From positions 10,639 through 74,638 of the forward strand of contig UQVR01000002.1 in the NCBI GenBank assembly GCA_900544625.1: a DNA stretch of 64,000 nucleotides. The letters run 5' to 3'. Made by a program: the position numbers and the translations under genes. This DNA comes from an uncultured Mycoplasmatota bacterium (lineage in GTDB: Bacteria; Bacillota_I; Bacilli_A; RF39; UBA660). Below are positions 1 through 64,000 of the stretch, in pieces (position 1 is the stretch's first letter; each line of letters opens with the position of its first letter). The notes below the pieces were generated by a model. The model saw only the letters and a list, made by a program, of their open reading frames with translations, ran no database searches and was not told the DNA's origin.

Positions 1-614
1 AAAAGAGTTCTTCTATTTCCATTTTCTATATCATAATCATAATTCGTTGTAAATTCATATTTTTCTACCATTTGCTCATCATTATAGTAACCATACAGTA
101 AATTAAGCTCTCTATCTGTTAAAGTATCATTAGATTTAAATAATGTACCTCCTAAAACATTTAAATATTCATCAAGCTCAGCATTACCTACTACAACTTC
201 ATCTGATAATTCATCATTATATATTGTTTCATAAATTTTATACACTTTTTTGTTTTCTTTATTTCTATAATTAAATATATCATAATAAACATTACTATAA
301 TCATTTACAAATATTAAATCACTACCTAACACAGCATCTTCAGTATTACCATCAGTTGTATATATTAATTCATTATTATTATCATAAACTGCAAAATCAC
401 ACCCAGGGAATTTAGACATAGGAATTCCCGCATAATCTTCATACTCAAGTTTATCTTTATATTCTAAAAAATCATCTAGCACCAAAAAACTATTATTTAA
501 TCGCCAATTAATTAAAAAATATGTAACAATTGTAACTCCCAATATAATTAAAGTATAAATTGCAAATTGAATAATTACATATCTACTAAAACTATAATTC
601 TTCTTTGTTTTCAA
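1..614 (-). CDS. Sensor histidine kinase, N-terminal part (partial, runs off window start)
   Basis: My translation of the - strand found no stop from 614 down to 1. A TTG start overlaps the end of the upstream OmpR-type regulator by 23 nt. A TM helix (YVIIQFAIYTLIILGVTIVTYFLI) is followed by an extracytoplasmic-looking segment. The kinase core is outside the window, so the call rests on position. Confidence 0.45.
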   Translation of the reverse strand, partial: MKTKKNYSFSRYVIIQFAIYTLIILGVTIVTYFLINWRLNNSFLVLDDFLEYKDKLEYEDYAGIPMSKFPGCDFAVYDNNNELIYTTDGNTEDAVLGSDLIFVNDYSNVYYDIFNYRNKENKKVYKIYETIYNDELSDEVVVGNAELDEYLNVLGGTLFKSNDTLTDRELNLLYGYYNDEQMVEKYEFTTNYDYDIENGNRRTL

Positions 615-1293
615 TTTTATAACCTAACCCCCTAACTGTTTTAATGTAAACTGGTTTTGATGGATTGTCTTCTATCTTACTTCTTATATTTGATATATGA
701 ACCATCATTGTATTATCATCACATTCATAATAATCTCCATTTATTACCTCATATATTTGTGCTTTAGTAAATATTTTACCTGGATACTTCATTAACATAG
801 TTAATATTTTTAATTCAGTTGATGTTAAAGGAATAACTTTGTTATTCTTTTTAAGAATATACTTATTTAAATCTAAGGATAATTCCCCCACCTTTATTAC
901 ATCACTTTCTTTATTACTTTCCTCAAATTCATTATACCTTCTAAGTAATGCTTTTACATACGCAACCACTTCTAAAGGATTAAACGGTTTAGTAATGTAT
1001 GCATCAGCTCCAATATCTAAGCCTAATATTTTATCACTATCCATATTTTTAGCAGATATTATTATAATAGGAATATTACTATTTACTCGAACACTCTTAA
1101 TTAATTCATAACCATTCATCCTTGGCATCATAATATCAGCAATTATAATATTTATTTTCTCTTTTTCTAATAATTCCAATGCATCAATTCCATCATAAGC
1201 AACATATACTAAAAAATTACTAGATTCAAGATATAATTTAAGAAGTTCTAATATATCATTATCATCTTCAACAATAAGTACGCTTTTTTGCAT
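592..1293 (-). CDS. OmpR-family two-component response regulator
   Basis: Receiver domain (VLIVEDD, IIIADIMMP, KP motif) plus a winged-helix C-terminus (LTSTELKIL, TVRGLGYK). Confidence 0.9.
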   Translation of the reverse strand: MQKSVLIVEDDNDILELLKLYLESSNFLVYVAYDGIDALELLEKEKINIIIADIMMPRMNGYELIKSVRVNSNIPIIIISAKNMDSDKILGLDIGADAYITKPFNPLEVVAYVKALLRRYNEFEESNKESDVIKVGELSLDLNKYILKKNNKVIPLTSTELKILTMLMKYPGKIFTKAQIYEVINGDYYECDDNTMMVHISNIRSKIEDNPSKPVYIKTVRGLGYKIENKEEL

Positions 1294-1340
1294 AATATCA
1301 CCTCAAACTTAAGTCATATTATATCACAAAAACATGCAAT

Positions 1341-1375
1341 AAAAAAAGTTTTTACAACACATCGTAAAAACTTTT
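1341..1375 (-). terminator. Rho-independent terminator after the ABC exporter operon
   Basis: 12-bp stem aaaagtttttac/gtaaaaactttt with an 8-nt loop, followed by a T-run on the - strand. Confidence 0.7.
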
Positions 1376-1380
1376 ATCGA

Positions 1381-3639
1381 TTATAACTTAAATTGTGAAT
1401 TGTAAAGCTCTGCATAAAAACCATTTTGCTTCATTAATTCCTCATGATTACCTTGCTCAATAATATTACCTTCATTCATAACAAGTATTAAATCAGCATT
1501 TTTTATTGTGGATAATCTGTGAGCAATTATAAATGATGTTTTACCTTCAGTTAATTTATCCATTGCTTTTTGAACTAATTCTTCAGTTCTTGTATCAACA
1601 TTACTAGTAGCCTCATCTAGAATCAAGAATGGTGCATTTTGGATCATACCACGAGCAATTGTAAGAAGTTGTCTTTGACCCGCTGACACTGAATCATTAT
1701 CGTTAAGAATTGTATTATAACCATCTGGCAATGTTTTAATGAAATGATCAAGTCCAACAGTTTTGCAAACACTTTCTACCATTTCCATTGAAACATCTGA
1801 AGTATTATAAATAATGTTATCTTTAATTGAACCATTAAATACCCAAGTATCTTGAAGAACCATTGTAAATAAATCATGAATATTACTACGAGTTAAATCC
1901 TTCGTAGAAACACCATCAATTAATATTTCTCCTTTATTAATATCATAGAATTTCATAAGTAGATTAACCATTGTAGTTTTACCAGCACCAGTTGGCCCAA
2001 CAATTGCTACTTTTTCACCAGCCTTGGCTTTAGCACTAAAGTTCTTAATCGTGGGTTTATCATTACCATCATATTTAAACTCAACATTTTTAAATTCAAT
2101 ATTGCCTTTTACTTTTTCTTTATCCAAAGTAATCTTAATATTACTTTCATCAGCCATTTCCTTTTCATCTAAGAATTCAAATACTCTTTCACTAGCTGCA
2201 GCAGTTGATTGGAGACTAGTCATCGCTTGCGCAATTTGAGAAAGCGGTGAAACAAATAATCTAACATAAACAATAAATGCAACAATTACACCAAAACTAA
2301 TATGTCCATTTAAAGCAAGTAAAGCTCCGACAACACAAACCGCAACATAACCAAAGTTACCAATAAAACTCATCATTGGCATCATTAATCCTGATAAAAA
2401 TCCACTCTTCCAATTTGCTTTATATAATTTATCATTCAATTCATCAAATTTTTCATTTGATGTTTTTTCACCATTATATGTTTTAACAACATTTAGCCCT
2501 GAATAAACTTCTTCAATATGACCATTTAAAGCTCCAAGTTCATTTTGTTTAGCAACGAAATACTTTTGCGATTTAGATAAAACTAATGACATAAACACAA
2601 AGCCAAATAAACTTGCAAGTATAGCCGTAATAGCCATAACACTATTTGTTACAAACATCATAATAATAGTTCCCACAAATAGAGTAATAGCGCTAACTAA
2701 AGTTGATAATGATTGGTTCATTGATTGAGCAATTGTATCAACATCATTTGTAACTCTCGATAATATATCTCCAATTACATGTTTATCAAAATATTTCAAA
2801 GGCAATTTATTAATCTTACTTGATATATTACCCCTTAGTTTTCTAGCAAAATTATTTGATACATCAGTCATTAATATTGCTTCAAAGTATTCAAATATAG
2901 CGCTTATTAAATAAATACATATTAATAAAATGGCAATATTTTTAATTTTATCTATATTCATATATGGTTCTACAACCACCTTCACAGAACTAGGCATGTT
3001 ATCTACAAGACTATATATTTCTGTGGCACTTACATCTTCATTTATATTGCTTGCAATTTCTAAAAATTTACCTTGATCTGTTGCATCTATTACATGACCA
3101 TCAATTTCAATATCTCTAAATATTTTACTTGCAACACTTTCAGGTATTACTAAATTACTATTTAAACTTTTTATAAATATTTTAGCATCGACATCATTAT
3201 TAACTAAAATATCTAAAATACTATCTGGCATTTCACTTATTGCTTTAAATGATTTATTGTTAGTTTCATCATTTAACTTCGTCATTATTTCTTGGAATTT
3301 CATTAAATCATTCTTAGGAATATTTGAGCTTATCATTACTTTTCCAATATTTTTTTCACTAAAATCAATTACCTTACTTATACTTTCTTCATTTAAACTA
3401 CTAGTTACTTCTTTAGTTAACTTTTCAAAATTATCTTTATTTAAAACTAATCCCTTAGATATTTCATCAGTTAAATCAGATAATATATTCGGAGTAACGA
3501 TAGTAAGTATAGCCCCTAAAGCAGCTAAAACTAAAGATATAATAATTAATTTTTTAAAACCTGATAACTCTTGTAATAATCTTTTAATTGCCCCTTTAAA
3601 ATCTTTTGCTTTTGACACATCTCTATTTGGCCTTGGCAT
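1381..3639 (-). CDS. ABC exporter permease/ATPase, consensus-site subunit of a heterodimer, with a large extracellular insertion
   Basis: Walker A GPTGAGKTT, Walker B LILDEATS, H-loop IIAHRLST, signature VSAGQRQ. About 190 aa are inserted between TM1 and TM2. Overlaps the upstream partner gene by 17 nt. Confidence 0.9.
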   Translation of the reverse strand: MPRPNRDVSKAKDFKGAIKRLLQELSGFKKLIIISLVLAALGAILTIVTPNILSDLTDEISKGLVLNKDNFEKLTKEVTSSLNEESISKVIDFSEKNIGKVMISSNIPKNDLMKFQEIMTKLNDETNNKSFKAISEMPDSILDILVNNDVDAKIFIKSLNSNLVIPESVASKIFRDIEIDGHVIDATDQGKFLEIASNINEDVSATEIYSLVDNMPSSVKVVVEPYMNIDKIKNIAILLICIYLISAIFEYFEAILMTDVSNNFARKLRGNISSKINKLPLKYFDKHVIGDILSRVTNDVDTIAQSMNQSLSTLVSAITLFVGTIIMMFVTNSVMAITAILASLFGFVFMSLVLSKSQKYFVAKQNELGALNGHIEEVYSGLNVVKTYNGEKTSNEKFDELNDKLYKANWKSGFLSGLMMPMMSFIGNFGYVAVCVVGALLALNGHISFGVIVAFIVYVRLFVSPLSQIAQAMTSLQSTAAASERVFEFLDEKEMADESNIKITLDKEKVKGNIEFKNVEFKYDGNDKPTIKNFSAKAKAGEKVAIVGPTGAGKTTMVNLLMKFYDINKGEILIDGVSTKDLTRSNIHDLFTMVLQDTWVFNGSIKDNIIYNTSDVSMEMVESVCKTVGLDHFIKTLPDGYNTILNDNDSVSAGQRQLLTIARGMIQNAPFLILDEATSNVDTRTEELVQKAMDKLTEGKTSFIIAHRLSTIKNADLILVMNEGNIIEQGNHEELMKQNGFYAELYNSQFKL

Positions 3640-5386
3640 TATCTAATTCCTCCTTTGAAAGCTGTGATAAAGCAATTTGTTTATATACTTCACAACTTTT
3701 TAATAGTTCTTTATGTGTACCAACTCCAACCGACTCACCATTATCAAGAACAATTATTTTATCAGCATTCATTATTGTTCCAATTCTTTGAGCAACAATT
3801 AAGCTTGTAGCATCTTTTGTATACTTCTTTAATTCGCTTCTAAGTACTGCATCAGTTTTATAATCAAGAGCAGAAAATGAATCATCAAAAATATATATTT
3901 CAGGATTTTTAGCTATAGCACGTGCAATTGCAATTCTTTGTTTTTGACCACCAGAAACATTCGTACCACCTTGAGATATATGAGATTCATACCCCTCATC
4001 CATTTTAGAGATAAATTCATCAGCCTGTGCAACTCTTGCTGCTTCCACTATCTTTTTATCGCTAATTTCTTCCATTGCTTCACCGTATCTAATATTACTA
4101 TTTACGGTTTCATTAAATAAAACAGCCTTTTGAGGCACATAACCAATTAATTTATATAAATATTCTAATTTATAATCTTTAATATTAACTCCATCAATTA
4201 ATATTTCTCCATCTGTTACATCATAAAATCTAACTATTAAATTAACTAATGTCGATTTACCAGAACCAGTTGAACCAATAAAAGCAACAGTATCTCCTTT
4301 ATTTGCCTTAAACGATATATTTCTTAAAACATACTCTTCGGCATCAGGATACTTAAACGAAACATTTTTAAATTCAACTGTACCAACTTCATCTTTATTT
4401 GTTACATTACCATCTATTACACTAAGTCTTGTATCTAATACCTCATTTATTCTTGACGCAGACACCTGAGCTCTAGGTAATATCATAAATATCATTGCAA
4501 GCATTAAAAATGACATAATTATTTGCATTGCATATGAAGAAAATACAACCATATCACCGAATAAACCAATTTTATCAGCCATTAACGCATCTTTAATTAA
4601 ATAAGCACCGATAAAATAAATAACTAATGTTAACATATACATAACCAAATACATAACAGGCGCCATAATTGACATTGCTTTTTGGTTAAATAATTGTAAG
4701 TTTGTTAAACTATTATTCACATTTTGAAACTTTTCTTGTTGGTATTCTTCTGCATTAAAGGCTCTAACTACTCTAATGCCCATTAAATTTTCTCTAGTTA
4801 CCTCATTTAATTTATCGGTTAGTTTTTGAACTATCTTAAATTTAGGCATAACAATGATTGTCAAAATTCCAATAACTAATAACAAAATAACTACAGCAAC
4901 AGCAGTTACCATACTCCATTCCCAACTTTTATTTAAAATTTTGGTAATAGCCCACACAGCAGTAATCGGAGCCTTAATAAGAAGTTGAAGACCAAAACCA
5001 ATAAACATTTCCACTTGTGTAATATCATTCGTAGTTCTAGTTATTAAACTATTCGGTGAAAATTCTTTAACTTCACTCATAGACATATCTTCAACTTTTC
5101 TAAACAATTTAGATCTAAGGTTTCTAGAAAAACCTGATGCAAGCAAGGCAATTAAGTAACCAACAATAACAGCACCAACTAAAGAAACAAAAGCACACAT
5201 AAGCATATATCCCCCATTTTTAAGGATTTCACTCATTTTACTTCCTTCAGTTTGCACAAGTACAGTTACTTTAGACATATAATCTGGCATCTTTAATTCA
5301 AACCAAACCTGCATAACTATGAGAGCAATACTAACTATAATTATCAACCAATCTTTTTTCTTAAAATTTTTAATTAACTTAAACAT
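3623..5386 (-). CDS. ABC exporter permease/ATPase, degenerate-site subunit of a heterodimer
   Basis: Walker A GSTGSGKST and signature VSGGQKQR are intact. Walker B reads IYIFDDS (catalytic Glu replaced by Asp) and the H-loop reads IVAQRIGT (His replaced by Gln). Confidence 0.9.
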   Translation of the reverse strand: MFKLIKNFKKKDWLIIIVSIALIVMQVWFELKMPDYMSKVTVLVQTEGSKMSEILKNGGYMLMCAFVSLVGAVIVGYLIALLASGFSRNLRSKLFRKVEDMSMSEVKEFSPNSLITRTTNDITQVEMFIGFGLQLLIKAPITAVWAITKILNKSWEWSMVTAVAVVILLLVIGILTIIVMPKFKIVQKLTDKLNEVTRENLMGIRVVRAFNAEEYQQEKFQNVNNSLTNLQLFNQKAMSIMAPVMYLVMYMLTLVIYFIGAYLIKDALMADKIGLFGDMVVFSSYAMQIIMSFLMLAMIFMILPRAQVSASRINEVLDTRLSVIDGNVTNKDEVGTVEFKNVSFKYPDAEEYVLRNISFKANKGDTVAFIGSTGSGKSTLVNLIVRFYDVTDGEILIDGVNIKDYKLEYLYKLIGYVPQKAVLFNETVNSNIRYGEAMEEISDKKIVEAARVAQADEFISKMDEGYESHISQGGTNVSGGQKQRIAIARAIAKNPEIYIFDDSFSALDYKTDAVLRSELKKYTKDATSLIVAQRIGTIMNADKIIVLDNGESVGVGTHKELLKSCEVYKQIALSQLSKEELDNAKAK

Positions 5387-5498
5387 AATTATCCTTTCTT
5401 TTTTATTATATTTCTTTTTTAATTTTATAAAACCTAAACTCTATCACTTGCCATATAATACTAAACTATTTATAAAATTTTGTCAATACAACATATAC

Positions 5499-5526
5499 TT
5501 GACAAATGCAAAAAAATGGCTATAAT
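5499..5526 (+). promoter_or_regulatory. Sigma-A-type promoter for the + strand Cys-rich gene
   Basis: TTGACA (5499-5504), 16-nt spacer, TATAAT (5521-5526). RBS aaggggg lies ahead of the ATG at 5559. Confidence 0.55.
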
Positions 5527-5558
5527 AGATAGTACTTCAAAAAAAGGGGGAAATTATA

Positions 5559-6122
5559 ATGAAAGATTATTGTGGTAATTGTGCATATTTAGATTTAAAT
5601 CAAAAAGAATACTGGGGAGACAGATATTATTGTACTGAAAATTGCAAATATAAAGAAAAAAGTGATGCTGCATGCAATAGATATATAAAGAAACCAGATA
5701 ATGGCTATACACCGGCAGGATGTTTTATAACAACAATTATTTGTCAATCTCTAGGATACAGAGACAATTGTGAATACTTAGTAATTTTAAGAAATTTTAG
5801 GGAACTTTATTTAAAAAGTTTTCCAGCAGGTGTTAAATTACTTCAAGAATATGACCAAATTGGGCCAGTATTAAGCATGGAATTAGCTAATTGTCCAGCA
5901 ATTGATGCAATTATGCTTATGGACAGATTTATTATTCCATGTACAGATGCCATTAAACTAAAAAACTTTGATGATGCAATTGCTATTTATGAAAACATGG
6001 TAAATGAACTTAAATTCAGATTTAGATATGTTCTAGATACTTTCGAAGTTGATTACACAGCTAAAACACCAATCGAAGATTTAGGAAAAGCAAGAGCAAG
6101 ATTAAAACCAGCAAACGCATAA
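5559..6122 (+). CDS. Hypothetical Cys-rich protein: N-terminal zinc-ribbon-like CxxC module plus a GCFITT..C..DNCxEL..LRxFR domain
   Basis: CGNC...CTENC...C at the N-terminus. The central motif GCFITTIICQSLGYRDNCEYLVILRNFRELYL is shared with ORF 6838-7458. No family name recognised. Confidence 0.6.
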   Translation: MKDYCGNCAYLDLNQKEYWGDRYYCTENCKYKEKSDAACNRYIKKPDNGYTPAGCFITTIICQSLGYRDNCEYLVILRNFRELYLKSFPAGVKLLQEYDQIGPVLSMELANCPAIDAIMLMDRFIIPCTDAIKLKNFDDAIAIYENMVNELKFRFRYVLDTFEVDYTAKTPIEDLGKARARLKPANA

Positions 6123-6136
6123 GTTGCTGGTTTTTT
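6106..6136 (+). terminator. Rho-independent terminator
   Basis: Stem aaccagcaa/ttgctggtt spans the stop codon and is followed by tttttt. Confidence 0.7.
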
Positions 6137-6228
6137 AATATTAGAAAAGTCATGCTTTTTTTAAAATAAAAGACTTGATATATGATCAAACATAAGTTAT
6201 AAATAGACTATTTAAGGGGGATGGTTTA

Positions 6229-6461
6229 ATGAATACTTATAAAGCATATAAATTAAGAATTTATCCTATAGATTTTTAAATAAAACTAATAGAAAAGTCT
6301 TCTGGATGCACTAGATATATTTATAATAACTTTTTGGCAGAAAGAAAAAGTAATATGAAGAAAATAAAACAAAGATAAGTGTATATGAACAATTAAAAGA
6401 AATAACAAATATAAAAAGAGAAAAAGATAAAGATTTGTATTACCAAAGTATAATAAAGTAA
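6229..6461 (+). pseudogene. Relic of an IS200/IS605-family TnpB (OrfB) N-terminus
   Basis: RBS aaggggg then MNTYKAYKLRIYPIDF*IKLIEKSSGCTRYIYNNFLAERK. This matches the typical TnpB start (KAYKFRIYP..EQ..LI.KTFGC.R.VYN). There is an in-frame stop at codon 17, a second stop, a frameshift, and truncation after about 80 codons. No TnpA or element ends seen. Confidence 0.65.
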
Positions 6462-6524
6462 ATAAATAAATCTATTGAATAATCTATTATTTTAATATAT
6501 AATTTACCTAAGAAAGGAAGAAAA

Positions 6525-6836
6525 ATGGAACCAAAAGAATTAAATAGTATTTTATTATTTTTAGCAAACGTTATAAAAAACAATGATTTCGGTGATGACA
6601 ACACTAAAATAAAATATTTATATAATGAATTAAGAAAAATGCAAAATGTTTTACCATCTGAAGAAGAATTAGATAAACTTCAAAAAATTGAAATAGATTT
6701 AGAAGTAAAACATGATAGTTTAAATGAATTATCTTATTATTTTAATCCGTTATATGTAAAAGTAAAAAAAGAAATCCATGAAAAAAATGTAAAAAAAATT
6801 AGAGAAGAACAAAAAAGAAAGAGAGGAACAAATTAA
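6525..6836 (+). CDS. Hypothetical small charged, coiled-coil-like protein
   Basis: 103-aa ORF with RBS aggaag. Its stop lies 1 nt before the ATG of the next gene, suggesting translational coupling. No recognisable motif. Confidence 0.5.
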   Translation: MEPKELNSILLFLANVIKNNDFGDDNTKIKYLYNELRKMQNVLPSEEELDKLQKIEIDLEVKHDSLNELSYYFNPLYVKVKKEIHEKNVKKIREEQKRKRGTN

Positions 6837-6837
6837 T

Positions 6838-7458
6838 ATGTCAAATTTTGATTATGATAAAATAAAAGATATGGAATACGATGTAAGCAGAAAATGTTAT
6901 GTAGGAAAAAATGGCGAAGAATTTCATGTAACTCCATATTCTGATGGAAGTGGATATAAATATGATTACTATGATAGAAGTCCATATGGAAATGCTCCAC
7001 ATAACTCTACTCACGTTAAATCAGATTTAAATGAAAACTGGACTAGAACAGACAACGATAGAGAAAATGGCACCCAAGAAAAAAGTTCAGGCTCTGGTTG
7101 TTATTTAACTACAGCTTGCATGCAACACATGAAAGAAAAATTTGATGACAATTGTAATGAGCTAATGACATTAAGATGGTTTAGAGATAACTTTGTTAAT
7201 GAAGATGATATTAAGCATTATTATAGCATTGCACCAATCATAGTAAAAGAAATAAATTCAATTCCAAATAATAATAAAATTTATAATTGGATTTACGAAA
7301 ATATTGTTCAACCTTGCGTTATAGCAATTCAAGAAGGTAATTATGAATTTGCATATATGAGATATAAGAATACCGTTATACTGTTAGAAGAAAAATTTGC
7401 AAAACCAATGTTACAAAACCAATTAGTTAATACATTAAAAAGAATAAGACAAATATAA
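6838..7458 (+). CDS. Hypothetical protein carrying the same GC[FY][IL]TT..C..D[DN]CxEL..LRxFRD domain as ORF 5559-6122
   Basis: GCYLTTACMQHMKEKFDDNCNELMTLRWFRDNFV aligns with GCFITTIICQSLGYRDNCEYLVILRNFRELYL. The N-terminal half is unrelated and rich in Y/D/N. Confidence 0.6.
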   Translation: MSNFDYDKIKDMEYDVSRKCYVGKNGEEFHVTPYSDGSGYKYDYYDRSPYGNAPHNSTHVKSDLNENWTRTDNDRENGTQEKSSGSGCYLTTACMQHMKEKFDDNCNELMTLRWFRDNFVNEDDIKHYYSIAPIIVKEINSIPNNNKIYNWIYENIVQPCVIAIQEGNYEFAYMRYKNTVILLEEKFAKPMLQNQLVNTLKRIRQI

Positions 7459-7464
7459 ATTATA

Positions 7465-7503
7465 AAAAACCAAACCCAGCAAAACAATTGCTGGGTTTAT
7501 TAA
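7465..7503. terminator. Bidirectional terminator between convergent genes
   Basis: 11-bp stem aaacccagcaa/ttgctgggttt with a 5-nt loop, an A-run upstream and T-rich sequence downstream. Confidence 0.75.
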
Positions 7504-7509
7504 TATAAA

Positions 7510-7971
7510 CTATTTAGTAACATCTATCCAACTATCAAATTGAACTATATTTTCTAATTCACTAATTGTAAGTTTTATAGCACTATTTGAGCTTCCACAC
7601 GCCGGATATACAAATTCATGTTTTTTTAAAGATTCATCAAGATAAATGGTAACTCCATCATTAACACCAAAAGGACAAACTCCTCCAGCTTCATGACCAA
7701 CTAGCTCAACTAAATCCTCTCTGGGTATCATATGAGCCTTTTCATGGAAAAACTCTTTATATTTATGATTATCACACCTTTTATCACCAGCCATAACAAT
7801 TAAAATAGGCTTACCATCAACTATAAATGATAATGTTTTAGCTATATCTGCTTCACCACAACCAATTGCTTGCGCAGCCTCAGCAACAGTTGCACTTGAT
7901 TCATCAAATTCCACTATTTCTTCATCTTTTTCATATTTCTTTAAATATTCTCTTACTTTAATTAATGACAT
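7510..7971 (-). CDS. YbaK/EbsC-type aminoacyl-tRNA editing domain protein
   Basis: 153 aa. KTL.F..DGKP.LVV..GD.R.D motif and a GG.CPFG loop typical of the YbaK/ProX family. Confidence 0.7.
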   Translation of the reverse strand: MSLIKVREYLKKYEKDEEIVEFDESSATVAEAAQAIGCGEADIAKTLSFIVDGKPILIVMAGDKRCDNHKYKEFFHEKAHMIPREDLVELVGHEAGGVCPFGVNDGVTIYLDESLKKHEFVYPACGSSNSAIKLTISELENIVQFDSWIDVTK

Positions 7972-8563
7972 TTTTTACCTCCATTACTTCTGTACCACTT
8001 AATAAATCATGTAAACCTTTTCCATCTTTTCTAAATAAAATCATTCCATAACCCAAATAAGTGATAACATAACCAATTATACTAACAATCAAAGATAATG
8101 TAAAGAATAATTTTGTGTTAAAACATAATGCTAAACAAACATTTAAACCACTAAAAAACAAATTATAAACAATTAATGTTCTAATTAAATATTGCCATAC
8201 TTTTACATCATCTTTTTTATTTTTATTAACAACTTTTAAATTCATCAATTTCTTACCAACGGTTTGATTCTTATTCCATTTTTGAAATCCTACAAAATAT
8301 AACAAATAACAAACTAAACTAATACCTGTAGAATATACACTATATTTCAACGTATTTTGATATTGACTTACAAATTCAGCACTATAAAACATATCCATTA
8401 CATTTTCTTCATTTATATTCTTTAATGTTTCATTAAAACTTTCATAAGATTCCAAATAATTATCTAGATATGGATTTAGTATATCAATGTTAGCTAGTGC
8501 AGATGCTACAAATCCCACTATTAAAATATCAATAATATATGCCAATAATCTCTTCAATTTCAT
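7958..8563 (-). CDS. RDD-family membrane protein
   Basis: N-terminal KRLLAYIIDILIVGF signature and several TM helices. Confidence 0.6.
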   Translation of the reverse strand: MKLKRLLAYIIDILIVGFVASALANIDILNPYLDNYLESYESFNETLKNINEENVMDMFYSAEFVSQYQNTLKYSVYSTGISLVCYLLYFVGFQKWNKNQTVGKKLMNLKVVNKNKKDDVKVWQYLIRTLIVYNLFFSGLNVCLALCFNTKLFFTLSLIVSIIGYVITYLGYGMILFRKDGKGLHDLLSGTEVMEVKNVIN

Positions 8564-8588
8564 AGACCCTCCAACTTAAATAAGCAAA

Positions 8589-9701
8589 CTATGTTGTTTG
8601 CTTACTTGATGCTAAAGTAACATTAAGTTCTTTAGTTTTTCCATCTCTTATTACTGTAACTTTAATTGTATCTCCAACTTTATATTGATATAAATAATAT
8701 CTTAAATATGCAATATTTTTTACTTCTTTACCATCTATCTTAGTAATTATATCATTAGCTTCCATTTTACCTTTCGCAGCAGGACTGCCCTTTTCAACAC
8801 TATTTACAATTACTCCGCTTGCAACACCAGAAGATTGAATTAAAGCACCATATTGATAAGAATTATAATATTTATTTACATCATACATTGATACCCCTAT
8901 ATATGGATATTCAATAGATTCACCTTTAATTATTTGTTCTGCTTTTGATGTAGCATCTTCAATAGGAATTGCAAAACCCATTCCTTCAACACCACTACTT
9001 ACTAGTTTAAGTGATGTAATTCCAATAACTTCTCCATTACTATTACATAAAGGTCCACCACTATTACCAGAGTTAATCGCTGCATCAGTTTGTAAAACTT
9101 TCATTATATAATCATTATTTCTTGAATTATTTAAAGATACTTCCACTAATCTATCTTTACCAGATAAAATTCCTCTTGTTACTGTCCATGAATAAGCACT
9201 ATCTAAAGGAGCCCCAACAGCAAATGTAGTATCACCAACTCTAGAATTATCATTTTTACCTAAAGACGCTACAGTTAATTCATCTTTTGATTCCATTGAC
9301 AACACAGCAATATCAGAATATTGATCAGAACCAACAACTTTAGTTTCTACAACCTTACCATCAGTAAATGTTATAGTTACTTTATTACCGCCATCAATTA
9401 CATGATGATTTGTTAAAATATAATATTTATTACCATCCTTCTTATAAACAAAACCCGTACCAGACGCAATATAAGCATCATCTTTATATGTTGATACAAT
9501 AACTACTGCATTATAAACTTTTTCTACAGCATCTGCAATACCTGTATCAGTTACTGTTACATCTTTTTCTAACTTGGTTACTGATTCAGTAATGGTTGTT
9601 GGGAAAAAATATACAACAGCATACATTGCTAAACACCCTACAAAAAATACTATTAAATAATTTACTAAACTTCTTCTTTGTTTAATTTGTTCTTCATTCA
9701 T
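8589..9701 (-). CDS. htrA: HtrA/DegP-family serine protease with PDZ domain
   Basis: N-terminal TM helix, trypsin-like core (TNHHVI, GNSGGPL) and a C-terminal PDZ-like segment. Confidence 0.9.
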   Translation of the reverse strand: MNEEQIKQRRSLVNYLIVFFVGCLAMYAVVYFFPTTITESVTKLEKDVTVTDTGIADAVEKVYNAVVIVSTYKDDAYIASGTGFVYKKDGNKYYILTNHHVIDGGNKVTITFTDGKVVETKVVGSDQYSDIAVLSMESKDELTVASLGKNDNSRVGDTTFAVGAPLDSAYSWTVTRGILSGKDRLVEVSLNNSRNNDYIMKVLQTDAAINSGNSGGPLCNSNGEVIGITSLKLVSSGVEGMGFAIPIEDATSKAEQIIKGESIEYPYIGVSMYDVNKYYNSYQYGALIQSSGVASGVIVNSVEKGSPAAKGKMEANDIITKIDGKEVKNIAYLRYYLYQYKVGDTIKVTVIRDGKTKELNVTLASSKQTT

Positions 9702-10633
9702 TTTTCTAACCTCACTATTTCTTTATAATTATTTGGAAATCCCATCTCATGCAATACTTTTTCTATTTTAATAACTTTAAGCTTACCAGACAATCTATCT
9801 AATTCATAACTTATTTCATTAATAAACAAATTAAAATTATTTTCTTCTAACAACTGTTTTAATATAATTATGAGTGCAAATAAATCATTCTTTCCATATA
9901 TATATTCCTCACTTATCTTTGGAATATACAATAATCTATGATATTTTGTATCATCAATAGCTTTTTGAGTTCTATTAATATAACAAATATCTTCATGAGC
10001 ACATAAATTACGATAATTAGCAACAATTGGTAAATAATCAACCATACAATCAATACTAACTCCAAAAACATCAGCTATTTCTTTTTGGTCTTGATATTGA
10101 AGTACCGTATATAATTCTCCAACTATTCCAAATGATAAAACCTTTACAACAACCCAAAGAGGAATATAACCATAATTTATGATGTAATGTGCTGTTGCTG
10201 TATGTTGTTTACCATTAACACTTATCTGTCTTTTCATCTTTCTAATTAAATCATTAATTTGCCTATTTCTTCTTGAATCTTTAACAAAGTTATTAGGATT
10301 TAAATAATTATTTTCTTTAAATCCATGATTCTTACTCATTATATAAGCTAATACACTTTTTAAATTATTTTCTACAATCAAAATATTTTTAAAAATTATA
10401 TTTCTTATTTGTCTATCAAAAAGAAACATTGAATATAATTCATTAAAAGTTGTACCTTCTAGATAAGTTTTGTTATCATCAGGCTTCATAAATAAATGGC
10501 GGTATCCACTTAAGAAAAAGTAGTTTTCACGCAACAAAATAGTTTTAGCAGTCTCAATATCTTCTACTACTAACCCTTTTTTTGTAAGTATGTCAATTTG
10601 TTCATCTAATGTTTTAAATGTTTTCGATTTCAC
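9698..10633 (-). CDS. Abi_2 (AbiD/AbiF-like) abortive-infection family protein
   Basis: FKTLDEQIDILTKKGLVVEDIETAKTILLRENYFFLSGYRHLF matches the characteristic Abi_2 N-terminus. GTG start. 4-nt overlap with the htrA start. Confidence 0.75.
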   Translation of the reverse strand: MKSKTFKTLDEQIDILTKKGLVVEDIETAKTILLRENYFFLSGYRHLFMKPDDNKTYLEGTTFNELYSMFLFDRQIRNIIFKNILIVENNLKSVLAYIMSKNHGFKENNYLNPNNFVKDSRRNRQINDLIRKMKRQISVNGKQHTATAHYIINYGYIPLWVVVKVLSFGIVGELYTVLQYQDQKEIADVFGVSIDCMVDYLPIVANYRNLCAHEDICYINRTQKAIDDTKYHRLLYIPKISEEYIYGKNDLFALIIILKQLLEENNFNLFINEISYELDRLSGKLKVIKIEKVLHEMGFPNNYKEIVRLEK

Positions 10634-10743
10634 ACTATACCGCCTTTACTTTAAACATTATACCACAACTGACTTAATAAATATATAGCAAAATAATGGT
10701 TTTAATGTAAAAAACTTGTGAAAAAAAAGTGAAATTCATAAAA

Positions 10744-11394
10744 TTAATTATAATAATGACTTATTGCTTGCGCTAATATTTTTGCAAATTTACTTTGATA
10801 TTCTTTTGTAACTAATTTACTTCTTTCAGTTGCATTAGATAAAAAACCACATTCTACTAACACTCCATTTGTATTTAATTTATCATACATATAAGTTGAT
10901 GTAGGTATTTTTTTTACTTCTCTATCAGTATTTGTATTATTATTTAAATATTCTTGTATAGATTTAGCTAATTCTTCATTATTTTTATTATAAAAAACTT
11001 GAGCACCATAGTATCTTGTATCTGTAAGATAATTTAAGTGAATAGATAGATACATATCAACAATCTTTTGATTAATAATTTTAATTCTTTCATCAAAATC
11101 TGCCTTTTTACGATGATTTTTAACACCATTACTTAAATCGTTATCACTTGTTCTAGTCATAATAACTGTTGCTCCCATTTCACTTAAATATTCTTCTAGA
11201 TACTTTCCAATAGATAAAGTAATATCCTTTTCATAAATATCATTATATAAAGAGCCTGGGTCCATTCCACCATGGCCACAATCAATTGCCACAACTCTTC
11301 CTTGCAAAGGCAAATCAGCCCTAACCGGATAACTAAACATAGCCAAAAATAACACTAAAAAAACGGAAAATACTCCAATATAATATTTATTCAT
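10744..11394 (-). CDS. cwlD: N-acetylmuramoyl-L-alanine amidase (Amidase_3, CwlD-like)
   Basis: Signal/TM segment, then IDCGHGGMDPG and ISIHLN-type motifs. Size and sporulation-rich context fit CwlD. Confidence 0.7.
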   Translation of the reverse strand: MNKYYIGVFSVFLVLFLAMFSYPVRADLPLQGRVVAIDCGHGGMDPGSLYNDIYEKDITLSIGKYLEEYLSEMGATVIMTRTSDNDLSNGVKNHRKKADFDERIKIINQKIVDMYLSIHLNYLTDTRYYGAQVFYNKNNEELAKSIQEYLNNNTNTDREVKKIPTSTYMYDKLNTNGVLVECGFLSNATERSKLVTKEYQSKFAKILAQAISHYYN

Positions 11395-11422
11395 ATTAAA
11401 TTATATTAATATTTTCCATTTT

Positions 11423-12262
11423 TTATTTATCATATTCATCCATAAAACTTTTATAAATACCATTCTTTTTAGTACCCAATACACAATTTAAATTAATATT
11501 ATCTAAAGATTTAAATATATTATAATCTATATCAGGATTCAATTCTCGCAAATATTTTATCAACTCTTTCATTTCTTTTCTTTTACTTACAGGTTCATCA
11601 CTCAAGCTAACTCTTTCTGTAAACTTACATGCACAATTTATAAATTCTAGATTATTATACTTTGCCCAAGCTAAAATACTATTTTCTTTTACTAAATAAA
11701 GCGGTCTAATAAGTTCTATATTTTCAAAGTTTTCACTATGAAGTTTTGGAAGCATAGTTTTAACCTCACTACCATAAAACATTGAAAGTAATGTAGTTTC
11801 TATTACATCATCAAAATGGTGCCCCAAAGCTATTTTATTACACCCTAATTCTTTTGCTTTATTATATAAATGACCTCTTCTCATACGAGCACACATATAG
11901 CAAGGGCTTTTTTCATTTAAACTATTAGCCACTTCAAATATATCACTATCAAACATCTCTAAGTTAATATTAAGTATTTTAGCATTTTCTAGTATCTTTA
12001 TTTTATTTGCTTCATTATAACCTGGATTCATACATACATAATATGCTTCAAAAACAATACCACCATGTTTTTGTAATTCCTCAACACATTTAGCAAGCAA
12101 AAAAGAATCTTTACCACCAGAAATACAAACCATTACTCTATCATTTTCATTAATTAATTTATAATCTTTAACAGCCTTAACAAATTTAGCCCATATTTCT
12201 TTTCTATACTTTTTTATAATACTTCTTTCGATTTCTTTATATCTTTCCATTACTAACCTCAC
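11423..12262 (-). CDS. PP-loop ATPase, TtcA-like tRNA thiolation enzyme
   Basis: PP-loop SGGKDS plus conserved CxxC (CYMCARMRRG). Confidence 0.7.
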   Translation of the reverse strand: MRLVMERYKEIERSIIKKYRKEIWAKFVKAVKDYKLINENDRVMVCISGGKDSFLLAKCVEELQKHGGIVFEAYYVCMNPGYNEANKIKILENAKILNINLEMFDSDIFEVANSLNEKSPCYMCARMRRGHLYNKAKELGCNKIALGHHFDDVIETTLLSMFYGSEVKTMLPKLHSENFENIELIRPLYLVKENSILAWAKYNNLEFINCACKFTERVSLSDEPVSKRKEMKELIKYLRELNPDIDYNIFKSLDNINLNCVLGTKKNGIYKSFMDEYDK

Positions 12263-13007
12263 TTAAATATTTCTTTACATAATTATAATAATATTTTATT
12301 TTATTTTTATATATTAAATTATTATATATTTCATCTATAATATTTTCTTTTTCTATATATTTTAATGTCCATTTATAATTTATATCAAAAACAAAAGCCA
12401 ACTTCAATAATACTTTATCAGAAAACGATTTCACCTTTGTATGATCTATACTTTCTTTGCTTAAGAATTCATTTTTTACATCACTAGTAATACTTTCATT
12501 ATCTTCATCAAGAACAATATTATTTATTTTTATCATATACAAAATATCTGTTTTATCTGCATCACGGAGAATTTTAGACATTAATAAATCAATGTCTTTT
12601 GTTTCATCGGCAATTTTATATCGATTATGATTTTTTAGAGCAGAATAAATAGTTTTATCCCATTTATGATCAATTTTAAATCTATTTATCTCCTTGTTTT
12701 TAAAAAGTACTTGTAATCCTAATAAAGCATGATCCTCGCTCTTCAAATCATCAAAAGTTTGATATTTTTCCCATTGTACAAATCTTCCAATATCGTGAAC
12801 CAAGCCAATAAATTCAGCTAAATATATTAAATCATCCGCGAGATTTAAATCAAGTGCAATGCTCTTACATAATTTACTAACACGCAAAGAATGATTTATT
12901 TTTCTCTTAATTTCTTTTTTATTTACATCAAAATTATTAGTATATAAAAGAAATATTTTTTCATTATTCAAAATTATCACTTCCAAAAAGAATCCAAGGA
13001 TACTCAT
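12237..13007 (-). CDS. HD-domain phosphohydrolase
   Basis: H...HDIGR metal-binding signature. Overlaps both neighbouring genes. Confidence 0.65.
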   Translation of the reverse strand: MSILGFFLEVIILNNEKIFLLYTNNFDVNKKEIKRKINHSLRVSKLCKSIALDLNLADDLIYLAEFIGLVHDIGRFVQWEKYQTFDDLKSEDHALLGLQVLFKNKEINRFKIDHKWDKTIYSALKNHNRYKIADETKDIDLLMSKILRDADKTDILYMIKINNIVLDEDNESITSDVKNEFLSKESIDHTKVKSFSDKVLLKLAFVFDINYKWTLKYIEKENIIDEIYNNLIYKNKIKYYYNYVKKYLSEVSNGKI

Positions 13008-13656
13008 TCCAAAATGGTTCGCATTTAAAAACTTCTTTTTCTTTTGTAATAGGATGTTTAAACTCTATTTTATATGCCCACAAAGCAATTTGTTCACCGA
13101 CTTTGGCATTTTTATTATATTTTTGATCTCCCCACAAAGGGAATCCTCGTGAAGAAAATTGCACCCTAATTTGATGTGACCTTCCAGTTTCTAAATTTAT
13201 TTTTACTAAACTAAGTCCATCAATATACTTTATTAATTTATAAGATAATTTAGCATACTTTCCTTTTTTATCAACAATAGTTCTATTTTCTTTTTCAAGT
13301 TTTAATAAATTGTCTTCAAAAATACCATCATCTGGAACTTTTCCTTCAACAATAGCTAAGTATGTTTTTTTAAACTGATGCGTTCTAACCATATCGCTAA
13401 TTCTTCCCGCGGCTTTACCAGTTTTAGCAAAAACCATTACTCCACCAACAGGTCTATCAAGTCTATGCACTAATCCCAAATAAACATTACCAGGTTTATT
13501 ATATTTATCTTTAATATACAATTTTAATTCAGATAATAAATCTGTATCTTTTGTTTCATCACCTTGTACTAATATGTTTCGAGGCTTTTCAACAATTAAT
13601 AAATGATTATCTTCATATATTACCTTATTCATCTTGCCATCTTCCATAAATTCCAC
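12964..13656 (-). CDS. RluA-family pseudouridine synthase
   Basis: HRLDRPVGG catalytic motif and SHQIRVQ motif. The likely true start is MNKVIYED at 13632. Confidence 0.85.
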   Translation of the reverse strand: MEFMEDGKMNKVIYEDNHLLIVEKPRNILVQGDETKDTDLLSELKLYIKDKYNKPGNVYLGLVHRLDRPVGGVMVFAKTGKAAGRISDMVRTHQFKKTYLAIVEGKVPDDGIFEDNLLKLEKENRTIVDKKGKYAKLSYKLIKYIDGLSLVKINLETGRSHQIRVQFSSRGFPLWGDQKYNKNAKVGEQIALWAYKIEFKHPITKEKEVFKCEPFWNEYPWILFGSDNFE

Positions 13657-14491
13657 ATGGTAATACTAAATCATTTTTACTTATAGGAAGTCCAATTTCT
13701 CCAGCATCAATTACACCACCATAAGACTTACCAACGGTTAATTTTAAAATATTATATAAAACTGTACTTGAAACACCAGTTGTATATGCATTAATAAGAA
13801 AAAATAAAGGGTTATCAGATAAAAGTAAAACACATCTACTTACTAATTCTTCCAGATTTTTTTCAAGTTTCCAAACTTCACCACTAGGGCCTCTTCCATA
13901 AGAAGGCGGATCCATTACAATAGCATCATACTTGTTTCCTCTTCTTATTTCTCTTTCAACAAATTTTAAACAATCATCAACCAAAAATCTAATATAATTG
14001 TTTTTAACTCCAGACAATTGAGCATTTTCTTTTGCCCATTCAACCATACCCTTAGCAGCATCAACATGAACTACAAGTTCAGCTCCAGCTTTACTACAAG
14101 CAACAGTTGCACCACCCGTATATCCAAATAGATTTAATACCTTAATTGGTCTTTTAGCATTTCTAATTTTATCCATCATAAAATCCCAATTCGTAGCTTG
14201 TTCAGGAAATAAGCCTGTATGTTTAAAATTTGTAGGGCTAACTTTAAATTTCAAATTTTTATATTCAATAGTCCAAAAATCAGGCAACTTTTTATTAAAT
14301 TCCCAATGTCCTCCACCATCGACAAATCTATAGTAAACACCATCAACAGTTTTCCACGATTTATCAACTTCAATTGGCCACATTGCAAGGGGTTCAGGTC
14401 TTCTTAAAATGACATTGCCCCATCTTTCTAATTTTTCGCCATTACCAGCATCTATGCATTCATAATTTGTCCATTCATTGCTTATTCTCAT
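13625..14491 (-). CDS. Class I SAM-dependent (rRNA) methyltransferase
   Basis: LNLFGYTGG SAM-binding loop and DPPSYG motif IV. Start trimmed to MRISNEW at 14491, which is preceded by RBS gaggtg. Confidence 0.75.
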   Translation of the reverse strand: MRISNEWTNYECIDAGNGEKLERWGNVILRRPEPLAMWPIEVDKSWKTVDGVYYRFVDGGGHWEFNKKLPDFWTIEYKNLKFKVSPTNFKHTGLFPEQATNWDFMMDKIRNAKRPIKVLNLFGYTGGATVACSKAGAELVVHVDAAKGMVEWAKENAQLSGVKNNYIRFLVDDCLKFVEREIRRGNKYDAIVMDPPSYGRGPSGEVWKLEKNLEELVSRCVLLLSDNPLFFLINAYTTGVSSTVLYNILKLTVGKSYGGVIDAGEIGLPISKNDLVLPCGIYGRWQDE

Positions 14492-14574
14492 AGATAACAC
14501 CTCGCTAAACATAATTTTACTAAAATTTTCTTTTAAATACAATAAAATCAAGACACTTTTGCCTTGATTTTTTA

Positions 14575-16539
14575 TCATTTATAACAATAACTTGAATTAA
14601 TCTTTGTATATCCGCTTTCACAAGAATATGTTGTAGAACAACTTGTAGTACATCCCCCACCTGTTGTATAGCACCTAGATGCAGACCAATCTACAATAGG
14701 AAATGTTGAAGGGCAAGAAGAATAATAAGCACTGTAACAAGTTTTCCAAGTTGGCTCATATGCTCCTCTATTACATGATTTTCTTGCTATTTCGGATGAA
14801 GAAGCATTATAGTAACAAACAAGATCACATACTTCTGTTCCTTCAGTACATGTTTCACTACAAGACCTTGAACTAGACGTTTCTATTATCTCTATATTGC
14901 AACTACCAGTATTACCCGATTTATCAATTACATAACCATAAAATTTTCCTGTACTAATGTTTACTGTTGAATTAGTATAATCAGCTGTTTTATTTTTAGT
15001 AATACCCGATTTTTGGACATCAGTAGATTTTTGACCAAAAGATATCTTTGAACTATTTGCAGTTAACTTACAAGTTGGTGCCGTTTTATCTATTTTTAAA
15101 GTTTTTCCATTAGAAGGAGAACTACACTTATTTTGATAACAATTTCTAACATAAATAGTATTATCTATTTCAGAACTATATACAAAACTTCCTTTATTTC
15201 CATCTATTGTTCCAGATGCAGTTATCCAATTGCCATTACCAATTTTATACTCAAACTTTGTAACAACATCATTTACAGATCCAGGATTAATTTCAATATA
15301 AATTGATTTATTTGTCCATAATCCATTATATACCTGACCACTACTCGATTCTAATTTTGTAATAATAGTTGGAGTCGAAGGTGTTAATGGAATAACTTTT
15401 AATTCTGTTGTAGCTTCAGCAGTTTTTCCATTACCTCCTGTAGCAACACATTTTAAAGTATATGTTCCAACCGCTAAAGATCCAGTGGCCTCAGGTGTAC
15501 AACTTAGAGTACCACCACTAATTGAATAAGTAACTATAAAATATGAACTAGTTTTATTATTTGTACCCATTTTTATTTCATTGCTACTAGATTTAGCTAC
15601 TATACTTGGACCAGCATCGTCTATAGAAGTAATTTCTATTTTTCTTTCTGTTTTATTTCCGGCTTTATCTTTTACACACACTTTATATTTGCCATTTGAA
15701 TTAATTGTTATTTCTTTATTTTTATTATAATTTAAGCACATTTCATTTTCTTTAACAATAGCATAACCATCAATTCCTGACCCAATTCCATCGCTTGCCA
15801 TTATTTCAATTTTCTTATTGACACTCCAATTAGTATTATATTTGATTTCATTTATAATGGGAGCTTCTTTATCAATTTTTATTCCCTTTGTTGCAGTTCC
15901 AACTAAATCCTCGCCATTATTGCTTTTACCTTTCACTTCACACTTATATCTACTATTTAATAAGTTTCCATCAACACTAATAGTAGCCTCATTACTAGAA
16001 AATCCAGTATTACTTGTCCAATTATAAGTAGTATTTTGTTCAGTTAATAAACTTCCTCGATGCATTATCCCCAATGTAACTGCACTATTAAACCAAGTTG
16101 TATCATCAAATTTAATACATTGGCCATTCAAAAATTTACAAACTTCATAATCTGTTGTTACCTCATATTCATTACACTTTCCGTTTTCATCTTTACCCAA
16201 ATCTTCCATTAAAGTTGAATTATATTTTCCATTTTCAAAATTAGATTTAATAATAAAACAATTCATACTTTTATTATCTCTTGGATCATAAATATCAGTT
16301 TCATCATCAGATTTTACTTTACCTTCCTTAATTAAATCCTCAACATTTATCGTAGTTATCGAAGTTTCTTCAGCATATTCTGACGCTTTCGTTTCTAAAT
16401 ATAAAACTAAATTATTATATTCTTTCTCTAAAATATTTTTTCTAATATTTATAAATAGCATTACTGAAGCAGATATTAATATTGATAGTACTACTAATAC
16501 AGCAATGAGTTCAATTAATGTAAATCCTTTTTTATTCAC
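14575..16539 (-). CDS. Large type IV pilin-like (prepilin N-terminus) protein with Ig-like modules and a Cys-rich C-terminus
   Basis: GTG start after RBS aggtga gives VNKKG/FTLIELIAVLVVLSIL (class III signal, Glu at +5). Module boundaries recur (IDKEAP, IDDAGP, IDKTAP), as do D.AGN/D.SGN strands. The last ~100 aa carry many Cys residues. Confidence 0.7.
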   Translation of the reverse strand: MNKKGFTLIELIAVLVVLSILISASVMLFINIRKNILEKEYNNLVLYLETKASEYAEETSITTINVEDLIKEGKVKSDDETDIYDPRDNKSMNCFIIKSNFENGKYNSTLMEDLGKDENGKCNEYEVTTDYEVCKFLNGQCIKFDDTTWFNSAVTLGIMHRGSLLTEQNTTYNWTSNTGFSSNEATISVDGNLLNSRYKCEVKGKSNNGEDLVGTATKGIKIDKEAPIINEIKYNTNWSVNKKIEIMASDGIGSGIDGYAIVKENEMCLNYNKNKEITINSNGKYKVCVKDKAGNKTERKIEITSIDDAGPSIVAKSSSNEIKMGTNNKTSSYFIVTYSISGGTLSCTPEATGSLAVGTYTLKCVATGGNGKTAEATTELKVIPLTPSTPTIITKLESSSGQVYNGLWTNKSIYIEINPGSVNDVVTKFEYKIGNGNWITASGTIDGNKGSFVYSSEIDNTIYVRNCYQNKCSSPSNGKTLKIDKTAPTCKLTANSSKISFGQKSTDVQKSGITKNKTADYTNSTVNISTGKFYGYVIDKSGNTGSCNIEIIETSSSRSCSETCTEGTEVCDLVCYYNASSSEIARKSCNRGAYEPTWKTCYSAYYSSCPSTFPIVDWSASRCYTTGGGCTTSCSTTYSCESGYTKINSSYCYK

Positions 16540-16555
16540 ACTATCACCTATTATA

Positions 16556-16584
16556 ATAATAAAATAAATAAAATAATAAGTCAA
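16556..16584 (-). promoter_or_regulatory. Candidate promoter of the pilin-like gene
   Basis: - strand TTGACT (16584-16579), 17-nt spacer, TATTAT (16561-16556), directly after the rpsI terminator. Confidence 0.4.
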
Positions 16585-16608
16585 TAAAAAACCACGGTAA
16601 CCCGTGGA
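16584..16608 (-). terminator. Rho-independent terminator after rpsI
   Basis: ccacgg/ccgtgg stem with a 4-nt loop, followed by a T-run on the - strand. Confidence 0.7.
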
Positions 16609-16620
16609 ATAAAATGTCTA

Positions 16621-17040
16621 CTAACGTTTTGAGAATTGTGGAGCTCTTCTTGCTTTTTTTAGACCATATTTCTTACGTTCTTTAACTCTTGGATCTCTAG
16701 TAATAAATCCGGCATTTTTAAGAATATGTCTGTAACTATCTTCTCTTGTTTGATCAGTATTAGCGTCAAATGCTAAAAGCGCTCTAGTAATACCTAAACG
16801 AATTGCTCCAGTTTGTCCAGAGAATCCGCCACCTTTAACATTAATATCAATGTCAAATCTGTTTTCATTTCCAGTAGCAACTAAAGGTTGTTTTAAGTCC
16901 ATTACTAATGTTGCATAAGGCATATAATCATTAACATCAACACCATTAACAGTAATATTACCAGTACCACCAACAAGTCTAACTCTTGCTACACTTCTTT
17001 TTCTTCTACCAGTTGCTGTCCATTCTTGTTTCTTAGCCAT
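16621..17040 (-). CDS. rpsI: 30S ribosomal protein S9
   Basis: GGG.SGQ.GAIR.GI.RAL and the C-terminal [17 protein letters not shown] are typical of S9. Confidence 0.97.
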
Positions 17041-17048
17041 AATTCCTC

Positions 17049-17480
17049 CTAATTAATTTCTAAAGCCTTAGGCTTTTGAGCTTCATGCTTATGATTTGCA
17101 TCACGATAAACAAATAATTTTTTACCCATAGCTCTTCCAAGTCTGTTGTGAGGAAGCATTCCTTTAACAGCTCTTTCAATCATTTCTTCTGGATATTTTT
17201 CAATCATTTCTTTAGCATTTCTTTCTCTTAGTCCTCCTGGAAATCCGCTATGATTATAATATTTCTTATCTTCTAGTTTGTTTCCAGTTAAAACTACTTT
17301 GTCAGCATTTACAATAATTACATAATCTCCGCAATCAACATATGGAGTATAAGTAACTTTATGTTTTCCTCTTAATACATGAGCAGCTTTAGTTGCAACA
17401 CGACCTAAAGTTTTACCTTCAGCATCAATTACATACCAATTTCTTTCGATATTTTCTTTTTTTTGCATAAATGTTTTCAT
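17049..17480 (-). CDS. rplM: 50S ribosomal protein L13
   Basis: [19 protein letters not shown] and GMLPHNRLG motifs. Start set at MKTFMQKK, which has RBS aaagga 9 nt upstream. Confidence 0.95.
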
Positions 17481-17561
17481 AAAACTAATTCCTTTCACTA
17501 TGCTTATTGTTTAATTTTCCCACGACTAAACAAATCACATAAATAAAATGTACCGATTAAA

Positions 17562-17590
17562 ATTATATGAAAAAAACAGCCAAAAGTCAA
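17562..17590 (-). promoter_or_regulatory. Consensus sigma-A promoter of rplM-rpsI
   Basis: - strand TTGACT (17590-17585), 17-nt spacer, TATAAT (17567-17562). Confidence 0.65.
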
Positions 17591-17668
17591 ACCTTTTTAA
17601 CTATTTTCTTAAAATAATATGCAATTTCTACCTTTTTTTGTATTTTTTGGCAAATTTTGCAATAAAAA

Positions 17669-18385
17669 TCAATACCAAATCTTTTCTAAATATAATCCGT
17701 CCGCTGGAACAACACTTAATTTATTATCTATATCTTTGTCTAACATATTTTCAATTATATGAATATCTACTTTACCTCTTCCAACATCAAGTAAAGCCCC
17801 CACTAGATGTCTAATCATATATCTATAAAAACCAATACCTACAAATTTAAATACAATAATATCTCCATGTTTTTTTATTTTAATATTATAAATCGTAGAT
17901 GTATAATCATCTCTATAACCACTTACAAAATTATGATAATCATGCGTACCAACTAATAACTTACTTGCATTTTTCATTTTTTTAATATCAAAATCATATT
18001 TTACTTGATAATAATATCCATCATATTCTTTCTTATATTTTCCATTATTTACTTTATAAACATACATTTTTTTTATAACATTATGCCTTGCATGGAAATC
18101 ATTACTAACAACACTAATTTTATTTATAATAATTTCATTATTTAACAATATATTTATTTTATCAATATCCTTATTGCTTACACTTCCATCATAATCAAAA
18201 TGGGCACATTGCATATGAGCATGAACTCCAGCATCTGTTCTTCCGCTACCTTTAATTAAAATATTACTTTTTAATACTTTACTTAAAGCATTTTCTAAAG
18301 TTCCTTGCATATTTTTTACATTATTTTGCCTTTGAAATCCATGAAACTTAGTACCGTCATAACCAAACTTAATTAAATATCTCAT
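17669..18385 (-). CDS. truA: tRNA pseudouridine(38-40) synthase TruA
   Basis: YDGT.FHGFQRQ and GSGRTDAGVHA catalytic motif. Confidence 0.95.
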   Translation of the reverse strand: MRYLIKFGYDGTKFHGFQRQNNVKNMQGTLENALSKVLKSNILIKGSGRTDAGVHAHMQCAHFDYDGSVSNKDIDKINILLNNEIIINKISVVSNDFHARHNVIKKMYVYKVNNGKYKKEYDGYYYQVKYDFDIKKMKNASKLLVGTHDYHNFVSGYRDDYTSTIYNIKIKKHGDIIVFKFVGIGFYRYMIRHLVGALLDVGRGKVDIHIIENMLDKDIDNKLSVVPADGLYLEKIWY

Positions 18386-18930
18386 GATTTTACCCTATAT
18401 ATAGCTTTTAATAAATCGTCTATTTCTTTATAATGATTAATATTAACACCAAGATCTAAAGATTTATTTGTAAATTCCACTATCTTGGGTACATCAATAT
18501 ATTTACTTAATTCATTACTATATAAATCATTAGTTTCTAATACAATTTCTTTGTTAATAACATACAAGTTATCAACACAATTAAAAAACAAATTGCTGTT
18601 TTTATCCACTAAAATAATTTTTCTTCCATAACTTACTATTTTTTTAAACAATTTTTTAAAAAATTCTATATCTTTATTTGTTAATCCTTTACTAAAATTT
18701 ACTAACAATATTTCTTTATCTTGTAATTTACTTGCTAAGATAACCTTACTTTTATTTCTTAATGATAAATCTTCATAATCAAGCTCTAAATAACTTCCAT
18801 CAAGCCCTACCATTTTTAAAGCATCGCTAGCTTTCTTTAATACTATATTTTTTACTTTACCACTATAATTGCTTTCACTAAAATCATTACTTATAACCCC
18901 GACAATATTACCTTTAAGCTCTAATTCCAT
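18382..18930 (-). CDS. Degenerate EcfA2-like protein (ABC ATPase relic without P-loop or catalytic motifs)
   Basis: Aligns by eye to the C-terminal two thirds of ECF ATPases. LSGGQ is replaced by LSLRN, Walker B LDEPT by VNFSK, and H-loop VTH by VDKNS. No Walker A region. Lies at the ecfA2 position upstream of truA. Confidence 0.55.
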   Translation of the reverse strand: MELELKGNIVGVISNDFSESNYSGKVKNIVLKKASDALKMVGLDGSYLELDYEDLSLRNKSKVILASKLQDKEILLVNFSKGLTNKDIEFFKKLFKKIVSYGRKIILVDKNSNLFFNCVDNLYVINKEIVLETNDLYSNELSKYIDVPKIVEFTNKSLDLGVNINHYKEIDDLLKAIYRVKS

Positions 18931-19397
18931 AAATCCTCCGTTAGTTTATCCATATTATAGTACACTTTATCTAATATATCGTAATAAGTTAATTGAATAG
19001 ATAAATCTACCACGAAAGGAAGACCATATCCTAACTTTTTTAATATTTTTTCATTTCTTAAAACAACTTCTGTATTACCTTCAAGTACTTTTTTATCTTC
19101 ATCATAAACAATAACATAATTACTTAATAGTGAATCTTCAATATTACTTGTAATATTAACAAAATTTACATTTTGCTTCTTTAATAATTCTATAATAGAT
19201 TTCTTCTCATTGCTACTTAAATTAAACCAAGATTCATTAAATACAACTCTTTTACTTGGAAACATTTCTAATTTTTCTTTTAATTCATCAAAAAACATAT
19301 TACTCCCAATAATTGAATAATCTTTGAATTGATTAAAAAATTCTTTATTAGCGTTATTAACAAGCAAAGTATAATTTACATTATCATCAAACATCAT
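18921..19397 (-). CDS. Degenerate EcfA1-like protein (ABC ATPase relic)
   Basis: LSSNEKKSII stands in place of LSGGQKQRV, and NITSNIEDSL in place of ITHDL. C-terminal GYGLPFVVDLSIQL...LTEDLW resembles the EcfA1 tail (GLDLPF...LVKELW). No Walker A or Walker B. Confidence 0.5.
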   Translation of the reverse strand: MMFDDNVNYTLLVNNANKEFFNQFKDYSIIGSNMFFDELKEKLEMFPSKRVVFNESWFNLSSNEKKSIIELLKKQNVNFVNITSNIEDSLLSNYVIVYDEDKKVLEGNTEVVLRNEKILKKLGYGLPFVVDLSIQLTYYDILDKVYYNMDKLTEDLWN

Positions 19398-19890
19398 ATA
19401 ATACTACACCTCCGGCTTCCAAGCTCTTTTTTACGTCTATTAGCCTTTGATTTGTACTTCCTCGAAACTTGCAATTCAAACTCTTTTTATCCATCATAAA
19501 TTTACCATCAACCAATACGTCTACATTTTTTAGTAAATCAAGCCTACTTTTATCACTAAGTAAAGCCTCATAAGTAAAGCCAGTGTATGCCCAAACGTTT
19601 AAACCAATACTTTTAGCAAACTTAGCTATTTCTAACGCTGCCTCAGGTTGAAAAAATGGATCTCCTCCAGACAAAGTAATCCCACTTTGATATTTCAAAT
19701 TTTTAAGTTTCATTTTTAATTCGTCAACATCCACAACTATTCCGCCATTCATATCATGAGTTTCCGGATTTTGACATCCTTTACAATTATGTAAACAGCC
19801 TTGAAACCAAATTACAGTTCTAATACCAGAGCCATCCAATATACTATCAGGTTGAATATCAGCTGCAAGTCTTACTACCATTATCTTCAC
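19387..19890 (-). CDS. nrdG: Anaerobic ribonucleotide reductase activating protein (radical SAM)
   Basis: FQGCLHNCKGCQNPETHD (CX3CX2C cluster) and a size of about 160 aa. Confidence 0.8.
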   Translation of the reverse strand: MKIMVVRLAADIQPDSILDGSGIRTVIWFQGCLHNCKGCQNPETHDMNGGIVVDVDELKMKLKNLKYQSGITLSGGDPFFQPEAALEIAKFAKSIGLNVWAYTGFTYEALLSDKSRLDLLKNVDVLVDGKFMMDKKSLNCKFRGSTNQRLIDVKKSLEAGGVVLYDV

Positions 19891-20797
19891 TTCTTTCTTT
19901 ATGTCTTTTAACTAAATTATTTATTTTAATAAAATGATGATTAACTCCAGATTTACCAATTTTATAATTATTTTCAAGTGTTACAATATCAGCTAATTCT
20001 TGCATTGATACCTCTGGATATTTCACCCTAGCATCCGCTACTATCCTTGTGTTTTCTTCAAGCAATCCAAATAAATCATGATCTTTTAAATAGTTAATGT
20101 TTTCAAGTTGAACTTGTCCAGTTCTAAAAGTTTTTTCTTGATTAGCAATCTCACAATTATTTAATCTATTAACCATATTTTTATGATCTCTATAAATTCT
20201 TATATCTTCAAAATAAAATAATGAATTCATTGCTTTAAATCTTTTTATTAAGTCACTTATAGATTCACTTGCTTTAATATAAACAATATTTTTATAGCCC
20301 CTTTTTATTAATTTTGATTTCATATTGAAATAATTAAGTAAATTAAGAACCTGTTTTGCAAGTCTTTCCTTAGTAAAAATAAACTCTAAATGATAACCAC
20401 TTGTACTTGGATTAGAAACATTACCAACTGCTAAGAAAGCTCCTTCTAAAAAGGCTATTTTTTCTTCATCACTTACTAAATCATCTACTTCTATTTTTAT
20501 ACCCACACTTATATCTTTTTTTATTAAATCAATTTTTTCTTTAATACTAAGAATATATATTTGCTTTACTTTAAATCTTTTTTGAATTCTAACCATTATA
20601 CTGGGACTAACCCCATATATTTCTTTTATTTCTTTATATATTCTTCTAGCGATACTAGCATTTTCTAAAGTAATGTTTATTTCTTCTTTATTAAATTTAG
20701 CAACGCTATTTAAAAAGGCTATCAATTCATATCTTGCCTCGATAATATTAATATCATTTTTAGCTATTTCTTCTTTTAAACTTGTAGTAAATGTCAT
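19859..20797 (-). CDS. whiA: DNA-binding protein WhiA
   Basis: LAGLIDADG-like middle region (FLEGAFLAVGNVSNP), a C-terminal HTH, and position after yvcK. Confidence 0.85.
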   Translation of the reverse strand: MTFTTSLKEEIAKNDINIIEARYELIAFLNSVAKFNKEEINITLENASIARRIYKEIKEIYGVSPSIMVRIQKRFKVKQIYILSIKEKIDLIKKDISVGIKIEVDDLVSDEEKIAFLEGAFLAVGNVSNPSTSGYHLEFIFTKERLAKQVLNLLNYFNMKSKLIKRGYKNIVYIKASESISDLIKRFKAMNSLFYFEDIRIYRDHKNMVNRLNNCEIANQEKTFRTGQVQLENINYLKDHDLFGLLEENTRIVADARVKYPEVSMQELADIVTLENNYKIGKSGVNHHFIKINNLVKRHKERSEDNGSKTCS

Positions 20798-21753
20798 TTT
20801 CTACCATCCATTAAATATGAAAATAATAAGTAACCTGTTTTTAATGCATCATGTCTATACCACCCATCTTCAATTGTAAATAATTTATCTTTTATGACAT
20901 ATATATTACTTTCATCTAATTCATGCATATCTAATAAAACAGGATCTTTTTGTTCTTCATTTCTATATTTCTTTGCTAAATCGCTACTTATTACTTCATC
21001 ATTAGCTATAACAACATCTATACTTCCTTTACCTAAATATTTTTCTAAATAATCTATATGATCTTTCACAGTAAATCCATCAGTTTCTCCAGGTTGGGTA
21101 AATAAATTACAAATATATACTTTTTCTCCTTTAGCTTTATTTATTACATCTACAAGTCCTTTATCAATTAAATGTGGGACAATGCTTGTAAGTAAACTAC
21201 CAGAAGAAAATATAATTAAATCTGCTTCTTTAACAGCCTTTATTACTTTAGGATTAACAGTTATTTCTTTATCATATTTTACTTCCACTATCTTACTTGC
21301 ACATTTAGTTAATTGATGTTCACCAATTACTTTCTTACCACTACTTGTAATGCCAACCAAATTTACATTATCTTCAGTTAATGGCAAAATATTTCCTTTA
21401 ACATCAAGTAATTTTTCCATCACAGGCATAGCACTAGCAAAATTACCTTTTAAATCCATCAAAGCCATTAATAACAAGTTCTTGACTGAATGAATACCTA
21501 AACTTTTCGATTTAGTAAATCGATAATTCATTAAATCTATTACATCTTGATTTGTATCAGCCATACTAAGCATTACTTTAGTAATATCACCAACCGCAGG
21601 TATTTTTAACTCACGTCGAAGAAGACCTGTGCTTCCTCCATTATCAGCAACAGATACTACTGCAGTAATTTCTACTGGAAATAATTTTATTCCTTTTAAA
21701 AGTTGAGAAAGTCCACTTCCTCCACCAAATATAACAATCTTTTTCATAAGCAA
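20794..21753 (-). CDS. yvcK: YvcK/CofD-family gluconeogenesis/cell-shape factor
   Basis: IVIFGGGSGLS N-terminus, GDI and GPGS-like motifs. Precedes whiA as in other Firmicutes. Confidence 0.85.
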   Translation of the reverse strand: MLMKKIVIFGGGSGLSQLLKGIKLFPVEITAVVSVADNGGSTGLLRRELKIPAVGDITKVMLSMADTNQDVIDLMNYRFTKSKSLGIHSVKNLLLMALMDLKGNFASAMPVMEKLLDVKGNILPLTEDNVNLVGITSSGKKVIGEHQLTKCASKIVEVKYDKEITVNPKVIKAVKEADLIIFSSGSLLTSIVPHLIDKGLVDVINKAKGEKVYICNLFTQPGETDGFTVKDHIDYLEKYLGKGSIDVVIANDEVISSDLAKKYRNEEQKDPVLLDMHELDESNIYVIKDKLFTIEDGWYRHDALKTGYLLFSYLMDGRK

Positions 21754-21778
21754 TCACACTAATAGTGTATCACAAATC

Positions 21779-22666
21779 TTATAAAAATGGAATATTACTT
21801 CTTTTAACTCCACCATTTACTTCATAGCATTTATCAATTATCATAAATGCACTTGGATCAATTTCTAAAATTCTTTTTTTCAATAAATAATAATCGCTAT
21901 TAGAAACAGCACACATTATCATCACACCATTTTTGTGAGAATATCCTCCAGTACCAGGAATTGTTGTAAAACCAGTTTGAAATTCTTCAAGTATAACTTT
22001 TTTAATCTTTCTTGTCTTTCTTGTATAAATATAAAACAATTTACTATCTGAAATACCAAACATAATTTTATCAACAAAATATGTAGAACAATAAAGAATA
22101 ATAAAAGAATAAACTCCTTTAGTAAAGCCAAACACTAACATACCAGAAAGTATAATAAAACCATTAGCAAATAACAAAGCCTTAGATTCACTAACTTTGC
22201 AATACTTATTTATTATTTGCATAATTATATCAGACCCACCCGCAGTAAAACCACTTCTATATATAAAACCACTGCTTATTCCATATAAACATATTGCAAA
22301 TAATAAAGTTAAATAGAAATCTTCTGTAACTAAATAGCTTGATAAAAAGTTTGCAACCGGCATTGATAATGTAACCATTAATGGATATAACAAGGAACCA
22401 ATAATATTTTTTTTAGTTGTACTCCATCCTAAGAATATAAAACAAATAATTAATAGTATAATATTTGAAATAAGTAAGAATACTGATGGTGTCCATCCAA
22501 ATAATTTTTGCATAACAATAGCAATACCACTAAAGCCAGATACAACTAAATCATTCGGAGTTAAAAATAAGTTAAAACACATTGCATAAAAAAATAATCC
22601 AAATACCAGTGAACAACCATCAAATATTATCTCTTTGTAATTAATTTTCTCCATATCTTCAACCAC
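21779..22666 (-). CDS. YitT-family membrane protein (DUF2179 C-terminal domain)
   Basis: Five or six TM helices, then a GFTTIPGTGGYS...MIMCAV soluble domain. Confidence 0.7.
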   Translation of the reverse strand: MVEDMEKINYKEIIFDGCSLVFGLFFYAMCFNLFLTPNDLVVSGFSGIAIVMQKLFGWTPSVFLLISNIILLIICFIFLGWSTTKKNIIGSLLYPLMVTLSMPVANFLSSYLVTEDFYLTLLFAICLYGISSGFIYRSGFTAGGSDIIMQIINKYCKVSESKALLFANGFIILSGMLVFGFTKGVYSFIILYCSTYFVDKIMFGISDSKLFYIYTRKTRKIKKVILEEFQTGFTTIPGTGGYSHKNGVMIMCAVSNSDYYLLKKRILEIDPSAFMIIDKCYEVNGGVKRSNIPFL

Positions 22667-22752
22667 TTTTCTATAATAATTATAAACTAATATTTATTTT
22701 TTAGCAATTATTAATATTAAAAAACATATATTGTTTTAGAGGTGAATATAAA

Positions 22753-23112
22753 ATGAATGGTAATTTCTACCAAAATCCAACATTTCCAAGTTCTAATTTC
22801 GGAACACCACCAGGAAACATGTCTGTATCTGAAGTAAATAATAGCAATTTACCAGATGAACAAAGCTATATTGAAAATATCCTAAGGTTAAATAAAGGAA
22901 GAAAGATAAAAGCTTATGTTTCATATCCAGACAGTAGTGCATGGCAAAACAAAGTATATGAAGGCATTATTGAAGAAGCAGGAAGAGACCATCTTATAAT
23001 CAGAGATAACACAAATAATCTTTGGTACTTAATTAGAATAATTTATTTAAATTATGTAGAATTCATGGAACCAATTATTTACTCACATAGTTTCTCAGAA
23101 AAAACTTATTAA
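22753..23112 (+). CDS. gerQ: Spore coat protein GerQ
   Basis: QSYIENILRLNKGRKIKAYVSY...GIIEEAGRDHLIIRD...YLNYVEF closely follows the GerQ/YwdL pattern. Confidence 0.8.
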   Translation: MNGNFYQNPTFPSSNFGTPPGNMSVSEVNNSNLPDEQSYIENILRLNKGRKIKAYVSYPDSSAWQNKVYEGIIEEAGRDHLIIRDNTNNLWYLIRIIYLNYVEFMEPIIYSHSFSEKTY

Positions 23113-23145
23113 AAAAAACTGATAGCACAACCTATCAGTTTTAAT
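23112..23145. terminator. Bidirectional terminator (gerQ / MBL hydrolase)
   Basis: Stem ctgatag/ctatcag with a 6-nt loop, an A-run before it and a T-run after. Confidence 0.65.
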
Positions 23146-23166
23146 TTTATTCAGCTATTATATTAT

Positions 23167-23673
23167 CTAATAATAATATTTAAAATTATTCTTTTCTCTT
23201 CCCAATGTACTTTTAGGTCCATGACCAGGATAAATAACTATATCATCGGGGTATTTACTAATTTTTTCTAAACTTTTTATCATATCTATATCACTACCAG
23301 TATCTAAATCGGTTCTTCCAATAGAATGATAAAACAAGAAATCGCCAGTAAACATAACTTTTTCATTTTTAAAATAAATACTTCTACTATCACTTGTATG
23401 ACCTGGAGTTTCAATTACTTCATATTCAAAGATACCACTTTTAACATTTTCTTCAAGTTTAAAATACTTCTTTAACTCATCCAAAGCTCCAATATGGTCA
23501 AAATGATGATGAGTAACAATTATCTCCACAACATTTTTACCCTTACATGCATCAATTATTCTATCAGCTTCATCACCCGGGTCAACAATAAAAGCATTAT
23601 TTCCAATACTACAAACATAACAATTTTCTTGCAAAGCGCCAACAACTAACACTTTAATATCCATATACATCAC
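23167..23673 (-). CDS. MBL-fold metallo-hydrolase (compact)
   Basis: THHHFDH zinc motif, PGHT, and GD later in the sequence. The start may be MDIKV at 23664. Confidence 0.8.
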   Translation of the reverse strand: MMYMDIKVLVVGALQENCYVCSIGNNAFIVDPGDEADRIIDACKGKNVVEIIVTHHHFDHIGALDELKKYFKLEENVKSGIFEYEVIETPGHTSDSRSIYFKNEKVMFTGDFLFYHSIGRTDLDTGSDIDMIKSLEKISKYPDDIVIYPGHGPKSTLGREKNNFKYYY

Positions 23674-24926
23674 CTAAACCACTGAGTTCTTGAATAGAAC
23701 CAACCACCTGCTGATGGATAACCTTCGGGTTTGATAGCATTTGCCATCCAATTACCAATAAAATATTTATTATTAGCAATTTTGCCTTTAGCAATACCAA
23801 AGTGTAAGTGTGTTCCAGTTGAACAACTTTCCCATTTTCTAGTACCAGCACCTCCACCTTGAAGGCCAATAACAGTATCCTTAGTTACAACATCTCCGGC
23901 TTTAACATAAACTTTTAACAAGTGAGCATATTGAACAGTATAATATTTACCAGCAACTTGCATCCAAATATATACTTGATTACCCCCACAAGTTTTAGTT
24001 TTCTTTGAATTATATGTTTTTTCAGCATTAATAACCATTGCAACAGAACCAGAACCAACTGCATAAACTTTAGTTCCTTCACCATTACCACCAATATCAA
24101 CAGCTTGATGAACCTTATAAGTACCAGGTTTTAACGGATTATTTCTAACGCCAAAATTACTATTTACTCTTCCCTTAATTAAAGGCTTTAACCACATAGC
24201 ATTTCCCATTACTCTAGAACATTCATCTAAGTCTTGATTTTCTTTACAACCCATTTGTTCATAAACTTTAATTAATTCTTTTTGAGAACTAATCTGAGAA
24301 TTAATATCTAAAGCAATATCATTTAAATCAGACAAATTATCTTGAAGACTATAAACTGCATCTTGATATGCAATAATATTTTTTTTTAAAGTTACTTGAT
24401 ACTTTTTCATATCAACTTGTAATTGTTCATTTTCTTTAATTAAGTCTTCTAATTTTTTTAGTCTCTCTTGTTGATAATTTGTTAATTCTTTAACAGCATC
24501 ACTTCTCATTATTAATTCTGTCATATTAGATGATTCAGTAATAAATTCCATATAAACATTATTACTTAACATTACTTGATAATAAGCAATTAATTCTTTG
24601 TTTTTTTCTTCTAATTCAGCAATCTTTTTATCAGTTTCTTCAATTAACACTTTTGCATTTTCTATTTTTTCTTTACTATTTGTTATCTCTTGATTGGCAT
24701 TATTTATCTCATTTTTTTTACTATTAATTTGACTTTGTGTTAAATTCTTTTTGCTATCATTTGCTCTTTTTTGAGCTTCCAAATCCTTTAAATCAGCCCT
24801 AAGACTTGCCAAAGTATTTGCAGACTTGGCATACGCATTTGATGGCTTAAATATAAAACATGACACAAATATAATTATTGCTAAAACATATCTTATGAAA
24901 TAACAAATTAATTTTTTTATACTCAT
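23670..24926 (-). CDS. Coiled-coil M23 (LytM) peptidoglycan metalloendopeptidase, FtsEX-associated
   Basis: Signal peptide, a long coiled coil, then HQAVDIGG (HxxxD) and GTHLHFGI (HxH). Directly downstream of ftsEX. Confidence 0.85.
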   Translation of the reverse strand: MSIKKLICYFIRYVLAIIIFVSCFIFKPSNAYAKSANTLASLRADLKDLEAQKRANDSKKNLTQSQINSKKNEINNANQEITNSKEKIENAKVLIEETDKKIAELEEKNKELIAYYQVMLSNNVYMEFITESSNMTELIMRSDAVKELTNYQQERLKKLEDLIKENEQLQVDMKKYQVTLKKNIIAYQDAVYSLQDNLSDLNDIALDINSQISSQKELIKVYEQMGCKENQDLDECSRVMGNAMWLKPLIKGRVNSNFGVRNNPLKPGTYKVHQAVDIGGNGEGTKVYAVGSGSVAMVINAEKTYNSKKTKTCGGNQVYIWMQVAGKYYTVQYAHLLKVYVKAGDVVTKDTVIGLQGGGAGTRKWESCSTGTHLHFGIAKGKIANNKYFIGNWMANAIKPEGYPSAGGWFYSRTQWFR

Positions 24927-24928
24927 AG

Positions 24929-25819
24929 TTACACCTTTAAATACTTTCTTACAGCTTTAATACTTCCATACATTCCTACTAAAGCTCCAATTGCTATAAC
25001 TATTAAAGAAACCCAAAATACAAATGGATATGGTTTTATTAACATAATCATATTTGAAAACAATTTACCATGCATTCTTGAATAAAGAATTACATATCCA
25101 TAAATAGTAATACAAACAGGAATAATTGAACCAATTAAGCCAATTATGAAACCTTCAAATAAGAAAGGTAATTTAATTGTAATATTGCTTGCTCCAACTA
25201 ATCTCATAATTTCAATTTCATTTCTTCTACTAAATATAGTTAGTTTAATTGTATTACTTATTAAGAAACTTGTTACAACTACTAAAGCAATTACTACCAC
25301 TACTACTATTTTTTGTACTATATCAAATACAGATATTACTTGTTCAACCATTCCTTCTCCATATTTAACAGTATCTACACCATTTATTGCTTTAATATAT
25401 TCACTTGTTTCGCTTAATTTTTTTACATCATTTACTTTTAATACGAATGAATCCATTAATGGATTTTCATCCAAATAATCTAAAACTGTTTTAAATGAGT
25501 CGTCATATTCACTCATTTCTAATTTCCACTCGTCTTTACTTTTAAATGTTACTTCTTCAACATTTTTATAACTTGATATTTCACTTTTAATATTATCAAT
25601 TTGTTCTTCAGTTACATCTTTTTTTAAATAAGTAACAATTGTTAATTCATCTTCAATTAACTTTGTAGCATTATTTACATTTGCTGCAGCAACAACAGCC
25701 ACAGCTACAAGTATTAACGTAATTGTAGTACACATAATAGATGCAAAACTCAAAGAAAAGTTTCTAACAACACTCTTAAGCGCATCTCTTATACTTCTAA
25801 AAAATATTCTAAACGCTCT
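24929..25819 (-). CDS. ftsX: Cell division permease-like protein FtsX
   Basis: N-terminal RSIRDALKSVVRN and four TM helices. Start set at MRAFRIF, overlapping the ftsE stop. Confidence 0.85.
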   Translation of the reverse strand, partial: RAFRIFFRSIRDALKSVVRNFSLSFASIMCTTITLILVAVAVVAAANVNNATKLIEDELTIVTYLKKDVTEEQIDNIKSEISSYKNVEEVTFKSKDEWKLEMSEYDDSFKTVLDYLDENPLMDSFVLKVNDVKKLSETSEYIKAINGVDTVKYGEGMVEQVISVFDIVQKIVVVVVIALVVVTSFLISNTIKLTIFSRRNEIEIMRLVGASNITIKLPFLFEGFIIGLIGSIIPVCITIYGYVILYSRMHGKLFSNMIMLIKPYPFVFWVSLIVIAIGALVGMYGSIKAVRKYLKV

Positions 25820-26510
25820 CATTTGTCTTATAACTTCCTTTCGCATAATCGCCGACAAGCACTCCATGATTAATAACTAGAACTCTTTTTTTCATTCTAT
25901 TTACTATATCTTTATCATGTGTGGCCATAATAATTGTCGTACCTAATTCCTTATTAATTTTTTCAATTACATTCATAATTTCTTCACTAGTTTTAGGATC
26001 TAAATTACCAGTTGGTTCATCACAAATTAAAAGCTTAGGCTCATTAACAATAGCTCTAGCTATACAAACTCTTTGTTGTTCTCCACCAGAAAGTTCTCCC
26101 GGAAATGATCTTACCTTTTCTTTTAGACCTACTCTTTCCAAAGCACTCATAACTTTAGGTCTAATTTCAGAGCCTTTCATGCCAATACATTCTAAAGCAA
26201 AAGCTACATTTTCATAAACCGTAAGTCTAGGCAACAATTTAAAATCTTGAAAAACAATTCCTTCTTTTCTTCTTAATTTATATACTTTTCTATTTCTAAG
26301 TTTACCCACATTTAAACCACCTACAAAAACAGTTCCCTTCGTAGGCTTTTCTTCTCTATAAAGCATTTTAATAAATGTTGATTTCCCACTTGCAGTAAGT
26401 CCTATAACAAAGACAAACTCACCCTTACTAACTTCTACTGACATATCAGCAACAGCAGTTATACCATTTTTATAAGTTTTATTAACATTTTTTAATTCTA
26501 TAAACTTCAT
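25809..26510 (-). CDS. ftsE: Cell division ATP-binding protein FtsE
   Basis: Walker A-like GLTASGKST, LSGGEQQRV, LICDEPTGNLD. Start MKFIELKNV lies after RBS ggagga. Confidence 0.9.
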   Translation of the reverse strand: MKFIELKNVNKTYKNGITAVADMSVEVSKGEFVFVIGLTASGKSTFIKMLYREEKPTKGTVFVGGLNVGKLRNRKVYKLRRKEGIVFQDFKLLPRLTVYENVAFALECIGMKGSEIRPKVMSALERVGLKEKVRSFPGELSGGEQQRVCIARAIVNEPKLLICDEPTGNLDPKTSEEIMNVIEKINKELGTTIIMATHDKDIVNRMKKRVLVINHGVLVGDYAKGSYKTNESV

Positions 26511-26639
26511 AGGATCCTCCACCATAATTATATCATTAATTATCTATTTTATAAATGGCAAATTTATGTAATTTACACTTATTTGTTTAACTTTCCTTGC
26601 TTACATACCATAATTTTAATATAATAATTACATACGGAG

Positions 26640-28259
26640 ATGATATTTTTGAAAAAAAATGAATTTATCGAAGGTGCACTAATAGCTACGATTGCTATAA
26701 TTTTATCTAAAATACTCGGAGTACTTTATGTAATCCCTTTTTATAATATAATAGGTGAAAATGGTGGTTCTCTTTATGGATATGCCTACAACATATACAA
26801 CTTTTTCTTAATCATATCTTCGGCAGGTATACCACTCGCTATAAGTAAAATTACTAGTGAATATAACACATTAGGAAAATTAAAAGAAAAAACATACATG
26901 TTTAAATATTCAAAAAAAATTATTAGAATATTTTCCATTGTATCATTTTGTATATGTTTCTTTGGCGCAAACTTAATAGCAAATGCTATCGTCGGAGATT
27001 TAACTGGTGGAAACACTGTATCAGATGTTGCTTTTGTAATTAGATGTGTATCATTTGCCATATTAGTTGTTCCTCTTTTAAGTATATTTCGAGGCTACTT
27101 ACAAGGACATCATTATATAACGGCTCCATCAATTGGTCAAGTAATTGAACAATTTGTAAGAGTCTTAATTATAATCGTAGGATCTTACCTAGCATTAAAA
27201 GTATTTCATTTATCAACTGCAGAGGCCGTAGGTATTGCTGTATTCGGAGCTTGTGCCGGGGCTTTAGTTTCATATCTATACCTTCTTATTAAAACAAACA
27301 AAGTAAAAAAAGAATTATTTGTACCTTACGAAGAAGTATCTGCAACTGAAAAGAAAACAATCTTAAAAAAATTAATTGGTTATTGTATTCCTTTTATAAT
27401 TATAAATGTTGCCAATAGTATTTATAACACTGTTGATATGATATTAGTTATCAAAGGATTAAATTGGATTGGTTATCCAGCCCAAGATATTGAAACAATT
27501 TCATCAGTATTTACCACCTGGGGAAGTAAACTAGTGAGTGTAGTAACAGCAATTGCAACTGGACTTGTAATAAGCTTAATACCTACAATCGTAGAATCAT
27601 ATACAAAAAAAGATATGAAAAAGGTTAATCAAGATTTTAATAAAACATTACAAGTACTATTATATGTCATATTACCCTTATCAATATTCTTAAGTATATT
27701 TTCAAAACAAGTATGGACAATATTTTATGGGGAAAGTTTCTATGGACCATTAATATTCAAATATACAATCCTACTTGCCATATTAGATTCTGCTTACATA
27801 ATGATATGTAGTGCTCTTCAAGGACTATCTAAAACAAAACTAATTTACATCTCTTGTGCAACTGGTCTAATTACCAAAACATTATTAGATATTCCATTAA
27901 TATTCTTATTTAATAAACTAGGTATTTATCCATTCTATGGTGCAATACTTGCAACAACAATTGGTTATTTACTATCACTTGCTATTCCACTTTACACTTT
28001 ACATCACAAATATAACTTTAGTTACAAAGAAACATTAAAATCAATACCAAAACTAATAGTAACTATTGTTATCTTAGTAATAATATGCTTAATTTTGAAG
28101 CCATTAGTATTTAATCACATAACTAGAAAATTACCAATGTTACTTGCCCTAGCGGGTATTGGGCTTGCCTCTTTAATACTTTATTACATAACGAATAAAG
28201 ATTTATTAAATGAATTAGTTGGTAACAGATTAATAAATAAGTTTAAAAGAAAGAAATAA
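26640..28259 (+). CDS. MOP-superfamily flippase (MurJ/SpoVB/YabM-like polysaccharide biosynthesis protein)
   Basis: About 14 TM helices, RGYLQGHH and other MVF-type motifs, 539 aa. Confidence 0.75.
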   Translation: MIFLKKNEFIEGALIATIAIILSKILGVLYVIPFYNIIGENGGSLYGYAYNIYNFFLIISSAGIPLAISKITSEYNTLGKLKEKTYMFKYSKKIIRIFSIVSFCICFFGANLIANAIVGDLTGGNTVSDVAFVIRCVSFAILVVPLLSIFRGYLQGHHYITAPSIGQVIEQFVRVLIIIVGSYLALKVFHLSTAEAVGIAVFGACAGALVSYLYLLIKTNKVKKELFVPYEEVSATEKKTILKKLIGYCIPFIIINVANSIYNTVDMILVIKGLNWIGYPAQDIETISSVFTTWGSKLVSVVTAIATGLVISLIPTIVESYTKKDMKKVNQDFNKTLQVLLYVILPLSIFLSIFSKQVWTIFYGESFYGPLIFKYTILLAILDSAYIMICSALQGLSKTKLIYISCATGLITKTLLDIPLIFLFNKLGIYPFYGAILATTIGYLLSLAIPLYTLHHKYNFSYKETLKSIPKLIVTIVILVIICLILKPLVFNHITRKLPMLLALAGIGLASLILYYITNKDLLNELVGNRLINKFKRKK

Positions 28260-28260
28260 C

Positions 28261-28494
28261 TCTATCAATATATCAAGATTAAAAGAAATTAGAGAAGACC
28301 ATGATTTATACCAAAAAGATGTTGCTAACCTACTTGGAATAACACAACAACAATATAATAAATACGAGCTAGGAATAAATGCTATTTCTTTAGAAAAAAT
28401 AAACATACTTGCTGATTATTACGAAACAAGTATAGATTATCTAACATGTAGAACAAATGAAAGAAAACCTTATAATAAATCAATTCTAAAATAA
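28261..28494 (+). pseudogene. XRE-family HTH protein reading frame lacking a canonical start codon
   Basis: Frame reads SINISRLKEIREDHDLYQKDVANLLGITQQQYNKYELGINAISLEKINILADYYETSIDYLTCRTNERKP*. It is open only from 28237. It has no ATG/GTG/TTG, and ATA sits where the Met is expected. Confidence 0.5.
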
Positions 28495-28564
28495 ATAATT
28501 TTAAAACATTAAATTTGCGATATACCATTTTTAAGACGTTTAATGACCCATTTTTAAAAATCAC

Positions 28565-28600
28565 AAAAAAAACTCTCAAAATTTATTGAGAGTTTTTTTT
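28565..28600. terminator. Bidirectional rho-independent terminator (gap / + strand genes)
   Basis: aaaaaaaactctcaa aattta ttgagagtttttttt, a perfect hairpin with A and T runs. Confidence 0.85.
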
Positions 28601-28601
28601 A

Positions 28602-29606
28602 TTATTGAAACATTTTCTTAGCAGTTCTAAGCATTTGTGCAGTATAACCATATTCATTATCATACCAAGCAAGTACTTTAACTAACTGTGCGCCATCAGA
28701 TTCAACAATACTTGTTGAAAGACCATCAACTATAGCACCAACTTTTTTACCTAAACAATCGCTTGAAACAATTGGATCCATAGTAAACTTAATTGTTTCA
28801 TTTTGATTATCTTGAAATAATTTATTAATTTCTTCAACAGTTGTATTTCGAGAAAGTTCTAGTGTTAAATCCACAACAGAACCATCAGCAGTTGGAACTC
28901 TTAGTGCATTACCATCAAGTTTTCCTAAAAGTTCAGGAATAACTAAACCAATAGCCTTAGCAGCGCCAGTACTAGATGGAACAATATTTTGAGCACAAGC
29001 TCTACCACGTCTAGATTTAATGCCCTTTTTATGAGCAATGTCAAGAGTTGCTTGGTCATTTGTATAAGCATGAACTGTTGTCATAAAACCTTTTTTAATA
29101 CCAATATTTTTTTGTAAAATATTAAGTACAGGTGCTAAACAATTTGTTGTACAACTTGCAGCACTAACAATAACGTCTTCATTTGATAAAACATTATCAT
29201 TAACACCATAAACGACAGTTTTCATTTCACCTTTTCCCGGTGCACTAATTAATACCTTTTTAGCTCCCGCTGTAATATGTTTCATTGCATCTTCCTTTGC
29301 AGTAAACTTACCAGTACATTCAAGCACTAAATCAATTCCAAGTTCTCCCCAAGGTAAATTTGCAGGATCAGTTTCACTAAAAACTTTAATTCTTTTAACA
29401 CCTGCAACAACTATTTCATTTCCTTCAGCTTTAATTTCATCTTCATGAAAGCTTCCATGAACAGTATCATATTTAACTAAATAAGCTAAATCTTCTGCAC
29501 TTGTCAAGTCATTAATAGCCACAATATCAAAATCAGTTTGTGTAACTATTTGTCTAAATGCTAATCTACCAATTCTACCAAAACCATTAATTGCTACTTT
29601 AATCAT
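28602..29606 (-). CDS. gap: Glyceraldehyde-3-phosphate dehydrogenase
   Basis: INGFGRIGR N-terminus, SCTTNCLAP active site, WYDNE C-terminus. Confidence 0.97.
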   Translation of the reverse strand: MIKVAINGFGRIGRLAFRQIVTQTDFDIVAINDLTSAEDLAYLVKYDTVHGSFHEDEIKAEGNEIVVAGVKRIKVFSETDPANLPWGELGIDLVLECTGKFTAKEDAMKHITAGAKKVLISAPGKGEMKTVVYGVNDNVLSNEDVIVSAASCTTNCLAPVLNILQKNIGIKKGFMTTVHAYTNDQATLDIAHKKGIKSRRGRACAQNIVPSSTGAAKAIGLVIPELLGKLDGNALRVPTADGSVVDLTLELSRNTTVEEINKLFQDNQNETIKFTMDPIVSSDCLGKKVGAIVDGLSTSIVESDGAQLVKVLAWYDNEYGYTAQMLRTAKKMFQ

Positions 29607-31245
29607 TATATCTTCCTCCTATAAATTCTCGCAATATTGATTCATCATTAACATATTCTCCCGGTATTGGGAAAAATTGTTTTAAAAAATCCACTAATCT
29701 TCTTGCTTCTTCATAATAAATGCTATCAACACTTACCGATAAAAGCAATGGCTCAACATAAACCTTTAAAACCCCAACTTCATAGGCTAACGCTGTATTA
29801 ATAATAACATTTGCTTGGTGTATATATGGGAAAATATACTTTTCTTCTCCATTTCTTACACTTTGCCAATTATCTATTGTTTTAATTACATCATAACCCC
29901 TCGTTCTATTATCTCTCACTATTCTTCTAAGTAATCTTAAATCAATTGTTGATACATAATTATATTTATCTATACTTAAAGGAATAAAAGGACTCAAATA
30001 AATTTTAAACTTATATTTTTCTCCAATTTCCTTTGTTAAATTTTCATTCAATGCATGTAATCCTTCAATTAAGAAAATACTTTTATCAGTCATTTTTATT
30101 TCTTCTTTATAGTATTCCCTTAATCCAGTCATAAAATTATACTTTGGAAATTTAACACTTTCACCTTTTAATAAATTATTCAAATTTTCATTAAACAACT
30201 TAACATCTAAAGCCTCTAAGCATTCAAAATTATAATTGCCAAATTCATCTTTCGGAGTTTCTTCTCGATCAACAAAATAATCATCTAAACTTATTTTTAT
30301 CGGATTATAACCTAAAGCCTCAAAATAAGAAGCTAATCTACTTGTAGTAGTAGTTTTTCCGCTTGAAGAAGGTCCAGCTATTAAAATAAATTTAACATCT
30401 TTTCTATCTTCAATAATTCTAGCAACATCAGATATATTTAAATTAAACATTAATTCGCAAGACTTAATAAAGTTAATTATTTTACCATTACCTACATCTT
30501 TATTTAAGTCTGTAATATATGGCATATTTAAGTTGTTTAACCAATTTTTTCCATCCATAAAACTTTCAATTATTTTATCATAGTGAACATATTCAGGAAC
30601 CATACCATTGCTTCTAGTTGTAGGAAATAACAATATTATTCTATTATTTCCCAAATAAACTAACTCAAACTTTTCTAAAGCCCCCGTACTGTAAGGCATT
30701 AATGAGTAAAAATAATTCAAATTATTTTTTAGCTTATATAAATTAACTACCTTATCACTTATATTTTGGATATTATTAGCTTTTTCATACTCTTTTCTGT
30801 TATTAAAATACTTTATTGCATCTTTTGGTGAAACATTTAATTTAGTTATTAGCTCATTATCACTAATAAGTTTGCACATTCTAGCTTTAATTTTTGATAT
30901 ATCTTCATGGCTTAAAATTCTTGGTCCTTTTAAAACTCCCAGCATTCCCCTTGGAACACTATGTTCATAAACAACATCAAAGTCATTAAAAACTTCTTGC
31001 AAAGAAACTAAAAACAAAAACTTTAATCCGGCTTTATATATTCTATTACCAATTAAATCATTAGTATTTATAAACTCTATTTTTTCATCTTCAAGTATTT
31101 TATTATCCAAAGAAAATACTTCATTATTTATTTTATAACCTACAATATTATCCATATTATAATCTTTACTTGCATCATAAAAAGAAGTACCTTTTTTATA
31201 CTCATGAACAGTATTATCATTAAATGTAATTTTAACTATATCCAT
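29599..31245 (-). CDS. Uridine-kinase-like nucleoside kinase with N-terminal TGS/ThrRS-like region
   Basis: P-loop AGPSSSGKTTT in the middle, DDYF and RD.R motifs of the Udk fold. 548 aa. Confidence 0.7.
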   Translation of the reverse strand: MDIVKITFNDNTVHEYKKGTSFYDASKDYNMDNIVGYKINNEVFSLDNKILEDEKIEFINTNDLIGNRIYKAGLKFLFLVSLQEVFNDFDVVYEHSVPRGMLGVLKGPRILSHEDISKIKARMCKLISDNELITKLNVSPKDAIKYFNNRKEYEKANNIQNISDKVVNLYKLKNNLNYFYSLMPYSTGALEKFELVYLGNNRIILLFPTTRSNGMVPEYVHYDKIIESFMDGKNWLNNLNMPYITDLNKDVGNGKIINFIKSCELMFNLNISDVARIIEDRKDVKFILIAGPSSSGKTTTTSRLASYFEALGYNPIKISLDDYFVDREETPKDEFGNYNFECLEALDVKLFNENLNNLLKGESVKFPKYNFMTGLREYYKEEIKMTDKSIFLIEGLHALNENLTKEIGEKYKFKIYLSPFIPLSIDKYNYVSTIDLRLLRRIVRDNRTRGYDVIKTIDNWQSVRNGEEKYIFPYIHQANVIINTALAYEVGVLKVYVEPLLLSVSVDSIYYEEARRLVDFLKQFFPIPGEYVNDESILREFIGGRYND

Positions 31246-31341
31246 CTAATCAACCTCTATTCTTTATAATTATATCAATTTTTTATAAATTTGTGAATAA
31301 AAATTAACATTATTTACTATTATTTACTTAGGTGATCTATT

Positions 31342-31920
31342 TTGAATATAATTCCAACAGTAATAACAAAAACTAACAATAAAGAATATGCATACGACTT
31401 ATATTCTAGACTTTTACAAGATAGAATTATATTTTTAACCGGGGAAATTGATGATACAATATCAAACATAATAATAAGTGAATTACTCTATTTAGATAAT
31501 ATAAGTCATGAAAATATTTATTTATATATTAATTCTCCAGGTGGAGCTATAACATCTGGAATGGGTATATATGACACAATGAGATTTATCGAAAGCAAAG
31601 TTATAACAATCGGAGTTGGAATGTGTGCAAGTATGGCAGCATTTTTACTATCTTCCGGAGATGAGAGATATGTTCTTCCAAATGCCGAAGTTATGATTCA
31701 TCAACCTCTCGGAGGAGCTCAAGGCCAAGCAACAGACATTAAAATTGCAGCCGAAAGAATTATTAAATTAAAAGAAAAATTAAATAGAATTTTATCAAAT
31801 AATACTCACCAACCAATTGAAAAAATATATGAAGACACCGAAAGGGACAATTTTCTAAATGCCAAAGAAGCTAAAGAATATGGCTTAATAGATGATATCA
31901 TAAAAAAGAATGAATTTTAG
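31342..31920 (+). CDS. clpP: ATP-dependent Clp protease proteolytic subunit
   Basis: TTG start. [13 protein letters not shown], catalytic [14 protein letters not shown]. Confidence 0.95.
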
Positions 31921-32201
31921 TTCATTCTTATGATAAGTTCACCATTTTCTGAGTACAAAAACTTTTCTTTTGCAAATCTAACAATATAATCGTCATCTTG
32001 CAACTTAGTAACTTCACTTACTAATTTTTCTTCTTCACTTAATAAATCATTATATTGTTTATTTAAACTTGTAATTTTACTTTTATTTTCCATTATTTTA
32101 GTCCAATCTCCAGCTACAGAACTAACTAAAGACACAACAAGAAGAATTATAACAACGGAAATAACAAAAAGCCGTTTTTTTTCTTTTTTTGTTTTTTTCA
32201 T
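31917..32201 (-). CDS. divIC: Septum formation initiator family protein (DivIC/FtsB)
   Basis: N-terminal TM helix plus a coiled coil. Follows yabP-yabQ as in Bacillus. Confidence 0.6.
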
Positions 32202-32308
32202 ATCCGGACATCCTCCCCATTCTTATCTGAATTATAATTAAAATTTATAAACTTGTAAACAATTTATATTCACGAATTACTTCATTGACAATAATTTTAC
32301 AAAAAAGA

Positions 32309-32617
32309 CTATTTAATTCTTAACTTTTTTAAACATCTTTTAATTAACATAGAGCACTTATCATACAAAATCATCATAAAAATATAGCCCACTAAAACAA
32401 CAGCAACAAAATACGGATGTATCATTCCAAAATTAACTTTATACATAACATAAATATATAAAATCACCATATCTATAACAAAAACTAATGTTACCAACAA
32501 CTTAATAACATTATTTTTATTAATTAACATATATTTATTAAATCTTGTAAATAAATAAAATATTATTCCATATATAAAAGATATCAAGAAAGATATTACT
32601 TGAATATAGCTATTCAT
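32309..32617 (-). CDS. yabQ: Spore cortex biosynthesis protein YabQ-like membrane protein
   Basis: Small three-TM protein overlapping the yabP stop. The call is based on synteny. Confidence 0.5.
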   Translation of the reverse strand: MNSYIQVISFLISFIYGIIFYLFTRFNKYMLINKNNVIKLLVTLVFVIDMVILYIYVMYKVNFGMIHPYFVAVVLVGYIFMMILYDKCSMLIKRCLKKLRIK

Positions 32618-32889
32618 TTAAACAATTTTGTTATAATACTTTCTTCTTTATTTTTAGTTTTACCATCAATATACATAAATGAATTAATCTTCCCTTTAAT
32701 CTTTACATTTCCATCTACAGTGTCTAATTTTAATAATTCAAGACCATTACCTAATATTCTTAAATTTCCCATTACCGTTTCCATCAAAAACTCTTCATCA
32801 TCAAAACTAACTATTTTATTAACACCATTTATACTAATATTATTTCTATCAACAATTTTTACTTCCTGTGTTCCAAAACTAGCTTCTCC
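32614..32889 (-). CDS. yabP: Sporulation protein YabP
   Basis: Pattern I.INGV..I.SFDDEE...ET..G.L.I.G..L....L....G.V.I.G.I. Start trimmed to MGEASF at 32889. Confidence 0.75.
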   Translation of the reverse strand, partial: GEASFGTQEVKIVDRNNISINGVNKIVSFDDEEFLMETVMGNLRILGNGLELLKLDTVDGNVKIKGKINSFMYIDGKTKNKEESIITKLFK

Positions 32890-32935
32890 CATTAATATCA
32901 CCAATAAATAATATGAAAAAAATAGACAGAATATT

Positions 32936-33409
32936 CTATCTATTTGATACATGTCTATTTAAAGATAAATCATTTAATTCTACTAGTGGATTTTCTGCTC
33001 CTAAATGATCTACATAAGCCGCCATTCTTTCCTTTACTATACTTTCTGTCGCTGATTTTCTATAAGGTTTTAATGCAGCATCTAAAGATTTTTGAACCAT
33101 TAATGAACTAACCCATGGAATAACAATATCTCCATCTTCTAAAAACTCATATTTATCTGTGCCTGGAAAATAAATAACTCCAACTGCTCCTAGTTTTTCA
33201 TATTTATTTTTAAATACTTCAAGATTTTTTACTCCAATTGCATGAGCATTAACACTATTGTTTAAAATATCCTCTAATGAGAATTCCAATCCAACATATA
33301 TTTCTTGAATAAAAGTATATCTTCCATCAAATGATATTACTTTTGCTCCCTCAAGAACTTCTTTTTCACTTTTATCTTTTCCATAAACATATTGTATACT
33401 ATATAACAT
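32936..33409 (-). CDS. Hypothetical protein (157 aa)
   Basis: Intact ORF between spoVG and yabP. No motif recognised. Confidence 0.5.
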   Translation of the reverse strand: MLYSIQYVYGKDKSEKEVLEGAKVISFDGRYTFIQEIYVGLEFSLEDILNNSVNAHAIGVKNLEVFKNKYEKLGAVGVIYFPGTDKYEFLEDGDIVIPWVSSLMVQKSLDAALKPYRKSATESIVKERMAAYVDHLGAENPLVELNDLSLNRHVSNR

Positions 33410-33508
33410 AAATAATCACTCCTTTTTTAGCGACAGATCTAATTATATAACACATATACATTATATGTCAAGGACAAAATTTTATGAAATTACAAACAAA
33501 AAAGTTAA

Positions 33509-33784
33509 CTATTCGCTAACTTCTTCATTTAATATTCTATTATATTCATCTAAAATAACTTTTTCAAATTTTTCTCTAGTTTCTTTGTTTGTAGGGAAAA
33601 CGACATTTTCTTCTTTACCATCTTTATTTAATTTACCAGGCATAGAAACAAACAATCTTGAATTTCCTTCAATTATTTTAGCTCCTCTTATAGCTAAACA
33701 GTCATCAAGTGTAAAATCTACAAACGCTTTTAATCTTGAACCTTCTTTTTCTCTTCTGTAAACCTCTAGTCTTGTTATTTCCAT
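33509..33784 (-). CDS. spoVG: Septation/sporulation regulator SpoVG
   Basis: MEITRLEVYR...LKAFVDFTLDDCLAIRGAKIIEG...FVSMP is the typical SpoVG fold sequence. Confidence 0.93.
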   Translation of the reverse strand: MEITRLEVYRREKEGSRLKAFVDFTLDDCLAIRGAKIIEGNSRLFVSMPGKLNKDGKEENVVFPTNKETREKFEKVILDEYNRILNEEVSE

Positions 33785-33861
33785 AATACTACCTCCTTAT
33801 GTTGTTTTACTACCTTAATTTTAAAACATAATTATCATTTTTGCAACAAATTTTTTTAAAT

Positions 33862-34074
33862 TTATAAATAATTTATTTTTACATCACCAGTTATAACATC
33901 TCTATAACAAAAACTTTTTTCTTCTCCATCCACTAATACTGTAAAAAGATTAGGATACGTTTTATATAATATTCCTTCTAGTTTGTTAACTCTATTACGC
34001 ATTCCATACACAGATACTAATACTTTACTATTAAGTTTGTTATTTATTTCATTTTTTATTATATTAATATTCAT
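33862..34074 (-). CDS. veg: Veg protein
   Basis: 70 aa with G.R......G.L...YP.LF.V, as in Veg. Lies next to yabG as in Bacillus. Confidence 0.8.
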   Translation of the reverse strand: MNINIIKNEINNKLNSKVLVSVYGMRNRVNKLEGILYKTYPNLFTVLVDGEEKSFCYRDVITGDVKINYL

Positions 34075-34083
34075 AATTTCTCC

Positions 34084-34911
34084 TTATCTTGGATATCCCA
34101 CATACATAAGACCATTACAAATAAGACCTCCCATACCATCTTCTTTATATTTAGTTTTTTCAAGTAATTTCTTTAAATCGATTTCCTTATTTCTTTCTGT
34201 TAAAGCTATGGTACTAGCTATAATTGCAGGATCTAAGGCGTGAATATTAACTCTTTTAGGGCTCGACGCAAAGTTAGCACCAGCTTTTATTAGCTCTTCA
34301 TAATCACTTTGGCAAGCTCCAGCAATAACAACTAACTTTTCATGACTTTTTTCATAGTTTCTAGCAGTCTTAACAGCTTTTACAAAATAAAGAGAATTTT
34401 TATAATTATTTATATCTTTAGCATCACCTTTTTTTCTATAATAAGCATCATGTCCAGTAATTATAACAATATCAGGTTTAAATTCTTTTAAAAGCATTGG
34501 TAATTGTTCATAAACATTTTTTTCATTTATCTTTTTACCAATTCCCATAATACCATTTTTTTTATAAAACTTTAAACATCTCGATAAATACTCTTCATCT
34601 GAATCGATATGTAGAACTTTTGCTGGCAAATAAAAAAACTCTCCTCGATCAAGATTATCATCTAATAAATCAATATCATCTATTACATTATCTTCATTTA
34701 TATTTTCCTCTTTTCTTAAATCAGTTACTTCAGCATCCGCAATTAATCTTACTTCAACACCTTTTAAATAATATACACCATTTTTAATATTAATAACTTT
34801 AAAAACAGTATCATTATCATAACTGTTTCTAGTTACATAATCACCCTTTTCTATATTCAAAATATATATCACCATTAAATAATATGCTACAACAAAAAAA
34901 AGAATTCTCAT
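34084..34911 (-). CDS. yabG: Sporulation-specific protease YabG
   Basis: VLHIDSDEEYL, PDIVIITGHDAY and GACQS motifs. The true start is probably downstream of the first Met. Confidence 0.8.
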   Translation of the reverse strand: MRILFFVVAYYLMVIYILNIEKGDYVTRNSYDNDTVFKVINIKNGVYYLKGVEVRLIADAEVTDLRKEENINEDNVIDDIDLLDDNLDRGEFFYLPAKVLHIDSDEEYLSRCLKFYKKNGIMGIGKKINEKNVYEQLPMLLKEFKPDIVIITGHDAYYRKKGDAKDINNYKNSLYFVKAVKTARNYEKSHEKLVVIAGACQSDYEELIKAGANFASSPKRVNIHALDPAIIASTIALTERNKEIDLKKLLEKTKYKEDGMGGLICNGLMYVGYPR

Positions 34912-34920
34912 TTAAGAATT

Positions 34921-35697
34921 CTAACTTATATTTTTACACAAATCTACTAATATTTCTTCTGATAACTCTTCTGCTCGAACACTTAAATCAAGTCCATATT
35001 TTTCTAGTACTTCTTCTACTTTTTCTAAATCATACATACCACTTAAATTATTTTTCAAGTTTTTCCGTTTTAATCTAAATGCGTTTTTTAAAAACTTAAA
35101 ATAACTTTCAACATTAACATCTAATTTATTTTTTCTAGGAGTAAAACTTATTACACTACTTTCCACTTTGGGAACTGGATTAAACGCATATTTAGAAACA
35201 TCACATACTTTACTTATATCAAAATAATATTTAAGCACTAAAGTTATGTATCCATAATTTTTAGTTTTTTCATGAGCCATAAATCTATCCGCAACTTCTT
35301 TTTGAATCATAATAGTAAACTTAGTAAAATTTATATTTTCTTTTATAACATGTTCAATAATCGGAGTCGTTATATAATAAGGAAGATTTCCTACTAAATA
35401 TAAATTGTTATATTTTATATCTTTAATATCGTCATTGATATTACTATTTAAAAAATCTTTATAAATTACATGTAACTTATCATCTTCTAACTTACTTAAT
35501 ATATTACTTAAGTCAGTATCTAACTCATATGCAATAACATTAGATCCTTTTTTCTTAAGTTTACTTGTAAGGGCACCTCTGCCTGGCCCAATTTCAATAA
35601 TTAAATCATTATTACATGCTGAAACTTCATCAACAATTTTATTGATTACATTATTATCAATTAAAAAATTTTGTCCCAAACTCTTTTTTGCTTTCAT
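34921..35697 (-). CDS. rsmA: 16S rRNA (adenine1518/1519-N6)-dimethyltransferase
   Basis: KSLGQNFL, IEIGPGRGALT, GNLPYYITTPI. Confidence 0.95.
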   Translation of the reverse strand: MKAKKSLGQNFLIDNNVINKIVDEVSACNNDLIIEIGPGRGALTSKLKKKGSNVIAYELDTDLSNILSKLEDDKLHVIYKDFLNSNINDDIKDIKYNNLYLVGNLPYYITTPIIEHVIKENINFTKFTIMIQKEVADRFMAHEKTKNYGYITLVLKYYFDISKVCDVSKYAFNPVPKVESSVISFTPRKNKLDVNVESYFKFLKNAFRLKRKNLKNNLSGMYDLEKVEEVLEKYGLDLSVRAEELSEEILVDLCKNIS

Positions 35698-35716
35698 AAA
35701 AAAATTCGAGTGGGGT

Positions 35717-36244
35717 TTATTCCCACCCGCTCCTTAAAACATCATATGTTATTTTACTTCTACCTATATTTCTAGAAGCATATTCTTCACTTGGTGTAAG
35801 TAAATCAAGAGCATAGCCACCAACTCCACGATCAAGTACGATAGCAAATTGTTCACCTTCACCAACTCTGTTACTTGTAAATCTTACAATAGATCCACAA
35901 GCTAAATTCTTACTTGAAGCAACAATATTTACTTCTCCATATTCATAATCTTTATATGTTGTTGTTCCATCTTTTATATTATATTTTGGCATACATCCAA
36001 GAGTTCCATTACATAATGGACAATTATATGCATACCCAGTTAAATCTCCAGTATATGTTGCTATGGGAGTATATTTAATTGTATCTTCAACTTCAATTAT
36101 TTTCATAGCCATAGTTGTTAAATTAACAGTTTTATTCAAATTATCATTTTCAACAATAGCCATTTTTGTATCTGAACTGCTTTTAGCAATCACAAGCATA
36201 AATATAACAATTGACATTCTAACGAAATAATTTACTACTTTCAT
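35717..36244 (-). CDS. 3D-domain (RlpA-like double-psi barrel) secreted protein, YabE-like
   Basis: Signal peptide, CPLCNGTLGC cluster, and a C-terminal VLDRGVGGYALDL 3D-type motif. Lies at the yabE position. Confidence 0.6.
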   Translation of the reverse strand: MKVVNYFVRMSIVIFMLVIAKSSSDTKMAIVENDNLNKTVNLTTMAMKIIEVEDTIKYTPIATYTGDLTGYAYNCPLCNGTLGCMPKYNIKDGTTTYKDYEYGEVNIVASSKNLACGSIVRFTSNRVGEGEQFAIVLDRGVGGYALDLLTPSEEYASRNIGRSKITYDVLRSGWE

Positions 36245-36364
36245 TTAATATCCACCTTTCACTGGACAATTAAATTATAACATTAATATGTTAATAAAGC
36301 AATTGACAATATTTTACAAAAAAGTTTCATTTTTAAATTAGTCAAAAAAAGATAAAGTTTAAAA

Positions 36365-37144
36365 TTAATCTAACTTCATCTTTTTATACATAATAGCAAT
36401 ATTTTTATTTGTTTTTTTTGCTAACTCTTCTAATGAAATATTATATAAATCAGCTACAAACTTGGCAATTTCAAATACATGTCCTGGATTATTTTGTTTA
36501 CCTCTAAAAGGTTCTGGAGTAAGATATGGACTATCAGTTTCTAAAATATAATTTTCAAGACCAACCTCTTTAATCACTTCTTTTATCTTAGCATTTTTAA
36601 AGGTAATAACTCCATTTACACCTAATAAATATCCCATTTTAATATATATTCTTGCAGTTTCTAAACTTCCAGAAAAAGAATGAATTACACCTTTACAATT
36701 AAATTTCTTTAAAGAATTAATTGTATCTTCTGTAGCATCTCTTGAATGTACAATCACAGGTAAATTATATTTTTCTGCTAAAGCTAATTGAGTTTCAAAC
36801 AATTTAATTTGTTCTTCTTTATTATCTTTAGTATAGTAATAATCCAAACCAATTTCTCCGATTGCTACTATTTTTTCATTACTTAAATTATCTTCAATAA
36901 ACTTAATATCTTCTTGTATTGCATCATCAACATCTTCTGGATGAATACCAATTGCACCATACATATTTGGATATTTTTTAGTTAAATCTAATACTTCTTT
37001 ATTAAATTTATTATTGCTTCCATTATTAATGACATATTTTATATGATTATTACTTGCATTTTTTAAAACTTCATCTATATTTTCATAATCAGATTTAAAT
37101 ATATGACAATGCGTATCAACAAAATAATTATTCATTAATCTCAA
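36365..37144 (-). CDS. tatD: TatD-family metal-dependent DNase/hydrolase
   Basis: VDTHCH, GEIGLDY, HSRDA, ETDSPYL motifs. Confidence 0.92.
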   Translation of the reverse strand: MRLMNNYFVDTHCHIFKSDYENIDEVLKNASNNHIKYVINNGSNNKFNKEVLDLTKKYPNMYGAIGIHPEDVDDAIQEDIKFIEDNLSNEKIVAIGEIGLDYYYTKDNKEEQIKLFETQLALAEKYNLPVIVHSRDATEDTINSLKKFNCKGVIHSFSGSLETARIYIKMGYLLGVNGVITFKNAKIKEVIKEVGLENYILETDSPYLTPEPFRGKQNNPGHVFEIAKFVADLYNISLEELAKKTNKNIAIMYKKMKLD

Positions 37145-38660
37145 TCCTATTAAATAGTATTTCCGGTTTATTTAAAGTAATTCCACACTCTAAATTACCA
37201 AATTCATTAATACTTTCAATACTTCTTTCATTTGTATTAAGTTCATTTAATATTTTTTCACTTGTTACATTAATAAACGGTTCAAGAAGTATTGCACATA
37301 CTCTAATACTTTCTAAAATATTATATAAAACAGTTTTTAATCTATCTTGCTTTGCTTCATCTTTAGCAAGTATCCATGGAGTCGTTTCATCGATATATTT
37401 ATTACATCTTTTTAATACTTCAAATATTTCTTCTAAAGCCTCATTAACTTTTAAACCATCCATTTTTTCATCGACTTTTATCTTTAAGTTTGTAACGGCA
37501 TCAATTAAGTCATTATCTATCTCTTCATTTACTTTTGGATTTTCTACCACCCCATCAAAGTATTTGTGACTCATACTTATAGTTCTATTAACTAAATTTC
37601 CTAAATTATTTACTAAATCTGCATTTGTTCTATTAATTAATGCTTCTTCAGAAAAATTACCATCACTACCAAAAGATACTTCTCTTAGTGCAAAATATCT
37701 AACTGCATCAACACCATAAGCATTAATATATTCTCTTGGATCTTTGTAATTTCCTAATGATTTAGAAATTTTTCCACCATTTATAATTAACCATCCATGT
37801 CCAAACACTTGGTGAGGTATTTCAATTCCTAAAGCCATAAGAAGTGCTGGCCAAATAATTGCATGGAACCTTGTAATTTCTTTACCTACTAAATGTAAGT
37901 CAGCTGGCCAATATTTTTTAAATAATGGTGCATTTTCATCTGGATATCCTAAAGATGTAATATAGTTTGATAATGCATCAATCCATACATAAATTACATG
38001 TTTTGGGTCAAAATCTACAGGAATTCCCCATTTAACCGAAGTTCTTGATACACATAAATCTTCAAGACCAGGTTTAATGAAATTATTTACTAGTTCATTT
38101 TTTCTTGAAACTGGTAAAATAAATTCCGGATTCTTATCATATAATTCAACTAATTTATCTTGATATTTAGATAATCTAAAAAAGTATGCTTCTTCAGTAA
38201 CATTTTTAACCTCGCGACCGCAATCTGGACATTTACCATCAACAAGTTGAGTTGCTGTCCAAAATGATTCACAAGGAACACAATATAGTCCTTCATAAGA
38301 CCCCTTATAAATATCCCCTTGGTCATATAATTTTCTAAATATTTTTTGAACAGCTTTAACATGTGATTCGTCAGTAGTTCTAATAAAATAATCATATGAA
38401 ATGTTTAAACTTTTCCATAAATTTTTAGCATTTTCGATTATAACATCAACATATTCTTTTGGCGTTACACCAGCATCCTTAGCTTTTTGTTCAATTTTAG
38501 CTCCATGTTCATCAGTTCCAGTTTGGAAAAACACATCGTATCCATTTAATCTTTTATATCTTGCAATAGCATCTGCAATAATAGTTGTATAACAATGTCC
38601 AATATGAAAATCAGCACTTGGATAATATATTGGTGTTGTTATGTAATATTTTTTATTCAT
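37128..38660 (-). CDS. metG: Methionine--tRNA ligase (short form, no C-terminal tRNA-binding domain)
   Basis: HIGH motif (ADFHIGHCY), KISKS (KMSKS-type), CPDCG zinc knuckle. Confidence 0.95.
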   Translation of the reverse strand: MNKKYYITTPIYYPSADFHIGHCYTTIIADAIARYKRLNGYDVFFQTGTDEHGAKIEQKAKDAGVTPKEYVDVIIENAKNLWKSLNISYDYFIRTTDESHVKAVQKIFRKLYDQGDIYKGSYEGLYCVPCESFWTATQLVDGKCPDCGREVKNVTEEAYFFRLSKYQDKLVELYDKNPEFILPVSRKNELVNNFIKPGLEDLCVSRTSVKWGIPVDFDPKHVIYVWIDALSNYITSLGYPDENAPLFKKYWPADLHLVGKEITRFHAIIWPALLMALGIEIPHQVFGHGWLIINGGKISKSLGNYKDPREYINAYGVDAVRYFALREVSFGSDGNFSEEALINRTNADLVNNLGNLVNRTISMSHKYFDGVVENPKVNEEIDNDLIDAVTNLKIKVDEKMDGLKVNEALEEIFEVLKRCNKYIDETTPWILAKDEAKQDRLKTVLYNILESIRVCAILLEPFINVTSEKILNELNTNERSIESINEFGNLECGITLNKPEILFNRIEINE

Positions 38661-39150
38661 TTTCTCTTCCTTCTTTCTTTTTATTTGTGCTACCTATACC
38701 ACCAGTTCTAAGTGTTTTAACATTATCATCATCAGTTGTTAAAAATTTAACGAATATCCCTTGAGCATAAGCATCACCCTTATTTATTATATATTCTTTA
38801 TCACCATGATTTTGTAAACATACCCACATATGGCCTTCATTATCACGATTATTATAATAATCACTTTCAATAATACCTACTTGATTAGTAAGCCTAACAT
38901 TATATTTGAAACCCACACTACTTCTTACCACGATCATAAGCATTTCATCACTTTCAAAAGTAGCCTTATAGCCAGTTGGTATCTTCACAATCTCATTAGG
39001 TTTAATAACATAATCTTTTATGGCAAAAAAATCATAACCTGCACTACATTTCGTCCCTCTTAAAGGGAGCATATAATCATCATACAAAGTTTTATTATCT
39101 CCAAAAACTTTAACAAATTCAGGATAACTTATTTTTTCAAACTTTCTCAT
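38653..39150 (-). CDS. dut: dUTP diphosphatase (trimeric dUTPase family)
   Basis: GTKCSAGYDF, VRSS, GIIESDYY, RTGGIGST motifs. Start set at MRKFEK (39150) after RBS ggagga, because the tracked N-terminal extension overlaps the T-box. 8-nt overlap with the metG start. Confidence 0.85.
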   Translation of the reverse strand: MRKFEKISYPEFVKVFGDNKTLYDDYMLPLRGTKCSAGYDFFAIKDYVIKPNEIVKIPTGYKATFESDEMLMIVVRSSVGFKYNVRLTNQVGIIESDYYNNRDNEGHMWVCLQNHGDKEYIINKGDAYAQGIFVKFLTTDDDNVKTLRTGGIGSTNKKKEGRENE

Positions 39151-39162
39151 ATTTCCTCCAAC

Positions 39163-39375
39163 AAAAAAATCATAAACTAAGGACGAGTATAACCCGCGGT
39201 ACCACCTTAATTCATGATTTATCATGCAACTTAAAAATTTATAACGTAATTACCCGATCTTAACTCCAGAGCCATATTCGAATATCTTCATTTTTTCTTT
39301 TCCACCAACCAAGAAATCTCTATGAAACGAATGATACCTACTCTTTCCTTCCTCGCTAAACTAAACATAGTTTAC
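39163..39375 (-). ncRNA. T-box leader (probable Met specifier) controlling dut-metG
   Basis: The - strand carries AGAGA...TGGTTGGTGGAA (stem I motifs) and candidate AUG-A specifiers. The T-box sequence AATTAAGGTGGTACCGCG follows, then a long imperfect helix and T7 immediately before the dut RBS. Confidence 0.8.
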
Positions 39376-39398
39376 CATACATTTAAGTTTAATTCAAG

Positions 39399-39911
39399 TT
39401 AAAATATATCAATTTTATCAGCAATAATCTTTGCTAGTAGTTTTCCTAAAAAAGTATAGTCATTTCCACTTGCACTAATTAAAATAACAAGTCCCAAAGA
39501 ATCACTAGATGCAATAATTGGTACAACTGTATAATAGCCACTAACATCATTTCCAAAATTTATTGTGGATAACTCTTTACTTATAAACATTTCTCTATTA
39601 TCAATAAGCTCTAAAAATTTGTTATTAAGTTTAGAGTTTTCCACAATTTCTTTATTTGAAGAACTAATAACTTTTTCTCTATCAGTTATTACTAAATCAA
39701 CATTATAAATATTTTTAATAAGTTCACATAACTTACCACTTAAATCTTCATATTTTCGTACCTCAAAATATTTTTTTAATATAATACTATCTTCATTAGT
39801 AAATATCTCTAAAGCCTCACCATTTCTAATACCTAAATTTTTTCTAATTTCCTTTGGAATTACTATCCTTCCAAGTTCATCTATTTTCCTTGTTACACCA
39901 GTTTGTTTCAA
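39399..39911 (-). CDS. spoVT: Stage V sporulation protein T (AbrB-type N-terminus plus GAF-like C-terminus)
   Basis: TGVTRKIDELGRIVIPKEIRKNLGIRNGEALEIF SpoVT/AbrB swapped-hairpin domain. 170 aa. Downstream of mfd as in Bacillus. Confidence 0.85.
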   Translation of the reverse strand: MKQTGVTRKIDELGRIVIPKEIRKNLGIRNGEALEIFTNEDSIILKKYFEVRKYEDLSGKLCELIKNIYNVDLVITDREKVISSSNKEIVENSKLNNKFLELIDNREMFISKELSTINFGNDVSGYYTVVPIIASSDSLGLVILISASGNDYTFLGKLLAKIIADKIDIF

Positions 39912-39965
39912 AAAAATTCACTCCACTTCATTACTTATTGTGGAGCAAATTATTTTTTTTATGTA

Positions 39966-42900
39966 TTAAAGTATTTTTTCTAATAAAGTAACTATATAAA
40001 ATATAAAATGTTTAGGTAGATCCTTAGTATAAAGTAAAATACTAATTCTTTTATTAACATATTTTATATTAAATGATCTTGATAAATTCATTGCCTCAAT
40101 TAAAAGTTTATCTCCTTTAATACCATTAGATATTTCTTCGGGTAAAGTAATTTCAATACTTCTATCAGTTTGAACAACTTGTTTAATATTATATTTTTTA
40201 GCAAGCTTTTCAAACCACTCTTCATACATATAAACGAGCATATCATCAGTTACTTTTCCAAATCTATCTTCAAGTTCATTCTTAATTTCTAACATCTTTT
40301 CATAAGAATCGATTTCATTAATCTTTTGATGTATTTCAATTTTAATATCTTCATCAGTTACATAAGAATCACTTATATGAGTACTCACATTTATTAAAGC
40401 TTGTGTATCAGTATCTTCTTCTTCAACAAACTCACCTTGTTGACGTTTAATTTCATCTTCAATCATTTTCATATATAAAGAAATACCAACACTATCTACG
40501 AACCCTGCTTGAGATGCTCCGAATATATCCCCGGCACCTCTTAGACTTAAGTCTCGCATTGCAATTTTATAACCACTACCAAGTTCAGTAAATTCTTTTA
40601 TAGTATTAAGCCTTTTAATTGCAATATCATTTAACATTTTATTTTTTTCATACATCAAATATGCATATGCAATTTTATCACTACGACCAACACGACCTCG
40701 AATTTGATAAAGTTGACTTAAACCGAAATTTTCTGCATCATGAATAATTAAAGTATTTACATTTGGAATATCAATTCCACTTTCTATTATTGTTGTGCAT
40801 ATTAATATATCATATTCATAATTAATAAATGAAGACATTATATTATCTAGTTCGTCCTTTTCCATCTTACCATGAGCAAAAGTAATTCTTGCATCAGGTA
40901 CAATTTCATGAATATGATTCATATATTTTTCAATAGTTTCCACTCTATTGTAAAGAATAAATACTTGTCCTTTTCTAGCTAGTTCTTTATAAATTGCATC
41001 TTTAATTAAAAAGTCATCTTCTACTGCTACATAAGTTTGAACTGGATATCTATTAACTGGTGGAGTATCAATAATTGATAAATCTCTAAGTCCTGACATC
41101 GCCATTTTTAAAGTTCTAGGTATTGGTGTTGCACTTAGAGTTAAAACATTAACATCGCTTTTCATAGTTTTTATTTTTTCTTTATGTGTAACTCCGAATC
41201 TTTGCTCTTCATCAACTACAAGCATGCCCAAATTCTTACAAACAATATCATCACTTAGTATTCTATGTGTTCCAAATAGTATATCTATTCTACCATTTTT
41301 TAAATCATCAAGTACTCTATGAGTTTCTCGAGCACTTATGTGTCGATTTAATAAAGCAATTTCTATTGGCCAATTTTTAAATCTTTCCTTAGCAACATTA
41401 TATTGTTGTTTTGAAAGAATGGTCGTAGGGCATAAATAAAGCACTTGTTCATTATTTAAAACTGCCTTAAACATTGCTCGCATTGCTACTTCAGTTTTGC
41501 CAAAACCAACATCACCACATAGTAACCTATCCATTGGATTATTTTTTTTCAAGTCATTATTTATTTCTACGACTGCTTTCTTTTGATCTGGAGTTAAATT
41601 ATATTTAAATTCACTAGCAAATACATCTTCTTCAGGATAATCACTATAAGGTTTCTTTTTTAATTCTAATCGTTTTTTATAAAGTAGAATTAATTCTCTT
41701 GAAATATCTTTAACTTTTTCAGAAATATATTTCTTAGTTTTTTCCCAATTAGTACTCCCAAGTTTATTAAGTTTAGGTTTAACACCATCTTTACCAGTAT
41801 ATTTATAAATTAAATCTATTTTTTCTACAGGCACATAAATTTTATCTGTACCTTCATAATAAATTGTTAAAAAGTCTTTTTGAACACCACGAACAGTTAA
41901 AGTCGTTATTCCTTGATAAATACCAATTCCATGTGATATATGAACTACATAATCGCCTTTTTCTAATTGATTAAAATCTTTAATTCTTTTACCAACATGA
42001 AAATTATTTTTATAAACTCCTTTGACTAATTTTACATCTTCAATATCATTTTCAGAAATTACCACATACTTATCAAGTATAAATCCATGTGATAATTCTT
42101 TCATGACTATATTTGCACTAGGGATTATCTTTAATAATTTCTTTTTTTCATTATTATTACTTAAATAAAAATAAACTATCTTTCCGTCTTTAACCCAATT
42201 ATTATAATCACTTGTTAATTTTTCAAAATTTTCTTTATAGTTTATTACACTTTGAGCCTTTAAATCAAGGCCTCCGGTTGAAAATAAATTAACAAATATT
42301 TTATCATTATCTTTTATATCATCAAAAGAATACATAATATCTTCACTAATATTATTGGATTTTTTATATTCAAGTATATCATCATACAAATGTGTAAATG
42401 AGGCATCAATCTGTGATTTATCTACATAAACCACCAAAGGGTTATTAGCATAATCAAATAAAGAATTTTTATCACTTGATACAATTTCATCAATTGCTTT
42501 TATTTTTATAGATGAAATATCTTCCATTGACATTTGCGTATTTTCATTAAAATATTTAATATTATCTATAACATTTCCATCAAATTCAATTCTAATCGGA
42601 TGTTCAAAATCTATCGGATATAAATCCAAAATGAATCCACGAACAGCATATTCACCGGACATAGTAACCAAAGATTCTCGATGGTAACCAAGTTCATCAA
42701 TTTTACTTACTAACTCATCCCTTTTTATGAGATCATTTTTACGTACCTCAAAATAATTCTTAATATCTTTACTAGGTAAATATTTTAAATATCCCATTAA
42801 ATTAGTTACAATTATATATTTTTTATTATCTTTTATTTTATCTAAAGTCTCCAACCTTTTATACTTTAATTCTGGGCTACTTGCTATAATCATTGATGAT

Positions 42901-43115
42901 AAAAAATCATCCATTGGAAAAAGTAATGTATTTTCATGTATTTTAACTAATTCATCATATATTTTATTAGCTTCAAACAAAGAACTAGTTAATACGATAA
43001 TATTTCTATCATATTTTTGACTCAATTTTTCCACGAAAAAAATGTTTAACTCATTTGTTAAACCAGATATTTCTGTTCCAATTTCGTATTTAAAATATTC
43101 GTCTAAAAAATTCAT
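39966..43115 (-). CDS. mfd: Transcription-repair coupling factor
   Basis: GDYVVH..HGIG CarD-like motif, helicase motifs GDVGFGKTE, DEEQRFG, SATPIPRT, and QLYQIRGRVGRS. Confidence 0.95.
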   Translation of the reverse strand: MNFLDEYFKYEIGTEISGLTNELNIFFVEKLSQKYDRNIIVLTSSLFEANKIYDELVKIHENTLLFPMDDFLSSMIIASSPELKYKRLETLDKIKDNKKYIIVTNLMGYLKYLPSKDIKNYFEVRKNDLIKRDELVSKIDELGYHRESLVTMSGEYAVRGFILDLYPIDFEHPIRIEFDGNVIDNIKYFNENTQMSMEDISSIKIKAIDEIVSSDKNSLFDYANNPLVVYVDKSQIDASFTHLYDDILEYKKSNNISEDIMYSFDDIKDNDKIFVNLFSTGGLDLKAQSVINYKENFEKLTSDYNNWVKDGKIVYFYLSNNNEKKKLLKIIPSANIVMKELSHGFILDKYVVISENDIEDVKLVKGVYKNNFHVGKRIKDFNQLEKGDYVVHISHGIGIYQGITTLTVRGVQKDFLTIYYEGTDKIYVPVEKIDLIYKYTGKDGVKPKLNKLGSTNWEKTKKYISEKVKDISRELILLYKKRLELKKKPYSDYPEEDVFASEFKYNLTPDQKKAVVEINNDLKKNNPMDRLLCGDVGFGKTEVAMRAMFKAVLNNEQVLYLCPTTILSKQQYNVAKERFKNWPIEIALLNRHISARETHRVLDDLKNGRIDILFGTHRILSDDIVCKNLGMLVVDEEQRFGVTHKEKIKTMKSDVNVLTLSATPIPRTLKMAMSGLRDLSIIDTPPVNRYPVQTYVAVEDDFLIKDAIYKELARKGQVFILYNRVETIEKYMNHIHEIVPDARITFAHGKMEKDELDNIMSSFINYEYDILICTTIIESGIDIPNVNTLIIHDAENFGLSQLYQIRGRVGRSDKIAYAYLMYEKNKMLNDIAIKRLNTIKEFTELGSGYKIAMRDLSLRGAGDIFGASQAGFVDSVGISLYMKMIEDEIKRQQGEFVEEEDTDTQALINVSTHISDSYVTDEDIKIEIHQKINEIDSYEKMLEIKNELEDRFGKVTDDMLVYMYEEWFEKLAKKYNIKQVVQTDRSIEITLPEEISNGIKGDKLLIEAMNLSRSFNIKYVNKRISILLYTKDLPKHFIFYIVTLLEKIL

Positions 43116-43124
43116 ATTACCTCT

Positions 43125-43676
43125 TTATTTAGTATTATAAACATTCATTGTTTTATCTATTCCTACCCTTATAAATGAATCTATTATTTTTCCAAAAGTA
43201 ATAAATTCACTATTTAATGTTTGTAACTCTATCTTACTAAATTTACCTAACACATAATCTATAACTTGATCTTTTTTAACACTTCCAATTCCAACCTTCA
43301 GCCTTGAAAAATCTTGATTTCCTAAAGAACTAATAATAGATTTTATACCATTATGGCCTCCACTTGATGAATGACATTTTAATTTATAATCTCCGACATT
43401 TAAATCTAAATCATCTTGTATAACTAAAATATCTTTCATATCTATATTAAAATATCTAACAAATTCACCAACTGCATTACCAGAATTATTCATGTAAGTT
43501 AAAGGTTTAACAAATAAAACTTTTTCTTGATTTATAACACATTCATAATACAATGCATTAAATTTAGTTGACCATTTCACATTCCCTAAGTAATCGTCTA
43601 AAACCATAAAGCCAATATTATGTCTAGTCTTATCATATTCTTTACCAGGATTTCCTAATCCTACCACTAATTTCAT
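43125..43676 (-). CDS. pth: Peptidyl-tRNA hydrolase
   Basis: LVVGLGNPG..Y..TRHNIGF and GGHNG motifs. Confidence 0.95.
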   Translation of the reverse strand: MKLVVGLGNPGKEYDKTRHNIGFMVLDDYLGNVKWSTKFNALYYECVINQEKVLFVKPLTYMNNSGNAVGEFVRYFNIDMKDILVIQDDLDLNVGDYKLKCHSSSGGHNGIKSIISSLGNQDFSRLKVGIGSVKKDQVIDYVLGKFSKIELQTLNSEFITFGKIIDSFIRVGIDKTMNVYNTK

Positions 43677-44399
43677 TTAAATAACCTCACTTTCAAATAA
43701 ATGTTGATAAGTATCTAGGTTATCAACACAAATCTCTTTTCTCAATTTAATTCCAGGTTTGCCATTTTTAACACACTTAACCAAAATTGTGTTCACAGCC
43801 TTTTCTTTTTTAGTTGAAATAAATTGTAATTCTTTAACATTCATTTTATTTTCTCGTGCTAAAACTATTATATCATCTAATCTTTCTACACGATGAACTA
43901 AATAAAACGCTTTATTACTTTTCAGATATTTACTTGCAATCTTAAAAATTGTCTCTAAATTAATGGCAATTTCATGACGAGCTAATGATAAAAAATCGTT
44001 TTTATTTCTATATCCATTTTCTTTTGTTTTAAAATATGGTGGATTACATGTTATTATATCAAATGTATTACTATCAAAATAATTATCTATGTTTTTAATA
44101 TCATCATTTATTATTTTAATATTTTTTTCTAAACCATTAATTTTTACTGACTCTAAGGCTAATTCACTAATTTCTTTTTGTATTTCAAAACCTATAATTT
44201 CCGCATCAGATTTTAAACTCAAAACCAAAGGTACCGGAGCATTTCCCGTACACATATCTAATATTTTTTTATCATCTTTTTTTATATTAACAAATTCTGC
44301 AAGCAAAAGTGAATCAAGTGAAAACTTAAAACCATCCTTCATTTGCATAATATATCTATTTTTATAATCAAATAGATCATTTTTCACTTTCGAAATCAT
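43677..44399 (-). CDS. tRNA1(Val) (adenine37-N6)-methyltransferase-like (YabB/TrmN6)
   Basis: DMCTGN SAM loop and NPPY motif (ITCNPPYF). Confidence 0.75.
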   Translation of the reverse strand: MISKVKNDLFDYKNRYIMQMKDGFKFSLDSLLLAEFVNIKKDDKKILDMCTGNAPVPLVLSLKSDAEIIGFEIQKEISELALESVKINGLEKNIKIINDDIKNIDNYFDSNTFDIITCNPPYFKTKENGYRNKNDFLSLARHEIAINLETIFKIASKYLKSNKAFYLVHRVERLDDIIVLARENKMNVKELQFISTKKEKAVNTILVKCVKNGKPGIKLRKEICVDNLDTYQHLFESEVI

Positions 44400-45162
44400 A
44401 ATCTATTTTTTCTCCATTTAATAAAATTTTACCACGATGATTTATTATATCTACACTTAATACTTGTGCTTCACCAAAAGATGTAATTATTTTATCTCCG
44501 GCTTTAGGTAATTTACTGGCTGCTTCAATATATGCTTCATCCTCATATGCTAAACAACACAAAAGCCTTCCACAAGCTCCATTGATTTTTGAAGGATTCA
44601 ATGCCAAATTTTGATTCTTAGCCATATTCATACTTATAGTATCCATTTTTCTTAAAAATCTAAGACAACATAATTCTCCACCACAAACACCAATTCCACC
44701 TATTTCTTTAGCTTTATCACGAGCTCCAATTTGTCTTAACTCAATTCTAGTGTGATAAATACCTGCAAGTTTTTTAGCTAGATCTCTAAAATCTATTCTT
44801 CCATCAGCAGTAAAATTAAATAATAATTGGCTTCGATCTAAATTAAATTGAGCACTTACAACATTCATTTCTAGTCCTAAGTCTTTAGCATATTCAATAC
44901 ATTTTTTTAAAGCCTTATCTGCATCTTTTAAATTAGTTAAATACGCATCATATTCTTCTTCAGTTGCTAATCTTTCAATTTTTTCCATTTCTTCTTTAGG
45001 TTTAACATCTTCAAGAATTTGTACTACTTTTGTAAGTTGTAAACCTCTTTCAGTATTAATTAAAACCAAAGATCCAACTTCATAATCTTCATCGCTCAAA
45101 TAATAATATTTTTTATCAATATTATTAAATTTAACTCCATATACTTTATTCATTGTAATCAC
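44377..45162 (-). CDS. yaaT: PSP1-domain stage 0 sporulation protein YaaT (RicT)
   Basis: GGCGRLLCCL-type Cys motifs (VCGGELCCLRFL, GACGRLLCCLAYE). Follows holB. Confidence 0.85.
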   Translation of the reverse strand: MITMNKVYGVKFNNIDKKYYYLSDEDYEVGSLVLINTERGLQLTKVVQILEDVKPKEEMEKIERLATEEEYDAYLTNLKDADKALKKCIEYAKDLGLEMNVVSAQFNLDRSQLLFNFTADGRIDFRDLAKKLAGIYHTRIELRQIGARDKAKEIGGIGVCGGELCCLRFLRKMDTISMNMAKNQNLALNPSKINGACGRLLCCLAYEDEAYIEAASKLPKAGDKIITSFGEAQVLSVDIINHRGKILLNGEKIDYDFESEK

Positions 45163-46015
45163 CCAACTCTATCACAAATTTATCTAATAACAATTCTATA
45201 TTTACATTACTATCAATATCTTCAATATATCTAATTAACATTTTAATTCTATGTATTATTTCATTATAGTTTAAAAAACTAAATTTATTTAATACTTCCA
45301 AATCTAAATTGTTTTCCAAACCTAAGTTTTTATTCAATAACTCTTCATAAATAATAAGAATAATTTTAAATATAGTTTTTATGTCATTTCTTTCATTAAA
45401 TTTATTTAAAACTATATCTCTATTATACATTATTCCATCTTTTTTTTCTACTTCTATTTTTTCTAAATATTTAACAGCTATATCAAAATAATCTTTATAC
45501 TCATTACTTATTAAAGTTTTAGAATCTAATTCATTACTTTTATATATAGCCCTTATTACTTCACATCTACTTCTTATCGTAGATATTACATTATTTGCAT
45601 TATCAGTTATGAAAAAGCCAATAATATTTGGTTCAGGTTCTTCCAAAAACTTAAGCATTGTATTTGCTGATGCTCCATTTAATTTTTCAGCATTTTTTAT
45701 AACATAAATATTTTCTTTTGTATAAATTGGAACGGTACTAAATTGTTTTTTTAAATCTAAAATCTGTTCCTTTTTTATATTCATCCCATTTGGACTAATA
45801 ACAATTAACGATGGCAAGTAGTTTTGTTCAATTAAATTACAAATATTACATTTATTACATTTTTCACTAAACTCGTTTTGACAAAAAATTTGTTTAATAA
45901 CAACTAATAAATCATTAAAACAATTTTCTAAATTATTTGTTTCAATTAAATAAGCATGAGATAATTTATTCTCATGATAATATTTTACAAAATTTTCTAA
46001 AACTTTTACTTCCAC
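45146..46015 (-). CDS. holB: DNA polymerase III subunit delta prime
   Basis: HAYL N-terminus, zinc-module-like CNKCNICN, LKFLEEP, SRC motif. Confidence 0.85.
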   Translation of the reverse strand: MEVKVLENFVKYYHENKLSHAYLIETNNLENCFNDLLVVIKQIFCQNEFSEKCNKCNICNLIEQNYLPSLIVISPNGMNIKKEQILDLKKQFSTVPIYTKENIYVIKNAEKLNGASANTMLKFLEEPEPNIIGFFITDNANNVISTIRSRCEVIRAIYKSNELDSKTLISNEYKDYFDIAVKYLEKIEVEKKDGIMYNRDIVLNKFNERNDIKTIFKIILIIYEELLNKNLGLENNLDLEVLNKFSFLNYNEIIHRIKMLIRYIEDIDSNVNIELLLDKFVIELGDYNE

Positions 46016-46023
46016 AAATCCTC

Positions 46024-46224
46024 CTATAACAAAACAAAATAAATCGCTACTAATGCCAAAAGTCCACTCATTCCTAAAGACGCTACAACACTTACTGTAA
46101 TTACATTTATAGGAATAAATATTTTTAATCCGCTTACCAACAAATTAAATGCATATACTAAAAAAACAGCTAATATTATTTTCTTAATTACTATAAAAAT
46201 TATTTTTTTCATAAGTTTCTCCAT
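46024..46224 (-). CDS. bofA: BofA-family pro-sigma-K processing inhibitor
   Basis: IPINVITVSVVASLGMSGLLALV aligns with the Bacillus BofA VPINLVTTAISGILGIPGIAALV. Lies next to recR. Confidence 0.65.
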   Translation of the reverse strand: MEKLMKKIIFIVIKKIILAVFLVYAFNLLVSGLKIFIPINVITVSVVASLGMSGLLALVAIYFVLL

Positions 46225-46249
46225 TTAACTATATGAAAAAAATAATTAT

Positions 46250-46864
46250 TTAATCACTTATTTTCTTTCTATCTTCTAAGGCTTTATCTAGTGTTATTAT
46301 ATCTAAATAATCTATTTCAGCGCCCATTGGAATACCATATGATAATCTAGATATTAACACATTCTTTTTTTCAAATATTTTCTTAATATATAATGTTGTT
46401 GTTTCTCCTTCAATTGTTGATTTTAAAGCTAATATTAATTCAGGTTTTTTAGCCTCTTCAACTCTTTTTACTAAACTAGATAAATTAATATTATCAGGAC
46501 CTATATTATCTGCAGGGCTAATAAGACCATTAAGCACATGATAAACCCCTTTATAATTACCAACTTTTTCAAAAGAAAATACACTTTTATAATCCTCAAT
46601 AACACAAATCAAATTTTTATCTCTTGATGGATCACCACATATGCTACAAATCTCATTTTCAGTTAAATGACCACATATACTACATTTATGTATCTTTTTT
46701 ATATTTTTTAAAGAATCTGAAAATTTATCTAAGTCTTCCTCTTTAAAATTTAATGTTGCAAGTGCTAATCTTTCGGCATTTTTTTCACCAATTCCTGGTA
46801 ATTTTTTATAATAATTTATTAATTTTTCTAATGACTCAGGATATATCATTTTAGAATAGCCCAC
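46250..46864 (-). CDS. recR: Recombination protein RecR
   Basis: LPGIGEKNAERLA HhH motif, C4 zinc finger CSICGHLTENEICSIC, Toprim. The true start is likely MIYPES at 46849. Confidence 0.95.
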   Translation of the reverse strand: MGYSKMIYPESLEKLINYYKKLPGIGEKNAERLALATLNFKEEDLDKFSDSLKNIKKIHKCSICGHLTENEICSICGDPSRDKNLICVIEDYKSVFSFEKVGNYKGVYHVLNGLISPADNIGPDNINLSSLVKRVEEAKKPELILALKSTIEGETTTLYIKKIFEKKNVLISRLSYGIPMGAEIDYLDIITLDKALEDRKKISD

Positions 46865-47144
46865 TCATAGATGCATAACTTCCTAATTTACTTTCACTTT
46901 CTTTATCTATTTTACTAAATGCATCTTTAATTGCTATCATAATCATATCTTCTAGCATTTCTTTATCATCAACATCTATTTCATCTTTTAAAATCTTAAA
47001 TGATTTAATTTCTCTTTTTCCATTAAATACTATTTCAACCCATTCAGATTTTCCAAGAAACTCCATTTTATCAATTTCTTCTTTTTTCTTTGTAATATCT
47101 CTTTGCATTCTTTGTGCTTGTTGCATTATTTGTTGCATATTCAT
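46851..47144 (-). CDS. ybaB: Nucleoid-associated protein YbaB/EbfC
   Basis: MQQAQRMQ N-terminus, about 97 aa, located between dnaX and recR. Confidence 0.9.
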   Translation of the reverse strand: MNMQQIMQQAQRMQRDITKKKEEIDKMEFLGKSEWVEIVFNGKREIKSFKILKDEIDVDDKEMLEDMIMIAIKDAFSKIDKESESKLGSYASMSGLF

Positions 47145-47162
47145 AAATTATACCTTCTTTCT

Positions 47163-48761
47163 TTATTCTACTTCTATTTTATTTATATCAAATATATCTG
47201 CAACATCAGATATATCAATATTACTATTTATCTTTTCTTTGGTTTCTTCAATTAAAGTATATTTATAACCACTCTTCAAATTGTTTATATACTCTAATTT
47301 TTCTTTTTGCCATTTATTCTCATCTATAAAAACAAATTTATACTTGAAGTTATACTTTTTATTAAATAAATCTTCAAATAAATCAATTTTTGCATTTAAT
47401 TCTATATCACCATGAGGAATTGTTACTTCCATAATAGCATAATCATTTGATGCTGCAACCACTAATGTATCTGTAACTATTCCTTTTATTAAAGCATCAT
47501 CTAAATTATTTATAAACTCATCCCATTTATTTTTCATTTCGTTTAAATTGTTTTTGGTTGCTCCTACAAAACAATTATTTATTCTAATATCAACACTTTT
47601 ATTATCTGCGCTTATATTTTCAAAAGCTTCTATTCTATGATTTTCAATATTTTTTGATAATTTAGCATCAAATTTTTCTATTTTTTTTGGCATTTCAACT
47701 TCATTATTTTTAAATTCAATATTATTATTAAACTTAGCATTTTCTATATAACTTAGAATAAGCATTTTAATAATTAAATATGGATTAACACTAATATTTA
47801 TTTTCATTAATATATTATTTAATTCAATAACCATTTTTTTATAATCATCAAAAGATAGTCTAGAAACTTCTGGATTGGATAAAACCTTAACACTTTTCTC
47901 ACTTAAAATAAGAATTAATTTTTTAATAAACACTTTATAATTCAAGTTTATACTTTGTAAATCGTTAAAGAATTTTTCTATATTGTCTATATCATTTTTA
48001 TCTAAATATATTAAAAGATCTTCAATTTTTTTATTTGATATACTTCCAATTTCTTTTGAAACTAGAGCACTAGTAATAATCTCTTCATTTTTGGATAATT
48101 GATCTAAAATACTTAAGGCATCTCTAAGACCTCCATCTGCCAATGTCGCTATTTCTTGTAACCCATCTATCTCATATTTTATTTTTTCTTCATCACAAAC
48201 AAACTTTAATCTATCAATGATATCTTGATCAGTTATTCGATGAAATTCAAATCTTTGACACCTTGAAACAATTGTTATAGGCACACTCTCTAAATTAGTC
48301 GTAGCTAATATAAATATAACATGTTCTGGAGGCTCTTCTAAAGTGAGTAACAATGCGTTAAAAGCGCTTTGACTTAACATATGAACCTCATCAATAATAT
48401 AAACTTTATATTTTAAACTCGTAGGCATTATTTTAACATTATTTATTAGTTCTCTTATTTCATCTACACCATTGTTTGATGCTGCATCTATCTCTATAAT
48501 GTCAGGATTTCCATTAAATGAAAGACAATTTTCACATTTACCACATGCAATACCAGTTTTATTATCTAAACAATTAATTGATTTAGCTAAAATTCTTGCA
48601 GTTGATGTTTTTCCAGTACCTCTTGGACCAGAAAATAAATATGCATGAGCTAATTTTTGTTCTTTTATAGAATTCTTTAATATATCGACAACATGTTTTT
48701 GACCTATTAACGAATCAAATCCATCTGGTCGATATTTACGATATAAAACTTTATAATTCAT
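47163..48761 (-). CDS. dnaX: DNA polymerase III subunits gamma/tau
   Basis: HAYLFSGPRGTGKTS, zinc module CGKCENC, IIDEVHML, SRCQRF. Confidence 0.95.
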   Translation of the reverse strand: MNYKVLYRKYRPDGFDSLIGQKHVVDILKNSIKEQKLAHAYLFSGPRGTGKTSTARILAKSINCLDNKTGIACGKCENCLSFNGNPDIIEIDAASNNGVDEIRELINNVKIMPTSLKYKVYIIDEVHMLSQSAFNALLLTLEEPPEHVIFILATTNLESVPITIVSRCQRFEFHRITDQDIIDRLKFVCDEEKIKYEIDGLQEIATLADGGLRDALSILDQLSKNEEIITSALVSKEIGSISNKKIEDLLIYLDKNDIDNIEKFFNDLQSINLNYKVFIKKLILILSEKSVKVLSNPEVSRLSFDDYKKMVIELNNILMKINISVNPYLIIKMLILSYIENAKFNNNIEFKNNEVEMPKKIEKFDAKLSKNIENHRIEAFENISADNKSVDIRINNCFVGATKNNLNEMKNKWDEFINNLDDALIKGIVTDTLVVAASNDYAIMEVTIPHGDIELNAKIDLFEDLFNKKYNFKYKFVFIDENKWQKEKLEYINNLKSGYKYTLIEETKEKINSNIDISDVADIFDINKIEVE

Positions 48762-48796
48762 AATAAAACCTCCTTGATATCATTATAACACAACAA

Positions 48797-49216
48797 TTAC
48801 TTTTTTTCTCTTAATTCTTTAAAAAAATTACTTAATATATCTAAATATTTTTGTTCTTCATTTTTTTTATTTATTTTTTCAAATTTAGTTTTATTAAAGT
48901 CTTTTTTTTCATCAGGTTTATCTAATAAATAATAAACATTATCAATTCTAGACTGTTTTATTATTTCTGCACACATTGAGCATGGTTTTAAAGACACATA
49001 CATATCACAACCACTTAAATTCCAGTTTTTTAAATTTTTTTGAGCCTTTAAAATACAATTTATTTCTGCATGCCCTAATACATTTTGATTTTTTTCTCTT
49101 GTATTACAGGCAGATGAAATTAAAACCCCATCTTTAACTATAATTGCTCCAATAGGTACATCCATTGAATTAAGCGATAACTTTGATTCTTCTATTATTA
49201 TATCTATATTATCCAT
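48797..49216 (-). CDS. tadA: tRNA-specific adenosine deaminase
   Basis: HAE and PCSMCA zinc motifs. Start set at MDNIDII (49216), 8 nt after RBS ggagg. Confidence 0.9.
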   Translation of the reverse strand: MDNIDIIIEESKLSLNSMDVPIGAIIVKDGVLISSACNTREKNQNVLGHAEINCILKAQKNLKNWNLSGCDMYVSLKPCSMCAEIIKQSRIDNVYYLLDKPDEKKDFNKTKFEKINKKNEEQKYLDILSNFFKELREKK

Positions 49217-49229
49217 AATATTTTCCTCC

Positions 49230-49311
49230 AAAAAAAAGTGCACACAAACATAGGCTGATGTGGCTGCTATTTTCCAATCCTGACCAAGTTACAGCATATT
49301 TGTTGCACGAG
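49230..49311 (-). ncRNA. ffs: Signal recognition particle RNA, minimal (helix 8 only) form
   Basis: - strand GTGCAACAAATATGCTGTAACTTGGTCAGGATTGGAAAATAGCAGCCACATCAGCCTATGTTTGTGTGCAC + U8. It contains GGUCAGG..GGAA tetraloop..AGCAGCC of SRP domain IV. The closing helix pairs end to end. Confidence 0.85.
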
Positions 49312-49314
49312 TAA

Positions 49315-49343
49315 ATCGTATCAAATATAAAGAAACATGTCAA
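49315..49343 (-). promoter_or_regulatory. Promoter of the SRP RNA
   Basis: - strand TTGACA (49343-49338), 17-nt spacer, TACGAT (49320-49315). The predicted start is a few nt before the closing helix. Confidence 0.55.
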
Positions 49344-49400
49344 TACTTTTTATTACATATATTCAAATTATATTTTTATATATTGTTTTAAATAATTTTG

Positions 49401-49409
49401 TGTTGATAA
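49401..49409 (-). promoter_or_regulatory. DnaA box variant TTATCAACA
   Basis: + strand tgttgataa. The same 9-mer is used repeatedly at oriC in this window. Confidence 0.5.
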
Positions 49410-49522
49410 CTTAAAATTGTTTATTATAAATATGATAAATTTTGGCTAATATATGCCTTAAAATAACAATAGGCAAAATAAAGTATAATTAAAATTTGCT
49501 AATTTTTATAAAAAACTTAAAT

Positions 49523-49538
49523 TATTTCCCGGGAAATA
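49523..49538. promoter_or_regulatory. Noc-binding site (NBS) palindrome, perfect
   Basis: TATTTCCCGGGAAATA. The palindrome extends to 20 bp (49521-49540). It contains the Bacillus NBS consensus ATTTCCCGGGAAAT. Confidence 0.7.
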
Positions 49539-49669
49539 ATTATTTTAAAAACTTTAAATTTTTCTTCTTTTCTTTTTATATTAAAAAAGTTCTTAATTCC
49601 TTTTATTACCTAGTACTTTTACAAAAAAATACATTATATATTTTTAATTAATATATTATGTTAACTAAA

Positions 49670-49685
49670 TATTTCCCGGGAAATA
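49670..49685. promoter_or_regulatory. Noc-binding site (NBS) palindrome, perfect
   Basis: TATTTCCCGGGAAATA. The palindrome extends to 20 bp (49668-49687). It lies 147 bp from the first copy. Confidence 0.7.
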
Positions 49686-49752
49686 TTACTTTTAAGATTT
49701 CATCAACATTTTACTCATTATTTGCAATGTTGCAAACGTATGTACGTCATAA

Positions 49753-49768
49753 TGTTTCACGTGAAACT
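49753..49768. promoter_or_regulatory. parS site 1 (15/16)
   Basis: TGTTTCACGTGAAACT versus the Firmicute parS consensus TGTTNCACGTGAAACA. Confidence 0.8.
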
Positions 49769-49868
49769 AAAATATAAAATTATATTTCATTTGTAAACGT
49801 ATAATTATTTTTTATTTACTAATTATTAACTATAAATAATTTCATATTCACATTTTATTAACATCAAT

Positions 49869-49884
49869 AGTTTCACGTGAAACA
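49869..49884. promoter_or_regulatory. parS site 2 (15/16)
   Basis: AGTTTCACGTGAAACA. TTATTAACA lies 5 nt upstream (49855-49863). Confidence 0.8.
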
Positions 49885-49997
49885 ATAAGCCTAATTTTTT
49901 TTATAATAATATAAATATAATATTTAATTAACAAATTAGAAACACAAAATTAAATATTTAATTGAAAAACATAACCTTTCAACAACTTATCAACATA

Positions 49998-50013
49998 TGT
50001 TTCACGTGAAACA
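49998..50013. promoter_or_regulatory. parS site 3 (16/16)
   Basis: TGTTTCACGTGAAACA. DnaA box TTATCAACA lies 2 nt upstream (49987-49995). Confidence 0.85.
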
Positions 50014-50129
50014 TAACAATATTGAGGTATTAAACATAAAAATAACAACAAAATTGAAATAATATTAATTTATAGTTGAATATTAATATTTATTTCATAT
50101 AAATAATATCAACAAGTTATCAACACAAA

Positions 50130-50145
50130 TGTTTCACGTGAAACA
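50130..50145. promoter_or_regulatory. parS site 4 (16/16)
   Basis: TGTTTCACGTGAAACA. TTATCAACA lies 4 nt upstream (50117-50125) and ATATCAACA lies at 50106-50114. Confidence 0.85.
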
Positions 50146-50347
50146 CAAAAGTAAATTATGGTTATGTATGAAATTTCTTAATTGAAATAAATAAAAATCA
50201 AATTAAGATAAATATAATATACAAAATTGTGTTTGAATACAAAAAAATATGATCATGTATTAAACATTGATTCAATTCCTTTTAAAAAAATATAATATCA
50301 TAAATTAATAATATTATTATAGTTGCAAATGAAAACTTATTAACATA

Positions 50348-50363
50348 TGTTTCACGTGAAACA
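50348..50363. promoter_or_regulatory. parS site 5 (16/16)
   Basis: TGTTTCACGTGAAACA. TTATTAACA lies 2 nt upstream (50337-50345). Confidence 0.85.
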
Positions 50364-50455
50364 AATAATATTATAAAAAGATATAATACTAAACAAAATA
50401 AATTAAATTTGATTTGATAATAATTAATAATTACATATACTCTATGTATAAAAAA

Positions 50456-50471
50456 AGTTTCACGTGAAACA
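50456..50471. promoter_or_regulatory. parS site 6 (15/16)
   Basis: AGTTTCACGTGAAACA. Confidence 0.8.
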
Positions 50472-50586
50472 ATTTTTTTTAAAATTAATTAATATACTAA
50501 TAATTATTGAATCTGCATATTTAAAAATAATTATTAAAATTTAACAATATACAAAGTATATACATAAGATAATTACTAAAAGAGAC

Positions 50587-53094
50587 TTATTCAGTCTCTT
50601 TTTCCTCGACTATAGCGCTTTCATTAGATACATTTTCACTCAAAGTGTTTAGTTCTTCTTCTGTAGATTCACTAACTTCTTCTTTTTCAACTAAACTTAT
50701 GGTTGATACTTTTTGATTATCCTTTAAGTTAATAAGTCTTAAACCTTGAGTTACACGTCCTAATAATGATATTTGATCTAAAGGCATTCTCATTGTCATA
50801 CCTGAATTAGTCATTATAACTAGTTCTTGATTATCTTGAACAATTTTAACACTAACTAAACTTCCGTTTTTATCAGTTATATTCATGGCTTTTACACCTT
50901 TTGATCCTCTTCTTGTTTGACGATATTCACTTACTTTAGTTTGCTTACCATAACCTTTTTCTGTTACTAATAAAATTGTATCATCTTCTTTAACAATTTC
51001 AGAACAAATACATTTACTTCCATCCAATGAAATCCCTCTGACACCTGAAGCTGTTCTACCCATAACTCTTATTTCATCTTCATTAAATTTAACCATTCTA
51101 CCGCTATCGCTACCTAGAAGTACTAAATCATTACCTGTTGTTTTTTTAACATCAATTAATTTATCATTTTCTCTTAAAGAAATACAAATCTTACCACTAT
51201 TTCTAATATTAGAAAATTCACTAATTAATGTTTTCTTAACAACTCCACCTTCTGTAGCAAATAATAAATATTTACATTCTTCTTCACGATTAATTTCAAT
51301 AATAGCATTAACTCTTTCATCTTTTTCCACTTGAAGTAAGTTAACAATTGGAATTCCTTTAGACTGACGAGAAAATTCTGGAATTTCGTAACCTTTAAGT
51401 CTATATACCTTACCTTTATCAGTAAAGAATAAAATATAATCATGTGTTGATAAGTTAATCATGTGTTCTACAAAATCTTCATCATTCGTAGTCATTCCCT
51501 TGATTCCAACACCACCACGGTTTTGTGATTTAAAAGTGTCTGACGTAGTTCTCTTAATATAACCCTTGTTAGTAAGTACTACCAAGATATTTTCTTCTGG
51601 TATTAAAGATTCATCTTCAATATAATCAACTGCTGTCATATCAATCTTAGTACGTCTTTCATCACCATATTTATTTTTAATTTCAGTCATTTCATCTTTA
51701 ATGATACCTAATACCTTATTATTATCCGCTAAAATGCCACGTAAACGTTCAATTTCGATTCTGAGTGCATTTAGTTCATCTTCAATTTTTTCACGTTCTA
51801 GACCCGTTAAACGACGTAATTTCATTTCTAGAATATTATCAGTTTGAGCTTCAGTTAATCCAAAACGTTCCATTAACTTGGATTTAGCTTCTCCATCAGC
51901 TTTTGATTCTTTAATAATCTTAATAACTTCATCAATATTATCAAATACAATTTGATAACCTTCTAAGATATGCACTCTTTTTTCTGCTTTATCTAATTCA
52001 AATTGAGTTCTTCTAATAATAATTTCTTGTTGATAATCTACATATTTACTAATTATATCTTTCAAACCTAGTGTTCTTGGAACCCCTTTATCAAGCATTA
52101 AGAAAATAATACCAAAAGTTGTTTGAAAAGCAGTATGTTTATACAAATTATTTAAAACTACCTGAGGATTTGCATCCTTTTTTAAAGTAATAGTTATTTT
52201 AATACCATCTTTTAAATCAGTGTGATAATCAGTAATACATTCAAGTACTTTATTATGTACTAAATCTGCTACTTTTTGTTTTAAATCAAGGGTATTAACA
52301 CCATAAGGAACTTCTTCGATAACAATATAATGTCTTCCATTTTTTTCTTCAATTGTTGCTTTACTTCTAATAGTAATTGATCCTCTACCAGTTTCATACG
52401 CTTTTTTAATTCCAGAATTACCTAAAATAATACCACCAGTTGGAAAATCAGGCCCTTTAACATGTTGCATTAATTCTTCCGTAGTAATTTCAGGATTATC
52501 TATATATGCAATACAACCATCAATAACTTCACCTAAATTATGTGGTGGAATATTTGTTGCCATACCAACAGCAATACCCATTGTTCCATTAACTAAAATA
52601 TTTGGAAATCTTGAGGGTAAAACTTCAGGTTCTTCAGTTGAATCATCATAATTTGGTACAAAATTAACCGTATTTTTATTGATATCTCTTAAAAGTTCCA
52701 TAGATATCTTAGCAAGTTTACTTTCAGTATAACGATAAGCGGCTGCTCTTGGATATTCAATATTACCAAAGTTACCATGTCCATCAACAAGTAAATAACG
52801 ATAATTAAAGTCTTGGGCCATTCTTACCATAGCCTCATAAATTGATGAATCTCCATGAGGATGATATTTCCCCATAACGTCCCCAACTATCGTCGCACTC
52901 TTACGATGTTTTTTATCTGGTGTTAATCCATTTTCTAACATATCATAAATAATTCTTCTATGAACTGGCTTTAAACCATCTCTTAAATCTGGTAAAGCTC
53001 TGGAAATAATAACACTCATTGAATATTCAATAAAAGAAGATTCAATTTCACTTACTATATTATTTTCTTCTAGTCTATCTCTACTATGATCCAT
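50587..53094 (-). CDS. gyrA: DNA gyrase subunit A
   Basis: [16 protein letters not shown], active-site region AAYRYTE, C-terminal beta-pinwheel repeats, acidic tail. Confidence 0.97.
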
Positions 53095-53103
53095 AATAAC
53101 CTC

Positions 53104-55026
53104 CTAAAAATCCAAATTCTTTGCATAAGTTGCATTTTCTTCAATAAACTTACGTCTAGGTTCAACTTCTTCACCCATTAATTTACTAAATGCTGCATCA
53201 GCACTAATAGCATCATCTACTGTTATTTTACGAAGAATTCTATGATTTATATCCATTGTAGTTTCATTTAATTCTTCAGCATCCATTTCTCCTAAACCTT
53301 TCATTCTTGCTATATCATATCTAACATTCTTTTCATTTAAAGTTTTGATATATTCATCTCTTTCTTCATCATTTAGAACATATTTTATAGTTTGACCATG
53401 CTTAATACAATATAAAGGTGGTTGAGCAGCATATACATAACCAGCTTCCACAATTGGTTTAAAGAAACGATAAAATAATGTTAATAACAAAACTCTAATG
53501 TGAGATCCATCAACATCGGCATCACTCATAATAATAACTTTATGATATCTCATTTTACTTAAATCAAATTCTTGACCAATACCAGTACCGAAAGCTGTAA
53601 TAATTGTTTTAATTTCATCATTACTTAAAGCTCTATCAAGTCTTGCTTTTTCAACATTTAATACTTTACCTTTCAAAGGAAGTATAGCTTGAGTCATACT
53701 ATTTCTACCCTTAATCGCAGAACCACCCGCACTATCCCCTTCGACCAAGAATATTTCACAAACACTCGGGTCTTTTTCTTTACAATCTACAAGTTTTCCT
53801 CCAAAGTTTACGATATCTAAATCACTTTTTCTTCTAGTGGCTTCTCTTGCCTTCTTCGCAGCTATTCTACCACGAGATGCACTAATACATTTTTCCACAA
53901 TTGTTCTAGCTTCATTAGGATTTTCCATTAAAAATCTTTCGAAACCTTGTGAAAATACATCACTTGCTATTTTTCTAACTTCACTATTACCTAACTTAGT
54001 CTTAGTTTGTCCTTCAAATTGAGGATCTGGATGTTTACAAGAAATAATCATAGTTAAACCTTCACGACAATCTTCTCCAATTAAAGCAGCATCATTTTCT
54101 TTTAATATCTTTGCATTTTTTGCATAATTGTTAATAACTTTAGTTAAAGCAGCTTTAACTCCATCTTCATGTGTTCCACCTTCATAAGTATTAATATTAT
54201 TAGTAAACGAATAAATACTTGGTGAATAAGTTTCATTGTATTGACAAGCAACTTCTATTTCGATTCCATTTTCAGAACCATCCATATAAATTATATCATC
54301 ATGAATTGGTGTCTTGCTCTTATTAAGCATTTCAACATACTCAATAATACCTCCATTATAAAGAAAAGTATCATGTCTTTCAGGTGTTTGTCTTAAATCA
54401 TATAAATTAATTCTAAGTCCTTTATTTAAAAAAGCAATTTCTTGTAATCTTTTATATAAAGTATCATAGTTATACACAGTTGTTTCCGTAAATATTTCTT
54501 CATCCGGTTTAAAAATTATCGTACTTCCTGTTCTTTCCACATCACAAGTATCAATGATTTTTAATGGTTCAACTGGATGTCCACCATTTTCAAATCTTTG
54601 ATAATATACATTTCCATCACGATAAATCTTAACTTCAAGCCATTTAGACAATGCATTAACAACACTAGCTCCAACACCATGAAGACCTCCAGAAACTTTA
54701 TAACCTTCACCACCAAATTTACCACCAGCATGAAGCACTGTAAAAATGGTTTCTACTGTTGATAATCCTGTTTTAGCATTAATACCTGTTGGTATACCTC
54801 TACCATCATCCCTTATTTCAATGATATCTCCTTTATTAATCATAACTTCAATATCATCACAAAAACCAGCTAATGCTTCATCTACAGCATTATCTACGAT
54901 TTCCCAAACTAAATGATGAAGACCTCTCTCACCAGTTGATCCTATATACATACCAGGTCTTTTTCTAACAGCCTCAAGCCCTTCCAAAACCTGTATATCA
55001 CTATCAGTATAATGTGTTTCTTTCAT
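53104..55026 (-). CDS. gyrB: DNA gyrase subunit B
   Basis: [31 protein letters not shown], Toprim [21 protein letters not shown]. Confidence 0.97.
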
Positions 55027-55029
55027 ATT

Positions 55030-56118
55030 CTACTCCTCCTCTAATATACCATCAGTTACTTTAAATTTCTTCGCATCTTTGATTACTTTTTTACTAATAT
55101 TTTTTAAATCAGTCGTTGTTATAAATGTCTGAACATTTCTATCAAGCATCCCTAACATATTAGCAATTTTAATCTTATCTAACTCACTAAATAAATCATC
55201 TAAAATAAGTATTGGATAATATCCCTTTATTTCATTAACAACACTTATTTCTGCTAACTTAAAGGAAATAATAGCATTCTTTCTTTGCCCTTCACTTCCC
55301 CATTCTTTTAAATTATTATTATCTAAAATAAATACAATATCATCATGATGAATTCCTTCCAAAGTTTTACCAACACTAAGTTCTTTCTGATAATTTTCTT
55401 TATATCTTTTAAATAAAGTTTCTTCATCTTTTTTCTTAAATGTTGATACATATCTTACTTTTAAAGTTCCACTACCAAATATTTTTTCATAATTACTTGT
55501 AATATATTTATTAATATTATCAATAAAATTTTCTCTATATTTACAAATAATACTCCCATATTCAATCAACTTTTTAGTTAAAATATCTAAATAAGTACTT
55601 GTGTAATTACCATTTACATACATTCCTCTTAAATAAAAGTTTCTCTGTTTTAAAATCTTTTGATAATTAGCTAAAATTACTAAATATTCTTTATAAATTT
55701 GACTAATTTCAATATTTAATAATCTTCTTCTTTCGCTTGGTGCTTCATCAATTAATCTTGTATCACTTGGATTAAATAAAATAACATTTACTCTTGAAAC
55801 ATAATCACTAACTTTATCTTGCTTCTCACCATTAATTGTTACAATTTTTCCTTCATTGCTTATTTCTACACCAAACTCATTTTCATCATTATTTTTAAAA
55901 ACATTTCCATTAATTTTTGCTTTTATTTTTCCTTTCTTAATCATCACTTTATCATTATTTATTCTAAATGATTTAGTTAGTGCTAAAGTATATATAGCTT
56001 CAATAATATTTGTTTTTCCACTACCATTTAAACCATATATAATATTTAAGTCACCAAAAGAGATATTTAATGATTCATAATTTCGAAAATTCATTAAAGT
56101 TAAATTATCTATTTTCAT
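55030..56118 (-). CDS. recF: DNA replication and repair protein RecF
   Basis: FRNY, Walker A GLNGSGKTN, SEGQRKN signature, LILDDLFSELD. Confidence 0.93.
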   Translation of the reverse strand: MKIDNLTLMNFRNYESLNISFGDLNIIYGLNGSGKTNIIEAIYTLALTKSFRINNDKVMIKKGKIKAKINGNVFKNNDENEFGVEISNEGKIVTINGEKQDKVSDYVSRVNVILFNPSDTRLIDEAPSERRRLLNIEISQIYKEYLVILANYQKILKQRNFYLRGMYVNGNYTSTYLDILTKKLIEYGSIICKYRENFIDNINKYITSNYEKIFGSGTLKVRYVSTFKKKDEETLFKRYKENYQKELSVGKTLEGIHHDDIVFILDNNNLKEWGSEGQRKNAIISFKLAEISVVNEIKGYYPILILDDLFSELDKIKIANMLGMLDRNVQTFITTTDLKNISKKVIKDAKKFKVTDGILEEE

Positions 56119-56237
56119 TAAATTGCCCCCTTTAGTGCCCTACATTAAAAATTTAAGGCATTTTGGTATACCTATACACATAATAATTATATCACAAAAA
56201 TTCCCCTAATAAAAGAAAAATCTCACTTTTTAACAAA

Positions 56238-56666
56238 TTATCCTCGTGTTAAATACACTAACCACAACCTACTACATTTTAAAAGTTGATTATTAAACTT
56301 CGTAGGGGTTATACTAAAGCATTTTTTTTCACCATTTTTAAACAAAACAACAATACCATTCTGACTCTTTTCATAGTTTTGCACTTTATTAAAATTAAGC
56401 CAATAATAGCTTTTTTCTTCTTTTATTGGAAAAAAGATTATATTATTCTTTTCACTTATCATAATTGGTAACTTATAACAACCACCAAGAATATTTTTAC
56501 TTCCCATAATTCTTCCCTTCAAAGAACTACCATAATAAATACAACTAAAATTTAATATAGAATTTAATAAATTACCCCCAAATTTTAATTGATTATCTTC
56601 TTCATGAACAATAGTATTTTCGCCATTAAATTCCATAAAAAGAGTATTATTATTAATTTTAAACAT
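56238..56666 (-). CDS. comK: ComK-family transcription factor homologue
   Basis: SCIYYGSSLKGR..G......YKLPIMISEKNNIIFFP...W.......V.F.NG....I....F.NQ aligns by eye with the Bacillus ComK core (SCRFFGSSYAGR...HKPPIMVDPSNQIFLFP). Start set at MFKINNN after RBS aaggag. Confidence 0.75.
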   Translation of the reverse strand: MFKINNNTLFMEFNGENTIVHEEDNQLKFGGNLLNSILNFSCIYYGSSLKGRIMGSKNILGGCYKLPIMISEKNNIIFFPIKEEKSYYWLNFNKVQNYEKSQNGIVVLFKNGEKKCFSITPTKFNNQLLKCSRLWLVYLTRG

Positions 56667-56723
56667 TTTAATTCTCCTTTCTTGATTTGCTATAATAGCA
56701 AAACTTTTATAAAAAATTTGTCG

Positions 56724-56760
56724 AAAAAAAAAGAACAAGTTAATATTTTGTTCATTTTTT
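56724..56760 (-). terminator. Rho-independent terminator after dnaN
   Basis: gaacaa/ttgttc stem flanked by A9 and T-runs. Confidence 0.65.
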
Positions 56761-56764
56761 TAAA

Positions 56765-57883
56765 TTAATATGTTTTTATAGGTAAAATTAACTCAGTTAA
56801 AGTATCATCTACCACTGGTTTTATAAGAATAGGTTTATCATCTGTATTTAATAATAATAAGATATTTTCTTCTTTAATAACCTTTAAAGCATCCATCATA
56901 AACTTACTTGAAAAAGATATTTCTATTTTTTCTTTATTATTACAATCTATACTTAATTTTTCTTCAGCATTCCCTAATTCATTGCTTGTAGATGTTATAA
57001 TCATATCTTTATCTTGAATATGCATTTTAATTATATTTTTTTCTTTATTTTGAGCAAGTAATGAAGCTCTATCAACAGCATCATAAAATTCTTTCATATT
57101 TAAATTAATAATATATGCAAAATCACTTGGAATAAAATGACTAGTTTCTGGATAACTTCCACTTAATAAATTACTTTGAATATAAATATTCTTATAAACA
57201 AATAATATTTTGTTAGTAAATACATAGATTTCCACATTATCATCATCTGCAATAATCTTTTCAAGTTCAGTTATACTTCTACCTGGTATAACAATATTTA
57301 TTTGTTTAGAATTAGGTTCATCTAATTTAATATTTTTCTTAGATAATCTATAAGAATCTGTACAAATACACTCTAATATATCACCATTTACTTTAAAATT
57401 AATCCCTGTAAGAAGTGGTCTTACTTCTTGTGTTGATAATGCATAAGAAGTTTGATTTATTAATTCTCTTAAATTTTGTGAATTAACATTAATTACATCA
57501 CTACCCTTATCAATCATAATATTTGGATAATCATTTGGATTATAACAATTTAATCTATATTGATTATTCGGAGTACTAATCTTTATTTTTAGATTATCTT
57601 CAACTTCAAAATCTATTACATCACTAGGCATTTTCCTAATCATATCCACAAAATACTTACTTTGAATAATAATTCTTCCTTTGCCTTCCATCATTTTAAT
57701 ATTTTCATGAGGAATTAAAACTTTAATAGTAAGTTCTGAATCACTAGCAAGTAATTCCATTCCTTTTTCATTAATATCAAATACTATTCCATTTAGTACT
57801 GGAATTGTAGTCCTTTGACTTAAAGCTTTAGTAACATTATTTAATGCTTCCAAAATTACATTTTTTTCAATTGTCCATTTCAT
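56765..57883 (-). CDS. dnaN: DNA polymerase III beta sliding clamp
   Basis: 372 aa with three-domain clamp pattern (P.L.GI, TD..RL) and the conserved position after dnaA. Confidence 0.95.
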   Translation of the reverse strand: MKWTIEKNVILEALNNVTKALSQRTTIPVLNGIVFDINEKGMELLASDSELTIKVLIPHENIKMMEGKGRIIIQSKYFVDMIRKMPSDVIDFEVEDNLKIKISTPNNQYRLNCYNPNDYPNIMIDKGSDVINVNSQNLRELINQTSYALSTQEVRPLLTGINFKVNGDILECICTDSYRLSKKNIKLDEPNSKQINIVIPGRSITELEKIIADDDNVEIYVFTNKILFVYKNIYIQSNLLSGSYPETSHFIPSDFAYIINLNMKEFYDAVDRASLLAQNKEKNIIKMHIQDKDMIITSTSNELGNAEEKLSIDCNNKEKIEISFSSKFMMDALKVIKEENILLLLNTDDKPILIKPVVDDTLTELILPIKTY

Positions 57884-57894
57884 ATTTTTTCCTT

Positions 57895-58011
57895 CTTTCT
57901 TTATTAGTTTTTTTAATTATTATTTATTAATAGCGTTGATAATGTTGATAACTAATTAATTTACTTATTTTACTTAGAAAATCATTATTTTTTATACCCA
58001 ACTTATCAACA
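57895..58011. promoter_or_regulatory. oriC, dnaA-dnaN part: AT-rich tract plus DnaA boxes
   Basis: AT-only tract at 57895-57933. Abutting boxes cgttgataa (57934-57942) and tgttgataa (57943-57951), both on the - strand. TTATCAACA at 58003-58011 abuts the dnaA stop. Confidence 0.75.
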
Positions 58012-59355
58012 TTATTGTAACTTCATTTTTATTTCTTTCAACACATTATTTAAATTCGGATTAGTTTCTAATTCTTCTTTTATCTTATCACATGCTGTTG
58101 ATACTGTAGAATGATCTCTACCCCCGAATTCAAGTCCTATTTTCTGTAAATTTTCATCTGTTTCAACTCTACATAAGTACATTGCTATATGTCTAGGTTT
58201 TACTACTGTATTAGTTCTTCGTTTACTTTTTAAATCATCTACCGATATTTTAAAATATTCTGCAACAGCATTTTGGATAGAACCAATCGAATTGTTGATA
58301 AATATGTTAGTATTAACATAATCATTTAATGCTTCGTTAGCAAAATCCAAAGTAATTTTATCAGGAACCATCATTGCTGTGTAAGCTAGCAACCTGTTTA
58401 TAGTTCCTTCAATGTGTCTAACATCATTAACACATGAATTAGCAATATATTCTATAACATCATTAGTTAATTTATCTTCAATACTGGTATTTTTTATCTT
58501 TGATCTTATAATATCACATCTTAGATTAAAGTCTGGAGGGAATATATCAACAGGAAGTCCCCACATAAACCTACTTCTAAGTCTTTCTTCGATTTTCTTT
58601 AAGTCATCCGGACTCTTATCACTACTAATAATTATTTGTTTATTTGCTTGATGCAAAGCATTAAATGTATGAAAGAATTCTTGTTGCGTTTTTTCTGCTT
58701 CAACTAAAAATTGAATATCATCTATAATTAATACATCTACATTACGATATTTATCTTTAAAATCATTAGCATATCCCATTTTATTATTACTTGTAGCAAT
58801 ACCAGTAAATTCATCTCTAAATTCATTACTTGTTGTATATAATACCTTTAAATTAGAATGATCTTTAATATAATTACCAATTGCTTGCATTAAATGTGTT
58901 TTCCCTATTCCACTTCGTCCATATATAAATAACGGATTGTGGATAGTTCCCGGAGCTTCCGCAACTGCTCTGGCTGCAACAAATGCAAGTCTATTTGAAT
59001 TACCTACTACATAGTTATCAAAAGTAAATTTTGGATTTAAATTTGTATTCCATTCTATATCTTTTTCAACAGTTTCTTCAGGAACAATAGGTTCAACAAA
59101 GTTTTCAACTTCTTCTTCAGTAATATAATTAAATGTATAATTTATACCAGTTAAAGCAAAAAATGTATTACTTATAAGATCTTTATATGTTTCTCCAAGC
59201 ATTTTTTTAGTTATTTGTAATCCAACCTTTATTGTTACTACATTGTTAACAATCGATAATAGTTCAAGTTTTGAAAACCAAATATTATAAATTGTATCGC
59301 TAACTTGATTCTGAATATCTTTTAAAAAATGTGAAAAAAGCTCATCAGTTTTCAA
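58012..59355 (-). CDS. dnaA: Chromosomal replication initiator protein DnaA
   Basis: Walker A GRSGIGKTHL, IIDDIQFL, box VII, and the C-terminal DNA-binding helix (GGRDHSTV). Confidence 0.97.
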   Translation of the reverse strand: MKTDELFSHFLKDIQNQVSDTIYNIWFSKLELLSIVNNVVTIKVGLQITKKMLGETYKDLISNTFFALTGINYTFNYITEEEVENFVEPIVPEETVEKDIEWNTNLNPKFTFDNYVVGNSNRLAFVAARAVAEAPGTIHNPLFIYGRSGIGKTHLMQAIGNYIKDHSNLKVLYTTSNEFRDEFTGIATSNNKMGYANDFKDKYRNVDVLIIDDIQFLVEAEKTQQEFFHTFNALHQANKQIIISSDKSPDDLKKIEERLRSRFMWGLPVDIFPPDFNLRCDIIRSKIKNTSIEDKLTNDVIEYIANSCVNDVRHIEGTINRLLAYTAMMVPDKITLDFANEALNDYVNTNIFINNSIGSIQNAVAEYFKISVDDLKSKRRTNTVVKPRHIAMYLCRVETDENLQKIGLEFGGRDHSTVSTACDKIKEELETNPNLNNVLKEIKMKLQ

Positions 59356-59431
59356 AACCTCACCCCACTAACTAAATTTCCTAACTAAATTTTACCCCAT
59401 TTTTCTAAAAAAAAAAAGACTAAATTTAAAT

Positions 59432-59637
59432 TTTTGATAACTTTTTTATAATCCCCAAAATTATCAACAGAGAAAAGTCTTATTTTATGCTTATTTAAAC
59501 AAGTTATCAACATTATCAACAAATTTTTGTTAACATAGTATTTATCCCCATTCTATCAACAAACACAATTTTGATAAAATGTTGTTAATTATGTGGATTA
59601 TTTTTGATAGTTATCCACAAATTATCCACAATCCACA
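59432..59637. promoter_or_regulatory. oriC, upstream-of-dnaA DnaA-box cluster and strand-switch point
   Basis: TTATCCACA at 59611-59619 and 59622-59630. TTATCAACA at 59461-59469, 59504-59512 and 59513-59521. One-mismatch boxes at 59542-59550, 59553-59561 and 59592-59600 (reverse). Gene orientation flips here. Confidence 0.85.
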
Positions 59638-59688
59638 AAAATTGCTAGTTATTAACAAAAAGTTGTGATATAATAATTATGATGTAAA

Positions 59689-60507
59689 ATGGAAAAAGTA
59701 GCAATTTTAAATGATATACATGGTAATTTATTTTTATTAAATAAAGTTCTAGATTATTTAAAAGATAAGAATATATCTAAATTTTTAGTTTGTGGAGATT
59801 TTTTAACGGATGGACCAGATGATAATAAAATTATAGAAAAATTAAGAAATCTAAATGCTGAAGTTATTCTAGGAAATAGGGAAGAATCATTATTAAAATT
59901 AACACCTAATTCTGGTGAAATATCTGAAAAATTTTATTCATTTTATTATACTTACAAAAATTTAACATTAGAAAACCTAGAATATCTAAAAAAGTTACCC
60001 ACAACAAAAATAATAAATATTGCTAATAAGAAAATTTGTATGTCTCATGGAAGTCCTTATAAAAGTCGGGATATGATAGATTCAACGTCATATGAACAAT
60101 TTGCTAAATTAATAATTGATTATGATGCAGATGTGTATTTGTTTGCACATACACACAAATATTTTGAAAAAGTCTACAAAAATAGATTGTTTGTAAATTC
60201 CGGAGCAGTTAATTTATCCATGGGCAGATCAAAAGTGTCAACATTTGGAATTTTATCTTTATCTGATGATTTAATTATATATGACCAAATAATTTTAGAT
60301 TATGATTTTGAAAAAGTAAAAAGGTATTATACTGAAAGTAATTTTTATAAAGAACATCCCGAATGGTGCAAAATTATATTATATATGCTAAAAGATGGTA
60401 TAGAATATAATACAAAATTCTCTAAAATGTATGATTACAATAAAAGTTTAAAAACAAATTATTACAAATTTACATTTATATATAATCTTCCAAAAATAGT
60501 TGAATAA
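59689..60507 (+). CDS. Calcineurin-like metallophosphoesterase
   Basis: DIHGN, GD, GNRE and a later H..H motif set. Extended -10 TGaTATAAT lies about 20 nt upstream. Confidence 0.75.
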   Translation: MEKVAILNDIHGNLFLLNKVLDYLKDKNISKFLVCGDFLTDGPDDNKIIEKLRNLNAEVILGNREESLLKLTPNSGEISEKFYSFYYTYKNLTLENLEYLKKLPTTKIINIANKKICMSHGSPYKSRDMIDSTSYEQFAKLIIDYDADVYLFAHTHKYFEKVYKNRLFVNSGAVNLSMGRSKVSTFGILSLSDDLIIYDQIILDYDFEKVKRYYTESNFYKEHPEWCKIILYMLKDGIEYNTKFSKMYDYNKSLKTNYYKFTFIYNLPKIVE

Positions 60508-60557
60508 TTAAAATAATATGTTAAAATATTTTAATATGTTGAAGGGAAGGTTTTGAC

Positions 60558-61220
60558 ATGGCAAATATTTTAGAATCAAAAACAAGATTAAAACAAATTC
60601 TTTATACAAATAAAGATAAATTTACAAAAGAAATATTCGATTATTTAAATTCATTATTAGAATTAGAATTTGCAGTAACTAAAGATTATATAAATTCAAA
60701 AACAAGAATAGAATTATCACAAGATGAAACTTATTACCAAGTAGCTTTATATAATATTTATCATTTAATAGACAATTTACTTACAAGACTTGATACAACA
60801 AAATTTATTAGTTTCGATAAACTTTCACATTATGATTCATATGAAATGCAAGGAATATTAAAATTAAGAGATGAAACAAATGCTAATTTATTTAGATTAA
60901 TTAGAATATTATATAATTTTGATGGTTGGCAAAATATTTCTATTGTTAATGACTTATACTTATCAAGTGAAGGAGACGTTACGAGAAAAAAAGCGGAAGA
61001 ATTCTTTATAAAAAGAGATTTATCGCAAGAATTGCACAAAGAATTATTACAAGAATTTGACTTAGAAAAAATAGAATTTTTAACCATTCCTTCAAAATTA
61101 ATTAAGGAAGATATTGGGTGGAGTACAAGTGTTACCAAAAAAGAACAAAAATTAGTACGAACTCTACCAGGAATAACATTTATCCATGAAATACACCAAG
61201 AATATTTTGCAAAAAAGTAG
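60558..61220 (+). CDS. Hypothetical helical protein (220 aa)
   Basis: Intact ORF with RBS gaagggaagg. No recognisable motif. Confidence 0.5.
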   Translation: MANILESKTRLKQILYTNKDKFTKEIFDYLNSLLELEFAVTKDYINSKTRIELSQDETYYQVALYNIYHLIDNLLTRLDTTKFISFDKLSHYDSYEMQGILKLRDETNANLFRLIRILYNFDGWQNISIVNDLYLSSEGDVTRKKAEEFFIKRDLSQELHKELLQEFDLEKIEFLTIPSKLIKEDIGWSTSVTKKEQKLVRTLPGITFIHEIHQEYFAKK

Positions 61221-61259
61221 TTAATTTGACATTAAAATAGCTGTAAATAGCAATTTTTC

Positions 61260-61289
61260 TTGACTTATCATTAATTTTAATATTATAAT
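61260..61289 (+). promoter_or_regulatory. Candidate rpmH promoter
   Basis: TTGACT (61260-61265), 18-nt spacer, TATAAT (61284-61289). Confidence 0.5.
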
Positions 61290-61323
61290 AATAACGCTAT
61301 TAAAGAAAAGGAGAAATTATATT

Positions 61324-61446
61324 ATGAAAAGAACATATCAACCAAATAAAAGAAAAGCAGCAAAGAAACATGGTTTTTTTGCTCGTAAAGAAACTGATAT
61401 ATTAAAGAATCGTCGTAGAAAAGGACGTAAAGTTTTATGTAAGTAA
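61324..61446 (+). CDS. rpmH: 50S ribosomal protein L34 (40 aa)
   Basis: [40 protein letters not shown] after RBS aaggag. Below the ORF-track length cutoff. Confidence 0.9.
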
Positions 61447-61472
61447 AAAACCACTTTATTGTGGTTTTTTTT
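61445..61472 (+). terminator. Hairpin plus T-run between rpmH and rnpA
   Basis: aaaaaaccac tttatt gtggtttttt followed by tt. Confidence 0.6.
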
Positions 61473-61485
61473 CCTAAAAAAAATT

Positions 61486-61815
61486 ATGAAAAGATACGAA
61501 ATGGTTAAATCTCATGAAGAATTCAATGAGATTATAAATAAAGGAAATAAAATAAAAGGAAAGTATGTATATATTTTTTTCAAAGAAAAAGACTTTTCAA
61601 AACCAAATTATGGTATTGCAGTTGGCAAAAAACTAGGTAATGCTGTAGTTAGAAATAAATTTAAACGACAATTTCGAAATATTGTAGATAATAACAGATT
61701 TCTCTTTAAAAATAATCACAATTATATTATAATGATTAAAAAGGAAGCAAATAATGCTTCATTTAGTGATTTAGAAAATGATTTAATAAATACACTGAAG
61801 AAAGGAAATTCATGA
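61486..61815 (+). CDS. rnpA: Ribonuclease P protein component
   Basis: Basic ~110-aa protein with GIAVGKKLGNAVVRNKFKRQFRN (RNR motif). Start set at MKRYEM, beyond the terminator hairpin. Confidence 0.85.
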   Translation: MKRYEMVKSHEEFNEIINKGNKIKGKYVYIFFKEKDFSKPNYGIAVGKKLGNAVVRNKFKRQFRNIVDNNRFLFKNNHNYIIMIKKEANNASFSDLENDLINTLKKGNS

Positions 61816-62852
61816 AAAATAAAATAATGGCAGTTATACTTGTTTGTGTTTTATTACTTACAAGTGGATGTGGTGATAACAAGTATATAAAAGATAAAGA
61901 CAATAAGATAGTAACATATGAAGCGACTGGTCAAATGCTTGAAAAAGATATAGTATGCTTACCAGAAAAAGATGGAGAATTATATAACCTTTATAAAGAA
62001 TACAAAGATCAATTAAATATTGATTTTGAAGATATACCAGCATGTACAGAATTTAAAGTTACATCAAATGAATCATCAGGTTTATGGGAATTCTTATTTG
62101 TAAAACCTTTAGCATTTTTAATACTTGCTCTAGGCAAATTAGTGGGTAACTTTGGTATTTCTTTAATTCTTATAGGTTTAGCAATTAGATTAGTGCTTTT
62201 ACCATTTACGATAAAGAGTACTAAACAAACAATGAATATGAAAAAAGCTCAACCTGAAATTGAAAAAATTGAAAGAAAATATCGTAATAGAACAGATAAT
62301 GAATCTTTGATGGCAAAAAGTCAAGAAACAATGATGGTTTACAAAAAATATAAAGTAAATCCAATGATAGGTTGCTTAATGGCATTCATTCAATTACCAT
62401 TATTCTTTGCTTTTTTACAAGCAATTTATAGAACACCAGCAATATATGAAGAAACATTATTAACATTTAATTTAGGTATGACCCCACTTGTGGGAATTAA
62501 AACCGGTAATTATTTATATTTATTTCTTTTAGTTTTAATCGCCGTATCAACATATTTTTCATTTAAACAAACAATGTCTCAGACAGGCAGTGCAGCTCCA
62601 GAAGCAGCTAAACAAATGAAAACGATGTTATATGTAATGTTAGTTGTAATAACTTATGCATCATTAACATTACCAACAGCCTTAGCATTCTACTGGATTG
62701 TAACATATGCATTCATCGCAGTACAAAATATAATTATTAATAAAGTTAATAATAAAGACTTAACTAATAAAAAGAAAGATAATAATAAAAAAGATAAAAT
62801 AAAAGATAAATTAGTTAAGAAAGAAGGTATGAAGTATGGAAAAGATAATTAA
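61812..62852 (+). CDS. yidC: YidC/SpoIIIJ/Oxa1-family membrane insertase (lipoprotein type)
   Basis: Lipobox LLTSGCG, then conserved TM2 region with GISLILIGLAIRLVLLP and the MMVYKKYKVNP loop. Basic C-terminal tail. Confidence 0.9.
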   Translation: MKNKIMAVILVCVLLLTSGCGDNKYIKDKDNKIVTYEATGQMLEKDIVCLPEKDGELYNLYKEYKDQLNIDFEDIPACTEFKVTSNESSGLWEFLFVKPLAFLILALGKLVGNFGISLILIGLAIRLVLLPFTIKSTKQTMNMKKAQPEIEKIERKYRNRTDNESLMAKSQETMMVYKKYKVNPMIGCLMAFIQLPLFFAFLQAIYRTPAIYEETLLTFNLGMTPLVGIKTGNYLYLFLLVLIAVSTYFSFKQTMSQTGSAAPEAAKQMKTMLYVMLVVITYASLTLPTALAFYWIVTYAFIAVQNIIINKVNNKDLTNKKKDNNKKDKIKDKLVKKEGMKYGKDN

Positions 62853-63441
62853 AGAGGGAAAAAGTGTTGAAGCAGCATTAAGTGCTTTAATGGAAGAAAA
62901 TAATCTTTCAAAAGAAGAATTTCTTTATACTAGTAATGTTAAAAAAGGAAAATTATTTCAAGGGACAATTTATGAAGTAACAGCATATTTGAAGACTGAT
63001 ATCAATAATGAAATAAAAGAATTCTTAAGAAATGTCGTAGAAAACATGGGGCTTGAAGTAACAATGGAACTTACCAATAAAGATGATAGAGTTACTATTA
63101 GAATGTTTTCTAACAAAGACTATATTTTAATTGGTAAAGAAGGAGCAACTCTAAAAGCCTTAGAAACATTAGCAAAACAATATATTCAAAATACAACAGG
63201 AATATATTATAAATTTAATTTAGATGTTTCTAATTATAAAGAAAAAAATATTAAAAGACTAGAATGGTTAGCTAAGAAAACTGCAAAAGAAGTAGTTTCT
63301 ACGAATGCTCCAGTTGCTTTAGATAATATGACATCATATGAAAGAAGAATTATTCATAGTGCTTTAACAGATTTTAAAGGTGTAAAAACCGAAAGTGAAG
63401 GCGAAGAACCAAATAGACATATCGTTATCAAACCACTTTAA
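62836..63441 (+). CDS. jag: Jag/KhpB RNA-binding protein (KH plus R3H)
   Basis: Jag_N, a KH-like middle region, and R3H (MTSYERRIIHSAL). Follows yidC. Confidence 0.88.
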   Translation: MEKIIKEGKSVEAALSALMEENNLSKEEFLYTSNVKKGKLFQGTIYEVTAYLKTDINNEIKEFLRNVVENMGLEVTMELTNKDDRVTIRMFSNKDYILIGKEGATLKALETLAKQYIQNTTGIYYKFNLDVSNYKEKNIKRLEWLAKKTAKEVVSTNAPVALDNMTSYERRIIHSALTDFKGVKTESEGEEPNRHIVIKPL

Positions 63442-63454
63442 TAGTGGTTTTTTA
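63430..63454 (+). terminator. Rho-independent terminator after jag
   Basis: aaaccac tttaata gtggttt followed by ttt. Confidence 0.6.
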
Positions 63455-63466
63455 ATGACAAAATTT

Positions 63467-63594
63467 AGGAAAAATGTGTAATTTAAGCCAAAAACAATTG
63501 GAATTATGTGTAAAAGATGGTTAAAATGACTGGAAAAATGTGTAAAAATAGGTTGAAATGGTTGGAATTTTGTGATAAAATTATAATGAGGTGA
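63467..63594 (+). repeat. Four direct repeats phased at exactly 32 bp (iteron/operator-like)
   Basis: Units start at 63467, 63499, 63531 and 63563 with core (A/T)GGAAWWWTGTG(T)AAAA. Units 2 and 3 are about 80 percent identical over 32 bp. Confidence 0.75.
63553..63581 (+). promoter_or_regulatory. Candidate promoter embedded in the repeats
   Basis: TTGAAA (63553-63558), 17-nt spacer, extended -10 TGaTAAAAT (63573-63581). Confidence 0.4.
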
Positions 63595-63600
63595 GGTAAA

Positions 63601-64000
63601 ATGCTAAGATTAAAACGAAAAATAGATCAATTTTTGATAGATTGGAAAAATTCAGAATATAAGATGCCATTAATAGTAAAAGGCGCAAGACAGATAGGTA
63701 AAACTGATGCAATAGAAAATTTTGCAAAAAATAACTATAAAAATTTTGTTGAAATTAATTTTGCATTACAAAAGGAATATAAATCTATTTTTGATAATGG
63801 CTTTGATGTTGACAATATAATAAATAACATATCAATGATAAACAACGATTTTGTTTTTGAACCGAGAGACACGTTAATATTTTTCGATGAAATTCAAGAT
63901 TGCATTAACTGTGCAACGTCACTAAAATCATTTAATATTGATAAAAGATTTGATGTAATATGTTCAGGATCAATGTTAGGAATAAATTATAGCAAAATTG
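63601..64000 (+). CDS. AAA-family ATPase of the AAA_14/DUF4143 type (partial, runs off window end)
   Basis: KGARQIGKT Walker A, IFFDEIQ Walker B, RBS gaggtgagg. Confidence 0.7.
   Translation, partial: MLRLKRKIDQFLIDWKNSEYKMPLIVKGARQIGKTDAIENFAKNNYKNFVEINFALQKEYKSIFDNGFDVDNIINNISMINNDFVFEPRDTLIFFDEIQDCINCATSLKSFNIDKRFDVICSGSMLGINYSKI

Follow-up and report, generated by a model that had tools for sequence, protein, structure and literature searches.

Candidate Noc-binding sites at the edge of an origin-proximal parS array in an uncultured lineage of low-GC Bacilli

Gene-free island and its palindromes

The window analysed here is a stretch of 64,000 nucleotides from an uncultured Mycoplasmatota bacterium. 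The dnaA gene (58012-59355, minus strand) marks oriC and lies ~9.7 kb from the pair of palindromes described below; the GC skew changes sign at ~59-60 kb, just beyond dnaA. Together, the position of dnaA and the skew switch place the pair ~10 kb from oriC. The origin operon includes a ComK-family gene (56238-56738, minus strand; PF06338, E = 1.8e-21), which is flanked by dnaN and recF and is kept in related loci. The window also contains a T-box leader (RF00230, 104.5 bits; 39176-39362, minus strand) upstream of the gene at 38653-39225.

Between the stop codon and terminator hairpin of gyrA and the promoter of a small SRP RNA gene is a non-coding island of 1,274 bp (49313-50586), which contains two types of palindromic site. 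The 3' end of gyrA (50587-53094, minus strand) abuts the parS side of the island. The SRP RNA gene (49232-49312, minus strand; 54.1 bits against a gathering score of 40) is transcribed away from the island and has a promoter-like element, TTGACA-17-TGnTACGAT, at 49343-49315. ORFs in the island all fall short of 60 aa, and the four that are present (33-51 aa) are spurious. The sole Rfam match is to the SRP RNA that borders the island; an overlooked gene or RNA is ruled out by these searches. A preliminary description of this DNA had placed both site types in one gene-free island near the origin, and the island bears this out.

Six parS sites (49753-49768, 49869-49884, 49998-50013, 50130-50145, 50348-50363 and 50456-50471) form an array that spans 49753-50471. 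Three match the consensus TGTTTCACGTGAAACA perfectly and three have one mismatch; six matches were reached in none of 100 shuffles. A DnaA-box-like sequence, TTATCAACA or TTATTAACA, precedes four of the six sites within a 30-nt repeat unit (49855-50363). As a general companion of parS the TTATCAACA box was rejected: in relatives it is found within 25 bp of only 60 of 224 parS sites. A conserved copy of TTATCAACA (49401-49409, minus strand) and a conserved hairpin-like sequence, AAGGCATATATTAGCCAAAA (49440-49459, minus strand), lie between the second type of site and the SRP RNA promoter; the latter sequence is common to loci L007, L031 and L014.

The second type of site is TATTTCCCGGGAAATA, the established 16-bp Noc-binding site, or NBS (PMC7383237). 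Two exact copies of this palindrome are present, at 49523-49538 and 49670-49685, with no further match in the window at up to three mismatches. The copies are 147 bp apart, and the centre of copy 2 is 83 bp from that of the first parS-like site (49753-49768). The preliminary description had given the same coordinates and spacings and had equated the core with the established B. subtilis Noc-binding sequence; both were reproduced, the latter by identity to the NBS of PMC7383237. It had also set each copy in a perfect palindrome of 20 bp. This is correct for copy 2 (49668-49687); copy 1, which is more distant from the parS array, is the core of a perfect palindrome of 22 bp (49520-49541). A conserved element, ATTATGTTAAC (GTTAACATAAT on the other strand; 49655-49665), directly adjoins copy 2 in the alignment and accompanies both NBS copies in L009 and L031.

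At 26% GC, a sequence with ten A/T and six G/C positions is expected ~1.5e-5 times per 64 kb by our own arithmetic. The hexamer CCCGGG occurs three times in the window against 0.27 expected. Aligned orthologous NBS copies are invariant across related species, while their flanks are unalignable. An origin of the pair by chance or low complexity is ruled out by the shuffles, the base-composition arithmetic and this cross-species conservation. Nor is the background density of NBS high, as the preliminary description had allowed it might be: the pair accounts for every match in the window, and ~92 kb around oriC in this species likewise contain no other NBS at up to three mismatches. At the level of sequence, the assignment of the two palindromes as NBS, i.e. 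as predicted binding sites for a Noc-like relative of ParB, is well supported.

Noc-type gene downstream of rsmG

Species-representative genomes were scanned with DnaA, which gave 80 loci of ~20 kb each (1.42 Mb) from related uncultured low-GC Bacilli. DnaA identity spans 58-100% in this set, whose records bear the labels Bacilli bacterium, Firmicutes bacterium CAG:460, Mycoplasma sp. CAG:472, Tenericutes and Candidatus Onthocola. Since the window stops short of the usual position of noc, contigs with the Jag protein of the window were examined for the region beyond it.

The gene order beyond the window is jag, a strain-variable insert, mnmE, mnmG, rsmG and one gene with ParB_N and HTH_ParB domains. 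This Noc-type gene encodes 382 aa and directly follows mnmE-mnmG-rsmG (L001:17509-18657, equivalent to ~70344-71492 in window coordinates). It is therefore outside the window, ~6 kb past its end, and ~21 kb from the NBS pair, across oriC. The order mnmE-mnmG-rsmG-gene is found in all loci covering the region. On the 3' side are a convergent small gene and then a PBP gene; soj and spo0J are absent after the Noc-type gene. About 9 kb past the noc-like gene is a SpoIIR gene (L087:20521-21024), which, with the PBP genes, points to an organism that has a wall and may sporulate even though its genome is small and low in GC. The insert between jag and mnmE (L001:10799-13467, compared with L002:10766-14886 and L087:2599-5983) contains a divergent pair of HTH_3 genes and a protein of 638-839 aa, mostly without Pfam matches; some strains have an extra AAA_14/DUF4143 gene here.

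The 382-aa protein has the ParB/Noc fold, with matches to Pfam PF02195 and PF17762 and to PDB Noc chains (E = 4.5e-57). Its best PDB matches are Noc of Geobacillus (197 bits) and B. subtilis (182 bits), followed by Spo0J (173 bits). The best NCBIfam family is nucleoid_noc (TIGR04285) at 273.7 bits, which is below the curated cutoff of 315. The N-terminal domain is 48% identical to both Spo0J and Noc. The family to which the protein belongs, termed Noc-like here, comprises at least 150 clusters at 50% identity.

At the four specificity positions (residues 173, 179, 184 and 201 in Caulobacter ParB numbering), the protein has Q-K-T-R, compared with Q-K-K-R in Noc and R-H-T-G in Spo0J. Q173 reads adenine 1 and R201 reads cytosine 6 of the NBS, and a single lysine, at either 179 or 184, suffices to permit NBS binding (PMC7383237). 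The NBS-specifying residues (Q173, K179 and/or K184, R201) are retained by at least 129 of the 150 representatives of the family. From Q-K-T-R at these positions, the 382-aa protein is predicted to prefer NBS. It does not have the arginine at 173 and small residue at 201 of a canonical chromosomal ParB, and its N-terminus (MNNKEMEKTIL) lacks the ParA-interacting motif LG(R/K)GL. Position 171, a conserved DNA contact which is lysine in ParB and Noc, is leucine, valine or isoleucine in the Noc-like family; consequently, NBS specificity may not transfer exactly.

The CTP-binding boxes GERRFK and ENIQRK are present, with the equivalents of Noc R89 (GERR) and N121 (ENLQR), which have CTP-binding roles (PMC8429893); R66/R67 and N99 are invariant among the aligned sequences. 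The preliminary description had proposed that a Noc paralogue acts at this locus, a proposal that would fail if the genome had no Noc homologue. A Noc-type ParB paralogue with NBS-specifying residues is encoded next to rsmG.

The protein differs from Noc at its N-terminus. Box I (PNRFQPR) begins at residue 20, compared with residue 40 in B. subtilis Noc, and the 19 residues before it contain no amphipathic membrane-targeting helix (hydrophobic moment 0.24 for residues 1-11). The N-terminus is similarly short in 144 of the best 150 cluster representatives of the family, and the start codons agree with independent gene calls in ten of ten species. In Noc homologues, the N-terminal helix (approximately aa 1-15) is extremely conserved and is required for function (PMC4331003). 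Absence of this helix means that the 382-aa protein is not a textbook nucleoid-occlusion factor; the suggestion in the preliminary description of a nucleoid-occlusion hub, in the Bacillus sense, is thus unsupported.

AlphaFold2 gives a confident prediction for the N-terminal and DNA-binding region (pLDDT mostly 80-89, block means 69-89, over residues 11-200), followed by a disordered linker of ~130 aa (residues 205-324) and a small C-terminal domain. Most of the linker is variable. The exception is PNKFFNFLEDE, of the family form (M/I)PNKFFNFLED(E/S)xANM, at residues ~277-293, with the core KFFNFLED starting at residue 280. All 20 species inspected have this strikingly conserved, amphipathic motif, as do around half of the representatives. 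It is predicted to be helical, at low confidence, and has a hydrophobic moment of 0.52-0.64, compared with 0.43-0.51 for the Noc helix. The motif is similar to the F/K-rich membrane helices of Noc and SepF. It may be a relocated membrane-targeting or partner-binding helix, as far as can be judged from its sequence.

Distribution of the two site types in related species

A parS array of 2-19 copies is found downstream of gyrA in 60 of the 80 loci. At least one perfect NBS is present within 700 bp of the array in 31 of these 60 species. Across the 80 loci (1.42 Mb), 60 of 82 perfect NBS fall inside the 700-bp parS zones, although these account for only 8% of the total sequence; this corresponds to a density of 0.52/kb near parS versus 0.017/kb elsewhere, a 31-fold enrichment. 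NBS are located at one edge of the array in 23 species and at both edges in eight, and are occasionally interleaved with parS. Copy numbers near parS range from one to six and are independent among the 31 species. The 16-mers are invariant even though the flanks of the island fail to align between species with 85-100% identical DnaA, and the sequence logo extends to AAnTATTTCCCGGGAAATAnTT, ~22 bp. A control set of 120 other AT-rich metagenome ParB loci, among the matches listed, contains 33 parS and no NBS in 662 kb. Roughly half of the species that have an array lack NBS in the sampled 20 kb, despite encoding a protein with the Q-K-x-R residues (QKxR).

This recurrence and enrichment across related species indicate, at the sequence level, that the pairing of NBS and parS is a conserved and selected feature of a large uncultured lineage of gut Bacilli and not a coincidence. 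The flanking position of NBS could nevertheless merely reflect growth of parS arrays by internal duplication.

The arrays vary in form. L083 has 14 parS copies at an exact period of 40 bp (L083:18992-19530), and L032 has an array of 19 copies (L032:17522-19130). In L048 (L048:18737-19442), NBS and parS form composite pairs that are 23-25 bp apart centre-to-centre. Perfect NBS are also found at other positionally conserved, origin-proximal places: inside the mnmE coding sequence in six species (L019, L020, L022, L024, L026 and L028), between jag and mnmE (L069, L071, L076-L078, L080 and L086) and between dnaN and comK (L039, L044, L046, L048 and L063).

These other sites fit ordinary occlusion of the Bacillus type, with NBS scattered near the origin and no function of its own in their closeness to parS. 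Outside the islands there is one NBS per ~59 kb, similar to ~70 per 4.2 Mb in B. subtilis (PMC4331003), and known Noc sites are origin-biased (PMC5540599). However, within the origin-proximal DNA covered (92 kb of this species and 20 kb from each of 80 relatives), scattering does not account for a 31-fold enrichment beside parS in 31 species with independent copy numbers of one to six, for the lack of any other NBS at up to three mismatches in ~92 kb of this species, or for the zero count in 662 kb of other AT-rich ParB loci among the matches listed; in addition, the protein does not have the N-terminal membrane-targeting helix that occlusion requires (PMC4331003). Ordinary occlusion is accordingly an unlikely explanation of the pair.

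The recognition helix and the sites vary together. In a CAG:472-type sub-clade (L049, L052, L057, L058, L059 and L062; noc-like genes at ~0.1-3.4 kb of each locus), the recognition helix has been rewritten to GIPVSVLEAKLKLL, i.e. GIP(V/L/E)SVL(E/Q)(A/G/N)KLKLL, with loss of Q173, S172 and N178. These six species have no NBS at up to two mismatches, and a search for a substitute palindrome in the sub-clade found none. They keep 3-6 parS copies, nearly all perfect, and their proteins retain the CTPase boxes and the linker motif. Sister species of this sub-clade that have QKxR keep NBS or near-NBS, and orthologues outside the sub-clade keep Q-K-x-R. In some species parS is TGTTCCACGTGGAACA and the NBS is still TATTTCCCGGGAAATA. 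Both observations tie NBS to the QKxR helix and favour another protein as the reader of parS.

The same data bear on whether the palindromes are Noc sites at all, and not an operator for a regulator of SRP RNA, tadA or dnaX, a restriction-modification target (CCCGGG) or a product of chance. Their position 180-360 bp upstream of the SRP RNA promoter would suit an operator, and the core includes a SmaI/XmaI-type hexamer. However, the conserved sequence extends over 16-22 bp and matches exactly the NBS defined by experiment, and it is present or absent in step with the QKxR helix. In other clades it is found on the gyrA side of the array, and it also recurs inside the coding sequence of mnmE and in further intergenic stretches. 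Chance alone would give ~1e-5 per window. A role unconnected with Noc is highly improbable.

Readers of the two sites and comparison with known systems

The protein that binds parS was sought in several ways. Neither a canonical ParB nor a ParA was recovered by tblastn with Spo0J, Noc and Soj over the ~92 kb around oriC, and a family HMM run on all stop-to-stop ORFs found no second ParB near oriC. Pfam gene lists contain no ParB or ParA in the 10 kb past the noc-like gene or in the 9 kb to the left of the window. In each of the 80 loci that includes the rsmG region, the orthologue adjoining rsmG is the only ParB-family gene, and ParA is absent. A search of protein representatives for the ParB of this lineage returned only the Noc-like family among the best 150, and nothing on the presence of parB/spo0J in RF39/RFN20 was found in the supplement of PMC10868615.

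Metagenome contigs were also scanned at the DNA level for codon-specific GERRxRA, which gave at least 120 loci. Among the matches listed, no GERRxRA locus is demonstrably of this lineage; their DnaA and MnmG are 41-53% identical to those of the lineage. Tetranucleotide similarity is a misleading guide to lineage for these loci. The best-looking candidate was rejected as the ParB of Clostridium sp. CAG:433, an abundant low-GC gut organism in which parAB is located away from rsmG, beside ychF-rpsF-ssb-rpsR-rplI-dnaB. Canonical ParBs with a cysteine in the recognition region (..LTEGHC(K/R)..) occur in L100, L102, L107, L114, L120, L151, L166 and ~15 further metagenome loci. These are AT-rich human-gut contigs with the order rsmG-parA-parB and no noc; they belong to a different lineage, with DnaA ~41% identical.

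Since no canonical ParB or ParA is found in the ~92 kb around oriC, the parS binder is inferred and the picture of two clamps depends on this. It is most likely a canonical ParB encoded elsewhere in the genome. The competition between two clamps put forward as an option in the preliminary description would presuppose this separate ParB. A distant parB is plausible, given that clostridial-type QKxR proteins are encoded beside parA-parB and that CAG:433 has its parAB away from rsmG.

Alternatively, there may be no separate ParB. The QKxR protein would then nucleate on both parS and NBS, as a dual-specificity or transitional state between ParB and Noc, and the island would be a composite centromere. 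The single ParB-family gene and missing ParA in the 80 loci and the ~92 kb around oriC are in line with this, as are an N-terminal domain equally identical (48%) to Spo0J and Noc, the spacing of NBS and parS down to 23-25 bp centre-to-centre in L048, and the existence of laboratory variants with dual specificity (PMC7383237). The recognition residues point the other way: Q173 and R201 specify NBS, whereas R173 is always retained in parS-specific variants (PMC7383237). Moreover, B. subtilis Noc fails to load on parS (PMC8429893), the CAG:472-type clade rewrote its recognition helix yet kept 3-6 parS, parS shifted to TGTTCCACGTGGAACA in some species with NBS unchanged, and clostridial-type QKxR proteins coexist with canonical ParA-ParB. 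A single protein on both sites is quite unlikely. The corresponding evolutionary scenario, in which the QKxR protein is the sole ParB-family protein, parS and NBS form one centromere and the lineage preserves a living ParB-to-Noc intermediate with NBS born beside old parS, is doubtful to the same degree.

The two palindromes are probably functional NBS that serve as nucleation or loading sites for the 382-aa Noc-type ParB paralogue of this genome at the edge of the centromere, as judged from the sites and the residues predicted to read them. Dimers of the protein would recognise the NBS half-sites through the Gln/Lys/Arg helix, of which the residues are observed. By homology, CTP bound through the intact GERR and ENxQR boxes would lead to closure of the clamp. 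The clamp would then slide to neighbouring DNA and form a second ParB-family domain abutting the ParB-parS complex, ~10 kb from oriC. Any contact with the membrane or a partner would have to come from the linker motif PNKFFNFLEDE and the C-terminal domain. The likeliest output would be specific marking or tethering of the centromere/origin region; a possible secondary effect is that the ParB domain is bounded beside the SRP RNA, tadA and dnaX promoters. In a weaker form of the single-centromere scenario, likewise doubtful, a separate ParB is retained and Noc-type clamps loaded at the flanking NBS would keep its sliding within the gene-free island.

Noc and ParB serve as the textbook example of a duplicated DNA-binding protein that gains a new target and of the deployment of CTP-gated clamps. 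In the Noc-NBS system, tens of NBS are distributed chromosome-wide and are absent from the terminus; Noc is recruited to the membrane and Z-ring assembly is inhibited. Work on this nucleoid occlusion system in B. subtilis/S. aureus reportedly includes that of Wu in 2009. To our knowledge, in all experimental work Noc and ParB sites are spatially separate, with parS near the origin and NBS scattered.

The locus described here shares with the B. subtilis/S. aureus system an identical 16-bp site, a gene after rsmG (gidB), the Q/K/R specificity residues, intact CTP boxes and origin-proximal sites (PMC4331003, PMC7383237, PMC8429893, PMC5540599). Unlike Noc, the 382-aa protein has no N-terminal amphipathic helix, has a ~130-aa disordered linker with PNKFFNFLEDE, replaces K171 with L/V/I, is not followed by soj-spo0J and scores below the NCBIfam cutoff for Noc; the NBS are concentrated at the edges of dense parS arrays and are not merely scattered. 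Compared with Spo0J/ParB-parS, the superfamily and CTP-clamp architecture are the same, the 16-bp palindromes are likewise clustered near oriC, and the island is shared with canonical parS; in contrast, residues 173 and 201 are of the NBS type (Q173/R201 versus R173/G201), and there is no ParA-stimulating peptide and no ParA nearby.

The clostridial-type QKxR paralogues of noc-parA-parB operons (L109, L193 and L198) have the same QKxR helix and, in two of three (L109 and L198), a similarly short N-terminus without the Bacillus-type helix. However, they are ~265-310 aa in length, do not have the long linker and are encoded next to canonical ParA-ParB; no NBS was found in their sampled flanks.

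In the RacA-ram and RefZ-RBM systems, sites clustered near the origin or centromere mark this region for anchoring or division control. Together with RicO (S. aureus; bioRxiv 10.64898/2026.03.06.710092), RacA and RefZ of B. subtilis offer a functional analogy only; their families and site sequences are unrelated to the Noc-type protein and NBS.

The combination of NBS at the borders of dense parS arrays with a Noc-type clamp that has no N-terminal helix and carries a linker motif is, on the sequence comparisons made here, a variant new to the Noc/NBS system. Automated labels such as 'ParB/Spo0J' or 'nucleoid occlusion protein' on these MAG proteins conceal a distinct subfamily. The lineage would provide a natural system in which to ask whether ParB-family clamps of two kinds obstruct, intermix with or strengthen one another when their loading sites are tens of base pairs apart, what role a Noc-type protein has when it lacks the N-terminal helix, and whether NBS specificity first arose at the centromere.

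Follow-up and report, generated by a model that had tools for sequence, protein, structure and literature searches.

The spacer between gyrA and the SRP RNA gene (ffs) of this bacterium is probably a composite origin-proximal centromere, in which ParB would load at parS sites and a Noc-type paralogue of ParB at NBS sites; these two related DNA clamps would probably be loaded next to each other. The parS array by itself is almost certainly an origin-proximal centromere, and the normal one for this bacterium. The data directly support the sites, their conservation, the synteny, the type of the paralogous protein and, in relatives, the recurrent parS-NBS pairs with their helical phasing. The host is abundant in the human gut and known only from metagenomes; homologue searches with its proteins returned thousands of 98-100% variants from this abundant species.

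Within the window, by which we mean the whole 64-kb stretch of DNA analysed, the spacer comprises 1,274 bp with a G+C content of 16.5% and is gene-free. The flanking genes are all encoded on the minus strand, in the order dnaA, dnaN, a ComK-domain gene, recF, gyrB, gyrA, spacer, SRP RNA, a deaminase gene, dnaX, ybaB and recR. The relevant features are the following:

49313..50586, unstranded: whole spacer with two NBS and six parS sites, the proposed composite centromere
50587..53094, minus strand: gyrA, upstream flank of the array (NCBIfam NF004043, 1133 bits)
49232..49312, minus strand: SRP RNA (ffs), downstream flank (Rfam RF00169, 54.1 bits)
49343-49315: promoter-like TTGACA-17-TACGAT for ffs (promoter scan)
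48797..49216, minus strand: cytidine/tRNA-adenosine deaminase-family gene, 139 aa as called
47163-48761: dnaX, then ybaB and recR, forming with the deaminase gene the conserved right-hand synteny block
58012-59355, minus strand: dnaA
59461..59630, unstranded: DnaA-box cluster upstream of dnaA

The GC skew changes sign at the DnaA-box cluster (59461-59630), which marks oriC, and the array lies 8.9 kb from dnaA and this cluster, in agreement with the distance of about 9 kb given in a preliminary description of this DNA. The same description had placed the array in non-coding DNA. This is correct, since the spacer (49313-50586) contains no ORF longer than 51 aa and received no gene call in any of the 12 strain contigs examined. 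The only RNA that an Rfam search returned is the SRP RNA bordering the spacer, and together with the short ORFs this rules out that the spacer is a non-coding RNA or small-ORF locus. A scan for intrinsic terminators found none by the criteria used. As to the wider gene content, the ComK-domain gene is located between dnaN and recF, and the sporulation genes YabP, YabQ and YabG are also present in the 64-kb window.

The exact 14-mer GTTTCACGTGAAAC occurs six times in the window (starting at 49754, 49870, 49999, 50131, 50349 and 50457), with an expected count of 0 in 100 shuffles. The exact-match scan reproduced the six positions reported earlier, as well as the division into three perfect and three 15/16 16-mers and the spacings of 116, 129, 132, 218 and 108 bp. 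All six are unstranded:

49753..49768: parS-1, TGTTTCACGTGAAACT, 15/16 with exact 14-bp core; invariant in 12 strains
49869..49884: parS-2, AGTTTCACGTGAAACA, 15/16; one outer column variable or gapped among 12 strains
49998..50013: parS-3, perfect TGTTTCACGTGAAACA, preceded by TTATCAACA at 49987-49995; invariant in 12 strains
50130..50145: parS-4, perfect TGTTTCACGTGAAACA, preceded by TTATCAACA at 50117-50125
50348..50363: parS-5, perfect TGTTTCACGTGAAACA
50456..50471: parS-6, AGTTTCACGTGAAACA, 15/16; two columns vary among 12 strains

The earlier assignment of these palindromes to the parS consensus is borne out by the six exact 14-bp cores within 16-bp palindromes matching TGTTNCACGTGAAACA, and this 16-bp consensus is identical to that of the Spo0J/parS system of B. 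subtilis. With up to two mismatches allowed, the 64 kb contain no further parS site. A decayed 10/16 copy, which had been proposed at 50230, is at chance level: seven 16-mers of the spacer match parS at 10/16 or better, compared with 3.5 ± 1.9 in shuffled sequences. Two of these seven are NBS sites, which had been overlooked before. The spacer that holds the parS sites also contains two exact 16-bp copies of TATTTCCCGGGAAATA. In Noc biochemistry, TATTTCCCGGGAAATA is used as the NBS core and TGTTTCACGTGAAACA as the parS core (PMC8429893). Both copies are unstranded:

49523..49538: NBS-1, exact core TATTTCCCGGGAAATA; invariant in 12 strains
49670..49685: NBS-2, exact TATTTCCCGGGAAATA; invariant in 12 strains

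The two NBS sites are 147 bp apart, and NBS-2 and parS-1, the nearest NBS-parS pair of the window, are separated by 83 bp from centre to centre. No other NBS is found in the 64 kb, where even CCCGGG occurs only three times, and the sampled 10-kb flank contigs on both sides contain no additional parS or NBS. Both NBS sites of the approximately 84 kb inspected therefore fall in the array.

The sites are also better conserved than their surroundings at the strain level. In an alignment of the spacers from 12 strains, 108 of the 1,372 columns are variable; the motifs account for 3 of these in 128 columns and the remainder for 105 in 1,244 (p=0.0095). Both NBS sites are invariant, four of the six parS 16-mers contain no variable column, and all six exact 14-bp parS cores are kept in 10 of the 12 strains.

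The preliminary description had regarded a dedicated intergenic array as unusual and more like a plasmid-style centromere, and neither view is supported. A search of genomes, one for each species, for pairs of parS cores spaced by 90-120 nt yielded at least 120 loci. Those listed belong to Actinomycetota, Chloroflexota, Bacillota, Alphaproteobacteria, CPR and others, and 39 of the 120 carry at least four parS cores within 1 kb, nine of them at least six. Dense parS arrays are common on chromosomes, and the array described here is a further example of the well-known chromosomal clustering of parS sites. The B. subtilis chromosome has about 10 parS sites that are dispersed and, as the preliminary description noted, often intragenic, whereas here six are found in 720 bp of spacer. 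Clustered origin-proximal parS sites have already been described, with up to 20-23 sites (PMC7333895; also PMC7022226), and the reason for the clustering is listed as an open question in reviews (PMC7333895). P. aeruginosa (parS1-4), S. coelicolor and L. innocua (20-23 sites in the latter two) and C. glutamicum likewise possess multiple consensus parS sites near oriC. Such clusters are sites of ParB nucleation and SMC loading, at which one site is often enough and the arrays are redundant (PMC7333895, PMC7022226, PMC4368675). The present array differs from them in that no parAB operon lies alongside and in that it occupies a single spacer downstream of gyrA, which it shares with NBS sites.

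Plasmid centromeres, for instance sopC of the F plasmid, consist of iterated repeats that adjoin their own parAB genes and are plasmid-specific. The several tandem non-coding sites found here superficially resemble them, and parS pairs at this spacing are also present, though at only 37 loci, among 2.9 million viral contigs (IMG/VR). However, the sites of the window have the sequence of the chromosomal parS consensus, lie between housekeeping genes and are vertically conserved. No gene for partition, replication or mobility lies close by, there is neither an own parAB alongside nor any sign of a mobile replicon, and in composition and GC skew the array passes into its flanks without a break. 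The conserved synteny between housekeeping genes, which extends over at least 114 sequence clusters, speaks against a plasmid or mobile-element centromere, and a centromere derived from such an element and later inserted in the chromosome is hardly credible.

This synteny was revealed by looking for the array at the same position in relatives, a check that the preliminary description had proposed and that turned out positive for 17 genome loci and for the metagenome loci. The gene order gyrB-gyrA-[array]-deaminase-dnaX-ybaB-recR is common to relatives with 48-79% GyrA identity. The 17 genome loci stem from low-GC MAGs assigned to 'Bacilli/Tenericutes/Mollicutes' with 61-79% GyrA identity; the closest named relative is Candidatus Onthocola (79%). 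We also screened metagenomes for parS cores with an NBS core at a distance of 6-36 nt, which gave at least 120 loci. In 116 of the 120 listed, the array adjoins gyrA, the deaminase gene or dnaX. The listed loci range from 18.5 to 38% in G+C content and contain up to 9 parS and 9 NBS sites. Clustering of the listed metagenome loci, the genome loci and the window at 90% nucleotide identity gives at least 114 clusters. The array belongs to the chromosome, is inherited vertically and keeps a fixed position, which it occupies in uncultured low-GC Bacilli of more than 100 species-level lineages.

In several of these relatives the two types of sites are interleaved, more tightly than in the window. 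One circular 1.5-Mb MAG (L024) possesses six NBS and six parS sites in strict alternation with a 126-bp unit, another locus (L022) seven NBS and five parS sites with a 63-bp unit, and a third (L236) nine of each. In two loci (L092 and L106), parS-NBS pairs 23-25 bp apart are embedded in unrelated flanks. The outer T..A is present in 320 of 321 NBS cores among the matches listed. Adjacent parS and NBS sites, again among the matches listed, show centre-to-centre distances with peaks at 25-26, 35-36, 47-48, 58, 68-69 and 78 bp, which corresponds to a period of approximately 10.5-11 bp at half-integer helical turns. None of 5000 uniform nulls reached the observed power when each sequence cluster was counted once, although shared ancestry of the arrays may inflate these statistics. 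The peaked spacings indicate helical phasing of parS and NBS. The window represents a looser version of this arrangement without tight pairing, and the evidence for phasing therefore comes from the relatives.

These observations bear on an alternative, namely that the array is an ordinary ParB centromere and that the two NBS sites are chance members of a large genome-wide set of Noc sites, located here because this is the closest long AT-rich spacer, with no functional link to parS. The NBS sites of the window are indeed located at one end of the array, at least 83 bp away from the nearest parS. Moreover, several relatives (L083, L020, L030, L094 and L118) carry arrays that consist of parS sites only, so that NBS sites are not obligatory. 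However, neither the window nor the sampled 10-kb flank contigs contain further NBS sites. Also, this spacer again holds NBS sites in more than 100 lineages, where they are interspersed with the parS sites at helically phased distances. In addition, the candidate NBS reader described below lacks the membrane helix that nucleoid occlusion requires (PMC8429893). We therefore consider an ordinary centromere with unconnected NBS sites unlikely.

The candidate reader was found outside the window. No parB is present in the 64 kb (tblastn), as had been noted before, and the usual gene order after jag is indeed not seen there. A look-up with Jag led to same-species contigs reaching 10 kb past the window end, and just beyond it mnmE, mnmG and rsmG do follow. 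The order is jag, two HTH genes, a gene of 644 aa, mnmE, mnmG, rsmG and a single gene of the ParB family (382 aa), followed by a 107-aa gene and by a penicillin-binding protein on the opposite strand. The expected continuation is thus only partly realized, because the ParB-family gene is of the Noc type, not of the Spo0J type, and no soj or spo0J comes after it. It is located about 20 kb from the array on the other side of oriC, and three relatives have the same neighbours around it. In B. subtilis, the origin gene order dnaA-dnaN-recF-gyrB-gyrA as well as jag-mnmE-mnmG-rsmG-noc is the same; the difference is the absence of soj-spo0J after the noc position here.

The best structure matches of the encoded protein are with Noc (7nfu, 197 bits; 7ol9, 182 bits), followed by Spo0J (6sdk, 173 bits). 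The NCBIfam Noc model TIGR04285 scores 273.7 bits, which is below its cutoff of 315, with only positions 2-202 of the 255 in the profile aligned. At the four specificity positions (173, 179, 184 and 201) the paralogue has Q, K, T and R, compared with QKKR in Noc and R, H, T and G in Spo0J of B. subtilis. Recognition of the NBS-specific bases A and C is due to Q173 and R201, respectively, provided that one lysine is present at 179 or 184, while R173 and G201 are invariant in ParB orthologues (PMC7383237). Three of the four residues for NBS specificity (Q173, K179, K184 and R201) are present in the paralogue, including K179. Because of these Noc-type residues, the paralogue is predicted to read NBS and not parS, a prediction that rests on four residues studied in the scaffold of Caulobacter ParB. 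The CTP-binding motifs GERRFKA and ENIQRKDL are kept. An exact NBS core and a paralogue directly after rsmG, with residues of the Q173/K179/R201 type and conserved CTP-binding motifs, are also what characterizes the Noc-NBS system of B. subtilis and S. aureus. In that system the NBS sites are spread over the chromosome with none near ter, whereas here, in the approximately 84 kb inspected, they are concentrated in the parS array.

The paralogue also differs from Noc itself. B. subtilis Noc has 39 aa before the PNRFQPR box. In alignments with PDB sequences, the paralogue starts approximately 20 residues later than Noc, and the members of its family have a median of 16 aa before this box. Since rsmG ends 40 nt upstream of the paralogue gene, there is no room for an N-terminal extension. 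According to alignments and gene spacing, the N-terminal amphipathic membrane-targeting helix of Noc is absent from the paralogue. This helix (10 aa) is essential for Noc function (PMC8429893), and classical nucleoid occlusion is unlikely for a paralogue without it. An AlphaFold model (99 homologues) has three parts: residues 10-204, modelled with confidence, form an N-terminal and DNA-binding region of the ParB type, residues 205-335 are a disordered linker, and a small C-terminal domain of one helix plus two strands follows. The best 150 clusters at 50% identity from an exhaustive search have the same build, with a short N-terminus, a long variable linker and a median length of 434 aa. Almost all of them carry Q-K-(N/S/T/A)-R at the specificity positions, so that N, S or T commonly replaces the lysine of Noc at 184, and R173 occurs in none. 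Judged by these sequence features, the paralogue belongs to a large uncharacterised Noc-type subfamily. The linker motif N[KR]FFNFLE[DE]E is found in 59 of 151 family sequences, compared with 1.3 expected. A long disordered linker with a conserved motif (NKFFNFLEDE) suggests that the protein may recruit another partner instead of the membrane.

A canonical ParB with R173 and G201 was found neither in the window nor in the sampled contigs, which extend about 10 kb beyond each end. The same holds true for 728 kb of related array loci; the tblastn searches, with the Noc-type protein and B. subtilis Spo0J as queries, covered the window, the flank loci and the 120 listed metagenome array loci. There is no soj/spo0J after the paralogue in this species or in three relatives, neither parA nor a second parB in the sampled 10 kb to the right of the window, and none in the 10 kb to the left. 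Also, no ParA-type gene is among the called genes of the flank contigs or beside the paralogue in three relatives, nor among the window genes, which are partly annotated. In this respect the locus resembles the ParA-less ParB-parS-SMC systems of S. pneumoniae and S. aureus, where parS sites are likewise near oriC (PMC7333895); here, no parA was seen in the window, as far as its genes are annotated, or in the sampled flanks. S. aureus possesses Noc after rsmG, ParB elsewhere and no ParA (PMC5540599), and is thus a precedent for Noc plus ParB without ParA. In contrast to the present locus, mixed parS/NBS arrays are not reported for these two species. Since perfect consensus parS sites are maintained in more than 100 lineages, it is likely that a canonical ParB encoded elsewhere in the genome, which we assume here, is the parS reader.

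One could also imagine that the QKxR Noc-type protein is the sole member of the ParB family, binding NBS strongly and parS more weakly. This would fit the single ParB-family gene at the classical locus of this species and three relatives, the lack of soj/spo0J and of a canonical ParB in the sequence inspected, and a deep mutational scan that yielded NBS binders with weak-to-medium parS binding (PMC7383237). However, the Q173/R201 variants of that scan preferred NBS-type bases, and R173/G201 is invariant in known ParB proteins. Furthermore, two distinct perfect palindromes side by side argue for two readers, and perfect consensus parS sites are unlikely to persist without a cognate ParB. The approximately 84 kb inspected are moreover only a small part of a genome of at least 1.26 Mb. 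A single reader appears improbable for these reasons.

For the composite centromere with two readers, the following course of events can be envisaged. The six parS sites would serve as loading sites for a canonical ParB encoded elsewhere. If it behaves like the ParB proteins studied to date, it would form a CTP-dependent clamp that closes, slides to the flanking DNA and recruits SMC, thereby organising and separating the new origins. The two NBS sites at the ffs-proximal end would be loading sites for the Noc-type paralogue, clamp-like as ParB, and both types of clamps would coat the same 1-2 kb beside the origin. Which protein binds which site, the loading of clamps, the role of SMC and any coupling between the proteins are inferred.

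A more far-reaching version can be put forward tentatively, as possible rather than probable. The interleaved and phased parS and NBS sites might be the basis of a hybrid partition complex, in which ParB and the helix-less Noc-type paralogue are co-loaded and work jointly, for instance to couple the segregation of origins to division or to replication control via the NKFFNFLEDE linker motif. In the extreme form of this version, the Noc-type protein would be the sole ParB-family protein and read both sites. A centromere-bound Noc branch might also be ancestral, and the amphipathic helix a later acquisition. We found no published account of parS/NBS arrays that are interleaved and phased and are served by a Noc-type subfamily without the helix. 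In textbooks, ParB and Noc exemplify the duplication of a DNA-binding protein into copies with sharply separate site preferences and separate jobs, segregation and nucleoid occlusion. More than 100 lineages have both site types together and in phase at a single fixed locus, and the Noc-type protein is without the membrane helix by which Noc function is defined, which suggests that the paralogues can cooperate on one DNA. If this is true, the role of this Noc branch would be centromere-bound rather than genome-wide nucleoid occlusion, and these bacteria would offer a natural system in which to study the evolution of Noc and the reason for the clustering of parS sites. The arrays are compact natural cassettes with both orthogonal loading sites, which may also serve for ParB/Noc-based locus labelling.

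Finally, the palindromes could mainly be operators of the ffs-deaminase-dnaX operon or replication-control elements such as a DnaA-titrating cluster of DnaA boxes, and not a centromere. The NBS sites are located about 210 and 360 bp upstream of ffs, Noc of S. aureus restrains replication initiation (PMC5540599), and the DnaA-box-like TTATCAACA abuts parS-3 and parS-4, a pairing at fixed offset that is enriched about 2-fold across the lineage. On the other hand, the motifs exactly match the parS and NBS cores, and relatives differ freely in the order and number of sites and in how far these lie from the downstream gene. We consider an operator or titration function very improbable. Lineage-wide, a DnaA-box-like 9-mer adjoins parS at the fixed offset in only about 8% of the sites, and such a 9-mer is found near 18.5% of the parS sites compared with 8.9% of random positions in the same arrays.

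Two of the six parS sites in the spacer between gyrA and ffs, parS-3 (49998-50013) and parS-4 (50130-50145), are directly preceded by the same DnaA-box-like 9-mer:

49987-49995, TTATCAACA, DnaA-box-like, immediately 5' of parS-3
50117-50125, TTATCAACA, DnaA-box-like, immediately 5' of parS-4

Across the array loci of the lineage (L020-L263), such abutting 9-mers stand at a fixed offset from parS in about 40 of 476 sites, namely at -11 on the plus strand and at +16 on the minus strand, and a DnaA-box-like 9-mer is found near 18.5% of the parS sites versus 8.9% in the background.

The hexamer CCCGGG occurs only three times in the 64-kb window (23576-23581, 49528-49533 and 49675-49680), and the latter two copies fall within the Noc-binding sites (NBS). 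In the array of Candidatus Onthocola (L102), the last parS is adjoined by AGTTTCCGTGGAAACT (L102:2960-2975), a near-palindrome that combines NBS-type and parS-type bases.

There are also parS-only arrays of extreme regularity in other genomes. One, in a Bacilli MAG (L083:5384-5895), has ten sites with an exact 55-bp period, and another, on a chromosome of Candidatus Paceibacterota (CPR; L078:1474-1842), has seven sites in 370 bp. In IMG/VR, moreover, 37 contigs classed as viral (L264-L300) contain a pair of parS cores of the chromosomal type at a distance of 90-120 nt; these contigs may be phage-plasmids, prophage flanks or misclassified chromosomal DNA.

Within the disordered and otherwise variable linker of the Noc-type family, there is one short conserved motif, N[KR]FFNFLE[DE]E:

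Residues 278-288 of the 382-aa Noc-type protein (gene at L121:17509-18657, outside the window), linker motif

It is present in 59 of 151 Noc-type sequences (the 382-aa protein and its 150 nearest clusters, P0121-P0270), versus 1.3 expected from shuffled tails. Noc carries the sequence FSRFFGLGEKE in its N-terminal part. Since the linker motif loosely resembles this sequence, it may represent a relocated peptide that binds the membrane or a partner.

The region after jag varies between strains of the species. A gene for an AAA_14/DUF4143 ATPase (446 aa) is inserted immediately after jag in the same-species contigs L122 and L123 (10766-12106) compared to L121, so that some strains possess this insertion and others do not.

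Three further features of the window deserve mention:

56238-56738, minus strand, ComK-domain gene (142 aa as called) between dnaN and recF
32309-34911, minus strand, sporulation genes YabP, YabQ and YabG
39176-39362, minus strand, T-box leader (Rfam, 104.5 bits)

In Bacillus, the position between dnaN and recF is occupied by the S4-like yaaA, whereas a ComK-domain gene is found there in the window and also in a relative (L143) whose Noc-type protein shares 47% identity. SpoIIR is present in relatives (L140, L142 and L143). This uncultured, very low-GC gut lineage possesses sporulation genes and its longest contig measures 1.26 Mb, which suggests a spore former with a small genome. The T-box leader and the gene downstream of it, taken as the longest ORF (38653-39225), overlap at the 5' end of that gene.

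Follow-up and report, generated by a model that had tools for sequence, protein, structure and literature searches.

The window, a 64,000-nucleotide stretch of AT-rich DNA (26% G+C), carries a chromosomal origin region with a Firmicute-classic gene order. On its minus strand lie dnaA (58012-59355), dnaN, a ComK-family ORF, recF, gyrB, and gyrA (50587-53094), and on the other side of a 1.3-kb gap downstream of gyrA are the SRP RNA gene ffs (49232-49312, minus strand), a tadA-like deaminase gene, dnaX, ybaB, and recR. The GC skew switches sign at 59-60 kb, within the region upstream of dnaA. The nearest public genomes are uncultured gut "Bacilli" MAGs, "Clostridium sp. CAG:609", "Firmicutes bacterium CAG:460", Candidatus Onthocola, and Candidatus Faecimonas, all of which NCBI places in Bacilli incertae sedis; we take this group to be the one that GTDB names RF39. 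The features of the origin and of the non-coding gap beyond gyrA, hereafter the island, are as follows.

57884..58011, unstranded: oriC2, the dnaA-dnaN spacer; its minus-strand reading gives a tandem TTATCAACA-TTATCAACg and then TAT TAA TAA, and an extra TTATCAACA lies directly against the dnaA stop codon
59356..59688, unstranded: oriC1, the region upstream of dnaA, with TTATCAACA at 59461, 59504, and 59513
59611-59630, in oriC1: tandem TTATCCACA-aa-TTATCCACA, two boxes 2 bp apart (starts 59611 and 59622)
49313..50586, unstranded: the non-coding island between ffs and the gyrA 3' end, with no ORF of at least 60 aa
49401..49409, minus strand: reverse TTATCAACA box, upstream of the ffs promoter
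49523..49538, unstranded: NBS 1, Noc-binding palindrome TATTTCCCGGGAAATA, 15/16 identical in the nearest species (L005)
49670..49685, unstranded: NBS 2, Noc-binding palindrome TATTTCCCGGGAAATA
49753..49768, unstranded: parS 1 (TGTTTCACGTGAAACT), terminal, without a box
49844..49884, plus strand: module 2, consisting of weak ATATTCACA (49844-49852), tt, TTATTAACA (49855-49863), 5 nt, and parS 2 (49869-49884); 36/41 identical to L005
49976..50013, plus strand: module 3, consisting of weak CTTTCAACA (49976-49984), ac, TTATCAACA (49987-49995), 2 nt, and parS 3 (49998-50013); 35/38 identical to L005
50106..50145, plus strand: module 4, consisting of ATATCAACA (50106-50114), ag, TTATCAACA (50117-50125), 4 nt, and parS 4 (50130-50145); 39/40 identical to L005
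50337..50363, plus strand: module 5, consisting of TTATTAACA (50337-50345), 2 nt, and parS 5 (50348-50363), with no recognisable second box upstream of TTATTAACA
50456..50471, unstranded: parS 6 (AGTTTCACGTGAAACA), terminal, nearest gyrA, without a box

The island lies just downstream of gyrA, ~9 kb from oriC, and packs into 1.3 kb six parS sites, two exact Noc-binding sites, five exact TTATYAACA boxes, and three weak boxes. Compared with the Firmicute-type 16-bp palindrome TGTTNCACGTGAAACA, three of the parS sites are perfect (TGTTTCACGTGAAACA) and three carry one mismatch; all six fall within 720 bp, no other parS with fewer than three mismatches occurs in the whole 64 kb, and both the sequence match and the clustering near oriC identify them as parS. 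A look-up with the window's GyrA found a single place, the independent public assembly L156, in which the island is identical; the island is therefore not an assembly artefact. An earlier note on this DNA had called DnaA-box-like 9-mers 2-5 nt ahead of four of the parS sites, and its positions agree with ours: two copies of TTATCAACA and two of TTATTAACA, all on the plus strand, are separated from parS by 5, 2, 4, and 2 nt in modules 2 to 5, and the note is also right about the additional reverse box (49401-49409) and about ATATCAACA (50106-50114).

The Noc-binding sites are assigned by (i) two exact 16-mer matches to the palindrome ATTTCCCGGGAAAT and (ii) the presence of an encoded Noc-type protein. 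The corresponding ParB-family gene, located after rsmG (L001, 17509-18657), has nucleoid_noc as its best NCBIfam match, and its specificity positions read Q, K, T, and R in a hand alignment made by eye; the published specificity rule for Noc is Q173/K179-or-K184/R201 (PMC7383237). Noc-binding palindromes lie beside the parS array in nearly all relatives, and the sister clade often pairs them with parS at fixed distances. Together, the parS sites, boxes, and Noc-binding sites make the island a predicted landing pad for three proteins. A tblastn search of the window and ~150 loci returned no second ParB-family gene (parS-type, R173/G201-type), the ParA Walker A motif KGG[VTIS]GK[TS] is absent from all window frames, and no ParA is found among the genes called in L001-L004; overall, the window, the 10 kb beyond it, and the ~150 loci yielded neither a parS-type ParB nor a ParA. 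To judge from this gene content, the parS-type ParB and ParA genes must lie elsewhere in the genome or be absent. The earlier note had invoked a Soj/ParA route between parS and DnaA, which, with no ParA or parS-type ParB at the searched loci, is neither supported nor excluded.

We next consider whether the 9-mers in the modules are DnaA boxes, and we regard it as very probable, from sequence comparison, that they are boxes under selection next to parS. Relative to the TTWTNCACA consensus, TTATCAACA and TTATTAACA show one mismatch, differing at position 6 (and 5). The TTATCAACA variant is used at the organism's own oriC, where, as the earlier note had stated, five exact copies occur in the two spacers (59461, 59504, 59513, 58003, and 57943 on the minus strand) alongside TTATCCACA at 59611 and 59622. 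Moreover, the box flanks are common to oriC and island: AACAAGTTATCAACA is present at 59498-59512 as well as in modules 3 and 4, and the flanks in AACAAG/AACAAC-TTATCAACA are equal at oriC and at the modules. In the dnaA-dnaN spacer of ~25 related species, the conserved box is TTATCAACA or TGTTGATAA. The 9-mer is the majority box at the clade's oriC, although variants are mixed at oriC in both clades; a strict match of the parS-adjacent variant to the oriC variant, which we had considered, is weakened by this mixture and stands as a tendency only.

The DnaA protein of the clade was examined at positions equivalent to known base-contacting residues. P423, T435, and H439 are among six base-contacting DnaA residues conserved between Firmicutes and E. 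coli (PMC7561715, PMC2533591). At the equivalent positions, all 120 of 120 close homologs of the window's DnaA contain Q/M/I, S, and T, respectively. The sister-clade DnaA, which is ~48% identical to that of the window, keeps the P423 and H439 equivalents, and a serine occupies the T435 position in both clades. The residue change fits the shift of the clade's box from CCACA to CAACA, as a tendency only, by comparison of these sequences. With two of these six residues lost and a third changed conservatively (T435 to S), the clade's DnaA would offer a natural case for the evolution of initiator specificity.

The earlier note had named chance occurrence in such AT-rich DNA as the observation that would undo its proposal; the pairing of box and parS proved to be far beyond chance. 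We counted 33 copies of TTATYAACA in the window versus 7.8 +/- 2.5 in shuffled sequences (four times more); expressed per kb, the two oriC spacers contain 12-16, the island 3.9, and the window as a whole 0.5. When a first-order Markov model is fitted to the island's own sequence, a box 0-6 nt from parS on either side is expected at 0.002 per parS, and an exact Markov calculation gives a probability of 2.4e-10 for at least 4 of 6 parS having a box, a value that assumes independent sites, which repeats need not be. Since repeat copies may be non-independent, the cross-species comparison is the decisive test. The plus-strand excess of boxes across the entire island was dropped as evidence, as the ratios of 68:18 in clade A and 43:5 in clade B are about those expected from the C-over-G skew; the one-sided preference at parS is unexplained by strand skew.

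The six parS sites were aligned with 50-nt flanks and searched for repeats. Similarity is confined to the ~30 nt of box plus parS, and the spacers between the window's modules show no detectable similarity by alignment or repeat search; hitchhiking within a long repeat was accordingly rejected for the window. Recent tandem duplication is evident in some related arrays (L014 and L011, with repeat units of 84-95 bp), and these duplications inflate site counts. The arrays thus grow by duplication, after which the spacers decay and box and parS stay; spacer decay with both elements kept is the signature of selection on both, not of hitchhiking.

For the cross-species comparison, the region downstream of gyrA was collected from 80 species, comprising 69 relatives and 11 outgroups. 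In nearly all 69 related loci, gyrA is followed on its downstream side by a parS array of 2-18 copies, whereas none of the outgroups (among them Haloplasma, Metaclostridioides, and Bacteroidota) has one at this place. Boxes with at most one mismatch were counted 0-10 nt from the 305 parS sites of 63 loci. The configuration seen in the window, a forward-oriented box on the gyrA-distal flank of parS with its CACA end toward parS, was found at 110 sites, versus 3 for the mirror placement and 5 and 7 for the two inverted placements, such that the other side or the other orientation is 15-35 times rarer. The gap measures 1, 2, 3, 4, and 5 nt at 31, 18, 37, 10, and 12 sites, respectively. The earlier note had suggested checking whether the spacing is conserved in related genomes: the pairing is kept in ~30 species, whereas the gap varies from 1 to 5 nt.

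Within the window's clade (clade A; ~30 species with a GyrA C-terminal identity of roughly at least 77%), a box accompanies 104/140 internal parS sites versus 3/57 terminal (first or last) ones. Between the window and L005, identity is 92% (204/221) over the modules and 60% (581/966) over the remainder of the island. In clade A, TTATCAACA occurs at 2.48 per kb in the island versus 0.38 per kb elsewhere. The island enrichment counted for clade B is overstated, as several of its boxes fall within the gyrA coding tail. A logo anchored on the box (108 sites), which was read at positions unused in the selection, revealed an upstream consensus, TTAwtAACA-an-TTATCAACA, with 0.5-1.4 bits at A-9, A-6, A-5, C-4, and A-3 versus 0.05-0.25 bits elsewhere. 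A box is thus usually preceded by another, weaker one that is oriented alike, 2 bp away and in an 11-bp register; in the window, modules 2, 3, and 4 have ATATTCACA, CTTTCAACA, and ATATCAACA, respectively, at this place.

Sister-clade loci were obtained by a metagenome scan with DnaN, as a DnaA homolog search gave only proteins at least 89% identical. In L137, L139, and L140, 5/6 parS sites per island belong to a parS-t-TGTGGATAA-aatt-ATTTCCCGGGAAAT triplet of parS, DnaA box, and Noc site. In L101, TGTGGATAA lies 0-2 nt from 3/5 parS sites with its TTAT end toward parS; in the species of L042, L085, and L086, TGTGGAAAA lies 3-6 nt from 2/6 parS sites, with near-matches at a third; and in L094, TGTGGAAAA adjoins 2/3 parS sites. 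Box side and facing thus differ between lineages, and at least three independent geometries keep the gap at 0-6 nt. Many sister lineages contain parS arrays without an adjacent box, and the pairing is therefore not essential for a parS array; TTWTCCACA elements of sister lineages also occur within this island at a distance from parS. The composite-module reading of the earlier note, in which 9-mers of the organism's own oriC type are joined to parS, is borne out by the ~30-species conservation, the footprint of 92% versus 60%, and the second box in a 2-bp register, and independently by the lineages in which the canonical TGTGGATAA adjoins parS. A fixed juxtaposition, as the note had phrased it, did not survive the comparison, as neither distance nor geometry is constant across species. 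The pairing across ~30 species points to a putative direct physical link between replication start and chromosome organisation.

The Caulobacter centromere provides one precedent, which Mera, Kalogeraki and Shapiro reportedly described in 2014 as a ParA-based system with a small number of boxes in a single region and no repeating unit of box and parS. It resembles the island in that DnaA boxes are located inside an origin-near parS region, linking initiation to segregation (PMC6399470), and the island does hold DnaA boxes within its parS region. The lineage studied here differs in being Firmicute-type, in having Noc sites, and in having no ParA seen near the origin. Initiator and ParB sites are also interleaved at rctA/parS2 of Vibrio cholerae chromosome II and in the cis elements of Deinococcus secondary replicons, which brings replication and partition proteins together on one stretch of DNA (PMC6399470, PMC3141006, PMC7671480). 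However, chromosome II is a secondary replicon with the plasmid-type initiator RctB, whereas here the main chromosome and DnaA are concerned, and the Deinococcus elements belong to secondary replicons and sit at the replicon's own origin, whereas the present array is 9 kb from oriC.

The island also recalls DnaA-box clusters of the DBC/datA type, as it comprises several non-coding boxes outside oriC that are enriched and origin-proximal (9 kb). Its strong boxes are nevertheless 130-220 bp apart, so that a dense packing of three or more boxes spaced on average less than 100 bp apart, the usual rule for a cluster, is not seen, and only the 2-bp-register pairs are dense. In B. subtilis, oriC-proximal DBCs restrain initiation, synergistically with Spo0J (PMC3245932), and these are likewise DnaA-box clusters in origin-proximal intergenic DNA; one of the two most important, ywcI-vpr, lies in a region that is also bound by Spo0J at parS (PMC2533591). 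Each DBC, however, is a dense cluster of its own, with an average spacing of 4-21 bp, and is not reported to be attached to each parS (PMC2533591), whereas the boxes of the island are distributed over the parS array in modules, each box 1-5 bp from a parS of its own. E. coli datA is similarly non-coding, near oriC, and duplicated early, with boxes in one direction that imply head-to-tail DnaA, and it works partly via this early duplication (PMC5742627); it differs in needing an IHF site and in promoting DnaA-ATP hydrolysis, and E. coli is without parS or ParB. The modules also recall the basal unwinding system of oriC, in which two boxes at most 3 bp apart and a short gap precede the element acted on (PMC8287927), and in which the orientation of the proximal boxes is critical (PMC6669920). 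In the modules, parS takes the place of the trios, the stronger box is proximal, and there is no AT-rich unwinding element, so the likeness is one of layout only. The earlier note did not recognise the arrangement as described, and this stands in part: within a literature search of incomplete coverage, we found neither base-pair-level box-parS modules repeated along a chromosomal parS array nor parS-box-NBS triplets, but Caulobacter and the B. subtilis ywcI-vpr region are partial precedents.

Among the readings considered, we tentatively prefer, at somewhat under even confidence, that the island is a DBC/datA-kind cluster with mutual limitation of ParB and DnaA at selected boxes; the mechanism of mutual exclusion or titration, which the spacing suggests, we put forward a little more guardedly. 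The island would then be an origin-proximal DnaA sink or regulator whose sites alternate physically with those of the centromere. At these distances DnaA, bound through domain IV as a monomer or as a short head-to-tail oligomer nucleated on the box pair, would abut or overlap the footprint of the ParB dimer on its 16-bp parS, and therefore occupancy by one should limit the other: on one side of parS, DnaA may impede the loading of ParB or the escape of its clamps, ParB nucleation may limit the amount of DnaA held by the island, and a DnaA pair on the tandem boxes would lengthen the obstacle beside parS. Since the island is 9 kb from oriC, it would double within seconds of initiation, and this early doubling could tie free DnaA and the assembly of ParB (and Noc) complexes to one event. 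Because the gap varies by 4-5 bp (~140 degrees round the helix) and the box occurs on either side and in either facing, a stereospecific DnaA-ParB contact is unlikely, and these layouts lead us to favour a putative coupling by proximity (steric or oligomer-mediated) over a fixed protein-protein contact.

Several alternatives make use of the same adjacency. DnaA might act as a polar roadblock or insulator that closes one side to ParB-CTP clamps and, within the triplets, parts ParB from Noc clamps; the clamps would be confined to ~100-bp intervals of the array in a compact partition complex, and no role in initiation control would be needed. Within an array, all boxes do lie on the same side of their parS, the L137/L139 box sits exactly between parS and NBS, and the box-free terminal parS would leave only the outer sites to load clamps able to leave the array. 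ParB sliding is known to be limited by roadblocks, but bypass via dimer-dimer recruitment is also described (PMC9242446); furthermore, a single DnaA domain IV would be a small and dynamic obstacle, and the tandem second box is left unexplained, and on balance we consider a roadblock unlikely. A positive licensing of the Caulobacter kind, in which DnaA(-ATP) at the centromere activates ParB/SMC loading or origin segregation, such that segregation is triggered by the same DnaA rise that fires oriC, appears to us decidedly unlikely. In its favour, Caulobacter DnaA binds boxes of the parS region and centromere translocation needs DnaA-ATP (PMC6399470), and the CACA end of the tandem boxes points toward parS with the same polarity as the window's dnaA-dnaN boxes toward the trio-like TAT TAA TAA. 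However, the boxes face the opposite way in L101, L042, and L094, the terminal parS sites and many sister-lineage arrays have no box, and the Caulobacter mechanism is ParA-dependent, whereas no ParA is seen here (window, L001-L004).

The adjacency might instead be incidental: a plain DnaA-box cluster would share with parS the only sizeable non-coding tract near oriC, and the two would have become linked by duplicating as a unit. While the tandem duplications in L014 and L011 and the sister-lineage TTWTCCACA elements lying away from parS speak for this reading, the spacers have diverged beyond recognition as box and parS persist, the gap of 0-6 nt is held in at least three independent geometries, and the other side and orientation are 15-35 times rarer; we judge this reading very unlikely. 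The 9-mer might also be something other than a DnaA box, either an extended site for the clade's ParB or the site of another protein; the departure of TTATCAACA from TTWTNCACA at position 6 speaks for this. We give it almost no credence, as a symmetric dimer would hardly recognise a motif that flanks its palindrome on one side only and at a gap of 1 to 5 nt; oriC is filled with this 9-mer, flanks included; the universal TGTGGATAA is at parS in sister lineages; and the terminal parS are perfect sites without the 9-mer. A bolder proposal, to which we assign a low probability, is that DnaA is a built-in centromere component in this group of gut Bacilli, with short DnaA-ATP oligomers, nucleated on the tandem boxes and pointed at the neighbouring parS (or lying between parS and the Noc site), gating the loading or escape direction of ParB/Noc CTP clamps, possibly free of ParA. 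If so, the nucleotide state of the initiator would directly govern the timing and the place of assembly of the segregation and nucleoid-occlusion machines, in a hard-wired three-protein switch of replication, segregation, and division of a kind not described before. In the modules, parS has the position relative to the tandem boxes that the trio-like TAT TAA TAA has in the window's dnaA-dnaN spacer, and we speculate that a DnaA-ATP oligomer could be aimed at parS. The L101-type orientation does not fit such an oligomer.

The coordination of initiation, origin segregation, and division is only partly understood and has been studied mainly via diffusible intermediates (Soj/ParA) or distant titration sites. 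In the lineages described here, evolution has repeatedly put the initiator's putative site 0-6 bp from ParB loading sites and, in some lineages, next to Noc sites as well, and this closeness of box and parS predicts a direct interaction on DNA. The natural variation in geometry, with three layouts, gaps of 0-6 bp, and box-free as well as box-bearing lineages, in effect supplies a natural set of mutants, which should be of interest for work on both initiation control and the ParB/Noc CTP clamps.

Other functions of the island were also considered. A sigma-70-type promoter reading was rejected, as a scan of the island returned 21 hits versus 18.5 +/- 4.7 in shuffled sequences, and the -35-like TTGATA within the reversed box is without a -10 element at a workable distance; the island scan found no terminators. 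The reverse box at 49401..49409 lies within a block, TTTTGTGTTGATAAC, that is kept in L005, and a minus-strand box to the left of the parS array is also present in L009, L014, L020, L021, L027, and L035.

Two Noc-binding sites (NBS) adjoin the parS array of the non-coding island between ffs and gyrA, where other conserved motifs are also found, and a Noc-type gene lies farther out:

49441-49465, block TTTTGGCTAATATATGCCTTAAAAT with the inverted repeat GGC...GCC, in the interval from the reverse DnaA box to NBS 1
49523-49538, NBS 1, the exact palindrome TATTTCCCGGGAAATA, adjoining the array
49670-49685, NBS 2, the exact palindrome TATTTCCCGGGAAATA, adjoining the array
49731-49745, gcaaacgtatgtacg, the window's version of a motif like ACATTTGTTCG, 5' of the first parS
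L001 (a locus reaching beyond the window) 17509-18657, ParB-family gene of Noc type, outside the window, ~18 kb right of dnaA

Nearly all relatives keep the NBS palindromes next to the array. In the sister clade, parS and NBS are paired at fixed distances (noted at the related loci L047, L050, L064, L066, L069, and L071), and L137 and L139 carry triplets of parS, DnaA box, and NBS. This clustering of NBS with parS in an origin-proximal island differs from the arrangement in B. subtilis, where NBS are scattered. The Noc-type gene is the sole ParB-family gene close to the origin, has no ParA beside it, and encodes a 382-aa protein with a long, low-complexity C-terminal half and no match to the Noc model past residue 210; no parS-type ParB was found in the window or in the related loci searched. 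Elsewhere in the island, a motif like ACATTTGTTCG precedes the array's first parS in most species of the window's clade (L008, L017, L021-L023, L027-L030, L035, L038, and L040), and the TTTTGGCTAATATATGCCTTAAAAT block shows near-perfect conservation in L005, the nearest species.

Beyond the 16-bp parS, the palindrome frequently goes on, with an extension sequence that varies between sites. Across all arrays (305 parS), 72 sites have extensions of 4 nt or more on each arm, versus ~13 expected, and the extension is seen in both clades, with or without an adjacent box. Quasi-palindrome correction is a possible cause, as is selection for hairpin or cruciform potential.

The CAACA-rich box repertoire of the window's clade coincides with a residue change in its DnaA (window 58012-59355, C-terminal domain), where Q/M/I, S, and T correspond to E. 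coli P423, T435, and H439, respectively, and PRH replaces PRQ. Sister-clade DnaA retains P423, H439, and PRQ. Further candidate boxes are the following:

18552-18610, three box-like 9-mers in 60 nt, coding, within ORF 18382-18930
43702-43728, inverted TTATYAACA boxes TGTTGATAA-9 nt-TTATCAACA, coding, 3' end of ORF 43677-44399
Sister clade (L044-L063, L070, L072), repeated TTWTCCACAGG elements, 120-330 nt beyond the gyrA stop and within the gyrA coding tail

The two coding-region groups may be additional DnaA sites or may reflect chance. The sister-clade elements all share one orientation, have an ACGCA/TGCGT motif ~15-25 nt away, and in some cases run into the coding sequence for GyrA's acidic C-terminal tail. 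These elements may be DnaA boxes accompanied by a partner site or may have some other identity.

Two further features concern the gene order around the origin:

56238-56738, minus strand, ComK-family ORF, between dnaN and recF
59689-61220, plus strand, two genes, one for a metallophosphoesterase and one for a 220-aa protein without a family, separating rpmH from the DnaA-box region

In L001-L004, the former ORF is called as a 142-aa gene that matches Pfam ComK; NCBIfam gave no match. In B. subtilis, the dnaN-recF interval is occupied by yaaA. The two plus-strand genes set the window apart from the sister clade, in which rpmH directly adjoins the DnaA boxes.
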